Assembly: GCA_038087875.1 (NCBI GenBank)
Contig: CM075995.1
Span: 8,806,001 to 8,870,000, forward strand
Length of the DNA: 64,000 nt
DNA from: Malacoraja senta
Lineage: Eukaryota
Direction: 5' to 3'
A program made the position numbers and the translations under genes. Below the pieces are notes generated by a model. It had not been told where the DNA came from and made no database searches. It saw only the letters and a program-made list of their open reading frames with translations. Below, piece after piece: positions 1 to 64,000 of the stretch. Within the stretch, counting starts at the first letter, position 1. Every line of letters starts with the position of its first letter.

Positions 1-867
1 GGCTTGTCCAGTCCTTCTATAATTTTATATGTTTCTATAAGATCCCCCCTCATCCTAAACTCCAGTGAATACAAGCCTAGTCTTTTCAATCTTTCCTCAT
101 ATGACAATCCCGCCATCCCAGGGATCAATCTCGTGAGCCTACGCTGCACTGCCTCAATCACATTAATGATTGCGGAGAGCAACTTGTACCATATAATCAT
201 ACCATAAATTGCCTTTGGAGATTTATATTAGGCGGCACGGTGACCCAGCACATAAAGCTCACAGCACCAGAGACCCTGGTTCGATTCTGACCTCGGGTGC
301 TGTCTGTGTGTGGAATTAGGACATTCTCCCTGTGACTGCGGTGGGTCTGCATTGCTCTAGTATTCTCCCACACAAGACATTGGAGCAAAATTGGATCCTT
401 CGGCCCATCACGTCTACTCCACATTCAATCACGGCTGATCTAATTTTCCCTCGCAACCCCATTCTCCTGCCGTCTCCCCATAACCCCCGACACCCGCACT
501 AATCAGGAATACTGTACATTCCAAAGAGGTGTGGGTTTGCAGGTGAATTGGCCTCTATACATCGTCCCTCGTGTGTACGGAGTGGATGAGAAAGTGACAA
601 AACATAGAACTAGCATCAGCTGAAAATATTTCAATTTGATTGTGTTGAAATTTTATATTTTTCATGCAGACAGCATTTCATGTTTAGAATGCAGAACGCT
701 CTTTAAAATATATATACACATAATTCTACCAGTGTGTCGCGACCAGTGAGTTACCGGCGCCCTTAGTTCCAGAGCCTTTCTGGAATATCCGGACAAACAG
801 AGGTCACGGCCTCCGCGAGGAGTCTAACGGCACGAAATCCAAGTCTCTCCATCTTCTGTGGTAGCTG

Positions 868-1167
868 GGGGCGGCACAGTGGCGCAGTGTTAGAGTTGCC
901 GCCTTACAGTGCTCACAGCACCAGAGACCCGGGTTTGATCCTGCCAACGGGCGCTGTCTGTACGGAGTTTGCACGTTCTCCCCGTGACCTGCGTGGGTTT
1001 TCTCCGAGAACTTTGGTTTCCTCCAACACATACAGGATTGTAGGTTAATTAGCTTGGTATAAATGTAAAAATCGTGCCGAGTAGGATAGTGTGAATGTGC
1101 TTGTCGGCGCAGACTCGATGGGCCGAAGGTCCTGTTTCTGCGCTGTATCTCGAAACTAAACTAAAAC
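868..1167 (+). mobile_element. tRNA-derived V-SINE (HE1-like); representative of roughly 20 copies in the window
   Basis: A/B-box head (tggcgcagtgttag...ggtttgatcc), V-domain core gctgtctgtacggagtttgcacgttctccccgtg, LINE-like tail ending (aaact)n. Other copies near 231, 5549, 7457, 13200, 13747, 26125, 34430, 38445, 39683 and 47330 (+), and 32060, 36865, 49190, 50815, 51140, 52015, 55735, 61740 and 62047 (-). Confidence 0.85.
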
Positions 1168-1249
1168 AAAAAATGAAGTTAATACCCCCTAATCCATGCA
1201 GCATTCTGCTAAACCTCCATTGCTCTTTTTCCCAAGCCTCCACATCATT

Positions 1250-2095
1250 AACTAATGATGCAATATGGGGAGAAAAGATGAGGCTCGAAGGTAAGCTAGC
1301 CAAGAATATAAAGGAGGATGGTAAAAGCTTCTTTAGGTATGTGAAGAGGAAACAATTAGTGAAGACCAAAAGTTGGACTGAAAAAGGTGAATTTATTATG
1401 GGGAACAAGAAAATGGCAGATGTTGAACAGGTACTTTGGATCCGTCTTCATTAAGGAGGACACAAACAATCTTCCTGATATACTAGTGGCCAGAGGATCT
1501 GGGGTGATGGAGGAACTGAAGGAAATCCACATTAGGCAGGAAATGGTGTTGGATAGACTGATGGGACGGAAGGCTGATAAATCCCCAGGGCCTGATGGTC
1601 TGCATCCCAGGGTACTTAAGGAAGTTGCTCTAGAAATCGTGGACACATTGGTGAAAATTTTCCAATGTTTTTATAGATTCAGGATCAGTTCCTGTGGATT
1701 GGAGGGTAGCTAATGTTATCCCACTTTTTGAGAAAGGCGGGAGAGAAAACGGAATTATAGACCAGTTAGCCTGACATCGGTGGTGGGGAAGATGCTGGAG
1801 TCAATTATAAAAGATGAAATAGCCGCACATTTGGATAGCAGTAACAGGATCGGTCCGAGTCAGCATGGATTTACGAAGGGGAATTCATGCGTGACTAATC
1901 TTCTGGAATTTTTTGAAGATGTAACTAGGGAAATGGACAAGGGAGAGCCAGTGGATGTAGTGTACCTGGACTTTCAGAAAGCAGTTTTGGTCCCCTAATT
2001 TGAGACATTCTTGCTATTGAGGGAGTGCAGCGCAGGTTTACAAGGTTAATTCCCGGGATGGCGGGACTGTCATATGGTGAGAGAATGGAACTCTC
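1250..2095 (+). mobile_element. CR1 LINE RT fragment (degraded, internally deleted)
   Basis: KSPGPDGLHPRVLKE, QHGFTKGNSCVTNL, VDVVYLDFQKA. Confidence 0.9.
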
Positions 2096-2577
2096 ATCAT
2101 AGATGCTCCCTCACCCGCTGAGTTTCGCCAGCATGTTTTGTCTACCTTCGATTTTTCCAGCATCTGCAGTTCCTTCTTAAACACTTCATTTCATAGAAAC
2201 ATAGAAAATAGGTGCAGGAGGAGGCCATTCAGCCCTTCGAGCCAGCACCGCCATTCACTGTGATCATGGCTGATCGTCCCCAATCAATAACCCGTGCCTG
2301 CCTTCTCCCCATATCCCTTGACTCCACTAGCCCCTAGAGCTCTATCTAACTCTCTCTTAAATCCATCCAGTGACTTGGGCTCCACTGCCCTCTGTGGCAG
2401 GGAATTCCACAAATTCACAACTCTCTGGGTGAAAAAGTTTTTTCTCACCTCAGTCTTAAATGACCTCCCCTTTATTCTAAGAGGTTGTTTTATTCCTCTT
2501 CAGACGAGTTTGTGAAACGGCATGATAAACGTACTGCAATAATTGTAATTCTCTGGTGTTTTAATCGTTTGATTCAG

Positions 2578-3098
2578 ACTTGGACCGTCCGAGCGACCAT
2601 GAGGAGGCGTTTGCCAGAGATCTTGCGGAGTTCCCTTCGATTGATAACAAAGGGAGGATGGACGATGACGACGACTCCAGCATCGGCATCCCCACTCCCC
2701 CGTTCCCCACCCTGGAGACGGGTTTGTGTCAGGAAGACCTGGGGTCGGTGGTGGCCGGCCTGGCCCTCAACCTGTCGAGCGAGCAGAGCCTGGCCCTGAT
2801 CGGCAGCATGGCGAGCGGAGCCATCGCCGCGGCCGTCACGTCCGCCATGACCGGCCCGCCGCGCGCCGCCCACGCCGGTCCGTCCTCCTCCTGCTCACCG
2901 CCGCCGCCGCCGCCCACCACCCCCAGCGAAGACACCACCGACACAGAGGACGGCGACGACTTTGAGCTGCTGGACGAGTCCGAGCTGGAGCAGATCGAGA
3001 GCGAGCTGGGGCTGGGGCTGGACCAGGCGGACAGGAACCAAGCCGGCAACGACAGCAAGCCCGGGTTTCTCTCGAACCTACTGGGGGGAGGACACTGA
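2578..3098 (+). CDS. RETREG1: RETREG1 (FAM134B) reticulophagy regulator 1, final coding exon (upstream exons lie outside the window)
   Basis: Acceptor ttcag ends at 2577. Frame reads LDRPSDHEEAFARDLAEFPS...EDTTDTEDGDDFELLDESELEQIESELGL...GFLSNLLGGGH*, matching the FAM134B C-terminus including the LIR motif DDFELL (2955-2972). Adjacent to ZNF622 as in other vertebrates. Confidence 0.95.
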
Positions 3099-3202
3099 GC
3101 CCCCCCCCTCCCCCACCCACCCGCTGCAGCTGGGCTGGAGAACAAATATGCAGACCATATCTCAAACAATCGCAAGCTCACGAGCTTATTCACTGCAGTT
3201 GT

Positions 3203-3452
3203 TCCCCCACTCTCTCCCCCACTCCCCCCTTCCCTCCCTCTCTCCCTCCCTCCATCTTTCCCTCCATCCCTCCTTCCCCCACTCTCTCCCCCACTTCCCT
3301 CCCTCCCTCCCCTCCCTCCATCTCTCCCTCTCTCCCTCCATCCCTCTTCCCCCCCTCCCCCTCCCCCCCCTCTCTCCCTCCCTCCCTCCACCCTCTCTCC
3401 CCCTCTCCCTCCATCTCTCCCTCCCTCCTTCCCTCCCACTCCCCCCCCCTCC
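3203..3452. repeat. Polypyrimidine (C/T) low-complexity tract in RETREG1 3' UTR
   Basis: About 250 bp of almost only C and T (ctccctccc-type units). Confidence 0.9.
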
Positions 3453-3620
3453 AAACACAAAGAGCCAAACCTCACAAATAAGATCTCGTGAATATGGAAC
3501 TAAACGCAGCAAAAAACAAGACAAGAGGAGAGAAGGTGAAAGGATACTGCACATTTAATAATCTACTTATTGAAGGAACTGATTGGAGTTGTGTTTTCGT
3601 TGGTATAATGGGCCACCTAC

Positions 3621-3622
<2 letters not shown>

Positions 3623-3660
<38 letters not shown>

Positions 3661-3670
3661 TGTGTGCGTG
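3623..3670. repeat. (TG)n microsatellite
   Basis: Direct reading of the GT dinucleotide run. Confidence 0.95.
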
Positions 3671-4185
3671 TTGTCTGACTATAATCTTTACGCCTTGAAT
3701 TAACAGCATGGAAATTAATCCGGTGGCGTCAGTCCGAGTTTCACGACTAGCTTTAAATGTTTTAACTGGACTCGTCCGGCCAATGTAACAGTCGGATGTT
3801 CGACAAGACACCGTTTTTCTCCTCTGGATTGTGCACAGAACCAGACAATCGACGGCCAGCTACCCCCCGCCCCCCCCCCCCCGACACTTGACGGTAACAA
3901 CTACCCACTTTTTTTTCTCTCTGCAAACATTTGCTGCGATTTAAAAATATATATTTTAATCATTGAAGTCTCGTCCCTGTTTCAAGTCTTTAACTGGTAT
4001 GTGTTCGTGGTCGCTTTGCCGTTTTCCTTTGCACTAGACGTGGAATGTTCACGGAGAGCTTTGTTCGTCCGAGGCATGTTTTCCAATCTGAGACTGGTCG
4101 TCCGTTTTCCATGCTTGTTCATTTCTCCAACCAATCTGTACTGCACTTTCTGCCTTAGTGAACTGAAGATTCAAAGATGGAAAAT

Positions 4186-4191
4186 ATTAAA
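4186..4191 (+). terminator. Candidate RETREG1 polyadenylation signal (ATTAAA)
   Basis: ATTAAA at the end of about 1.1 kb of non-TE 3' UTR-like sequence, followed by T-rich sequence and then a CR1 fragment. Confidence 0.45.
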
Positions 4192-4460
4192 AACATTTTA
4201 GTTTAAGTCGAGTATTTGCAAATTAATTTTTCTTTTTTTTGATTGATCGTACCTTAAAACGTTCCCCTTTTTGCACGCAGAGGGTGGTGGGTGTATGGAA
4301 CGAGCTGCCAGAGGAGGTAGTTGAGGCTGGGACTATCCCAACGTTTAAGAAGCAGACGGGTACATGGATAGGACAAGTTTGGAGGGATATGGTCCAAGCG
4401 CAGGCAGGTGTGACTAGTGTAGCTGGGACATGTTGGTCGGTGTGGGCAAGTTGGGCCCAA

Positions 4461-4745
4461 GGGCCTATTTCCACACTGTATCACTCTCTGATCGCTGGTT
4501 AGCAGGGACTCGGTGGGCTGAAGGGCCAGTTTCCACACTGTATCACTCTATGGCTCTCTTAGATCCCTGGTTAGCAGGGACTCGGTGGACTGAAGGGCCT
4601 GTTTCCACACTGTATCTCTCTGATCACTGGTTAGCAGGGACCCAGTGGGCTGAAGGGCCTGTTTCCACACTGTATCTCTCTGATCACTGGTTAGCAGGGA
4701 CTCGTTGGGCCGAAGGGCCTGTTTCACACACTGTATCACTCTATG
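4461..4745 (+). repeat. About 60-bp tandem repeat (4-5 copies) derived from the SINE/LINE 3' tail
   Basis: Unit gggcctgtttccacactgtatctctctgatcactggttagcagggactcggtgggctgaa repeated. Confidence 0.85.
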
Positions 4746-5344
4746 ATTCTATGTCACTTTGTTCCTTTAGAAAATGGGCTCTGCTCTGAAAATAGTTAAG
4801 CATTTTTATTTCTCTATTGCAAACTATTTGTTTTGTTTATAGATGGAGTGAGTACCACAGCTATTTGCTATGCTAATTTAATAACTTCTAGGAGCAGAAT
4901 TAGGCCATTCTGCCCATCAACTCATTCAATCATTCCTATCTTTCCCTCTCAACCCCTGACACCCTTACTAATCAAGAATCTCTGCCCTAAAAACATCCAA
5001 ACTTGGCCTCCACAGCCTTCTGTGGCAGAATTTCATAGGTTCATCACCCTCTGACGAAAGAAATTCCTCCTCATCTTCCTAAAGGAACGTCCTTTAATTC
5101 TGAGGCTGTGCCCTCTGGTCCTAGACTCCCCCACAAGTAGAAACATCCTCTCCACATCCACTCTATCCAAGCCTTTCACTATTCGGTAAAGTTCACATAA
5201 GATACAATGTCAAATGATGACATTAAAGCTGATTAATGTTATTAATTTGTAGACACAAAATGCTGGAGTAACTCAGCGGGACAGGCAGCATCTCTGGAGA
5301 GACGAAATGGGTATCTTTGTCCCGCCCCCTCCCCTGACATCAGT

Positions 5345-5372
5345 CTGAAGAAGGGTCTCGACCCGAAACGTC
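5345..5372 (+). ncRNA. Minimal hammerhead-ribozyme motif of the PLE terminal repeat
   Basis: CTGAAGA A GGGTC TC GACCC GAAAC GTC: CUGANGA box, stem II, GAAA box, palindromic ACGU helix III and GUC site. Confidence 0.7.
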
Positions 5373-5700
5373 GCCCATTCCTTCTCTCCAGAGACTCCAG
5401 CATTTTGTGCCTGCCTTCGATTTAAACCAGCATCTGCAGTTCATTCCTACACATAATGTTATCAATTGATATTTTGGATAAATTACCTGCCTGACCCTTG
5501 GGCTCCCTAATCCATGGTCTTGAATTTAGACTGGGACAAGTTCAGCACGATGGCACAGCGTTAAAGTTGCTCTCTCACAGCGCCAGAGACCCGGATTCCA
5601 TCCTGACTACGGGTGCTGTCTTTACGGAGTTTGTACGCTCTCCCCGTCACCCGCTTGGGTCTTCTCTGGGTACTCTGGTTTCCTCCCACACTCCAAAGAC

Positions 5701-6153
5701 AATAGGTGTAGGAGTAGGCCATTCGGCCCTTCGAGCCAGCACCGCCATTCACTGTGATCATGGCTGATCGTCCCCAATCAGTACCCCGTTCCTGCCTTCT
5801 CCCCATATCCCCTGACTCCGCTATCTTTAAGAGCCCTATCTAGCTCTCTCTTGAAAGCATCCAGAGAACCGGCCTCCACCGCCCACTGAGGCAGAGAATT
5901 CCACAGACTCACCACTCTCTGTGAGAAAAAGTGTTTCCACGTCTCTGTTCTAAATGGCTTACTCCTTATTCTTAAACTGTGGCCCCTGGTTCTGGACTCC
6001 CCCAACATCGGGAACATGTTTCCTGCCTCTAGCGTGTCCAAACCCTTAACAATCTTATATGTTTCAATAAGATCCCCTCTCATCATTCTAAACTCCAGAG
6101 TGAACAAGTCCAGCCGCTCCATTCTCTCAACATATGACAGTCCCGCCATCCCG
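5701..6153 (-). mobile_element. CR1 LINE 3' end nested in a SINE
   Basis: MAGLSYVERMERLDLFTLEFRMMRGDLIETYK...TRGHSL...FFSQRVVSLWNSLP. Confidence 0.9.
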
Positions 6154-7084
6154 AGACGTGCAGGTTTGTCGACTAATTGCCTTCGGTAAAATTGTAAATT
6201 GTCCCTAGTGTGTGTAGGATAGTGCTAGTGTACGGGGTGATCACTGGTCGGTGCAGACTCGGTGGGCCGAAGGGCCTGTTTCCGTGCTGTATCTCTAAAC
6301 TAAACTAAACCATGTTGAAACGCTGGGTGATTTTTGCGATAATTTTGATTCCTATTTAAGATCCTTTACAATTTAACACCCCCTTTAACCCTAAACCTCC
6401 CGTGCTTTTCTTCCACCTAGTTTCATCGTAGTAAAGGCGTAGAGAAAATGTCATTTTCGTATTTATTTTAACTCACAAATTAGAGGTGACAACAGGCATT
6501 TTGAATATCATGTCCTTCACTGAAGTAAAATGCTTAGTTCTGTCAGCTTGGGTGATTTTCAGCAACTTATTGAGTAGAAGTGCAATAGGCTTTTGCCAAA
6601 CCATATTAAAGATGTTTCATAAGTTTTAGGAGCAGAATTAGTCCATTCGGCCCATCAAGTCTACTCCGCCATTCTATATCTATCTTTCCCTCTCAAACCC
6701 ATTCTCCTGCCTTCTCCCCATAACCCGTACTAATCAAGAATCTATCTATCTCTGCCTTAAAAATATCCAATGACATGGCCTCCACAGCCGTCTGTGGCAA
6801 TGAATTCCACAGATTCACCACCCTCTGACTATAGACATTCCTCCTAATCTCCTTCCTAAAAGAACGTCCTTTAATTCTGAGGCTGTGACCTCTAGTCCTA
6901 GACTCTCCCATTGTCGGCCTCCACAGCCGTCTGTGGCAAAGAATTCCACAGCGCTGTTTGACCCTATGAACCTAAGAGGCTACTTTTAATCAAGAATTTG
7001 AGTAGATATTAATTTGTCAAATTTTGCTTCATCTCATTGTACTTTGAACTGAGCATGTAACAATTTAATTCACTAAATCATCTT

Positions 7085-8640
7085 CACCATGGACGTCTAA
7101 CCCCCTCTACACTTCCCTCCGCCACCAGGGAGGTCTCCAGGCCCTCCGTTACTTCCTCCAACAGAGACCCAAGATGGGTCTCGACCCGAAACGTCACCTA
7201 TCCCTTCTCTCCAGAGATACTGCCTGACCCGCTGAGTTGCTCCGGCATTTTGTGTCTATCTTCGGTGTAAACCAGCACCTTCCTGCCCTATCAATTTCCC
7301 TCTACTAACTAACACTCTCCTCTGCCTGGTGGAACTTGTCCTCACCCTCAACAACTTCTCTTTTGACTCCACTCACTTCCTTCGCCAGGTTAAGAGGTGC
7401 AGCCATGGGCGCCCGCGTGGGCCACAGCTATGCCTGCCTTTATGTCGGTTACGTGGGGCGGCACGGTGGCGTGGCGGTAGAGTCGCTGCATCACAGCGCT
7501 AGAGACCCGGGTTAGATTGTGACCACGGGCGCCGTCTGTACGGAGTTTGTACGTTCACCCCGTGACCTGCGTGGGTTTTCTCCGGGTGCTCCGGCTTTCT
7601 CCCACACTTCAAAGACGTGCAGGTTCGTAGGTCAATTGGCTTGGTGTATGTTTAAATTGTCTCTCGTGTGTAGGATAGTGTTAGTGTACGGGGATGATCG
7701 TTGTTCGATGTGGACTCGGTGGGCATGTTTCCACGCTGTATCTCCAAAGTCTGTGGAGTTCTCTGCCTCAGAGGGCGGTGGAGGCCGGATCTCTGGATGC
7801 TTTCAAGAGAGAGCTAGATAGGGCTCTTAAAGATAGCGGAGTCAGGGGATATGGGGAGAAGGCAGGAACGGGGTACTGATTGGCGATGATCAGCCATGAT
7901 CACATTGAATGGCGGTGCTGCTTCGAAGGGCCAAATAGCCTACTCCTGCACCTGTTGTCTATTGTCTAAAGTAAAGTCTACATCGAACAGTCCTTGGCCT
8001 AGGTTTCCATCCCCAACTTTCTCTGCTGCATCGACGACTGCATCGGAGCTACCTCCTGCAAACTGTCTCCTCCACTGTCAGAGTGAGGCCCAACGCAAAT
8101 TGGAGGAACAGCACCTCATATTTCGCTTGGGCATCTTACACCCCAGCGGTATATTGATTTCTCTAACTTCAAGTAACCCTTGCTTTCCCTCTCTCTCTCA
8201 GTCCCTCCCCCGTCCTAGTTCTCCGACTAGTTCCACCGTCCTCCTGATTAAATGTTACCGATCGTAAGCCTCGTTGTCACCTTCCCCTCAGCCAGCGATG
8301 TTCTATTCTCTATGTTCCTTGAACTTTGTCCCCTTTGATCTCTCGTTTTCACGCCTTACCCGTCCATATCTCGATGTATCTCTCTCTCCCGACTATCAGT
8401 CTGAAGAAGGGTCTCGACCAGAAACGTCGCCCATTCCTTCAATCCAGAGATCCTGCCTGGTAGACACAAAATGCTGGAGCAACTCAGCGGGTGAGGCAGC
8501 ATCTATGGAGAGAAGGAATGGGCGACGTTTCTGCCTGTCCCGCTGAGTTACTCCAGCGCTTTATGTCTATCTCCTGTGTAGAACTCATGGATTTCATTAA
8601 CTTCACCACTAAATTCACCTGGACTATCGCTGATGCCTCA
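7085..8640 (+). mobile_element. Degraded Penelope-like element reverse-transcriptase fragments with nested SINE, CR1 and PLE insertions
   Basis: Manual translation across frameshifts: MDV*.LYTSLRHQGGLQALRYFL (about 7089), LVELVLTLNNFSFDSTHFL and AAMGARVGHSYACLYVGYV (about 7325-7455), CIDDCIGATSC (about 8027), GIY-YIG tail LHCQSEAQRKLEEQHLIFRLG (8070-8130). Confidence 0.8.
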
Positions 8641-8694
8641 CTCAAAAACTCTCCTTGACACCATATCAAGAGAAAGAAGGCAGATAGCCCCATT

Positions 8695-9220
8695 ATAGAA
8701 ACATAGAAAATAGGTGCAGGAGTAGGCCATTCGGCCCTTCAAGCCTGCACCGCCATTCAATATGATCATGGCTGATCATCCAACTCAGTATCCTGTACCT
8801 GCCTTCTCTCCATACCCCCTGATCCCTTTAGCCACAAGGGCCACATCTAACTCCCTCTTAAATATAGCCAATGAACTGGCCTCAACTACCTTCTGTGGCA
8901 GAGAGTTCCAGAGATTCACCACTCTCTGTGTGATAAATGTTTTTCTCATCTCGGTCCCTAAAGGATTCCCCCCTTATCCTTAAACTGTGTGACCCCTTGT
9001 TCTGGACTTCCCCAACATCGGGAACAATCTTCCTGCATCTAGCCTGTCCAACCCCTTAAGAATGTTGTACATTTCTATAAGATCCCCCCTCAATCTTCTA
9101 AATTCTAGCGAGTACAAGCCGAGTCTATCCAGTCTTTCTTCATATGAAAGTCCTGACATCCCAGGAATCAGTCTGGTGAACCTTCTCTGTACTCCCTCTA
9201 TGGCAAGAATGTCTTTCCTT
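8695..9220 (-). mobile_element. CR1 LINE 3' end
   Basis: (catagaaa)n tail and ORF2 C-terminal sequence shared with 58995-60170. Confidence 0.88.
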
Positions 9221-9339
9221 CAACATTATGATAATTTAAATGACCATTGCAGCGAACGCATTCTCCCTGTGACCGCGTGGGTTTTCTCCGGGCGCTCCAC
9301 TGTCCCGCCACACTCCAAAGACGTGCAGGTTTGTTGGTT

Positions 9340-9790
9340 GACACAAAATGCTGGAGTAACTCAGCGGGACGGGCAGCATCTCTGGAGGGAAGGAATGGGT
9401 GACGTTTCGGGTCGAGACCTTTCTTCAGATTGATGTCAGGGGAGGGGGGGCGGGATAAAGATACCCATTCCGTCTCTCCAGAGATGCTGCCTGTCCCGCT
9501 GAGTTACTCCAGCATTTTGTGTCTACAAATTGCTAACATTAATCAGCTTAAGACTGGTAGGAGAACTGGGAAGGGGGAGGGGATGGAGAGAGAGGGAAAG
9601 CAAGGGCTATCTGAAGTTAGAGAAGTCAATGTTCATACCGCTGGGGTGTAAACTACCCAAGCGAAATATGAGATGCTGTTCCTCCAATTTGCGCTGGGCC
9701 TCACTCTGACAATGGAGGAGGCCCAGGACAGAAAGGTCAGCTTGGAATGGGAGGGGGAGTTGAAGTTCTGAGCCACCGGGAGATCAGGTA
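9340..9790 (-). mobile_element. Penelope-like element fragment (terminal repeat and GIY-YIG tail), minus strand
   Basis: Reverse complement of the GIY-YIG tail at 9600-9790 and of the hammerhead motif at 9401-9428. Confidence 0.75.
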
Positions 9791-11008
9791 GGTTAATTGG
9801 TTTTGGTAAAAATTGTCCCTGGTGTGTAGGTATGGTATAGTACTGTGGTATGGTACTTTAATTGTCAAATTTGCCGAGGTAGTGAAATTAATGTTTGTAT
9901 GTATGTTTGTATCACTTACATCGGCACTTAGATATATATTAGATAAGCATCTGGGATACAGTACAAGTGTGTAGCAGTGGTACACTGAGTGTACAGAGTC
10001 GCCAGATCTGGCACCATTTTCAAGCCCCGGTTGTAGTAAGTGCAGGGATCTTGACCTGACCGTGAAGGCCCGTTGTCATGGCGACGTTGCAGGGTCGGCC
10101 TGGCCAGGCGTAGCCGTGGTGACCTCCGCCCCTGTAGGCCGCGTGCGGTCCACCTGCTCGATAGCGCTAGTGTGCGGGGTGAACGCTGGTCGTCACGGAC
10201 TCGGAGGGCAAAAAAAGGACCTGTTTCCACACTGTATCTCTAAATTACACAAGCGGATATTTGAACAATTGTTTTTAAATATATAGCATGAACTCTCAAC
10301 TGCACGTACATGAATAGGAAAGGTTTAGAGGGATATGGACCAAACGTGGGCAAATGGGACTGGTTTAGTTGGGACATTTTGGTTGGCATGGGACGAGTTG
10401 GGCCGAAGGGCCTGTTTTTATGCTGTTTGACTCTATGAATCGGGTACTGACTCAATCCTCTTATAGGCGGGTACTTGCCTGCCTGTCATTGAACCCACAC
10501 CACCATCCGTAAACCCCTTCACATATCCTACAACATCGAACAGTACAACACAGGAACGTGCCCTGGTGGCCCACAATGTTTGTGTTAGACGTGATGTTTA
10601 GCTGAACTGATCGCATCTGATCCATAATGGCTCCATTCCCCGGCACTTCCATCTGCCTATCTAGAAGCCTCTTAAATACTGCTACCGCATCTGCCTCCAC
10701 CACCCACCCCTGGCAGCGCGTTCAAGGCCTCCTCCACCCTCTGTGTTAAAAAAAAAAACTTGTCCCCTCCTTCCTCGGTAAACCTTTCCCGTCTCACCTT
10801 GCAGCTGTGCCTCTAGTTATGGACTCTTCCACCCTGGGGAAAAAGGTTCTGGCTGTCTACCCTATCCACGCCTCTCATAGCAGTATATCAAGTCCCCCCT
10901 CAACCTCCCACGGTTTCAGAGAAGACAATCCGAGCCTATCCAACCTCTACCTGCAGCTGCAACTCTCTAATCCAGGCAGCGTTCTGGTAAACCTCCTCTG
11001 CACCCTCT

Positions 11009-11364
11009 TTTTTTTTTTTTTTTTTAGTTTCAAACTTAACTTTTATTTTTTTAAATTTTTTTTAAAACTTTTTAAGGAGAAAAAGCAAGAAAGAGAAAAA
11101 GTGAGACGTGCAAAGATAGAGCCCCTAGACTACCAAAGTGGTGTAACCAAAGAGTGAAGAAATGAAAGAAAGAAGGGAGGAATAGAAAAAATACGGAAAA
11201 TAAAGGAGAAAAAGAGAAAGGAGGAAAAAAGTGGTGATATACCTGCCTCACATCCCTCCTCACCCAAGCCGTATTTAGATTTAAATCCATTGTTGTGTTG
11301 TACCATACTATCCTTGTAATAAATCGATGAATAGTATCCATGTCTTCGAGAAGTGATCTGGTTT
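11009..11364 (-). mobile_element. Poly(A)-tailed retroposed insert, about 355 bp, inside a CR1 fragment
   Basis: Poly(T) at 11008-11025; 27-bp flanking duplication (10982-11008 / 11365-11391, one mismatch). Confidence 0.75.
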
Positions 11365-12299
11365 TTCTGGTAAACCTCCTCTACACCCTCTCCAAAGCCC
11401 CCGCATCTTTCCTGTAATGAGGGCAACTAGAATGGCAGGCAATACTCTAAACACAGCCTAACCAAAGTCCTACAAAGCTAGCTTCCTGACATAGAGTCTT
11501 CCAGCGTGAAAACAGGCCCTTCGGCCCAACTTGCCCACACCGGCCAACATGCCCCATCTACCCTAGTCCCAGCTTGCCTGCCTTTGGCCCACATCCCTCT
11601 AAACCTGTCCTGTCCATGTACCTGTCTAAATGTTTCTTTAAATAACTCTTATTAAAATGACTCGTAGTCCATGCCCCCTCGCAAAGAAGGCAAGCATACC
11701 ATATACATAAGTCTTCTTCACCAGCCTATCTACTTGCGTTGCCACCTTCAGTGAGCTATGAACCTGGACTCCAAGATCCGTCTGCACTTCAATGCTATTA
11801 AGGGACTTGCCATTAATTACATACTCTCATCTTGCATTCAAGCTCCCACAGTGAAACACTTGCTCGGGTTAAACTCAATCTGCCATTTCTCTGCCCATTT
11901 CCGCAGCTGTTCTATATCTCACTGCATTTTCTGACAGCCTTACTGTCTGCAACCCCTCCAATTTGGGAGTCGTCACCAAACTTACTCACCAACCCGTCCA
12001 TATTGATGTCCAGGGCATTTATGTGTCTATATAAGTAAGTAAGTAAGTTTATTGGCCAAGTATTCACATTCACATACAAGGAATTTGCCTTGGTGCTCCG
12101 CCCACAAGTAACAACATGACATACAGTGACAGTTACGAATGACTCAGAAAACACTAAACATTAATAATAATAAAACATTAATGATAAAACACCATTGATC
12201 AAGCCTGTGAACCAACAAAATATATATCACATACAGCAGTGGTCCCAACGGAACAGATCCCTGCGGAACTCCACTGGTCACAGACCCCCCCCCCAGCCA

Positions 12300-12905
12300 G
12301 AATGTCTACCTATGTGGGACTGCGAGATCGTTTCGCTCAACACCTCCGTTCAGTCCACCTGGACCCACCTGATCTCCCGGTTACCAAACACTCTAATAAC
12401 CCCTCCCATTCCCACACTGACCTTTCTGTCCTAGGCCTCCTCCATTGTCAGAGTGAGGCCCAGCGCAAATTGGAGGAACAGCACCTCATATTTCGCTTGG
12501 GCAGCTTACACCCCAACGGTATGAATTTTGATTTCGCTAACTTCAAGTAACCCTTGCATCTCCTCTCTCTCCGTCCCTCCCCCACCCAAGTCGTAGTACT
12601 AGTTTCAAAGTCGTCTTGTTGAGTCTCATTGTCTGTAACTGGTTTTCACCCTAGCCCACAGCTAACAATGGCCTGTTTCCTTTATCATCGTCACTTTTTT
12701 GCATATCTTTCATTCATTTGTTCTATATCTCTCTACATCACCGTCTATATCTCTCGTTTCCCTCTCCCCCGACTCTCAGTCTGAAGAAATGACTCGACCC
12801 AAAACGTTGCCTATTCCTTCTCTCCAGAGCTGCTGCCTGTCCCGCTGAGTTACTCCAGCTTTTTGTGTCTATCTTCGGTTTAAACCAGCATCTGCAGTTC
12901 CTTCC
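12300..12905 (+). mobile_element. Penelope-like element 3' portion: GIY-YIG endonuclease C-terminus, 3' UTR and terminal repeat
   Basis: LRDRFAQHLRSVHLDPPDLPVTKH...GLLHCQSEAQRKLEEQHLIFRLGSLHPNGMNFDF*, followed about 230 nt later by a degenerate hammerhead motif at 12781. Confidence 0.85.
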
Positions 12906-14799
12906 AACACATCTACCTACTTGATGTCCTTTACAATCAATTTTAGGTAACAATTTTAGGTAACCAATCTACTAACAGCCCTGATTATAATCACGTATAG
13001 TTTTTCTGCTGACAGGATTGCAAGCAACATAAAAGTTGTTTAAACGGGCAATTGAAATAAAAGTGTTGGGGCAGTATGTTGGCAAGATGAATGTATGACC
13101 AGGTCAACATTTGCCTGGTCAACATTTGTAGCCTGGTCAACATTTGCTCCTCTCAACTGCAAAAGAAAATAGCGATCAGCATTTTAATAGGTCTGGGCTG
13201 CAAGGTGGTGCAGCGGTAGAGTTGCTGCCTTACAACGCCGAGATCCGGGTTCGATCGGGCGCTGTCTGTACGGAGTTTGTACGTCCTCCCCGTGACCTGC
13301 GTGGGTTTTCTACGAGATCTTCGGGGTTTCCTCCCACATTCCAAAGGCGTACAGGTTTGTAGGTTAATTGGCTTGGCGTAAATGTAAAAATTGTCCCAGT
13401 GTGTGTAGGGTAGTGTTAATATGCGGGGATCACTGGTCGGTGCGGACTTGGTGGGCGAAGGGCCTGTTTTGTGTGCTGTATCTCAAAAAAAACTAGTCCT
13501 TCGTGAGTGGGGTTGCTCAATGTTAGTTATGAGGCATTTTTAGGAAAATAGTCTGAAAGGTCTTTCAGTGCCACAATCTAATTTGTATGCCTAAATACTT
13601 TCAGAGCAGAAAGTAGTGTCAATGTTCATGGAAATACATCTTGATTCTTGCACCATCCAGCATACTTGTAGTGAAGTTCAGTGACTATAACGATGCGATA
13701 TTCAAGTTATACAATTACTATTAACAGGTTTATATTTCTATACAAGGGGCGGCACGGTGGGGCAGCGGTAGAGTCACTGCCTCACAGCGCCAGAGACCCG
13801 GGTTTGATCCCGACTACGGGTGCTGTCTGTACGGAGTTTGTACGCTTTCCCCGTGACCTGCGTGGGTTTACTCCGGGATCTCGGTTTCCTCCAGTCTCCA
13901 AAGATATAGTCCCAGTATAGACAATAGGTGCAGGAGGAGGCCATTCGACCCTTCGAGCTAGCACCGCCATTCAATGTGATCATGGCTGATCATCCACAAT
14001 CAGTACCCCGTTCCTGCCTTCTCCCATATCACTGACTCCATTATCTTCAAGAGCCCTATCTAGCTCTCTCTTGGAAAGCATCCAGAGAACCTGCCTCCAC
14101 CGCCCTCTGAGGCAGAGAATTCCACAGACCCACAACTCTGTGAGAAAAAGTGTTTCCTCGTCTCTGTTCTAAATGGGTTACCCCTTATTCTTAAACTGTG
14201 TGGCCCCTGGTTCTGGACTCCCCCAACATCGGGAACATGTTTCATTGTAGGTTGATTGGCTCGGTGTAAAGTAAATTGTCCCTCGGTGTGTAGGATAGTG
14301 GGCGTTGTGCAGGGATCGCTGGTCGGCGCGGAAGGGCCTGTGTCCGCGCTGCATCTCTAAACTAAAATATTCACTCCTCTTTACGCTGTTTTTATACATA
14401 AGCATTCGAGTTTCATTATAGTTTCTGTCGCCAATCATTCAGATGTACAGCAGCTCTCCTCAGTAAGGCGTCCTACAGTTAAGAATATAACAAAGGTGGA
14501 ACACAAATTAGCAGATCACGTACTGACATCAATGAAGAGAATGAGATTAGCTGATATCCGTGACATTGTACACTTATAGCAAACTAAATGACAGGTCTAG
14601 TAATTTTCATAACACTAAAAAAGAGAATTAATTCAAGTAGATTTTTCCTCTTGGCTCCATGATTTTAGTTTTCCTTACCCTGCTACTCAATGTCATTTTC
14701 AGGCTGGCAATTGACATTTTGCTGCTATCCTCTGCCTCCATTCTATATGCTTTTATCTAGAGTTTTGTTGGATGTTTTTGACATGGAGTCCGTCCAACC

Positions 14800-15232
14800 C
14801 AGGGGTGGGGAACCTTTCCATGTTGGAATGCCGCATTAAGTTCGCTGTAATCTAATAAGGCCGCATCCAAGAAACTTCAATTAGATAAACTTCACGACAT
14901 TTATCTTGAAAGTTGTTGAAGAAACCTATTCCTCTGTAAGAGTGCCCAAAGCGAGTAACTCTTTGTGGCAATAAAATAGCCTTCATGACTTACTAATGTT
15001 TTAATTGTGGCCGTCAGTCGGGGAGGGTTATTTTGTTGAATCTTCTTTTACTCTTTGGTATTTTAAATACGTTCATTTTAAGATTAAAATAAAAATATAA
15101 TAAAAGACGAACAAAGACATATTAATAAAAATAAAAGGATTTGTTCTACAAAATGTTGATTCATTCAAAAGGCCGCACTTAATGGCCTAGAAGGCCGCAT
15201 GGGGCCTTAAGGCCGCAGGTTCCCCACCCCTG
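14800..15232. mobile_element. hAT (Charlie-like) MITE, 433 bp
   Basis: Perfect 16-bp TIRs CAGGGGTGGGGAACCT (14800-14815 / 15217-15232); 8-bp TSD gtccaacc / gtctaacc; subterminal ggccgca repeats. Confidence 0.92.
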
Positions 15233-16425
15233 GTCTAACCTATTGGGCTACTTGGGTGAAATCTGTTTCTGGTTACAGGCCACTATCGTCTAGTTTCTCT
15301 TCTCACCCGTTTTAAACTGGAAAGCGAACATTAGAGCATGTCGAGTGAGAAATTTGTCTTTGTGTAACTGTAGTGGCAAAGCCCAAAGTGCTGGAGTAAC
15401 TCAGCATTTGTAAGGGTAGACACATAATACTGGAGCAACTCAGCGGGACAGGCAGCGTCACCGGAGGGAATGGATGGGTGTTGTTTCGGGACCCAGAATG
15501 TCACCCATTCCTTCTCTCATAAGATCACAAGTTGACAAGGAGTAGAATTAGGCCATTCGGCCCAAGTCTACTCCCATGGCTGATCTATCTCTCCCTCCTA
15601 ACCCCATTCTCCTGCCTTCGCCCCTAACCTCTGACACCCGTACTAATCAAGCATCTGCCTTAAATATATTCACTGACTTGGCCTCCACGGCCTTCTGTGG
15701 CAAAGCATTCCACAGACTCACCACCCTCTGACTAAAGAAATTCCTCCTTCCTAAAGGAACGTCGAGATGTGTAGAAAAAAGAACTGCAGATGCTGGTTTA
15801 AATCGAAGGTAGACACAAAATGCTGGAGTAACTCAGCGGGACAGATCTGATGAAGGGTCTCGACCCAAAACATCACCCATTCCTTCTCTCCAGAGACGCT
15901 GCTTGTCCCGCTGAGTTACTCCAGCATTCTGTGTCCATCGTCAGTGTAAACAAGCATCTACAGCATTTGTGGCGGGAATGGACAGGTGGTGTTTCAAGTC
16001 GGGACACTTCCTCAGATTCAGAATGTCACCTGTCCATTCCCTCCACAGATGCTGCCTGACCCGCGGAGTACTTCCAGTATTGTGTGCTTTGTTCAAGATT
16101 CCAGCAGCTGCAGTTCCCTCCATTTCCATTAAGTAGCTTCTGCAAATTTGACTTCATCTACATTGAACTGAAGCTCATCACAACTTATAGCCTTAAATAA
16201 TTGTAGAGTTGGAACCAAGCTTTGAATGGCTATTGGCAGTATTTAAAATCTTTTCACCATTCTGACTTTTTCTATTCGTTACTTCATTAGTGCTTTCACT
16301 AACCAATTGTCAAGTAATACTGTTGCTGTTTATCACAAGATGTTATATTATTAAATATTTTGTTTCATACTAATATAACATATCAGCACTTTCAAACGTA
16401 TTTAATTTATTTATACTCATCTTAC

Positions 16426-16817
16426 CTGAAGAAGTGTCCCGATCCGAAACGTTACCTATCCATGTTCTCCACAGATGCTGCCTGACCCGATGAGTTACTC
16501 CAGCACTCTGTGAAACATCACCTATCCATGTTCTCCACAGATGCTGCCTGACCCGATGAGTTACTCCAGCACTCTGTGAAACATCACCTATCCATGTTCT
16601 CCACAGATGCTGCCTGACCCGCTGAGTTACTCAGCACTCTGTGAAACGTCACCTATCCATGTTCTCCACAGATGCTGCCTGACCCGCTGAGTTACTCCAG
16701 CACTCTGTGAAACGTCACCTATCCATGTTCTCCACATATGCTGCCTGACCCGCTGAGTTACTCCAGCACTCTGTGAAACGTCACCTATCCATGTTCTCCA
16801 CAGATGCTGCCTGACCG
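16426..16817 (+). repeat. PLE terminal repeat: hammerhead head plus 5-6 tandem 66-bp units
   Basis: Unit gaaacgtcacctatccatgttctccacagatgctgcctgacccgctgagttactccagcactctgt. Confidence 0.9.
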
Positions 16818-18729
16818 GCAACTAAGTTATAGATAATATGCAGACACTCCTTAAGAAATCTGAAACTTGAGATGTAACCTCATTCATTGAAAGAGTAAAG
16901 TTGATGCACATTTATACCTGCAACATTTGTCACTTTTATTCGACTAATGACGACTTTCTACCCCAATTTGTTTTTTACAAGATGTGACCATGTTCACTTA
17001 CTTCATAATTTTGCTGCATCTGCAATTTGCAAACAGTTTGTGATGAAAAATAGGATCATTCGATATTAAAAGTGGGTGTCGGGATAATGACTATATTACA
17101 ATGTTTACGCTTTACGTGGTTTTTACTAAAATGCACTTTCTATACGTGAATCAACAATAATTGTTTTTTGATCTCATAACCAGAAACAGAAGCCATCATA
17201 AAGTGTCGAACATTTCACAAAACATGAAGATGTCCCAACAACAGCACTTTATTTAATAACTTTTTATGCACAGAATTTAAACGTTTCAGTGGCAAATACG
17301 TGTCCATGACAGTAATTGGATTTGATTATTAAAGCTTGTCTAATGCTGTGTTGATTTCTTTTGTGATTGTGATTTTTTTAAACAAAATAAAGGCACTAAA
17401 AATATTATCTCTTAACCGGTGAGTTTTTATGGTCAAAATAAAATATGTTCTACAATTGGTTTGAACTATTTGCATTCTGATATGCAATACTTGAGATAGA
17501 ATTTCTTTAGTCAGAGGGTGGTGAATCTGTGGAATTCATTTCCACATATGGCGGTGGAGGCTATCAGTGGACAATAGACAATAGGTGCAGGAGTAAGCCA
17601 TTCGGCCCTTCGAGCCTGCACCACCATTCAATGTGATCATGGCTGATCACCCACAATCAGTACCCTGTTCCTGCCTTCTCCCCATATCCCCTTGACTCCA
17701 CTATCTTTAAGAGCTCTATCTTACTCTCTCTTGAAAGCATCCAGAGAACCGGCCTCCACCTGCCTTCTGAGGCAGAGAATTGAGGCAGTCATTGGATATT
17801 TTGAAGTCAGAGATAGACAGATTGTTGATTAGTACGGGTGTCAGGGGTGGTGGGGAGAAGGCAGGAGAATGGGGTTGCGAGGAAATGATTGAGCAGCCAT
17901 GATTGAATGGCGGAGAGAGTAGACTAGATGGGTCGAACAGCGTAATTCTGCACCTAGAACTTATGATAGACACAAAAAGCTGGAGTAACTCAACGGGTCA
18001 GAAAGCACCTGGAGAAAAGGAATGGGTGATGTTTCGTGTCGAGACCCTTCTTCAGACAGAGGCTTGAAGAGACCTCGTCTTAGGTCTTCAGACGGAGAGC
18101 TCTCAGTCTGAGGAAGGGTCTCGAGCATTTTGTGTCTATCTTTGGTTTAAACCAGCATCTGCAGTTCCTTATCATAAGATCATAAGTGATAGGAGCAGAA
18201 TTTGGCCAGTCGGCCCATCAAGTCTACTCCGCCATTCAATCATGGCTGATCTATCTCTCCCTCCTAACCCCATTCTCCTGCCTTCTCCCCATAACCTCTG
18301 ACACCTGTACTATTTAATAATTTATCTAAGGTAGACAAAAGTGCTGGAGAAACTCAGCGGGTGCAGCAGCATCTATGGAGCGAAGGAAATAGGCAACGTT
18401 TCGGGCCGAAACCCTTCTTCAGACTGATCTATCTATCTATCTATATCTGCCTTAAAATATATTCAATGACTTGGCCTCCACAGCCATCTGTGGCAAAGAA
18501 TTCCACAGATTCACCACCCTCTGACTAAGGAAATTCCTCCTCATCTCCTTCCGAAATGAACGTCCTTCAATTCTGAGGCTGTGAACTTATGAGTCATGTC
18601 TGCATGATGGACTGGGCTACATCTACAACTCTCTGCAATTTCTTGCGGTCTTGGGCAGAGCTGTTCCCAATCCATGTTGTGCCGGACGCGGGCGGGGAGA
18701 AGGAGGGATGCCCAGGGCGGGTGGGATGA

Positions 18730-19294
18730 GTCTATTCTGCAGTTGTACAGAGCCCTAGTGAGACCACACCTGGAGTCTTGTGTGCAGTTTTGGTCCCCTA
18801 ATTTGAGGAAGGACATTCTTGCTATTGAGGGAGTGCAGCCTAGGTTCACAAGGTTAATTCCCGGGATGGCGGGACTGTCATATGCTGAGAGAATGGAGCA
18901 GCTGGGCTTGTACACTCTGGAGTTTAGAAGGATGAGAGGGAATCTCATTGAAACATATAAGATTGTCAAGGGCTTGGACACGCTAGAGGCAGGAAACATG
19001 TTCCCGATGTTGGGGGAGTCCGTCCAGAACCAGGGGCCACAGTTTAAGAATAAGGAGTAAGCCATTTAGAACGGAGACGAGGAAACACTTTTTCTCACAG
19101 AGAGTGGTGAGTCTGTGGAATTCTCTGCCTCAGAGGGCGGTGGAGGCCGGTTCTCTGGATGCTTTCAAAAGAGAGCTAGATAGGGCTCTTAAAAATAGCA
19201 GAGTCAGGGGATATGGGGAGAAGGCAGGAACGGGGTACTGATTGGGGATGATCAGCCATGATCACATTGAATGGCCTACTCCTGCACCTATTGT
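18730..19294 (+). mobile_element. CR1 LINE 3' end
   Basis: LQLYRALVRPHLESCVQFWSPNLRKDILAIEGVQ... Confidence 0.9.
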
Positions 19295-19427
19295 CCAAAG
19301 ATCCTATAGCGGAGCAAGATAGTCCACTTGACGAAAAAGCCGTAGTAGGGTCATGGGTGATCTTCAGCACCATTTCCGTAACCGGCCTCCATCTCCGCAC
19401 CAAAGACCACCGCTCTAGGATCTTTGG
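19295..19427. mobile_element. Small TIR element (MITE), 133 bp, superfamily unassigned
   Basis: TIRs CCAAAGATCCTATAGCGG / CCGCTCTAGGATCTTTGG (17/18 match). Confidence 0.7.
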
Positions 19428-20394
19428 TCTCAGATGCAGTCGAGTCCTCGTGGCAACACCTCGTAAAAATCTTCTCCTCCAGAGCATTTTCTTTTTGCTT
19501 CTCTGCCTCACAATAAAAAGCAAAAAGATGCCTATGTTCCTTCCACAGAGTGTGGGGAGTCTGGGCTGGATCAGCACGGCTGGGACGCCAGGGTAAAGTT
19601 GCAATGTATTTTTATGTAATGTTGTCCCTTGTCTGTGCCTTGAGTCCGAAATAATGTTTATCATTATATATAAAAATCTGGAGAAATATAAATGTGTGTG
19701 TTATATGATTATATACATCTATATCACATTCGTGTATGTGTGTTCTTTCCTACACAATCTAATCAGTTGTATGGTCGCTGAATAAAACCATCCTTAAGTT
19801 ATACATCATTTGTTAACCTTGCTCAAAACAAATGTTATTTTGTTAAATACTTCATTTAGATAACCCCACCATTACAGACAGATCTCATTCCACTCTCTGG
19901 CTATTGGGAAGACCAGACCCATTTTATTGTTGAAAAACAATTCCATGGACACAAAAAAACATTAAGGGTCATTCCAAGAGCAGAGCAACTGGAATCTTGA
20001 TATTGCTATTATTTTACCAAATACCGCAGTTGTGAACACTGTGATTAGATGAATTACAGAGTGCAAGTTTAATACAAAAATCAACTCAAACACAGCACAT
20101 GAGCCATTTAAAAAGATAATTAAAAAAAAACATTTAAAAAAATTAACAGAATTCTAATTTATTAAAATATTAATCATTAACGAAAATTAACAGAATTGTG
20201 AATTAGCAGAATTATGAATCTAACACTATATCACACAAACTGTTCCCCCGCAACGCTGATTACACTGCGAGAGCGAAATACAAAGTCGGGTCGGGTTACT
20301 GAAATGGCCGCTCCGTTCCGTACTACACGTCAGCCCATTGGAGTTAGCAGGAGTGGACCATCTTGCTCGCTGGAGGATCTTTGCTGTTGTCTAT

Positions 20395-20720
20395 GAGATC
20401 ACGTGGGGGGGGGGCGGGGGGCGGTCAGTTGACGTCACGTAGCGGAGGATGACGGTGACGTGGGGCAGCGGAGGCCACGTGGTTCAGTGCTGGGAGGAGG
20501 GGAGGGTGGAGCCGAGGCCACGTGGTTCTGTGGGGAGGCGGGCAGCAGCGGTCACGTGGTGTGTGGGGGCGGGGAGGGTGGAGGCCAGCGTCGGGGTAAT
20601 GGCGGCGGTGAACGGTAAGTGCGTCCGTTTCCTGTGGTGAGGGGCGAGGCCTGTCCGGGCCCTGCCCGGTGACCTTGCGCACGGACCTCGGGCCGCGACT
20701 CGTATAGACAACAACTAAAT
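20395..20720 (+). promoter_or_regulatory. ZNF622: CpG-island promoter / first exon of ZNF622
   Basis: Abrupt GC/CpG-rich segment with CACGTG E-boxes at 20400, 20476, 20519 and 20553, a full CRE TGACGTCA at 20430-20437, GC boxes, a YY1-like TAATGGCGGC and a consensus donor G|GTAAGT at 20614/20615. Confidence 0.85.
20599..20614 (+). CDS. ZNF622: Probable ZNF622 exon 1 coding part (MAAVN + 1 nt)
   Basis: ATG GCG GCG GTG AAC G|gtaagt. Phase 1 joins in frame to aag|CT ATG at 23799, giving MAAVNA-MSSYTC. Confidence 0.6.
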
Positions 20721-20847
20721 GCTGGAGTTACTCAGCGGGACGGGCAGCTCCTGTGGAGGGAAGGAATGGCGACGTCTCGGGTCGAGGCCCGCTCGTGTGC
20801 TCACCCCTTGCTCATGTTTTATCTTTCTGCACTATTAATGTTTGTTT

Positions 20848-21254
20848 ATATATATATATGTGTGCGTGTGTGTATATACATATATATGTGTGTATATATA
20901 TGTATATGTGTGTGTATATGTATGTGTGTGTGTATATATGTGTGTGTATATATGTGTGTATATGTATGTGTGTGTGTATATATGTGTGTGTATATATGTG
21001 TGTATATGTATGTGTGTGTATGTGTGTGTGTATATGTATGTGTGTGTATATGTGTGTGTGTGTGTATATATGTGTATATGTGTGTATATATGTGTGTATA
21101 TATATGTATATGTGTGTGTATATGTATGTGTGTGTGTATATATGTGTGTGTATATATGTGTGTATATGTATGTGTGTGTATATGTATGTGTGTGTATATG
21201 TGTGTGTGTGTATATGTGTGTGTGTATATGTGTGTATATGTATGTGTGTGTATA

Positions 21255-21285
<31 letters not shown>

Positions 21286-21437
21286 GTGTGTATATGTATG
21301 TGTGTGTATATGTATGTGTGTGTATATGTATGTGTGTGTATATGTGTGTGTGTGTATATGTGTGTATATGTATGTGTGTGTATATGTGTGTGTGTGTGTA
21401 TATATGTGTATATGTGTGTATATATGTGTGTGTATAT
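20848..21437. repeat. Compound (TG/TA)n microsatellite, about 590 bp
   Basis: Alternating purine-pyrimidine run in ZNF622 intron 1; resumes briefly after 21725. Confidence 0.97.
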
Positions 21438-21725
21438 AATAATAATAATAATAGATTTTATTTCTATAGCGCTTTTCAGGACTCAAAGTCGCTTTACATT
21501 GAGAGTCAGGAATAAACAAAACAAAATAGAGCAGTAAGACAGAGGGGAGGGGAACATGGGACTAAGGGTATGCAGAGGTGAAGAGATGGGTCTTGAGGCG
21601 GGACTGGAAGATGGTGAGGGACTCAGAATTTCGGACCGGTTGTGGGAGGGAATTCCAGAGCCTGGGAGCTGCCCTGGAGAAGGCTCTGCCTCCAAAGGTG
21701 CAGAGGTTTGATTTCGGAGTGGAGA
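21437..21725 (-). mobile_element. 3' end of the same L2 family, inserted in the TG/TA microsatellite
   Basis: Near-identical to 27787-28085 (…FQSRLKTHLFTSAYP*), with (TTA)n tail. Confidence 0.88.
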
Positions 21726-23798
21726 GTGTGTGTGTGTATATGTGTGTGTATGTATTCATATGTGTTGATGTGTGTATACTGTGCGTACTGCATTGTCTGC
21801 AGTTTTTTCATATATGATATGCATAATATATATGAAAAAAACTGCAGATGCTGCAAGACACAGAGTGCTGGAGTAACTCAGCGGGTCAGGCAGCATCTCT
21901 GGAGAGAAGGAATGGGGACATTTTCATAAGGTCCAAAACATCAACATGTACAAAGATGCACTCCAAAAGCATCTCCATCTCAACTAGCACATCCACCACT
22001 ATCATAGTCCTGAGTGATGCTCTACCTAGAGCTTTTCAGCGTACTACATCCAGATCCAGACTCATATGTGATAGGAGCAGAATTAGACCATTTGGCCCAT
22101 CAAGTCTACTCCGCCATTCAATCGTGGCTGATCTATCTCTCCCTCCACACACCCATTCTCCTCCCCATCACCTCTGGGATCCGTACTGATGAAGAAAGGG
22201 TCTAGACCCTTCAGACTAGTCAGGGGATAGGAAAGCTAGAGATATAGACGGTGATATAGAACAAATGAATGAAAGAAATATATAAAGCAACTATGATCAA
22301 GGGAACCTTCCATTGTTATACGTGGAAGAAGGGTCTCGACGTGAAACGCTGCCTATTTCCTTCGCTCCATAGATGCTGCCTCACCTGCTGAGTTTCTCCA
22401 GCATTTTTGTCTACCTTCGATTTTCCAGCATCTGCAGTTCCTTCTTAAACGTTCCATTGTTAACTGTGGGCTAGGTGAGAACGAGTTACCGAGGTACAGT
22501 GCAAAGCTTTTGTTGCGTGCTAACCAGTCAGCGGAAAGACTATACTTGATTACAATCGAGCCATTCACAGTGTAATACATGATAAAGGGAATAACCTTTA
22601 GTGCAAGATAAAGTCCAGTAAAGTCCAAATAAAGATAGTTCCAGAATCTCCAATGTAGATAGTAGCTCAGGACTGTTCTCTAGTTGTTGATAGGATGGTT
22701 TCATTGCTTGATAACTGCTGGGAAGAAACTGACCCTGAATCTATTTTCTCTATAGCTGCTGCTTGACCTGCTGTGTTACTCTAGCTCTAGCACTATGCCT
22801 TATACAATAAATGTAAGCTACTCCTTACATCCTTTTAGAAGGATGAGGGGGATCTTATAGAAACATATAAAATTATAAAAGGACAGGACAAGCTAGATAC
22901 AGGAAAAATGTTCCCAATGTTGGGCGAGTCCAGAACCAGGGGCCACAGTCTTAGAATAAAGGGGAGGTCATTTAAGACTGAGGTGAGAAAAAATGTTTTC
23001 ACCCAGAGAGTTGTGAATTTGTGGAATTCCCTGCCACAGAGGGCAGTGGAGGCCAAATCACTGGATGGATTTAAGAGAGTTAGATAGAGCTCTAGGGGCT
23101 AGTAGAGTCAAGGGATATGGGGAGAAGGCAGGCACGGGTTATTGATAATAATAATAATAATAATAATAGATTTTATTTATGGGCGCCTTTCACTAAGTCT
23201 CAAGGACACCTTACAAAGTTTAACAAATAGTAGAAACATGTAAGCGGAATGAAATAAATAGCAAAGACATCACCAGTACACAAATTAAAGATAGAATTAA
23301 ATCCCAAAACAAAAATCAAAAACACAATATGGAAGAGAGAGCAGCGGCTGCTAAAGCGCGCCAGCGTCCACGCTCCCTTCCGACCGCCATCTTGGACAAA
23401 GACTAACATAGACACTACACATTACACACAAAATCATCCCCCCCACATTGATTGCCACTGTGGGGGAAGGCACAATGTCCAGTCCCCAACCCCAGTTCAC
23501 CCAAAGTCAGGCCTATTGAGGCCTCCACAGTTGCCTCTACGGAGGATAGGGGACGATCAGCCATGATCACAATGAATGGGGGTGCTGGCTCGAAGGGCCG
23601 AATGGCCTCCTCCTGCATCTATTTTCTATGTTTCTGTGTTTCCTTTTCTCCAGAGATGCTGCCAGACCCGCTGAGTTAGCTTACTCCAGGATTTTGTCTA
23701 TCATCAGTGAGAGTTCTCTGATTGATATAGTGGCAAAGCGAGATTGGGATTGATTCTTTTCCCCTGGCTGTACTAACTTGTAACTGTTTCTGTTCAAG

Positions 23799-24413
23799 CT
23801 ATGTCTTCCTACACCTGCATAACGTGCCGCGTGGCGTTTGCTGACACGGAGATCCAGAGGTCGCACTACAAGACCGACTGGCACAGGTACAACCTGAAGC
23901 GCAAGGTGGCGGACATGCCCCCGGTGACGGCGGAGAACTTCCAGGAGCGGGTGCTGGCCCAGCGAGTGGCAGTGGAGGAGCAGAGCAAGGGGACAGCGAC
24001 AGGATGCGCCGCCTGTGACAAGAAGTTTGCCACTTACAATGCCTACAGCAACCACCTGAAATCGAAGAAGCACCTCGACGCGGAAAAGAAGGCTGCCGGC
24101 ATCGCCAGCAAGGAGCTGGAAAGGCTCAACACCAAAAATCTGGAGAAGGGATTGAGCGAGGAGAGAATGGACAAGGACGCGATGAATCGAGCCATCCAGC
24201 AGGCCGTGAAGGCCCAGCTCTCCCCCTCGGCCAAGAAGAGGACCCTTAACCCAACACCCAGCGACACTCAAGCAAAAGTAAGCAAGGAAAGGCCCGACAA
24301 ACCACCCCGCTTACTTTGGCTGGAGCAGCAAGCCAAGAAATTGGGACAGGACGAATCCTCGGAGGAGGAGGAGGAGGAGGACGTGGTGATGGAAGAGGAA
24401 GATGCAGGCGATG
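23799..24413 (+). CDS. ZNF622: ZNF622 (cytoplasmic pre-60S maturation factor, Rei1/Reh1 family) exon 2, conserved ATG at 23801
   Basis: MSSYTCITCRVAFADTEIQRSHYKTDWHRYNLKRKVA...CAACDKKFATYNAYSNHLKSKKH (two C2H2 fingers). Branch point TACTAAC at 23771-23777. Donor G|gtgagt at 24413. Confidence 0.96.
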
Positions 24414-25099
24414 GTGAGTGACTTTAAATAAGCCTCTCGTATCCTTAGCAGCCTGCAGATGGCAAAATGAAGGTGGGGGGGGGGGGAAGATTTAATAGAA
24501 ACCTGAGGGGCAACATTTTCACACAGAGGGTGGTGGGTATATGGAACTAGCTGCCAGAGAAGGTAGTTGAGGCAGGTACTATAACAGCAGGATGTTTCCA
24601 TTAGTGGGAGAGTCTAGGACCAGAGGTCACAGCCTCAGAATTATTGGACGTTCCTTTAGAAAGGCGATGAGGAGGAATTTCTTTAGTCAGAGGAATCTGG
24701 AATTCTTTGCCACAGAAGGCTGTGGAGGCCAAGTCAGTGGCAGAGGTAGATAGATTCTTGATTAATACGGGTGTCAGGGGTTATGGGGGTAGGCAGGAGA
24801 ATGGGGTTGAGAGGGAGAGACAGATCAGCCATGATTGAATAGCAGAGTAGACTTGATGGGCCGAATGGCCTAAATCTGGCTTCTATCACTTATGAACATG
24901 AACATTTAAAAGACATTTGGACAGGTACATGGAGAGGAAGGGTTGAGAGGGAAAAGGTGAACAGCAAACGGGAAGGGCTTGGATCGGCATCTTGGTGGCC
25001 ATGTTGGGCTGAAGGACTTATTTCCATACTGTCTGACGCTATATCTCTAATAGACTGATGATCCAGCACCCTTCAAACTTTGGTGAGGGTTCTTATCTG

Positions 25100-26115
25100 A
25101 GGGACAGGAGAGTATTCTAAAGGATAAGATGTACATGCATTTAGAAGGACTATGGCATGGTTTTCTATGCGAGAGATCTGAAGATGTGACCAAAAAGATT
25201 GATGAGGCCAGAGCTGTAGGCATTGTATGTAAGGATTTCAGCACTGCATTTGACAAGGTTCCATATGGTAGGCTGCTCTAGAAGGTTAGATTGCATGGGA
25301 TCCAAGGAAAGATAGCTGACTGGACAGAAAATTAGGTTCATGGAGGGAAGCAGAGGGTGATGGTGGAAGATTGTTTTTCAGACTGGAGGCGTGTGATTAA
25401 GTGGTGTGCCTCAGGATTCGGACCTCGGCCCGTTACTGTTTGTCATCTACGTCAATGATTTAGATGAGAACGTACAAGGCATGAATAGTAAGTTTGCAGA
25501 TGACACTAAAGTGAGTGCTATTGTAGATAGCGAAGATTGGTGTCAAAAATTGCAGCAGGATCTTGATCTGTTGGGCAGGTGGGCTGAGGAATGGTTGATG
25601 GACTACAGAGAAATGTGAGGCGTTGTATTGTGGGAAACCAAACCAAGGTAGGATCTACACAGTGAGTGGCAAGGCTCTGGGGAGGGTTGTAGAACAGTGG
25701 GATCTAGGAGTGCAAGTACATGGTTCCTTGAAAGTGGCTTCACAGTTATATAGGGTGGTCAAGAAATCTTTTGGTACATTGGCCCACATCAGTCAGAGTA
25801 TTGAGTCTGGAAATGGGTTCCGACCCAAAACGTTATCAATTCTTTTTCTCCAGAGATACTGCCTGACCTACTGGGTTACTCCAGCATTTTGCGTTTCTCT
25901 TTGGTATAAACCAGCATCTGCAGTTCCTTCCTGCTTATATTGAGAATAAAGGTTGGGATGTCATGTTACATTTGTACAAGGATGTTACCAGGTCGTGAGG
26001 GCCTGAGCTATAGGGAGAGGTTGAGCAGGCTAGGACCAGAGTTGGGGAATCGAGAACCAGGGGGCGTAGGTGTAAGGTGAGTGGAGAAAGATATAATGGG
26101 AATCTGAGCGGCAAC
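25100..26115 (+). mobile_element. CR1 LINE RT fragment (older subfamily) with a nested PLE repeat
   Basis: DFSTAFDKV, PQDSDLGPLLFVIYVNDLD, KFADDTK. Confidence 0.85.
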
Positions 26116-26730
26116 TTGGCCAGCAAGGTGGTGCAGCGGTAGAGTCGCTGCCTTACAGCACCAGAGACCCGGGTTCGATCCTGACTACGGGTGCTGTCTA
26201 TACGGAGTTTGGACGTTCTCCCCGTGACCTGCGTGGGTTTTCTCTGGGTGTTCCGGTTTCCTCCCACACACCGAAGACGAACAGGTTTGTAGGTTAATTG
26301 GCTTCAGTGAAAAGTTGTCAATTGTCCCAGGTCTCTGGTGCTGTAAGGCAGCAACTCTACTGCTGTGCCACCCACCGACTCTTATGACTCTATTATCGAG
26401 CAATTGAGTTTTACTCCTTTTGATGATACCCCTGTGCACATTTAATTCCCAACAGTAAATTTTACAGTAAAGGGAGCAGCTGAAATCAGACCTCCACTGA
26501 GTTTAAAGCAGTGCAACACAGAACTGGGTGATTTCCGAACAATCAGATTGTTGTGGGTTTGCCCATTTGATGCCTGTTCTAACATTTTGACATTCTGGCA
26601 TTCAATCTGTAAATACATACTATGCTGCTTTGGCAAAGTATTTAAATTATAACTAAAAGGGACATAAAGTGCTGGAGTGATTAGGCAGGTCAGGCAGCAT
26701 CTCTGGAGAACATGGGTAGGCCCTACCAGT

Positions 26731-27050
26731 CTGAAGAAGTGTCCTGACCTGAAACGTCACCTATCCATGTTCTCCACAGATGCTGCCTGAGCCACTGAGT
26801 TACTCCAGCACTCTGTGAAACGTCACCTATCCACGTTCTCCACAGATGCTGCCTGAGCCACTGAGTTACTCCAGCACTCTGTGAAACGTCACCTATCCAC
26901 GTTCTCCACAGATGCTGCCTGAGCCGCAGAGTTACTCCAGCACTCTGTGAAACGTCACCTATCCACGTTCTCCACAGATGCTGCCTCACCCGCTGAGTTA
27001 CTCCAGCACTCTGTCCATTTTTGTAAACCAGCATCTGCACTGCCTTGTCT
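26731..27050 (+). repeat. PLE terminal repeat: head plus 4 tandem 66-bp units
   Basis: GAAAC at 26751, 26817, 26883 and 26949 (period 66). Confidence 0.9.
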
Positions 27051-27091
27051 CTGGATTACAACTAACTTTGCTTTTCACATTTTTTCACCAG

Positions 27092-27340
27092 TTGAGTGGG
27101 AGGATTTGGACACAGCCGATGAGATGGAAGATGAAGCAGAAGAAGAAAATGAGGAGAGCAAAGCTGAAGGGCCGAGGGCAGACACCCCGGCTGCTGCCTT
27201 TCCAGTCACAGACTGCTTGTTCTGCTCACACCACTCGCGGACTCTGTTAAGAAATATAGATCACATGACCAAGTCCCACAGTTTCTTTATCCCTGACGTG
27301 GAATATCTAGTGGATCTGCGGGGGCTGATAAAATATCTGG
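27092..27340 (+). CDS. ZNF622: ZNF622 exon 3
   Basis: ccag| (V)EWEDLD...TDCLFCSHHSRTLLRNIDHMTKSHSFFIPDVEYLVDLRGLIKYLG |gtgagt; phase 1 to 1. Confidence 0.95.
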
Positions 27341-27786
27341 GTGAGTACCACAAGTTTCCACGATACTGTAAATTCATCAACCGTTAACAAGGGTGTTGCA
27401 AGACGAGCAAAATTATTTAGAATGTCACAGGACCATAAGATGTAAAAGCAGAATTAAGCCTTGCGGCCCATCAAGTCTGCTCTGCACTTCGATTCAGACT
27501 GATCTTCCTTTCTCTCTCAACCCTTCTCTTCCCCTCGCCCTGTAGCCCTTGACAACCGTGCTAATCAAGGACCTCTGCCTTAAAAATATCCTTTGACTTG
27601 GCCTCCACAGCCATCTGTGGCAGAATTCCACAGATTCAACACCCTCTGGCTAAAGAAATTCCTCCTCGTCTCCATTCTAAAAGTATGTCCCTTTACTATG
27701 ATGTTTAAGAAGGAACTGCAGATGCTGGAAAATCGAAGGTAGACAAAAATGCTGGAGGAACTCAGCGGGTGAGGCGGCATCTATAG

Positions 27787-30055
27787 ATAATAATAATAAT
27801 AATACATTTTATTTATATAGCACTTTTCAAGTACTCAAAGTCGCTTTACATTGAGAGTCAAAAAATAAATTAAAAAATAGAGCAGTAAGACAGAGATGCA
27901 AAGGGGAGGGGGACATGGGACTAAGGGTATGCAGAGGTGAAGAGATGGGTCTTGAGGTGGGACTGGAAGATGGTGAGGGACTCAGAATTTCGGATCAGTT
28001 GTGGGAGGGAATTCCAGAGCCTGGGAGCTGCCCTGGAGAAGGCTCTGCCTTCAAAAGTGCAGAGGTTTGATTTCGGAGTGGAGAGGAGACCAGCTGATGT
28101 GGATCTGAGGGACCATGAGGGTTGGTAGGGGGAGAGGAGGTCAGTGAGATAAGGGGGGGCCAAGTGGTTGAGGGCTTTGTAGGTGAGGACCAGGATTTTG
28201 TAGATGGGAAATGGGAAGCCAGTGAAGTTCTTTGAGAACTGGGGTGATGTGGTGCCAGGATTTGGTGTGGGTAATGAGTCGGGCGGCAGCGTTCTGGACC
28301 AGTTGGAGTCGGTTGATGTTGCTGGAATTGATGCCAAAGAGAAGAGAGTTACAGTAGTCCAGTCGGGAGGAGATGAAGGCATGGATGAGTCTTTCAGCAG
28401 CGGGGGGTGTGAGAGAGGATCTGATTTTGGCAATGTTGCGGAGGTGAAAAAATGATATTTTGACAACATGGCGAATGTGAGGCTCAAGGGAGAGGGTTGA
28501 GTCAAAGATCACGCCAAGGTTGCGGGCCTGAGGAGATGGGGAGACAGTGGTGCCGTCAATAGTGAGAGTGGGGTTGTTAATTTTAGTGAGTGTTGATTTG
28601 GAGCCAATGAGGAGAAATTGTTTTGTTACTGTTTAATTTAAGGAAGTTGAGTTGCATCCAAGATTTGATGGCTGACAGGCAGGAGTTGATATGGGAGAGA
28701 GGGGGGTGGTGGGGGGATTTGGTGCTGAGATAGATCTGGGTGTCATCAGCATAGCATTGGAAGTCCAGGTTGAAGTGACGGAGTATATGACCAAGGGGGA
28801 GGATGTAGATGATGAAGAGGAGGGGACCAAGAACGGAGCCTTGGGGAACGCCTTGAGTGACAGTGGCTGTGGCAGAGGTGTGGTTGTGGAGAGAGATGAA
28901 GTGGGATCGGTTGGAAAGGTAGGAACGGAGCCAGCTGAGTGCAGAACCTTCAATGCCAAGGTCCCTAAGTCTGGTGAGCAGGATGTTATGGTTCACGGTA
29001 TCGAAGGCTGCACTCAGGTCGAGGAGGATGAGGATATTGAGGGAGCCAGTGTCAGCAGAGGTAAGGAGGTCATTGAGAACTTTGAAGAGAGCAGTTTCTG
29101 TGCTATGGAGGAGGTGAAAGCCAGATTGGAGGGGTTCGAATAGGTTATACGCGAGGAGGTGGGAATGAAGTTGTGACACGACGATACGCTCCAGGGTTTT
29201 TGAAAGAAAGGGGAGGTTTGAGATAGGGCGGTAGTTAATGAGAGGAGGGATCAAGACCAGGTTTCTTTAAGATTGGTGTGACAGCAGCAGTTTTGAAAGC
29301 AGAGGGGACAATTCCTTGGGACAATGAGGAATTGAAGAGATTAGTGAGGTAGGGGCAGAGAGCGGGGAGGCAGGACTTCAGCAGGGGAGTGGGGAGAGGG
29401 TCGAGGGAGCAGGTAGTGGGTTTGGAAGAGCTGATGGGTTTGGAGATTTCAGTAGGGGTGACCGGGTCAAACTGGGAGAGGAAGCAGTGAGGAGGAGGGG
29501 TAAGGAGGTCAGCGGAGATGTTGAAAGGAGGGGCCTTGGTAGGTGGTGGAGTAGATGCTGGGGAGTCGGGTAGAGGGGATAAAGATTAATAGATGGTGCT
29601 GATTTTGTCAGCAAAAAAGTGGAGGAATGAGTTGCAGAGATCCGGAGTGGAGGTAGGGAGAGTGTTGGCTCGAGGCTTGAGGAGGTTGCAGACTGTGGAG
29701 AAGAGGGTTCTGTGGTTTAGGCAGGGGTCGGTGAATATGGAGGAGAGGTATGCAGATTTAGCAGCAATGAGGGCATCTTTGTAGGCAGTGAGGTGGAGTT
29801 TGTAAGCTTCATGGTGGACTGTGAGAGGTGATTTCTTTATGAGTCGTTCAAGTCGGCGACCAATCTGTTTCAGCTTACGAAGTGCAGGTGTGTATCAGGG
29901 TGAAGATTTATTAAAAGTTACAGTTCTTGTTTTGAGGGGAGCCAGAGTGTTAAGGGAGGTAGACAAGGTGGAATTGAGATGGTTTGTGAGATCATCAGGT
30001 GAGATGTGGGTTGAGTCCAGGGGGGGAGTGGTGGAGAGCAGGTCAGAGAGATGGT
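27787..30055 (-). mobile_element. L2-clade LINE, 5'-truncated, about 2.3 kb, frameshifted RT
   Basis: [86 protein letters not shown]; (TTA)n 3' tail at 27787-27803. Confidence 0.9.
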
Positions 30056-30623
30056 GCTGCTGCCTCGCCCGCTGAGTTTCTCCAGCATTCTTGTCTATCT
30101 CCCTTTACTATGAGATCTCTGGTCCTAGACTCTCCCACTAGTGGGAAAATGTTGCTAATGAACATCAGAACAGGCGTGGAATGAGCTGACACAATTAAAA
30201 TTGTCTGCTTTGTTGAAAGGCTGTGTGTCATGGTACATTGAGTCCATGTGATCCAGAAGGTAGTACAATGTGACTTCATGTGTCGGAAGGAACTGCAGAT
30301 GCTGGTTTCAACTGAAGATAGACACGAAAAGCTGGAGTAACTCAGCGGGTCAGGCAGCATCTCCGGAGAAAAGGAATAGGTGACGTTTTGGGTGAAGAAA
30401 GGTCTTGACCCGAATCGTCACCTATTCCTTTTTCTGCAGAGACCCGCTGAGTTACTCCAGCTTTTTGTGTCTGTCTTCAATGGGACAAGCTGCAGATTTG
30501 ACACTCATACCTCTCCACAATGTTGCCGAAATGTTACCTTCAGTTATATCCGTGACGGAGACTTGTTGAGCAGTAATTAGCTGCTACTGATTGCCTCTTA
30601 AGGGACCTTAAGCAGGGCTTATG

Positions 30624-30812
30624 CAGATGCTCCCCGATTTACCATGCTTCGACTTACGATATTTGGAATTTACGATCGGCAAACACTGGGCAACAGCAGC
30701 GAGGTGCAGGTCACGTGATCACATTGTATTAAATGCATTTGCGACTTATGATATTTTCGATTTACGATGGGTTTATCGGAACGTAACCCCATGGTAGGTG
30801 GAGGAGCAGCTG
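30624..30812. mobile_element. TcMar-Tigger-type MITE (MER47/Tigger5-like termini)
   Basis: cagatgctcc...ggagcagctg termini, TA on the right flank (TG on the left), repeated cgacttacgat motifs. Confidence 0.75.
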
Positions 30813-31451
30813 TAATTAATTTTGGTGGGAAGGATGTGCAGATGCGTGTTTATACCGAAGACACACAAATTGCTGGAGTAACTGAGCGGATCCGGCAGCA
30901 TCTCTGGAGAAAAGGAATAGGTGACGTTTTGGGTGAGAACCCTTCTTCAGACTTGCACCACATGACATAGATATAGAACCGGACAGCACAGGAACACACC
31001 CTTCATCCCACAATGTCTGTGCCGAACGTGATGCCCAGTTAGACCAAAGTCAGCAGGTCAGGACTTTGTCTTCCATTCTGAAGCTGTTCATCTTTTAGAA
31101 GTCATTTGATTCCATACATTGTGACCAGTTGAGATCCAATGGGTTTTGGGATGGGATGCATACTGCATTGTGGAAACAAGGAACTGCAGGTGCTGGTTTA
31201 CAAAAAAAAAGACAGAGTGCTGGAGGAACTCAGTGGATCAGTCAGAATCTCTGGGGAACATTTTCCAGCTTAGTAAGGGTGTCAAAGGTTAGTGGGAGGA
31301 GGAGGATTGGTTTGTGAGGGGAAAAATAGATCAGCTATCATCGAATGGTGGAGTAGACTTGATGGGCCTAATGGCCTAATTCTGCTCCTGTGACTTATGA
31401 ACATGAATAGGTGCTGTTTAGGATCAAGACTCAGTCTGAAGAACAATCAGT

Positions 31452-31675
31452 CTGAAGAAGGGTCCCGACCCGAAACATCACCTATCCATGTTTACTCCAC
31501 AGATGTTACTTGATCCGCTGAGTTACTCCAGCACTATGTGAAACGTCATCTATCCATGTTCTCCACAGATGCTGCCTGACCTGCTGAGTTACTCCAGCAC
31601 TCTGTGAAACGTCACCTATCCATGTTCTCCACAGATGCTGCCTGACCCGCTGAGTTACCACAGCACTGTGTCCTT
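31452..31675 (+). repeat. PLE terminal repeat: head plus 3 tandem 66-bp units
   Basis: Same unit, slightly diverged. Confidence 0.85.
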
Positions 31676-31736
31676 TTTACATGCTACACTGGGTGGCCGA
31701 CTGCTGGTGATGTGTGTACTTTTATTTTTGGTGCAG

Positions 31737-31899
31737 GGGAAAAGGTTGCTGTGGGAAATATCTGCTTGTGGTGCAACGAGAAGGGCCGGTCCTTTTACTC
31801 ACTGGAAGCAGTGCAGGCTCACATGGTTGACAGCAGTCATTGTAAGCTGTTCACAGACGGAGATGCTGCCATTGAATTTGCAGACTTTTATGATTTCAG
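31737..31899 (+). CDS. ZNF622: ZNF622 exon 4
   Basis: gcag| (G)EKVAVGNICLWCNEKGRSFYSLEAVQAHMVDSSHCKLFTDGDAAIEFADFYDF AG|gtaata; phase 1 to 2. Confidence 0.95.
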
Positions 31900-33374
31900 G
31901 TAATACATTCTGGGCTTTGGGATATTATGTAGTTAGATGCAGCAGAAAATGTTGCTGCTTTTGGCAGAAGCACATATACAATCAGTTTTTTGGGGGGTAA
32001 TAACTGTACAGTTTGAAGGAATGCTGCGCAAATCACGTTATTTTTCAGTACCCTAGTATCATTTAGCGATACAGCGTGGAAACAGGTTCGTCAGCCCACC
32101 GAGTCCGTGCAGACCTGCGATCCCCTCCCGTACACTAACGCGCTCCTACACACTAGGGATAATTTACAATTTTACTAAGCCAATATAACCTACAAACCTG
32201 TAGTCCTTGGAGTGTGGGAGGAAACCAGAGATCCAGGGAAAAAAATAACTATTTGGGCCTGGGGAGAACGTACAAACTCTGTACAGACAGCAATGTTGTT
32301 AGGATCGAACCCGGGTCTCTGGCGCTGTAAGGCAGCAACTCTACCACTGCAACGCCCTGCCACCCTAAGTTCCATCTTTCCATATCCCCAATGAGATACT
32401 CATCCAAGTTGCCCCATCTAAGCTACCATTTACCTCTAAATCTTTCCTGTCCATGTACCTGTGCAAATGTTTTTCAAATTTTGTTATAATATTGTTATCG
32501 TCCATGAGTTGAATGTCACAGGTGTTTTATAACAGTTGAAATCCATCTCCATATATCCTCTGTGTTGGACAGGCATTTCGGGGTTTGAAATGTTCGCGAC
32601 ACACTGCACAAGACATTGTCATGAAGTGGCAAATAATTAGAAATGAATTAGTCAAGTCGAGAGTGTTTTAATGTCATATGTCCCAAAACGGAACCATGAA
32701 ATTCTTACTTGCAGCAGCACAGCAGGTATATATAGTCATAGAGTCACACGGCATGGAAACAGGCCCTTCGGCCATGCTGTATGACTCCAGGATATGTTTA
32801 CATATGCTCCATCTGCGCTAGTCCCATCTAGTGTAGATGAAGCAACATGCCCCAACTACACTAATCCCATCTGCCTGATTTTGCCCAAGATCCCTCTAAA
32901 CCGTTCCTTTCCATTTGCCTGTCCAAATGTCTTTTAAATGTTTATAGCACCTGCCTCAACTACCTCCTCTGGCAGCTGGTTCCATATATCCACCGCTCTG
33001 TGGAAAAAGTAGACCCTCGGGTTCCAATTAAACCTTTCTCCTCTCACCTTAAATCTATGTCCACTAGGTCTTGATTCCCCGACTCTGGGTATAAGATGCT
33101 GTTCATCCACCCGATCTATTCCTCTCTATACGATCACCCCTCATCCTTCTGCATTGCAAGGAGTTAAATCCTATCCTGCCCAATGGGGAATGGTACGAAG
33201 GCCAAAGCTTTCAATTAGACGCATGTCATTCAGAATTAAAATGACAAAGCACTTTGCATACGGACAATGGTAGAAATTTGGAGCAATCTTCATAGTGGCA
33301 TTCCACTGAACTCAGTGGTTGAGACAAGTCACAATAGCAATCTCGTTGGATGATGGAACAGGCACAGGGGAGTT

Positions 33375-33905
33375 TTTGAACACTTGCTCTCAGTCCGCCT
33401 TGGCCTACGAGATCTCCCGGTTGCCAGACATTTGAACTCCCCTTCCCATATTGACCTTTCTGTCCTCAGCCTCCTCCACTGTCAAAGTGAGGCCTCACGC
33501 AAATTGGAGGTACAGCACCTCGTATTTTGCTTGGGCAACGTACAATATTGATTTCTCTATTTTCAAGTAACTTCTGCATTCCTGTCCCTCTTCTCTCTTG
33601 CCCCCTTCCTGTCCTCCCTAGACATCCTACCAGTTCCACAGTTTGCTTCCTTGTATCCCTCCTATCACACCTTCCCCAGCCAACAATGGGCCATTATGGA
33701 CACCACCCTTCCTGAGGTCATCTGTTGCCGCCCCTGATTTCTTCTGGCCTTTTCTTGCCTCCAGTTCATCCCCCCCTCCCCATCCACCCTCCCCCACCTC
33801 TACTTTCAGTCTGAAGAAGGGTTGCAACCTGAAATGTCACCCATCCTTTTTCTCCAGAGATGCTGCCCGACTTGCTGAGTTACTCCAGCACTTTGCGTCT
33901 ATCTC
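33375..33905 (+). mobile_element. Penelope-like element 3' portion
   Basis: Same GIY-YIG tail (gtcaaagtgaggcctcacgcaaattggagg), UTR and CTGAAGA motif (33811) as the 12.3-kb copy. Confidence 0.8.
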
Positions 33906-33948
33906 AAGAGAGTCCTTTGTAAATGTTTTTGATTTTTTTGTTCCTTAG

Positions 33949-34058
33949 TGAAAGTTATCCCGATCACAATGGAGAACATGTTGAAATGAAAACTACAGAG
34001 GTTCCTAGCAAGAATCTGGAATACAATGAAGAAACAATGGAGCTTGTACTTCCTTCTG
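33949..34058 (+). CDS. ZNF622: ZNF622 exon 5 (absent from the ORF track)
   Basis: cttag| (S)ESYPDHNGEHVEMKTTEVPSKNLEYNEETMELVLPS G|gttagt; 110 nt, phase 2 to 1. Confidence 0.93.
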
Positions 34059-35159
34059 GTTAGTACAAAGTCAAGATGTCCCTTCACTGAGATGTTCTTT
34101 GTATATCTAGTGTCATACAGCTAAAGATAAGACACAAAAAGCTGGAGTAACTCAGCGGGACAGGCAGACTGAAGACCTTCTTTGGACTGAAGAAGGGTCT
34201 CTACCCGAAACGTCACCCATTCCTACTCTCCAGAGATGCTGCCTGTCCCACTGAGTTACTCCAGCTTTTTGTGTCTATCTTTGGTGTAAACCAGCATCTG
34301 CAGTTCCTTCCTACACATAGAGTCATAGAGCTATACAGCGTAGAATTTTGGTAGAGCTGCTGCCTTACAGTCCAAGTGCTTGTCCAAGAATCTGTTCATC
34401 TGGCAGCTCGTTCCATATACCTACTAGGGGCAGAGTTGCTGCCTTACAGCGCCAGAGACCTGGGTTCAATGCTGACTATGGGTGCAGTTTGTCTGTTATC
34501 CCTGTGCCTGCGTGGGTTTTTCCCGGGTGCTCCGGTTTCCACCCACACTCCAAAGAAGTACAGGTTTGTAGGTTAATTGGCTGTGGTAAAAACTAAATTG
34601 TCCTTAGTGTGTGGGATAGTGTTAGTGTACGGAGGTGATTGCTGGTCGGCGTGGATTCGGTTGGCCGAAGGGCCTGTTTCCATATGTGTGTCTAAAGTAC
34701 AAGATCAGAGCAATATTAGAGGCACAAGAAACATCAGATGCTGGAACGCCATGCAAAGTCCATGCTGGGGAAATTCAGTGGGTCAGACAGCGTCACTGGA
34801 GGAAATGGACAGTTGACATTGCGGGTCAGGACCAGTCAACAGATGCTGCCGGACCCACTGAGATCCTCCAGCGTTGTGTTTAGATCAGGGTAGTATTGCA
34901 TTTGAATTAAACATTTGGAACGCATTGGTGTAGAACAATGTTGTTAATTTGATTTAAATCGTTTTTCTTGGGGCTAACCTTGCAATTAAACTTTAAAATT
35001 GCGAGGGGGGTGGAAGGGTAAATGGTACGACTGCAAAATATCAAAACATCATAATTCAAATTTACTCAGTGCATTATATTAAAATCTTTGTGTGGAATGG
35101 AGTTGTAGATGCTGGTTTATACCAAAGATGGACACAGTGCTGCATTGACCGGAATCATT

Positions 35160-36360
35160 GTAGATAGAGCTGAGAAATTGTAATGGGTAAAAAGATCCTA
35201 AGCTGAGAAATTGTAATGGGTAAAAAGATCCCAATGGGAGTTATTTACAGGCCCCCAAGGATATAGGATACAAATTACATTAGGAGATACAATTGGCATG
35301 TAAGAAAGGCAATGCTACCATGATCATGGGAGATTTCAATATGCAGGTAGACTGGAAAAATCAGGTTGGTACTGGACCCAAGAAAGGGAATTTGTAGAGT
35401 GCCTCCGAGATGGATTCTTAGAGCAGCTTGTAAGCAATCCTGGATTTACTGTTGTGTAATGAATCAAATTTGATAAGGGAACTCAAGGTAAAGGAACCGC
35501 TAGGAGGTAGCGACCACAATATGATAAGTTTTAATCTGCAATTTGAGAGGGAGAAGGTGAAATCGAATGTGTCGGTCGGTATTGCAGTTGAGCAAAGGAG
35601 ACTACAGAGGCATGAGGGAGGAGCTGGCCAAAGTTGACTAGAAAGAGACCTTAGCAGGGATGACAGTGGAACAGCAATGGCAGGAATTTCTGGGAATAAT
35701 TCGAAGATGCAGGATCTTTTCAGTCCAAAGAGGAAGAAAGATTCTAGCAAATGCAATGCTATCATTTACTATGAGAGGGCTTGTTTACAAAAACAGGGAT
35801 GTAATGCTGAGGCTCAATAAGGTGCTGGTCAGGATGCATTTGGAATATTGTGAACAATTTTGCGCACCATATCTGAGGAAGGATGTGCTGGCTCTGGAGA
35901 GGGTCTGGAGGAGGTTTACAAGAATGATCCCAGGAATGAGTGGGTTTACAAAATGTTGAACGTTTGATGGTACTGGGCCTGTACTCACTGGAGTTTTGAA
36001 GAATGGGGGGGGACCTCATTAAAACGTTCAGAATAGTGAATGGCTTGGATAGAGTGGATGTGGAGAGGATGTTTCTATTAGTGGGAGAATCGAGGAGTAG
36101 AGGTAATTAAAGGACGTTCTATTAGGAAGGAGATGAGGAGGAATTTCTTTAGTCAGTGGGTGGTGAATCTGTGGAATTCTTTGCCACGGAAGACTGTGGA
36201 CGCCAAGTCAGTGGATATTTTTAAGGCAGAGATAGATTCTTGATTAGTACAGGTGTCAGAGGTTATGGGGGAAGGCAAGAGAATGGGATTAGGAGGGAGA
36301 GATAGATAAGCCATGATTGAATTGGGCCGAATGGCCTAATTCTGTTCCTATCACTTATGA
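35160..36360 (+). mobile_element. CR1 LINE: APE endonuclease fragment joined to the 3' end (RT deleted)
   Basis: GVIYRPP, IMGDFN, EPLGGSDHNMISF, then LEYCEQFCAPYLRKD and the 3' UTR. Confidence 0.82.
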
Positions 36361-36646
36361 TCTTACGAACTCAGCGGGTCAGGCAGCATCTCTGGAGAAC
36401 AAGGATAGGTGACGTTTCGGGTCAGGTCTGAAATTGTCATTCTGACCTGAAACGTCACCCATCCTTTTTTTCCAAAAATTCTGCCTGACCCGCTGAGTTA
36501 CTCCAGCACTCTGAAACGTCACCTATCCATGTTCTCCAGAGATGTTGCCTGACCCATTGAGTTACTCCAGCGCTGTGTGTCTATCTTTCGTATTAAAATA
36601 TTAATTTGCCACTGGTTTAACTTTTTTCCACTCTATTGAATATCAG

Positions 36647-36790
36647 GTGCGAGAATTGGTCACCGGTCACTGATGCGATACTATAGGCAACATTTTGGCA
36701 TCTCCAGAGCAGTGGCTGTGACTGGAACTCATCGTGTGATGGGTAAATTGCTACAGCAGTACAAAGCCCTGGGTTGGACAAGTGAGCTTG
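36647..36790 (+). CDS. ZNF622: ZNF622 exon 6
   Basis: atcag| (G)ARIGHRSLMRYYRQHFGISRAVAV...LLQQYKALGWTSEL G|gtaagt. Confidence 0.95.
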
Positions 36791-37204
36791 GTAAGTGTCT
36801 TGATATCTTCAGTGCAGTACTTCAATCTGTTACCTTACTCAGCCTTGAAAAGTCTTTTGTTTACTTTAGAGATACAGCCTGGAAAGAGGCCCTTCGGCCC
36901 ACTGAGTCCACACCAACCAGCGATCACCCCTTACACTAATTCTATTCTACGCACTAGGGGCAATTTACAGAGGGCTAGTTAACCTACAAGTCAGCACGTC
37001 TTTGGAGTGCGGGAGGAAACCGGAGCACCTGGAGAAAACTCACCGGTCACAGGGAGAACGTACAAACTCCATACAGACAGCACCCGTAGTTAGGCTCGAA
37101 CCCAGGTCTCTGGTGCTGAGGCAGCAACTCTACCACTGCGCACAGTGCAAAAAAAAACCTCAAAAAGTCCTTAGTGCAATCAAAGACAGTCTATAGAAGT
37201 CCTT

Positions 37205-37870
37205 AATTCAAGATTCAAGAGAGTTTATTGTCATGTGTTCCTGATAGGACAATGAAATTCTTGCTTTGCTTCAGCACAACAGAACATAGTAGGCATGAAT
37301 ACAGAACAGATCAGTGTGTCCATATACCATTATATATATATATATATATATACACACATGAATAAATAAACTGATAAAGTGCAAATAAACAGATAATCGG
37401 CTATTAATGTTCAGAGTTTTGTCCAAGCCAAGTTTAATAGCCTGATGGCTGTGGGGAAGTAGCTATTCCTGAACCTGGTCGTTGCAGTCTTCATGCTCCT
37501 GTACCTTCTACCTGAAGGCAGCGGGGAGATGAGTGATTGGCCAGGATGGTGTGGGTCCTTGATGATACTGCCAGCAATTTTGAGGCAGCGACTGCGATAG
37601 ATCCCCTCGATGGAAGGGAGGTCAGAGCCGATGGACTGGGCAGTGTTTACTACTTTTTGTAGTCTTCCGCTCCAGGGCGCTCAAGTTGCCGAACCAAGCC
37701 ACGATGCAACCAGTCAGTATGCTCTCTACTGTGCACCTGTAGAAGTTAGAAAGAGTCCTCCTTGACATACCGACTCTCCGTAATCTTGTCAGGAAGTAAA
37801 GGCGCTGATGTGCTTTCTTAATAATTGCATCAGTGTTCTCGGACCAGGAAAGATCTTCAGAGATATGCAC
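37205..37870 (-). mobile_element. Rex1/Babar-type LINE 3' fragment
   Basis: HISEDLSWSENTDAIIKKAHQRLYFLTRLRR...FYRCTVESILTGCIVAWFGN. Related pieces at about 49960-50810 and 57360-58200. Confidence 0.8.
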
Positions 37871-39085
37871 GTATTGCGTCGTGTACGGGAGCCTGATGGT
37901 TGATGGTGAGAAGCTACCTTGAACCTGGTGGACAGGGGTTTTTATACCTATTCATGATGTTAGGTGTAAATTCCCACCTTCTCGAAGGCAGGAGTGAAAT
38001 GAGTGTGTGGCCAGGGAGGTGTGCGTCTCTGATGCTGGCTGCCTATTTGAGCCTGTGCCTCGTGTACATCCCTTCGATTCAGTTTAGTTTATTGTCACGT
38101 GTACCGAGGCACAGTGAAAAGCTTTTGTTGCGTGCTAACCAGGCAACGGAGAGACAATACATGATTACAATCAAGCCACCCACAGTGTGCAGATACATGA
38201 TAAGGCAATAACGTTTCGTGCAAGATAAAGCCAGTAAAGTCTGAAAGTAGTAAATGTTGATGTAGGAATATAGATTTAAAAGTGTGGAGCGATTGTAGAT
38301 CTGCTTCTGTGGCCAACACGCAGTCACCTGGGTTGGCGCCATCTTGGAAGCTATACCAGGGTGGGGAGGTCAGTATCTGTGATGGGCCGAACAGTGTCTA
38401 CACTCTGTGATCTCAGTTTAAACTCTAATATTATTTATATTGGGTGGCACAGCGGTAGAGTTGCTGCCATACAGCGCCAGAGACCCAGGTTCAATCCTGA
38501 CTACAGGTGCTGTCTGTACAGAGTTTGTACATTCTCCCTTTTTCTCCGGGTGCTCCGGTTTCCTCTCACACTCCAAAGACAATAGGTGCAGGACTAAGCC
38601 ATTCGGCCCTTCGAGCCAGCACCGCCATTTAATGTGATCATGGCTGATCTTCCCCAATCAGTACCCCGTTCCTGCCTTCTCCCCATATCCCCTAACTCTG
38701 CTATCTTTAAGAGCCCTATCTAGCTCTTTCTTGAAAGTATCCAGAGAACCGGCCTCCACCGCCCTCTGAGGCAGAGAATTCCACAGACGTACAGGCTTGT
38801 AGGTTAATTGGCGTCGGTAAAGATTGCCAATTGTTGCTAGTGTGTGGGTTAGTGCCAGTGTACGGGTGATCGCTGGTCGGCGAGGACACATTGGACCCTG
38901 GGGCCTTTTTCCGTGCTGTGTCTCTAAACTATACCATATTAATGTCGGAAACAACTTTCAGCTGCTTAGACGCGATAACGTACCTCGATTTAATTTTTTT
39001 CAATCGAGACAAAATGACTTTCTGAATTGTAGTGTAATAATCTCTGATGGTTTATGTGGCCGGCTGTTATTTCTTTCTTTACTAG

Positions 39086-39219
39086 CTAAAGCAGCATCGA
39101 AGAGAAAGGAGAAGGACATGCAGTACGTGCAAAGAATGAAATCCAAGTGGATGTTGAAGACAGGAATGGCCAACAACAAAACAAAGCAGATGCACTTTAG
39201 ACAACAAATTCTGTTTTAG
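39086..39219 (+). CDS. ZNF622: ZNF622 final exon
   Basis: actag| (A)KAASKRKEKDMQYVQRMKSKWMLKTGMANNKTKQMHFRQQILF*. Total from ATG 23801 is 1413 nt, 470 aa. Confidence 0.95.
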
Positions 39220-39457
39220 AAACTGTGGACTGTAGTTCTCAGTGTGTACCTGTCAATGATGGAAACCAAAAAGCAACATCAATAACGGGGGGACTTTCAG
39301 TTGTATTTTGGGAAGGAGGGTGGGGGTTCTCCAAATGTCTCTTTCAGGTTAATATCAAAACATTGGGAATTGTAAAGGATCAAAGCATTGCCTTAAAACC
39401 ATTAAAAAGTATTGTACCACACACTGCTTAATGTAATTAAACTTAATTTTGCTCCAA

Positions 39458-39463
39458 AATAAA
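39458..39463 (+). terminator. Candidate ZNF622 polyadenylation signal (AATAAA)
   Basis: AATAAA about 240 nt after the stop; ATTAAA also at 39401 and 39436. Confidence 0.6.
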
Positions 39464-41759
39464 TCTTCGGCATTCCACGTGCCATAATTTTGGCTTTATA
39501 CCATCTGGACCATCACAGCAATAACTGAGCTAATCATCTGATTTCAGTTCTATCTTTTCTGTAGTTAATGGAAAAGCTTGAATTGTGATCACTCCTTTTG
39601 GTATCTTTCACTCGTAAACTAACCTCAATAGTATGAGCATTTAGACCTTGTTAGTGGTGGAGGTTTTGTTCAGTCTAACCTCAGGCAGCACAGTGGCTCA
39701 GCGGTAGAGTTGCTGCACCAGAGATCCTGGTTTGATACTGACTGCGGGTGCTGTCTGCGTTTGTGACTGCGTGGGTTTTTCTCCAGGTGCTCCAGTTTCT
39801 TCCCATACTCCAAAGATGTACAGGTTTGTAGGTTGATTTGGCTTGGTATAAATGTAAATTGTCCCTAGTGTGTGTAGGATAACGTTAGTGTATGGGGATC
39901 GCTGGTCAGCATGGACAGGGTGGGCCTCGGGGCCTGTTATCCCGCTGTAGCTCTAAACTAATTGAAATGTCCCGTGAACAATTGTGAAAACTCATAATTT
40001 ATTCCGCTATCATAATTTTCTCTGCCACCTTTAGTTACTGGGTTCCTGCTGTTGCCCTAAGTGCAGTCTTTGTGCTGGCATTTTGTCCAGATTGACGTTT
40101 GAATTAATTTTTTACCGGCTGGTGGGCAAGGTCATACATTCTGGAATCTGGTCGTCTATAAATATATTCGGACTTTAGAGGATGAGGGGAATCTCATTGA
40201 AGCCTGCTGGATAATGAAAGGCTTATAGATGCGGAGAGGATATTTCCGCTAGTGGGAGAGACTAGAACCAGAGGGCACAGCCTCAGGAGATAAAGACATA
40301 ACCTTTAGAATGGAGATGAGGAATTTCTTTACCCAGAGGGCAGTGAATCTGTGAAATTCATTTACACGGTGGTAGAGTTGCTGCCTTACAGCACCAGCGA
40401 CCCAGGTCCAATTCTAACGAGTGCTGTCTGTACGGATCCCTCTAAACCTATCCTATCCATGAACCTGTCTAGATATTTCTTAAATGTTGCAATATTACCT
40501 GCCACAACTACCTCCTCTGGCAGCTCGCTCCATACACCCACCACCCTTTTATGTGAAAAAGTTCCTCTAAAGTCTAAACCCTTCCTACCCATGTACATGA
40601 GCAAATCCATTGTGGTAAATGGTATACTTTGTTGATTCGTAGAATGAATGGATTTGTTGAGCAGGTTGGGCCTGTACTCATTGGAGTTTGAGGTCTGGGA
40701 GACTATCTCATCAAAACATGAGTCACGGAGTCACACAGAACGGAAACCGGCCCTTTGGCCCAACTTACACATGCCAACCAAGAAGTCCCATCGAAGCTCG
40801 TCCCACCAGCCTGAGTTTGGCCCATATCCCTCTAAACCTTTCCTATCCCTGTGTACATGTAAAAATCTGAGGGAGTTGACATGGTGGATGTTGAGGTGAT
40901 GCTTCTTATCATAGTCCTCGGTTGGGGTCAAGGAAAGAGTGTTCACGTCGCGGCCCTGTTTCCACCACCACGCACAAGAAGCGACAAGACAGACACCATT
41001 GTATGCAGATGCCGAGAAGTGTGTTCAGCTCTGGCTGAACAACTTATAATCTTGTGTGTGGACTCGATAAGAAGAAGATAGTCCTCTGTTTCTTGATTCC
41101 CTTACTCTGAGTAGAATACTCTGTGCATTTACCCTAACTATGATATGATCTATATACCTCTTTAATTTCATCCTCCTGTGCTCCAAGGAATAGCCTGCCC
41201 ATCCACACCTGATAGCTCAGGCCCTCCAGTCCTGACGATTGGAGAAAAGGGGAATTTGTACCAGAACAGTACAGCATAGGAACAGGCTATTTGGCCTACA
41301 ATGTCTGTTTGAACATGATGCCAAGAGCAACTCTTATCTGCCATATCTCTCCATTCCAATTGTATGCCCATCCAAAGTCTCTTTTGCACTTTGCCCCCTC
41401 TCACCTTCAAACTATGTCCTCTGGTCTTGGCCATTTCCACCCTGGGGGAGAAAAAAGGTTCTGAATGTCTACCCTACCTGTGCCATCTATACTCATAATA
41501 GATGTAGACTGATGGAGGGGTGGGGTGAGAATAGACTGGAGCGGGCGGAGAATAGGCTGGGGCTGGCGAGTTGGGTGAAAGTTCATATAGGGGACGGGGG
41601 TGGTGAGATGGTGGGGGGGGTTGCTGAGGTGGGATACGAGAATGGAATGGTGGAGCAGTGAGATGGGGAGGTTACTGAGGTGGGAGAGTGAGATTGGGAG
41701 GTGCGCCAGGGAGATGGGGGGGGGGGAGATTGCTGAGGTGACTGTGATGGGAGGGCCCG

Positions 41760-43745
41760 TCCATCACACCCGCACCCCTCCTCACACACACACACCCTCC
41801 TCATGCCTGCTCCCCTCTCATGCCCCGCCATCCCCCACCCTCTTTCACGCCCTTCACCCTCCCCCCACTTCACACACACTCCCCCACCCATCACACGCAC
41901 ACCCCTCACACACACATCTTGCTCCCCACCTCTCACACACCCACCCCTCACACCCTTTCCCCCACCCCTCACACGGTCTTCCTCACACACCTCCCCCCAC
42001 CCCTCACACATACCCCTCCCTTCACACACCCCTCCCCCACCTTCACACATCTCCCCTCCCTTCACACACACCCCTCCCTTCACCCCCCTCTCCCCCACCC
42101 CCACACCCCTCCCCCCCACCCCACACCCACCCCCTCACACACCCTCCCTCACCACCTCACCCTTCACACACCCCTCCTTCACCACACCCACCCACACCCT
42201 TCACAACCCCCTCCCATCACACACCCCTCCCTTCACCACACCCCCCACACCCTCACACCCCCTCCCTTCACACACCCCTCCCTTCACTCCACACCCTTCA
42301 CACCCTTCACACCCCCCCTTCACACACCCCTCCCTTCACACCACACCCTTCACACCCCCACCCTTCACACACCCACCCCCTTCACACACCCCTCCCTTCA
42401 CACCACACCCACCCCCTTCACACACCCCTCCCTTCACACCACACCCACCCCCTTCACACCCCCTCCCTTCACACACCCCTCCTTCACACACCCCCTCCCT
42501 TCACACACCCCTCCCTTCACACCACACCCACCCCCTTCACACACCCCTCCCTTCACACCACACCCACCCCACACCCTTCACACCCCCTCCCTTCACACAC
42601 CCCTCCCTTCATACCACACCCTCCCCCACCCTTCACACACCCCTCCCCCACCTCACACCCCTCCCCCACCCTTCACACACCCCTCCCCCACCTCACACCC
42701 CCTCCCCCACCTCACACCCACCCCCACCCTTCACACACCCCCCCTTCACACCCCTCCCCCACCCTTCACACACCCCCCCTCCCTTCACACACCCCCCTCC
42801 CTTCACACCACACCCACCCCACACCCTTCACACCCCCTCCCTTCACACATCCCTCCCTTCACACACCCCTCCCCCACCCTTCACACACCCCTCCCCCACC
42901 TCACACCCCCTCCCCCACCTCACACCCACCCCCACCCTTCACACACCCCCCCTTCACACACCCCCTCCCTTCACACACCCCTCCCTTCACACCACACCCA
43001 CCCCCTTCACACACCCCTCCCTTCACACCACACCCACCCCCTTCACACACCCCTCCCTTCACACCACACCCACCCCCACCCTTCACACACCCCTCCCCCA
43101 CCTCACACCCCCTCCCCCACCTCACACCCACCCCCACCCTTCACACACCCCCCCTTCACACACCCCCTCCCTTCACACACCCCTCCCTTCACACCACACC
43201 CACCCCCTTCACACACCCCTCCCTTCACACCACACCCACCCCCTTCACACACCCCTCCCTTCACACCACACCCACCCCACACCCTTCACACCCCCTCCCT
43301 TCACACACCCCTCCCTTCACACCACACCCTCCCCCACCCTTCACACACCCCTCCCCCACCTCACACCCCCTCCCCCACCTCACACCCACCCCCTCCCTTC
43401 ACACACCCCTCCCCCACCACACCCTCCCCCACCCTTCACACACCCCTCCCCCACCTCACACCCCTCCCCCACCCTTCACACACCCCTCCCCCACCTCACA
43501 CCCCCTCCCCCACCTCACACCCACCCCCACCCTTCACACACCCCCCCTTCACACACCCCCCCTTCACACCCCTCCCCCACCCTTCACACACCCCTCCCCC
43601 ACCTCACACCCCCTCCCCCACCTCACACCCACCCCCACCCTTCACACACCCCCCCTTCACACACCCCCCCTTCACACCCCTCCCCCACCCTTCACACACC
43701 CCCCTCCCTTCACACCCCCCCCTCCCCCACCCCCACCCCTCCCCC
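41760..43745. repeat. About 2-kb C/A-rich minisatellite (cttcacacacccctccc-type units) upstream of MARCHF11
   Basis: Nearly G-free + strand with higher-order repeat blocks. Confidence 0.95.
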
Positions 43746-44365
43746 CTCTCACCATCCGCCGTCGCGCTCCACCCCACCCCCCCCCCTCGCTCGCGCTCCG
43801 CCCGCCCGCCCGCGGCTGTGATGATCTGAACCGCGCGCTCCAACCGCCGCCCGCCCGCCCGCCCGCCCGCGCCGTGAGGTGAACCCTCCGTCCGTCCCCA
43901 CCACCACCTCCTCCTCTTACTCTCCCCTCACTCACCCCGTCGTCCACGACGCCATGAGCCACCGACACCCGCCTCAGCAGCGGGGGGCAGCGGCGACGGC
44001 GGAGGAGAAGAAGAAGAAGAAGAAGAAGAAGAGGTTCATCGGCGGCAGCGGCTCTCCGCCATCCCCGCCCGCCCTCGATGCCGTCGTCGACGCCGCCGAC
44101 GCCCGGAGCCCGGAGCGCAGCCCGAGTGGGGGCGCTGTAGACGGAGGGCGGCGAGCGGGCGGCGGGCTGGCGGAGCGGGAACGGGCCTATGGTGTCCCCA
44201 CCGACCCCGACCCCGACCTCCCGCTCCCCATCTCCCCCGCCGACGGCGCGCCGTCTCTGGGCAGCAGCGGCAGCAGCAGCGGCGGGAGCAGTGGGGGCGG
44301 CGGCGGCGGCGGCGGCGGCATCACCCCCACCTGCAGGATCTGCTTCCAGGGCTCCGAGCAGGTGA
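43745..44365 (+). promoter_or_regulatory. MARCHF11: CpG island over the MARCHF11 promoter and exon 1
   Basis: Very high GC/CpG content with (CCGC)n GC-box runs upstream of GCCATG. Confidence 0.8.
43954..44361 (+). CDS. MARCHF11: MARCHF11 membrane-associated RING-CH E3 ubiquitin ligase, exon 1
   Basis: GCCATG at 43954; low-complexity N-terminus ending PTCRICFQGSEQ|gtgagt (start of RING-CH); 408 nt, phase 0. The start codon is less certain than the 3' boundary. Confidence 0.88.
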
Positions 44366-45260
44366 GTCGTTTTCACACCTGTGTCCTCCAAAATATTCCA
44401 AATGGAATTTAAAACTGGAGTCGTTTTCACACCTACTCTCTTATCCCTCAGATAAGAACCCTCACCAAAGTTTGAAGGGTGGTGCATCATCAGTCACGCT
44501 GTTTATTAGAGATATAGAGTCAGAGACAGAGACAGAGTCAGGTCCTTCAGCCCAACATGGCAACCAAGACGCCCATCCAAGCCCTTCCCGTTTGCTGCTC
44601 ACAATACAATACCATACTATTTATTTGTTGTCATTTGAACCTCATTGAAGTTCAAACGAAATTTGGTTTCTGCAGTCACACAAAAAGAAAAGAACCAAGA
44701 CACACACCAACACAATTTACACAAACATCCATCACAGTGAATCTCCTCCTCACTGTGATGGAAGGCAATCTCTCCCCTCACCATGTCCCTCTGAACCCTT
44801 CCTCTCCATGTTACACCAGTCCAAATGTCTTTTAAATGTTCATGGGATAGAAGCAGAATTAGGCCATCCGGCCCGTCAAGTCCATGCTATTCAATCGTGG
44901 CTTGATCATCTATCTCTCCCCATGCTCCTGCCTCCTCCCCATAACCCCTGACACCCGCACTGATCAAGAATCCATCTACCTCTGCCATTAAAAAAATATC
45001 CGCTGACTTGGCCTCCACAGCCTTCTGTGGCAAAGAATTCCACAGATTCCTCTGACTAAAGAAATTCACCCTTCCATGTTCCCACCCCCCCCCCCCCCCC
45101 ACTCTGGCATATAACATAATTGTTATATGAAAGATGCTGTCAAGCTGGGACGGCAGACAGACACACAATGCTGGAGTGAACTAAGCGGAACTCAGAGGCA
45201 GCATCTCTGGAGAGACCCTTCTCCAGATGTTGAAGAAGGAACTGCAGATGCTGGAAAAGC

Positions 45261-45288
45261 CTGAAGAAGGGTCTCGACCCGAAACGTC
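45261..45288 (+). ncRNA. Minimal hammerhead-ribozyme motif of the PLE terminal repeat (MARCHF11 intron 1, sense)
   Basis: Identical core ctgaagaagggtctcgacccgaaacgtc. Confidence 0.7.
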
Positions 45289-48200
45289 GCCCATTTCCTT
45301 CGCTCCATCGATGCCGCCTTCACCCGCTGAGTTTCTCCAGCATTTTTTTGCTGTTGTCCACCTTCTCCAGATCTTCGCTTTCAAGTTCAAGTTACATTTA
45401 TTGTCACGTACACCAATTGGTGCAGTGAAATCTGAAGGATGCACAGAGTCTCTTGCCCAGAGTAGGGGAATCGAGGACCAGAGGACATAGGTTTAAGGTG
45501 AAGGGGAGAAGATTTAATAGGAATGTGAGGGGTAACCTTTTTCACACAAAGGGTGGTGGGTGTATGGAACGAGCTGCCAGACGACGTAGTTGAGGCTGGG
45601 ACTATCCCAAAGTTTAAGAAGCAGCTACAAGGATAGGACAGGTTTAGATGGACATGGGCCAAACGCGGGCAGGCGGGACTAGTGTAGCTGGGACATGTTG
45701 GCCGGTGTAGGCAAATTGGGCCGAAGGGCATGTTTCCACACTGTATTGACTCTTTGACTATGAAGAAGAAACCACAAAAAAACCCGGTTTGAAAGCAAGC
45801 CCCTTCCACGAAACAGTTCAAACATCGAGCATGCCGCACCCTTTCATAAAACGGGGCCAAAAAAACACCGGGCAGAAAGCACGCCCCATTCATGAAAATG
45901 TACCCTAACATTAAACGGAACAAACAACGGCCTGGAAGTACGTCCTATTCATGAAACTGCAACAATAAAAACGGACTGTAAGCGCGGCTCATTTATAAAA
46001 CTGCAAAAAGAATGGGCTGAAAGCACTTCATTCATAAAAAATGTGCAAAATAGGGCCGAAAGCAAGTCCCATTCATAAAACTGTGCACCGACGGGATCTA
46101 TCCCGTGTTTCATTTGCAATATAAAGCCGTGCAACAGTTATTTGTAATTCATTGCCATCTGCAACATCACATACTGACTTTCTTGATGACACAAGGAACT
46201 GCAGATGCTGGAAACAAGTTTTTGATAGTGGATGCAATATTAAATAGCCGCTGCCCAGGAAACACACACTGCACTTTCATGCCTTGAATAGTGGAAAATA
46301 TTATTTTAGTTCTGATTCTATGACGTTTTTTAAAAATAGAATTAAAACGCGTGTTATTGTTTGCGGACTGAACATACCTCCATCCTGGCATGGGAGGAAT
46401 TATTATTATTTTAGCTGTTTTATGACGCTCTTGAAAAATAAAAATAAAACAAGTGTAGTTTTATCCGGTCAGAATATACCTCTATCAGGGCGTGGTGGAA
46501 AATATTGTTATTTTAGCAAAACACAAAGTGCTGGAATAACTCAGCGAACCAGGCAGCATCTGTGGAGGGAATGGACAGGCGACGTTTCGGGTCCGCACCC
46601 CTCTTAGGACTAATTTTATTTTGTTGCTCAAGTTTCCATCATGTAGAGTTTCAGATCAAACTGTAGCGTCTCTTTCCCAATTAGGCTTCTGGGACCCTTT
46701 TTCAGACCCGAATGATCGCCTGTTCATTCCCGCCACATAGGCTGCCTGACCCGCTGAGTTCCTCCAACACTTTGTGCCTCGCTCAAGATTCCCAGCATCT
46801 CTTGTGTCTCCGAGTGATTGATTTTAGTTCCAACCTGTTCTGGCGCCTTGCAAGCCGACCCGAGAGTTTGATTTCAGCACCATGGTCAGCGCCGCTCCCT
46901 CTCGGAGGCTGGGGCTTTGAAAGGAGCACAGCACACAGCGAGCTCTGCATTCGCACCGGCGAATACGTTTACACAGAGTTGGGGTTCTTTATTTGCCTTT
47001 TTCACAATTCCACAAGGAATTCCTAGTCGAATCATCAAACTATTACTGCGTTTATTCGGAAAGTATTCCAACAGATTCTGACAATCAGAGATTCTGACAA
47101 GCAAAGTGCTGGAGTAACTCAGCGGGTCAGGCAGCATCTCTGGCGAACAAAGGGCCTGTTTTCCTGCTGTATGACTATGACTCTCTATTTATGGTCATAA
47201 CGTAAACCATGTAAATGAATTTTTGGATATATTAAGAACCGAGTCAGCAGGACCCAACGCACTTAATTCAATAAATGATTATTGAATATTTAAAGGACTG
47301 AATAATTGTGAAATGGGGTTGTTTAACAAACACGGTGGCGCACTCTTGCACTAGAGACCCGGATTCGATCTTTATCTCGGGTGCTGTCTGTATGTGCAGT
47401 TTGCACGTTCTCCCTGTGACTCAGTATGTTTCCTAGAGGTGCTCTGGTGCCCTCCCATATCCCAAAGCCATGTGGGCTTGTAGGTTAATTAGATGAGAAA
47501 GTGGGATAACAGAGAGCTAATGTGAATGGATGATCGATGGTTGGCATGTAGTCGGTGGGCCGAAGGGACTGTTTCTATGCTGTATCTGAAAACAGACAAA
47601 AACAACTTTCATGAGGAATATTTTCATGTCAGTCGTGCTTGTATTCTTGCAATTCTAGAAATGCTCCACAGCAAGAACCTCATGTGTGGGATTCCGTCAA
47701 GTTTGCCAGTGACTCTATGAGTCAACTTCAAATAATGCAGTTGATAGTTTACTTTAGTTGGTTGAGTTTAATTTATTGTCACGTGTACCGAGGAACTGTG
47801 AAAAGCTTTTGTTGCGTAGTTAACCAGTCGGCGGAAAGACTTGTCAGCAGGGAAGTGTATGAATGACTACATTTACAGAGACATGTTGAATGCATATTGA
47901 ATGCATACAGAATGGACATGTATGAAACAGAAAGTTTGCCCTCTCCAGATGTTCTGGGTAAGTTATTTGCGAAGCAAGGAAGTTGCCTGATTTATAAAGA
48001 ATACCCTGCAGTCATGATTGTTCTGCTTAAGGATGTTATTTGTTACTTTTCCAACATACTTTTTCCATGGCTGATTATTTTGGAATCTTTCACGTACACA
48101 ATCCCATGATAAGAGAATGGGAACATTGTTGAAATTTAACCAGTGCCAGCAAGGCACAAATTGATAGAAGATATGTGTCATAGTCATACAGTGTGGAAAC

Positions 48201-49579
48201 AGGCCCTTCGGCCCAAACCTGCCCACACCGACCGACCAATCCCATCTACACTAGTCCCACCTGCCTGTGTTTGGCCCGTATCCCTCTAAATCTGTCCTAT
48301 CCATGTACCTGTCTAGATGTTTCTTAAACATTACGATAGTACCTGCTGATTTTTTATCCTCTTTTTTTTTGGTAATATTTACATCTCTTGATGTATTCAA
48401 GAGAGAGTTCGATATAGCTCTGAGGGCTAACGGAATCAGGGGATATGGGAAGAAAGCAGGATCACTGTACTGATTCTGGATGTTCAGCCTTGATCATATT
48501 GAATGGCGGTGCTGGCTCGAAGGGCCGAATTGGCCTACACCTGCGCCTATTTTCTATGTTTCTAACACTTGGTTGAGATCAGAAATTCATCATGTAACAG
48601 AACACAGGTGGCTAACTGGAAAATGATTCCCTTGCCTATTATTAAGCTATCATAATTAAGTGAACTCAACCTAGCTTTCTAGAAGTTTTATGCTAGCTCT
48701 CTTCTGACATTTTTTCCCATCACTTACAATCAGTCGGAAAAAGGATCGACCCGAAACCACCTATCCATGTTCTCCAGAGATGCTGCCCGACCCTCTGAGT
48801 TACTCCAGCACTCTGTGAAACGTCACCAATCCATGTTCTCCACAGGTGCTGCCTGACCCGCTGAGTTACTCCCGCACTTTGTGTCTATCTTTGGTTGAGG
48901 GGAGACCTGATAGAAGTGTATAAAACTATGAGAGACAAACAAAGTAGACAATCTGAAGAACCATTTTCCCAGGGTGGAAATGTAAAAATGTAGAGGGCTT
49001 AGTAGAGGGACAAAGTTTCAAAGAAATGTGCGATGCAGATTATTAATACAGAGGGTGGTAGATGCCTGGAACACGCTGCCAGGTGTGGTGGTGAAGACAG
49101 ATATGATGGCAGCGGATCATGAGAAGATATGCAGGAAAAGGAGATGATAAGGATAACGTGCCTTCGGAAGAGATTAATTTAACCTGGTTTAGTTTAATTT
49201 AGAGATATCGCAATGAAACAGGCCCTTTGGCTCACCGAGTCCACGCCGACCATCCATCACCCGTACACTAGTTCTACGTTATCCCACTTTCCTATCCTAC
49301 ACACTGGGGGCAATTTAAAGGGGCCAATTAACCTACAAACGGCACGTCTTTGGAATGTGGGAGGAAACCCGGAAACCCGGAGAAAACCCACAGGGCGAAC
49401 GCACAAACTCCGCACACACACACACAGCACTCAAGGTCAGGATCGAACGCAATTCTCTCTCCCTGTAAGGCAGCAATTCTACCGCTGCGCCACTGTGCAC
49501 TATCTATACTGGCTGATGTCAACCATGTTGTCATTTGTTTCACCTTGAATGAACCTTGTTTTCCTTTTGTTGCTCCCAG

Positions 49580-49735
49580 GGTGAATTGCTGAGTCCCTGC
49601 CGGTGTGACGGCTCTGTACGCTACTCCCATCAGCCGTGCCTTTTGAAGTGGATTAGTGAACGAGGGTCATGGAGCTGTGAGATTTGCTGTTACAAATACC
49701 ATGTGGTGGCAATAAGAATGAAAAAACCATGCCAG
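49580..49735 (+). CDS. MARCHF11: MARCHF11 exon 2 (RING-CH)
   Basis: cccag| [52 protein letters not shown] |gtaaag. Confidence 0.96.
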
Positions 49736-52700
49736 GTAAAGGGTCACCAAACCAAATACCATCACCGATAAAGTCCATTCCAATCCATAGGTTGAGATTT
49801 AGTTTAGTTAAGTTTTGCGCTGGATCATGAAGTCTGATGCCAAGAGGGATATTACATAATTAAAGATTTTCCATGCACTAGTTATTTGGTATTGGTTTAT
49901 TATTGTCATATGTACTAAGAAATGTGTGCAATCCAGTCAAAATCCACTAAATACAACAGGCAGTGGATGCATCCCAGACCATTCACACAAACCAACTTCC
50001 CTTCCTTTGACCTCCGTCTACACGCCACACTGCCTCAGCAAGGCCAGCAGCATAATCAAGGACCAGAAGACATTCCCTCTTCTCCTCTCTCCCATCAGGC
50101 AAGAGGTACAAAAGTTTGAAAATGCACACCTCCAGGTTCAGGGACAGTTTCTTTCCAGCTGTTGTCAGGTAACTGAACCATCCCATCAACAACTAGAGCG
50201 CGGTCCTGACCTCCCATCTACCTCATTAGAGACTTTTGAACTATCTTCAATAACCTTCATCAGACGTTATCTTGTATGAAACGTTATTCCCTTTATCCTG
50301 TATCTGTACACTGAGGACGGTTTCACTGTAATCATGTATAGTCTATTCGTTGACTGATTAGCACGCAACAAAAAAGCTTTTTACTATACTTCGGTACAGG
50401 AGACAATAATAAACTAAACTAAACTTGCCGTCATATCAATATGGTTGGACCAGAACAAATTGTTGGTGTTATTTATGCCCGGGAACTTGAAAGTCTTGAC
50501 CATCTCCACCTTGGCATCAGTGATAGTGACTGGGGAGTGTACTGCCTCCCGCTTCCTGATGTCAATAACTAGCTCCTTCATCTTGCTGACATTGAGGAGA
50601 GGTTGTTGTCTTGGCACCATGTTATTATGTTCTCTACCTCTTTCCTGTTCTCCGTCTCGGAGACCTGGCCCACATGGTGGTGTTATCTGTACACTTGAAA
50701 TTGGACAGTGCAGATTTTGGCCGCACAGTCGTAAGTGTATAAGGAGTACAGTTGGGGACTGGAAACATATCCTTGAGGGGCACCGGTGTTGAGAATTATT
50801 GTGGAGGGTGATTTTAGTTTAGAGATGTAACGTGGAAACAGACCCCTTGGGCCCACCGAGGCCATGCTAGCCATCAATCACCCATTCACACGAATTCTAT
50901 GTTATCTCACTTTCTCATCCACTCCCTACAAACTAGGGGGCAATTTTCAGCGGGCCAATTGACCTACAAAGCTGCATGTGTTTTGGATGTGGGAAGAAAC
51001 CAGAGCACCTGGGGGAAACCCACGGGGTTACATGGAGAATGTACAAACTCCACACAGAGACAGCACCCGAGGTCAGGATCGAACCCCCGGTCTCTGGCAG
51101 TGTGAGGCAGTGGCTCTCTCAGCTGTGCTACTGTGCTGCCCTTTTAGTTCAGAGATACAGCATGGAAGCAGGCCCTTTGGCCCATCGAGCCCACTCCGAC
51201 TATCGATCACCCATTCACATTAGTTCTATGTCATCCCACTTTCTCATCCACTCCCTACACACCAGGGGCAATTTACAGCGGGCCGATTAACCTACAAACC
51301 TGCATGTCTTTGGGATGTGGTCGGAAACTACACCCGGAGAAAACCCTCACGGTCACAGGGAGAGCGAGCAAACTCCACACAGGCAGCACCCGAGGTCAGG
51401 ACGGAACCAGGGTCTCTGGAGTGGTGATGCAGTGACCACCAGCTACACTACTGTACCTCAGTCAGTTTGCTGCCTAATCTTACTGATTACGGTCGGTGGG
51501 TCAGGAGGTCCAGTGGCAGAAGGGGGTGCTGACTCCTGAGTCCAGAGGTTTATAAATGCTTTCATGGTGTTGAATGGGAATGTATAAATGGGATCATAGT
51601 GTTGAAGTCAATAAATAGGAGTCTGATAGCGGTGTTCTTGTTAACCAGACTGGAGATGGGGCCCAGAGCACTATGAGTCTCAAGCAAGGGTCCATATGAT
51701 GTCATTGGTTGGCTAGCTGACAAAGATGAGCTATGTGGAATATTAAGAACAAACTTGCAAGTTTAGTTTAGCTTCAGTTTAGTTTATTGTCACGTGTACC
51801 GAGGTATAGTGAAAAGCTTTTGCTGAGTGCTATCCAGTCAGCAGAAAGACAACACATGATTGCAATCAAGCCATTTATAGCCAGTATATAGGTACATGTC
51901 AAAGCAAAAACGTTTAGTACAAGGTAAAGCCAGCAAAGTCCAATCAAGGATAGTCCAAGGGTCACCAATGTGGTAGATAGTAGTTCAGCACTGCTCTCTG
52001 GTTGTGGGATATAAAGTGGGAACAGGCCCCTCGGCCCACTGAGTCCGTGCCGACCATAGATCCCCGTACACTAGTTCTATCCTACACACAAGGGACAATT
52101 TACAAAAGCCAATTAACCTAAAAACCTGTACGTCTTTGGGATGTGAGAGGAAACCGGAGCACCCAGAAAAAACCCACATGGTCACAGGGAACTCACAAAC
52201 TCTGTACAGACAGCACCTATAGTCAGGATCGAACCTGGGTCTCTGGCGCTGTGAGGCAGCAACTCTACCACTGTGCCACCGTGCCACACATCCAATGTTT
52301 GCAAATCATCAAACAGATACATAAAACAGAAACAGATACATGATACTCTGTTCACTACAAGATCTGTGCAGAACAATTAAGCATGGACCTATTCATACAG
52401 CAAAGTTATTCTTTAATGTATGTTATTCATTCATGAAATGCAGGTTCCTCTAGTTGCCCTTGAACCAAGTTGCATGCTAAGCTATTTTTGTCGAGAGTTA
52501 AAAGTCATCATCTTACCATTTTTCCAACATGAACAAGACTAGGTAATGACAGAATACGATCAGGGGACGATCAGCCATGATCATAATGAATGGCGGTGCT
52601 GGCTCGAAGGGCTGAATGGCCTCCTCCTGCACCTATTTTCTATGTTTCTATGTAATATTTCCTTCCATTTCACTGGACCACCGGAGGGTACTAGACATTC

Positions 52701-54489
52701 AGAATCTTTTTCCCCAGGGTGGAATTGTTCAACACCAGAGGGTATAAAGTGAGAGGAGCAAAGTTTAAAGGAGATGTATGGGGTTTTTTTGCACAGAGGG
52801 TGGTGAGTGCTTGGAACGGGCTGCCAGGGATGGTGGTGGACAGATGCGATAGTGGCTTTTAAGAGGCTTTTAGATAGGCAGATGGATATGTAGGGATATG
52901 GATTATGTGCAGGCAGATGGATATTGGTTTTGGCATCATGTTCAGCCCAGATTGAACATGTCTACTCCATATATGCGACTCATGTTCATGTTCAGCCCAG
53001 TCTACTCCATATATGCGACTCAAAATTTTATATACTGCATGGTGGACTCACTGTGGCGGATGTTAAACTGTGTTGAGTGTGTGTTTTGTTATTTTATTCT
53101 ATGTTATGACTGCAAGGTTAAACCATTTCATTGTACTGTAAATGTGCAATGACAATAAAGTTGAATCTAATCTAATCTATATATAATGTATTTATATCAC
53201 TAATGTAATTCATATTTCCAACTGAAATAAACCATTACAAGTCGCTCAAAGAAACCTACCGGATAAAAAAAAGGCCTGGATAAAGTGGACATGGAAAGAA
53301 TGTTCCCAGTAATGAGAGAGTCTAGAACAACAGGGCATACAGCATCTGAATAAACGGATGTACCTTCAGAGTGGAGATGATGGGGGGGGGGGGGGGGGGA
53401 TTGTTTTAGCCAGAGGGTGGTTAAACTGGAATTCATTGCCACAGATGACTGTGGAAGCCAAGTCATTTGGGTATGTTTAAAGCAGAAATTGATAGATTCT
53501 TGATTCATAAGGGAATCAGAGTTAATGGGCAGAAGGCAGGAGAATGGGGTGGAGAGGGAAAGATAGATCAGCCATGAATGAATGGCGGAGCAGACTCGAT
53601 GAGCCGAACGGCCAAATTCTCCTCCTACGTCTTCTGGTCTTATGAAAACTAGACGATTGCGTTTCCAGAAGGGGGAAGGGAGGAGTGAGAGTGAGCACAA
53701 GAGAGCAATTTTACAGGTGAGAGATTGTAATCCTGTTTTCATTTAACAGTCCTGTTTAAAACTGTGATTAACACGAGATTTGATTGAAGTGCTTGACAGT
53801 CCTAATGATTACTATTACCAGCTAATCTAGAACATTCCCCATCCACTGGGTGTGCTTTTGTATATGTTTCGTTGGGTCATAAGGCCAGCCTATGGGTTAC
53901 TAGTCCAGTAACATAACCAGTCTGCTACAATAACCCATGTGTGGTTCAATACTTCACTGTTATTGATGGCACTGTTAACCTCATGCTACATGGAACCCTT
54001 ATTTTGGATATTGTGTTCAGATTTGATCATTAAGTAGGAAAGAGCACAGTGGAGGTTTATGAGGATGTTGCCACTTCTCGAGGGCCTGTGCTCTAGGGAG
54101 AGGTTGAGCAGGATAGGACTTTATTCCTTGTAGTGCAGTAGGATGTGAGGTGATCTTTTAGAGGTATACAAGATCATGAGGAGAATAGATAGGTGTAGAT
54201 GCACAGTCTTTGCCCAGAAGACATAGGGTTAAGGTGAGAGGGGAATGATTTAAACGGAACCTAGGGGGCAACATTTTCACACAGAGCTTGGGCAGGCTAG
54301 GACTTAATTCCTTGTGGAGTGCAGGAGGCTGAGGAGTGATCTTATACTGTAGCATAAAAGCCTGGGTATTGTAGCTATTTTTAATTGATAACAGGCATTA
54401 TTTATATGGAGAGGGTGCAGAGGATGTTTACCAGAATGCTGCCTGGCTTAAAATGTTTCAGTTACAAGGAGAGGTTGGTTGAATTTGGT

Positions 54490-54650
54490 CTGAAGAAGGG
54501 TCCCAACCTGAAACGTCACCTATCCATGTTCTCCACAGATGCTGCCTGACCCGCTAAGTTACTCCAACACTCTGTGAAACGTCACCTATCCATGTTCTCC
54601 ACAGATGCTGCCTGACCCGCTGAGTTCCTCCAGCACTCTGTGAAACGTCA
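54490..54650 (+). repeat. PLE terminal repeat: head plus 2 tandem 66-bp units, inserted in a CR1 fragment
   Basis: ctgaagaagggtcccaacctgaaacgtc followed by two units. Confidence 0.85.
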
Positions 54651-56714
54651 ATATTTTGCGTCTATCTTTGGATAAATTTGGATTGTTTTCTCTGCAATGT
54701 CGGAGGTTGAGGGGACACCTGATAGAAGTATATAAAATTATGAGAGGCATAGAATCTTTCTCCCAGGTGGTAATGTCAAACACAGAAAGGGGTGGTGGGG
54801 GCCTGGAATGCGCTGCCAGGGGTGGTGGTGGAGACAGATACGATAGTAGCTTTCAAGAGGTTTTTGGATAGGCACATGGAGGTGCAGCAAATAGAGGGAT
54901 ATGGATCATGTACAAGCAGATGAGATCAGTTTAACTTCACATCGTGTTCGGCACAGACATTGAGGGCCAAAGGGGCCAGTTCCTGTGCTGTACTGTTCTA
55001 TGGTAGACACAAAATTCTGGAGTAACTCAGCGAGACAGGCAGCATCTCTGGAGAGAAGCATTGGGTGGCGTTTCGGGTCGAGACCCTTCTTCTGTCCTTC
55101 TCTCCAGAGATGCTGCCTGACCCGCTGAGTTACTCCAGAATTTTGTGTCTACCTTTGATTTAAACCAGCATCTGCAGTTCTTTCCTACACTGTACTGTTC
55201 TATGTTCTATTATATAGACTATGAATGGAAAGAATGAAATGTGAATCTTTATTATAAGTACATGTTCTAGGAGCAGAATTAACCATTCAGCCTATCCATT
55301 CAAACATGGCTGATCTATCTTTCTCTCTCAACCACATTCTCCTGCCTTTTCCCCATAAACCCCTGACACCCATATTAACAAGAATCTATCAATCTCCGCC
55401 TTAAAAATATCCATTTACTTGGCCTCCGCAGCCTTCCGTGGTATTGTTTGGTACCACTAGAAAATATATGTTCATAAAATGTATTTATCTACTATTTTGT
55501 TAAGGAACAGACTACCATTTTATATTGATAACTTTGATTCAATGACAAAGAACTTGGAGTATTTATCTTTGCTCCTAGAGGTAATGATATCACCCCCACA
55601 CAGTCTCTGCCAGTCTCTCTATCTCTGCACCAATACATGTAATGATTTATCTGATTGGGTAAACTAAAAGGTGACTTTGAGTTTTAGTATGCTTGCTGTT
55701 CTGGTTTTTACTTTAAGTAAGTGATGTAATGACTTTAGTTTAGTTTAGCTTGGAGATACAGTGTGGAAACAGGCTCTTCGGCCCACCGAGTCCGCACTGA
55801 CCAACAATCACCCGTACACTAGCCCCACTCTCCACATTAGGGACAATTTGTAGAAGCCAATTAACCTACAAACTTGCACGTCCTTGGAGGAGTGTGGGAG
55901 GAAACCGGAGCACCCCGGGAGAAACCCATACGGTCACGGGGAGAACATGCAAACTCTGTACAGACAGCACCTGCAGCCAGGATCGAACCTGGGTCCTTGG
56001 CACTGTGAGGCAGCAACTCTATCGCTGCACCACCGTGCCGACAAGTGATGCAATGGGTCCAGTAATATGTTGTCTTTTAATGTTAAATGAAGCTGATGAT
56101 GAGGAGGTTTACCAGAAAGATGCCTGGATATTAGCTGCCAGGAGTGGTCAATCCAACAGACTTGGATTGTTTTCCCTGGAACACTGGAGGTTGAGTTTGA
56201 GGTATATACAATTCTGACATGCATAGATAAGGTCGACAGTCAGAACCTTTTTCCCAGGGTAAAGAAATCAAATACTAGAGAACATAGCTCTAAAGTGAGA
56301 GAGGCAAAGTTTAAAGGAGATGTGCGGGGCAACGTCTTTACACAGAGAGTGGTGGGTGCCTGGAACGCGCTGCCAGGGGTGATGGTGTAAGCAGATACAA
56401 TAGTGGTGTTTAAGAGGCGCTTCGATAGACCCATGGAGATGCAGGGAATGGAGGGATATGGATTATGTGCAGGTAGATAAGAGTTGGTCTTGGTATCATG
56501 TTCGGTCCAGACATTGTGAACCGAAGGGCCTATTCTTGTTCTAGACTGTTCTATGTTCGATATGTTCTAACTTTAATTATGTGGCAAATATACCGATTTA
56601 TTTGTATATACGTTAGTACACAAACCTGTACATAAAGGAAAATATGAAACATATAAAATGTTTAAATGTATAGAAAAAATTAAACCTGGTATCAGTACCA
56701 AAAAAAGGAGACAG

Positions 56715-57150
56715 AGGAACTGCAGATGTTGGAATCTTGGGTAGAACACAGAGTGCTGGAGTAACTCAGCAGGTCAGGCAGCATCTGTGGAGAACATGGA
56801 TAGGTGACGTTTCACAGAGTGCTGGAGTAACTCAGCGGGTCAGGCAGCATCTGTGGAGAACATGGATAGGTGACGTTTCACAGAGTGCTGGAGTAACTCA
56901 GCGGGTCAGGCAGCATCTGTGGAGAACATGGATAGGTGACGTTTCACAGAGTGCTGGAGTAACTCAGCGGGTCAGGCAGCATCTGTGGAGAACATGGATA
57001 GGTGACGTTTCACAGAGTGCTGGAGTAACTCAGCGGGTCAGGCAGCATCTGTGGTGAACATGCTAGAGTACCGACCTGAAACATCACCTATCCATAACCT
57101 CCAGATCTGCTGCCTAACCCACTAATTTACTCCAGCATTTTGTGTTCTAT
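56715..57150 (-). repeat. 66-bp PLE tandem array (about 4.7 units) with an inverted arm
   Basis: Near-perfect units 56748-57056 in antisense, then a sense fragment at 57073-57148. Confidence 0.9.
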
Positions 57151-58994
57151 ACGGTAGATAGGGCAGTACCAATACGGCAGAAGGTGGATTAAAACTCCCA
57201 GTGAATCTAGTTCCTTAGACCTGCACGTTACTGGACCAGAATTTTGAGATTAAAAATGTCAGATTGACATCTGCTGCCCAAGCGTACAGTTAAAATGATC
57301 TGTCGTATGAGAATATCCTGCTCCTCAGAAAACTGTGGTTATAAACACGTACATGGTTTATGTTTCGGTTTATTATTGTCACGTGAACCGAGGTACAGTG
57401 AATAGCTTTGTTTTACATGCTCGCCAAAGAAATCAGTTACTATACATAAATACAATGACGTGAAGCTCAAGTACAGAAGGTAAAGCAAAGGAGAATATAG
57501 TTCTTGGCATTGTAACGCACCAGAGACAAAGTCCAATGTCCGCAATGGGGTAGAGGTGAATCAGTACCTTGCTTATAGAGGGACCGTTCAGAATCCTGAT
57601 AACAGAGGGGAAGAAGCTGTTCCTGAGTCTGGTGGTGCGCGCTATCAAGCTTCTGTACCTTCTGCCCAATGGGAGCATAGAAAAGAAGGTATGACTAGGC
57701 TGGGAAAAGTCCTTGATTATGTTGTGGAGTTTGGTGTGTGTGATCGTCTGGGCTACATCTACAACTCTGCAATATCTGCAGTCTTGGGCAGAGCTGTTCC
57801 TATACCAAGCTGTGATACAACTGACAGTATGCTTTCTATGGTGCATCTGTAGAAGTTTGTAAGAGTCAATGTAAGAGAACTTGCCGGATTTCCTCAGGTT
57901 TAGGTTTATTAGGGATTCATGGGCCGTTTCTTCCCAGCTGTTATCAAGCAACGGAATCATCCTACCACAACCAGAGAGCAGTCCTGAGCTACTATCTACC
58001 TTATTTGTGACTCTCGGACTATCTTTGATCGGACTTTACTGGCTTTACCTTGCACTATTTCCTTACCCTGTATCTGTACACTGTGGACGGCTCGATTGTA
58101 ATTAGGTATTGTCTTTCAGCTGACTAGGTTGGTTAGCACGCAACAAAAGCTTTTCACTGTACCTCGGTACACGTGACGATAAACTGAACTAAACTGAACT
58201 GAAATTATTGTCACACGTACCAAGGTACAATGAAACCATTTTCTTTGTGTACCATCCGATCAAATTAGATAATACTCTACGTGAATGCAATCAAGCCAAA
58301 CTCAACAACAAAAGGCAGAACAAATTGAATGGAGCTGATGTCCGATTTACAAGTAGAAAGGACATTTAAAAGAGTGGGGCGATTGTATTGGCTGCTAGTA
58401 GATCCTCCACTGGGACCAGCAGGCAAAGATGCACCATGTGTCCGGTGTCATATTTATTTCTGAAGATCAATATTAATTTCCTTGATCCTGCTGAAAATTC
58501 AGATCCATATCTCACTCGACTTTTTTGAAGATGAAACAGACTATTTACAATCTTGGTATCATAATCTTCGTCCTCTACAATAATCCTCATCTCTGTTGCC
58601 CCGCAAGGGTTCATGCGTTCTCAGCGCCCCTTCTTTACTCCATATACACCCACAACTGTGCAGCCAAATAGGAATCTATAACTCAAGTTACAAAGAGGCT
58701 ACACCAAGGCAGCATTGTGGGACAGATATCAAATAATGACGAGACAGAGCCACAGGAAGGAGAACGAGAACCTTGAAACCTGGTGTCAGGACAACAACCT
58801 TTCCTTCAATGTCAGCAAGACAAAGGAGATTGTGATCGCTCAGGAAGTGAAGCAGTACACACATCCTGTTTGTATTGACAGGACCGAAGTACAGAAGGCT
58901 GAAAGCTTGAAGTTCCTTGGAGTAAAAACTTCTGTAAATTGGACATTGTCCCCAGTGTGTAGGATAGTGTTAGTGTACGGAGTGATCGCTGGTT

Positions 58995-60570
58995 ACATAG
59001 AAACATAGAAAATAGGTGCAGTAGGCCATTCGGCCCTTCGAGCCTGCACCGCCATTCGATATGATCATGGCTGATCGTCCAACTCAGTATCCCATCCCTG
59101 CCTTCTCTCCATACCCCCTGATCCCTTTAGCCACAAGGGCCACATCTAACTCCCTCTTAAATATAGCCAATGAACTGGCCTCAACTACCTTCTGTGGCAG
59201 AGAATTCCACAGATTCACCACTCTCTGTGTAAAAAATTATTTTCTCATCTCGGTCCTAAAAGACTTCCCTCTTATCCTTAAACTGTGACCCCTAGTTCTG
59301 GACTTCCCCAACATCGGGAATAATCTTCCTGCATCTAGCCTGTCCAACCCCTTACGAATTTTTTAAGTTTCTATAAGATCCCCTCTCAATCTTCTAAATT
59401 CTAGCGTGTACAAGCCGAGTCTATCCAGTTTTTCTTCATATGAAAGTCCTGCCATCCCAGGAATCAGTCTGGTGAACCTTCTCTGTACTCCCTCTATGGC
59501 AAGAATGTCTTTCCTCAGATTAGGAGACCAAAACTGTACGCAATACTCCAGGTGTGGTCTCACCAAGACCCTGTACAACTGCAGTAGAACCTCCCTACTC
59601 TTATACTCAAATCCTTTTACCATTTGCTTTCTTCACTGCCTGCTGCACCTGCATGCCTACTTTCAATGACTGGTGTACCATGACACCCAGGTCATAGAAA
59701 CATAGAAAGATAGAAAATAGGTGCAGGAGTAGGCCATTCGGCCCTTCGAGCCTGCACCGCCATTCAATATGATCATGGCTGATCATCCAACTCAGTATCC
59801 CGTACCGGCCTTCTCTCCATACCCCCTGATCCCCTTAGCCACAAGGGCCACATCTAACTCCCTCTTAAATATAGCCAATGAACTGGCCTCAACTACCCTC
59901 TGTGGCAGAGAGTTCCAGAGATTCACCACTCTCTGTGTGAAAAAGTTTTTCCTCATCTCGGTCTTAAAGGATTTCCTCCTTATCCTTAAGCTGTGACCCC
60001 TTGTCCTGGACTTCCCCAACATCGGGAACAAGCTTCCTGCATCTAGCCTGTCCAACCCCATAAGAATTTTGTACGTTTCTATAAGATCCCCTCTCAATCT
60101 CCTAAATTCTAGCGAGTATAAGCCAAGTCTATCCAGTCTTTCTTCATATGAAAGTCCTGACATCCCAGGAATCGTTGCATCTCCCCTTTTCCTAATCGGC
60201 CACCATTCAGATAATAGTCTACTTTCCTGTTTTTGCCACCAAAGTGGATAACCTCACATTTATCCACATTATTACTGCATCTGCCATGCATTTGCCCACT
60301 CACCCAACCTATCCAAGTCACCTTGCAGCCTCCTAGCATCCTCCTCACAGCTAACACTGCCCCCCAGCTTCGTGTCATCCGCAAACTTGGAGATGTTGCA
60401 TTCAATTCCCTCATCCAGATCATTAATATATATTGTAAATAGCTGGGGTCCCAGCACTGAGCCTTGCGGTAGGTACCCCACTAGTCACTGTCTGCCATTG
60501 TGAAAAGGACCCGTTTACTCCTACTCTTTGCTTCCTGTCTGCCAGCCAGTTCTCTATCCACATCAATACT
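58995..60570 (-). mobile_element. Two tandem CR1 3' fragments plus an RT fragment
   Basis: Two (catagaaa) tails at about 58996 and 59693; [29 protein letters not shown]. Confidence 0.9.
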
Positions 60571-60654
60571 GACCCTTCGGTGGGCCGAAGGGTCAGTTTC
60601 TGCGCTGTTTGTCTCAAGTCTGAAATCTAAAGTTTTATTTAATAGATTATAGAA

Positions 60655-60997
60655 ACAAGGAACTACAGATGCTGGTTTATAAAAATGGCACAAAATGCTG
60701 GAGTAACTCAGCGGGTCAGGCAGCATCTGTGGAGAACATGGATAGGTGACGTTTCACAGAGTGCTGGAGTAACTCAGCGGGTCAGGCAGCATCTGTGGAG
60801 AACATGGATAGGTGACGTTTCACAGAGTGCTGGAGTAACTCAGCGGGTCAGGCAGCATCTGTGGAGAACATGGATAGGTGACGTTTCGGGTCCGCATCCT
60901 TCTTCGGACTCTGCAGAGTCTAAAACTATCCCTGAAATGATCCATGTTCTCCAGAGATGCTGCCTGACCCGCTGAGTTAGTCCAGCACTTTGTGTCA
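60655..60997 (-). repeat. 66-bp PLE tandem array (3 units plus head) with an inverted arm
   Basis: Antisense units ending gacgtttcgggtccgcatccttcttcggac; sense arm at 60940-60997. Confidence 0.9.
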
Positions 60998-61060
60998 AGT
61001 TTGAATCGATGATGTTCTCCGTTTTAAGTTAACATACTTTCTCTTCTTTCCTTCCCTCAG

Positions 61061-61253
61061 TGGGAACCCATCACAGTGACGTTGGTGGAGAAGGTGCAAA
61101 TAATCGCAGTGATCCTTGGTTGCCTCTTTCTGATAGCAAGTGTGACCTGGCTCTTATGGTCAGCCTTCAGCCCTGCTGCAGTGTGGCAGAGAAGAGACAT
61201 CTTATTTCAGATCTGCTACGGGATGTACGGCTTCATGGACCTTGTTTGCGTAG
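61061..61253 (+). CDS. MARCHF11: MARCHF11 exon 3 (transmembrane helices)
   Basis: ctcag| [65 protein letters not shown]|gtacgt. Confidence 0.96.
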
Positions 61254-62321
61254 GTACGTACAATGCGATGAACTCAATATCTGTATCGTAAAGCCTGGCA
61301 ATTGACAGTGCTGGTAGGAGCGTTTGACGACACTGGTCCCTGTACCCGCTGGAGTTTAGATGGATGAGGGGGGGGGCCTCATTGAAACTTACCGAGTAGA
61401 GTGGATGTGGAGAGGATGTTTCCACTAGTGGGAGAGTCTAGGAACAGAAGCCAGAGCCCCAGAATTAAAGGACATAACATTAGAATGGCGATGAGGAGGA
61501 ATTTATTTAGCCAGACGGTGGTGAAGCTGTGGAATTCATTGACACCGACGGCTGTGGAGGCCGTTATTGGGTATTTTAAAGGTGGAGATCTACAGATTCC
61601 TGATTATAAGGCTGTCCAGGGTTACAGGGAGAAAGCAGAAGAATGGTGGTTGAGAGTGAAAGATAGATCAGCCATGATTGAATAGCGGAGTAGACTTGAT
61701 GGGCCGAATAGCCTAATATTGCTCCTTAGAGTTATGAACTTTGGAGATACAGCGTGGAATCAGGCCCTTTAGCCCACCGAGTCCACGCTGACCAGCGATC
61801 ATCCCGTACTATCCTACACACAAGGAACATTTTATATTTGTTACCAAACCCAATTAACCTACAAACCTGTACGCCTTTGGAGTGTGGAAGAAAGCAGAGC
61901 ACCCGGAGAAAACCCACGTGTCATATCCATGTTCTTCAGAGATGCAGCCTAACCTGCTGAGTTACTCCAGCACATTGTGTCCTTCTGTGTATTAACCAGT
62001 ATCTGCAGTTCCTTCTTTCAACATTTTGAAATTAATGAACACCTGTTAGTTTAGTTTAGAGATACAGCATGGAAACAGGCCCTTCGGCCCACGCCGACCG
62101 GCCATCCTAGAACACTAGTTCTCATCCACTCATCCTACACACGAGGGGGCCAATTAACCTACAAACCCGCACGTCTTTGGGATGTGGGAGGAATCCGGAG
62201 GAAACTCTTGCTGTCACGGAGAACGTGCGAGCTCCACACCAGGTCAGGATTGAACCGGGGTCTCTGGTGCTGTGAGGCAGCGACTCTACTGCTGCACCAT
62301 GGTGCCTGTGATCACCATGTG

Positions 62322-62810
62322 GTAGACAAAAATGCTGGAGTAACTCAGCGGGTCAGGCAGCATCGGTGGAGAACATGGATAGGTGACGTTTCACAGAGTG
62401 CTGGAGTAACTCAGCGGGTCAGGCAGCATCTGTGGAGAACATGGATAGGTGACGTTTCACAGAGTGCTGGAGTAACTCAGCGGGTCAGGCAGCATCTGTG
62501 GAGAACATGGATAGGTGACGTTTCACAGAGTGCTGGAGTAACTCAGCGGGTCAGGCAGCATCTGTGGAGAACATGGATAGGTGATGTTTCACAGAGTGCT
62601 GGAGTAACTCAGCGGGTCAGGCAGCACCTGTGGAGAACATGGATAGGTGACGTTTCACAGAGTGCTGGAGTAACTCAGCGGGTCAGGCAGCATCTGTGGA
62701 GAACATGGATAGGTGACGTTTCACAGAGTGCTGGAGTAACTCAGCGGGTCAGGCAGCATCTGTGGAGAACATGGATAGGTGACGTCTCGGATCGAGACCC
62801 TTCCACTGAC
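62322..62810 (-). repeat. 66-bp PLE tandem array (7 units plus degenerate head)
   Basis: Seven near-identical antisense units ending about 28 nt before MARCHF11 exon 4. Confidence 0.92.
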
Positions 62811-62837
62811 TGGATAATCTGATACCTTTCTCCACAG

Positions 62838-63163
62838 GACTGATAATTCACGAAGGAACAGCAATCTATCGGGTGTTCAAACGCTGGAGGGCTGTGAATC
62901 TGCACTGGACGGTGTTGAATTACGACAAATCGAAAGATTTGGAAGTCAGCAGTGGCACGGCCGAGCGAACGGCCAGCCAGAACTTTTGGTCGTCGCTGAA
63001 CCAGATGGGTAGGCAGCGGCCGGCAGCTTCCACCAGGCTGATGACAGAACAGTTCCAATGCAGCTATACCTTGTTGCATCTACTCACTCGCCTCAGGCCA
63101 CACGATGAGGACGATGACGACAACAGCTCTGCCGAGGTGGTCATGAGGGTAACGACGGTATGA
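62838..63163 (+). CDS. MARCHF11: MARCHF11 final exon
   Basis: acag| (G)LIIHEGTAIYRVFKRWRAVNLHWTVLNYDK...CSYTLLHL...EVVMRVTTV*. Contains a YxxL motif (63065-63076) and a PDZ-type C-terminus. Total 1083 nt, 360 aa. Confidence 0.96.
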
Positions 63164-63284
63164 AAGTGTGCTCCTCATGTCCAGAGAACTCACCTAATAC
63201 ATATGTTTATTCCTGCCTTTGTACGCCCACATCAAACAAGTATACGGGATAAAGAAATGTAATATATTTAAAAATCCTTTTATA

Positions 63285-63290
63285 AATAAA
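63285..63290 (+). terminator. Candidate MARCHF11 polyadenylation signal (AATAAA)
   Basis: AATAAA about 120 nt after the stop, with a GT/T-rich stretch downstream. Confidence 0.55.
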
Positions 63291-63504
63291 ATGCGTGTAC
63301 TTTTGATATGGTGCATACCTACCAGTGTAATATATATATATTTTTAAGACATTAAAAATGTTGGTTGATTTCTGTCTATAACTTAATATATTAGTCAAAT
63401 GGTTTTTCTTTCACGCTGATCATTGTTTTAAAAGACAAAACATGGCAAAATACATTCCTGAATTGTAATATGGCCGGTCAAAGTTCCTAATTATCACATA
63501 GAAA

Positions 63505-64000
63505 CAAGGAAGTGCAGATTCAGCTTTATACCAAAGACAGAGTGCTGGAGTAACTCAGCGGGTCAGGCAGCATCTGTGGAGAACATGGATAGGTGACATT
63601 TCACAGAGTGCTGGAGTAACTCAGAGGGTCAGGCAGCATCTGTGGAGAACATGGATAGGTGACGTTTCACAGAGTGCTGGAGTAACTCAGGGGGTCAGGC
63701 AGCATCTGTGGAGAACATGGATAGGTGACGTTTCACAGAGTGCTGGAGTAACTCAGGAGGTCAGGCAGCTTCTCTGGAGAAAGTGGATGGATGACATTTC
63801 GCGTCGGGACAGTCTTCAGTCTGAAGCATCTTCATTTTTCAGTCTGAAGAAGGGTCCCGAACAGAAACGTCACCTATCCATGTTCTCCACAGATGCTGCC
63901 TGACCCGCTGAGTTACTCCAGCACTCTGTGAAACGTCACCTATCCATGTTCTCCACAGATGCTGCCTGACCCGCTGAGTTACTCCAGCACTCTGTGAAAC
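63505..64000. repeat. Head-to-head 66-bp PLE arrays (4 antisense units, then head at 63844 and at least 2 sense units; truncated by the window end)
   Basis: Direct reading. Confidence 0.9.

What the first reader, a model, noticed from the sequence alone, without database searches (positions are those of the whole stretch)
26731..27050. 'One enzyme, many substrates' architecture: a single hammerhead core followed by 66-bp units repeating only the cleavage-site half
Seen: most arrays (16426, 26731, 31452, 54490, 63844; antisense at 60690, 62322, 63538) begin with one CTGAAGA-stem II head. The head is followed by 2-7 units that restart at GAAACGTC through the same junction (…cactctgt|gaaacgtc…) and lack CTGANGA. 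The shared junction at many loci implies the array belongs to the mobilised template rather than arising locally each time. Inference: the head's ACGU could pair with the ACGU of any downstream unit to form helix III in cis, with the unit as its loop. That would remove the need for a second full ribozyme and could give cleavage products in 66-nt steps, as in a retrozyme-like non-autonomous retroelement. I do not know of a description of this arrangement, but cannot search the literature.
Basis: partly seen in the sequence, partly recalled or inferred. Interest (0 to 1): 0.82.

Follow-up and report, generated by a model that had tools for sequence, protein, structure and literature searches.

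The report
Minisatellite converting old Penelope retroelement remnants
A young, nearly uniform 66-base repeat sits as short arrays inside thousands of older, decayed end-repeats of a Penelope-type retroelement, mostly near chromosome ends; it likely spreads by being copied into those old copies during DNA repair, and the ribozyme-like head is probably just the old host rather than an enzyme serving the units.

Summary
The arrays are real: 15,675 exact unit-unit junctions genome-wide. The 66-bp unit is the 3' half of the pLTR of a GIY-YIG Penelope-like element. Head and units are not one mobilised ribozyme. Inner units differ 0.95% from a reference unit (n=386), heads 10.6% (n=85), from several older subfamilies. 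Only 5 of 119 heads keep core plus stem II, and helix I is 2 bp at most. Marker sites switch old to young in the first unit and young to old in the last, with host sites lost in 28 of 34 typed arrays; head and tail types match (p=0.006; two other tests not significant). A 110-bp passenger flanked by units recurs 1,172 times behind unlike heads; one private variant is confined to 0.9 Mb. Best reading: existing arrays act as donors that convert solo remnants near chromosome ends, likely by break repair (0.55); Penelope cDNA homing is the main rival (0.3). Closest known case: Rsp-like invading 1.688 clusters in Drosophila.

The parts
26668..26720 (-). Inverted, 5'-truncated second copy of the pLTR 3' half (old host; 83% to the unit)
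   Evidence: unit positions 10-62 on minus strand; forms a long hairpin with unit 1 in the predicted fold
26731..26750 (+). Decayed minimal-hammerhead head (CTGAAGA plus broken stem II) of the old host pLTR copy
26751..27014 (+). Four 66-bp units; neighbouring units share private variants
27015..27048 (+). Old host tail (30-40 bp extension typical of Penelope-like insertions)
   Evidence: tail described in PMC8557442
27109..27342 (+). Host-gene exon with zf-C2H2_2 domain; the array likely lies in the intron before it, in sense
   Evidence: Pfam PF12756 E 8.5e-13; intron position inferred from the sequence
16426..16829 (+). Array of about 5.7 units, decayed head, cut at the 3' end
31452..31671 (+). 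Array of 3 units; best-preserved head in the window
36449..36578 (+). Two-unit array with a 64-bp period and host-type units (different junction)
48753..48882 (+). Two-unit array, head without CTGANGA
54490..54650 (+). Two units plus 9 nt, then host tail resuming out of register
56748..57143 (-). Array of 4.8 units with no head, joined to an old inverted arm
60690..60993 (-). Array of 3 units, mutated head, inverted arm; last unit ends in host-type letters
62327..62810 (-). Array of 7 units, head lacking both core boxes; last unit ends in host-type letters
63537..64000 (.). Hairpin element with arrays in both arms (4 units minus strand; 4 units plus 8 nt plus strand, running into L031), each with its own differently decayed head
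12188..12905 (+). Parent element for comparison: endonuclease C-terminus remnant, 3' UTR, then a solo pLTR copy with head, one old-type unit and tail
   Evidence: this remnant itself had no Pfam hit, its relative in L091 hits GIY-YIG

Best explanation
The 66-bp unit is the 3' half of a Penelope-like element's terminal repeat, and short arrays of one young version of it sit inside older solo copies of that repeat, into which they were likely copied from other arrays during repair of DNA breaks. Shown: each typed array is old head, switch to young sequence, young units, switch back to old tail, with the host stretch between the switches replaced. Inferred: a break near unit positions 53-66 of a solo leaves a left end with up to 60 bp of homology that invades a physically near array, copies several units (the donor has many registers, so the count varies, and any passenger between units is carried) and rejoins the right end on short homology. 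Each product becomes a new donor, so solos turn into arrays with a gain bias. The hammerhead head is a bystander.
For: Age gap: inner units 0.95% non-CpG divergence (386 units, 195 identical), heads 10.6% in 85 arrays and 7.2% in 305 solos; 1 of 289 solos is young-type at all 7 marker sites. Share with a long head equal in arrays and solos, 53/92 and 224/384. In arrays with an A/B-type head, first units read old-then-young and last units young-then-old; 28 of 34 lose two or more host sites, 3 of 34 lose none. Head letter -7 predicts tail type across the array: 10:2 against 4:12, p=0.006, 28 of 155 arrays typable. Hosts most like the unit are favoured: C-type heads 48/83 arrays against 44/255 solos, p=6e-12. 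Passenger cargo at 1,172 places behind unlike heads with different unit numbers on both sides (27 distinct loci of 30). Locality: one spacer variant has 26 copies, 11 of the 13 on large contigs within C19 8.56-9.48 Mb; the C1 tip has 0 passenger arrays of 27. Confinement: 0 arrays and 72 solos in 20 interior 10-kb samples against 128 arrays and 549 solos in array-rich regions. 3'-cut arrays 26/154 against 33/619 solos, the reverse of the polarity expected of target-primed reverse transcription.
Against: Young solo copies are also biased to the same regions (78/328 against 3/60 interior), so confinement to ends does not separate DNA repair from recent Penelope activity. The young-to-old switch lies after position 52 in about 96% of last units, near the element's natural 3' ends, which a site-specific nick with cDNA synthesis also predicts. 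Two other variants (219 and 43 copies) are spread over many chromosome ends, so spread is not only local. At least 4 of the 26 3' cuts are interruptions by other insertions (read by eye). Two head-tail concordance tests were not significant (p=0.21; p=0.12), the significant one was designed afterwards, and left-end length classes differ between arrays and solos over six bins (p=0.005). No orthologous single-unit allele was seen. Array-rich regions were chosen because they held matches.
Confidence: 0.55

Rival explanations
1. Penelope-driven homing: the element's GIY-YIG endonuclease nicks old pLTR copies near positions 53-66, and its reverse transcriptase, which starts internally on RNA, copies array-bearing transcripts (for example introns); the cDNA anneals to the homologous left flank. 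Same product, RNA template.
For: 3' switch concentrated after position 52, 5' switch broad; a young subfamily exists (type A, nearest neighbour 2.6%) and shares the end bias; an anole Penelope-like protein starts reverse transcription internally, cuts AT-rich DNA including its own pLTR and does not need hammerhead cleavage (PMC11167929); old copies carry ATT at positions 60-62 where the young unit has ACT.
Against: Arrays almost always retain an old host on both sides whereas ordinary copies insert at new sites; no clear case of young cargo at a virgin site among 33 arrays with an inverted arm; excess 3' cuts; a variant confined to 0.9 Mb; longest open frame among the 150 best endonuclease matches is 374 aa (not a search for intact elements).
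Confidence: 0.3
2. One reading: head plus units is a retrozyme-like template; the head cleaves each unit in cis, giving 66-nt steps or circles that are reverse transcribed.
For: ACGU is palindromic and a 4-bp helix III between head and any unit can be drawn; minimal Penelope hammerheads work as dimers with low activity and may need protein help (PMC4209133; PMC11167929).
Against: Heads old and heterogeneous, units young; intact heads 5/119; helix I 2 bp; predicted cost 19-36 kcal/mol; the novel junction lies 8 nt before the GUC cleavage site, so ligation of cleaved ends did not create it; passenger-bearing arrays with variable unit numbers cannot come from a 66-nt circle.
Confidence: 0.05
3. 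Integration of extrachromosomal DNA circles made of units (or units plus passenger) into solos by homologous crossover.
For: Higher-order tandems of passenger plus units exist (L088, C19); proposed for Rsp-like (PMC7403614).
Against: A single crossover keeps every host marker once; that fits 3 of 34 typed arrays, and 28 lose two or more. A circle used as a repair template is not excluded and would merge with the best explanation.
Confidence: 0.06
4. Independent local slippage, telomerase-like re-priming on each copy's own template, or an assembly artefact.
For: 33 of 149 non-CpG variants are shared by two or more units of one array, so some duplication inside arrays occurs; the 36449 array has another junction and host-type units.
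Against: Local duplication would give host-type inner units; they are of one young type. An assembler would not spare interior solos (0/72); inner units show CpG decay (3.8% against 0.95%); unit-end-to-unit-start joints appear in independent contigs of runs X1, X2 and X3 (table 5c).
Confidence: 0.04

Closest known systems
Penelope-like element pLTR remnants with minimal type I hammerheads (PMC4209133, parts 1-2 of 4 read; PMC8557442, passages; PMC11167929, parts 1-2 of 4; PMC6765202, passages)
   Same: GIY-YIG C-terminus, 3' UTR, CTGANGA-stem II-GAAACGTC with palindromic helix III, heavy 5' truncation, inverted truncated partner, optional tail; the review notes a tendency to insert into or beside existing copies.
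   Different: Those papers describe tandems of whole pLTR-ORF copies; here a sub-pLTR 66-bp unit of one young type is arrayed inside old copies of other subfamilies. Helix I is 2 bp, not 4-5.
Rsp-like satellite invading 1.688 clusters on the Drosophila simulans/mauritiana X (PMC7403614, passages read)
   Same: Young uniform repeat inserted into older abundant repeats, shared junctions at many loci, one variable end, higher-order units moving together, interlocus conversion or circles proposed.
   Different: There the two repeats are unrelated and joined by microhomology at tens of loci; here the invader derives from its target, uses about 60 bp of homology, targets dispersed retroelement remnants, and numbers thousands of loci with marker-mapped conversion tracts.
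Non-LTR retrozymes (PMC7229834, passages; bioRxiv 10.64898/2026.07.22.740005, parts 1-3 of 5)
   Same: Non-coding tandem repeats related to Penelope pLTRs; multimers enriched at chromosome termini.
   Different: Defined by a complete hammerhead in each unit; these units lack CTGANGA and stem II, so that preprint's pipeline would not count them.
Gene conversion of old Alu copies by young ones, and gain-biased conversion at human subtelomeric minisatellites (recalled, not read; searches gave nothing on point)
   Same: Young sequence replacing part of an old dispersed repeat; repeat gain at chromosome ends.
   Different: As recalled, the first is sporadic and adds no array, the second is between alleles of one locus.

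Membership tests
Penelope-like element pLTR remnant (host copy) | C-terminal GIY-YIG endonuclease upstream of the repeat, same strand | tested here: met
   PF01541 E 4.6e-5 on L091:753-1106; C-terminal motifs in sense upstream of 32/371 solos and 5/117 arrays
Penelope-like element pLTR remnant (host copy) | 5' truncation, inverted truncated partner, optional 30-40 bp tail | tested here: met
   left ends variable, right ends in two groups near unit positions 68-81 and 100-112; inverted arm at 164/383 solos and 33/119 arrays
Penelope-like element pLTR remnant (host copy) | Telomerase-like reverse transcriptase in one ORF with the endonuclease; clade assignment | not tested
   no full-length copy was sought; one search lists only endonuclease matches
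Minimal type I hammerhead | CUGANGA and GAAA boxes with palindromic helix III | tested here: inconclusive
   present at 26731 and in 16/119 array heads, 66/383 solos
Minimal type I hammerhead | Stem II with G10.1-C11.1 and helix I of 4-5 bp | tested here: not met
   26731 stem II broken; 5/119 heads pass stem II, with helix I of 0-2 contiguous pairs; 28 of 37 passing solos also have 2
Minimal type I hammerhead | Self-cleavage as dimer | not testable with these tools
   needs in vitro assay
Non-LTR retrozyme | Complete hammerhead in every tandem unit | tested here: not met
   units lack CTGANGA and stem II
Non-LTR retrozyme | Monomeric linear and circular RNAs | not testable with these tools
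   no RNA run held more than 0.05 of the words; no RNA run was laid
Satellite invasion of older repeats (Rsp-like/1.688 type) | Young repeat placed inside pre-existing older repeats with shared junctions; higher-order units move | tested here: met
Satellite invasion of older repeats (Rsp-like/1.688 type) | Pre-insertion state seen at orthologous loci; template is contacting DNA or circles | tested here: inconclusive
   host element present at the orthologous site in X2-X4 but no contig spans the array; template not testable here

The most novel reading that the evidence does not exclude
A natural homing drive inside a vertebrate repeat family: the Penelope GIY-YIG endonuclease, a relative of intron homing nucleases, cuts old pLTR remnants near positions 53-66, where they read ATTTT; the young unit reads ACTCT and would escape cutting, so arrays overwrite solos and carry passengers (the 110-bp spacer reached 1,172 places) without encoding any protein or ribozyme.
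Probability: 0.15. Interest if true: 0.8.

Novelty: new variant of a known kind. Interest (0 to 1): 0.47.

Why it matters
It shows, with marker sites, that thousands of dispersed retroelement remnants can be overwritten by a derived minisatellite. That makes old copies look partly young, lets non-coding passengers spread to over a thousand loci, and offers a large natural data set of ectopic conversion tracts near chromosome ends. It also warns that head-plus-units layouts need not be functional ribozyme architectures. Whether the engine is host break repair or the Penelope enzyme is testable, and bears on the little-known Penelope integration mechanism.

Tried and rejected
Rfam scan: no hammerhead family; the MIR7533 hit at 9334 (64.7 bits against a cut-off of 230) is a hairpin of this repeat family. 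First window scan missed plus-strand copies and was replaced. A genome search for very long arrays could not be run, so no long source array was located. Nearest-neighbour head-tail test p=0.21 with 25 arrays; first-unit-type against tail-type p=0.12. Endonuclease pairwise identity is invalid (strand error in my script) and is not used. The 'remainder' flag (14 of 26) is too loose, since other solos match; only cases read by eye are counted. The 31-mer budget cannot show from word shares that relatives hold junctions. Read laying did not resolve solo against array at the orthologous site; RNA rows at 0.05 share are no evidence. PMC5785218 (dimer-cleaving Penelope hammerheads) is not held; known only through the review passage. 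Searches finding no description of this arrangement: (searches returned 0 papers; the others seen as listings apart from the papers named); Repbase and supplements were not seen, so the repeat may be catalogued there. Earlier-findings look-ups were empty. Rejected: 66-nt RNA circle, telomerase-like re-priming, single-crossover circle integration, independent slippage, assembly artefact (see rivals).

Full report
Observation. The window holds 39 clusters of one repeat family. At the finding, four 66-bp units (26751-27014) follow CTGAAGA at 26731, with an inverted arm at 26668-26720 and a tail after 27014. The exact junction occurs 15,675 times in G000; at about 3.5 junctions per array (326 in 92) that is roughly 4,500-6,000 loci (my estimate). 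The claim that most arrays start with a working head fails: six of 10 parsed window arrays have CTGANGA, 13 of 71 in the first sample have both boxes, and 5 of 119 also have a sound stem II, against 37 of 383 solos.

Identity of the repeat. Endonuclease C-terminal motifs lie in sense about 190-340 bp upstream of 32 of 371 solos and 5 of 117 arrays; in L091 the frame hits Pfam GIY-YIG and is followed by a 3' UTR, an old head and an array. Variable 5' ends, two groups of 3' ends about 30 bp apart and inverted partners match the described structure of Penelope-like insertions (PMC8557442 passages), and the head matches their minimal hammerheads (PMC4209133). The unit is therefore the part of the pLTR from GAAAC to just before the shorter natural 3' end. 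The reverse transcriptase and clade were not tested.

Two ages in one locus. I parsed 155 array loci and 621 solos from about 1.3 Mb plus 27 passenger-centred loci (three near-duplicates dropped). Inner units differ from a window unit by 0.95% at non-CpG sites (386 units, 195 identical); heads differ from the family's common letters by 10.6% in arrays and 7.2% in solos. One of 289 solos is young-type at all seven marker sites. Long heads are equally common in arrays and solos (53/92, 224/384), though the six length classes differ overall (p=0.005). In 35 arrays with an A/B-type head the first unit reads old then young and the last unit young then old; of 34 with a complete last unit, 28 have lost two or more host sites and 3 none. 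The head letter at -7 predicts the tail type on the far side of the array (p=0.006, 28 typable); two other designs of this test were not significant. Hosts closest to the unit are over-represented (48/83 against 44/255). In runs of three other organisms whose flanks differ by about 4-9%, contigs run into the inverted arm (X2, X3) and the last unit or tail (X2-X4), so the host element is old; none spans the array.

A passenger shows copying between loci. A piece of about 110 bp from an old hairpin copy, flanked by units with fixed junctions, occurs 1,172 times, behind heads of different subfamilies, with different unit numbers on both sides and sometimes as higher-order tandems. So arrays come from shared donors, products become donors, and unit number changes on copying or afterwards (33 of 149 variants shared within an array).

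Geography. Listed matches cluster near contig ends and on small contigs, with internal clusters at C2 86.6-91 Mb and C1 219-227 Mb. Twenty interior samples held 72 solos and no array; the array-rich regions, chosen for having matches, hold 128 arrays and 549 solos. One spacer variant is local (11 of 13 placed copies within 0.9 Mb of C19, 13 more on small contigs); the C1 tip has no passenger in 27 arrays (p=0.003 against an assumed 20%); two other variants reach many ends. Young solos share the end bias.

Mechanism. Shown: replacement of a host stretch by young multi-unit cargo, with a broad 5' switch and a 3' switch after position 52 in about 96% of last units. Inferred: a break near positions 53-66, invasion of a near array by the long-homology left end, copying of several units, and capture of the short right end, which sometimes fails (3' cuts 26/154 against 33/619; at least four are interruptions by other insertions). 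The rival is nicking and cDNA synthesis by the Penelope protein, which in an anole element starts internally, cuts AT-rich DNA including its own pLTR, and does not need hammerhead cleavage (PMC11167929). My data do not separate these cleanly (0.55 against 0.30). Single-crossover circle integration, slippage, re-priming and assembly error fit poorly.

The ribozyme idea. Helix III ACGU/ACGU can be drawn, but helix I has two pairs, stem II is broken at 26731, and the constrained fold is 19-25 kcal/mol above the predicted minimum, 36 with the inverted arm. The new junction is 8 nt before the cleavage site, so it is not a ligation scar. Cleavage was not assayed.

Known relatives and novelty. Not a retrozyme by the definition of a hammerhead in each unit. 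It works like Rsp-like invading 1.688 clusters (PMC7403614 passages) but uses extended homology to its own parent family, at thousands of dispersed sites. My searches found no description; Repbase, supplements and most subscription papers were not seen. Verdict: new variant of a known kind, interest 0.47; 0.8 if the Penelope nuclease drives it as a homing system (probability 0.15).

Noticed in passing
L088 (G000:C2 about 86,997,000) and C19 near 8,720,000; also C4 84,678,757-84,680,937: Higher-order tandems of passenger plus a variable number of units; possible donor-rich loci.
   Followed up: partly
G000:C2 86.6-91 Mb and C1 219-227 Mb: Internal clusters of arrays with a sharp edge at C2 86.6 Mb; may mark joined chromosome ends (fusion or scaffolding).
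   Followed up: no
window 36447-36578: Two-unit array with a 64-bp period and host-type units, perhaps an independent local duplication on a 3-nt microhomology.
   Followed up: no
window 9334-9529: Weak Rfam MIR7533 match is an inverted pair of this Penelope-like repeat; that miRNA family may derive from such hairpins.
   Followed up: no
all solos with intact core: Helix I has only 2 contiguous pairs in 28 of 37 otherwise intact heads, so the whole family's hammerhead departs from the published minimal form.
   Followed up: partly
solo subfamily A: The youngest solo subfamily is enriched in the same end regions and is rarely a host for arrays (2 of 35 typed arrays against 79 of 202 solos).
   Followed up: partly
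window 27109-27342: Exon with a zf-C2H2_2 domain, ZNF622-like by recall.
   Followed up: partly
window 4555-4742 and 46299-46517: Unrelated tandem repeats of 60 bp (3.1 copies) and 102 bp (2.1 copies).
   Followed up: no
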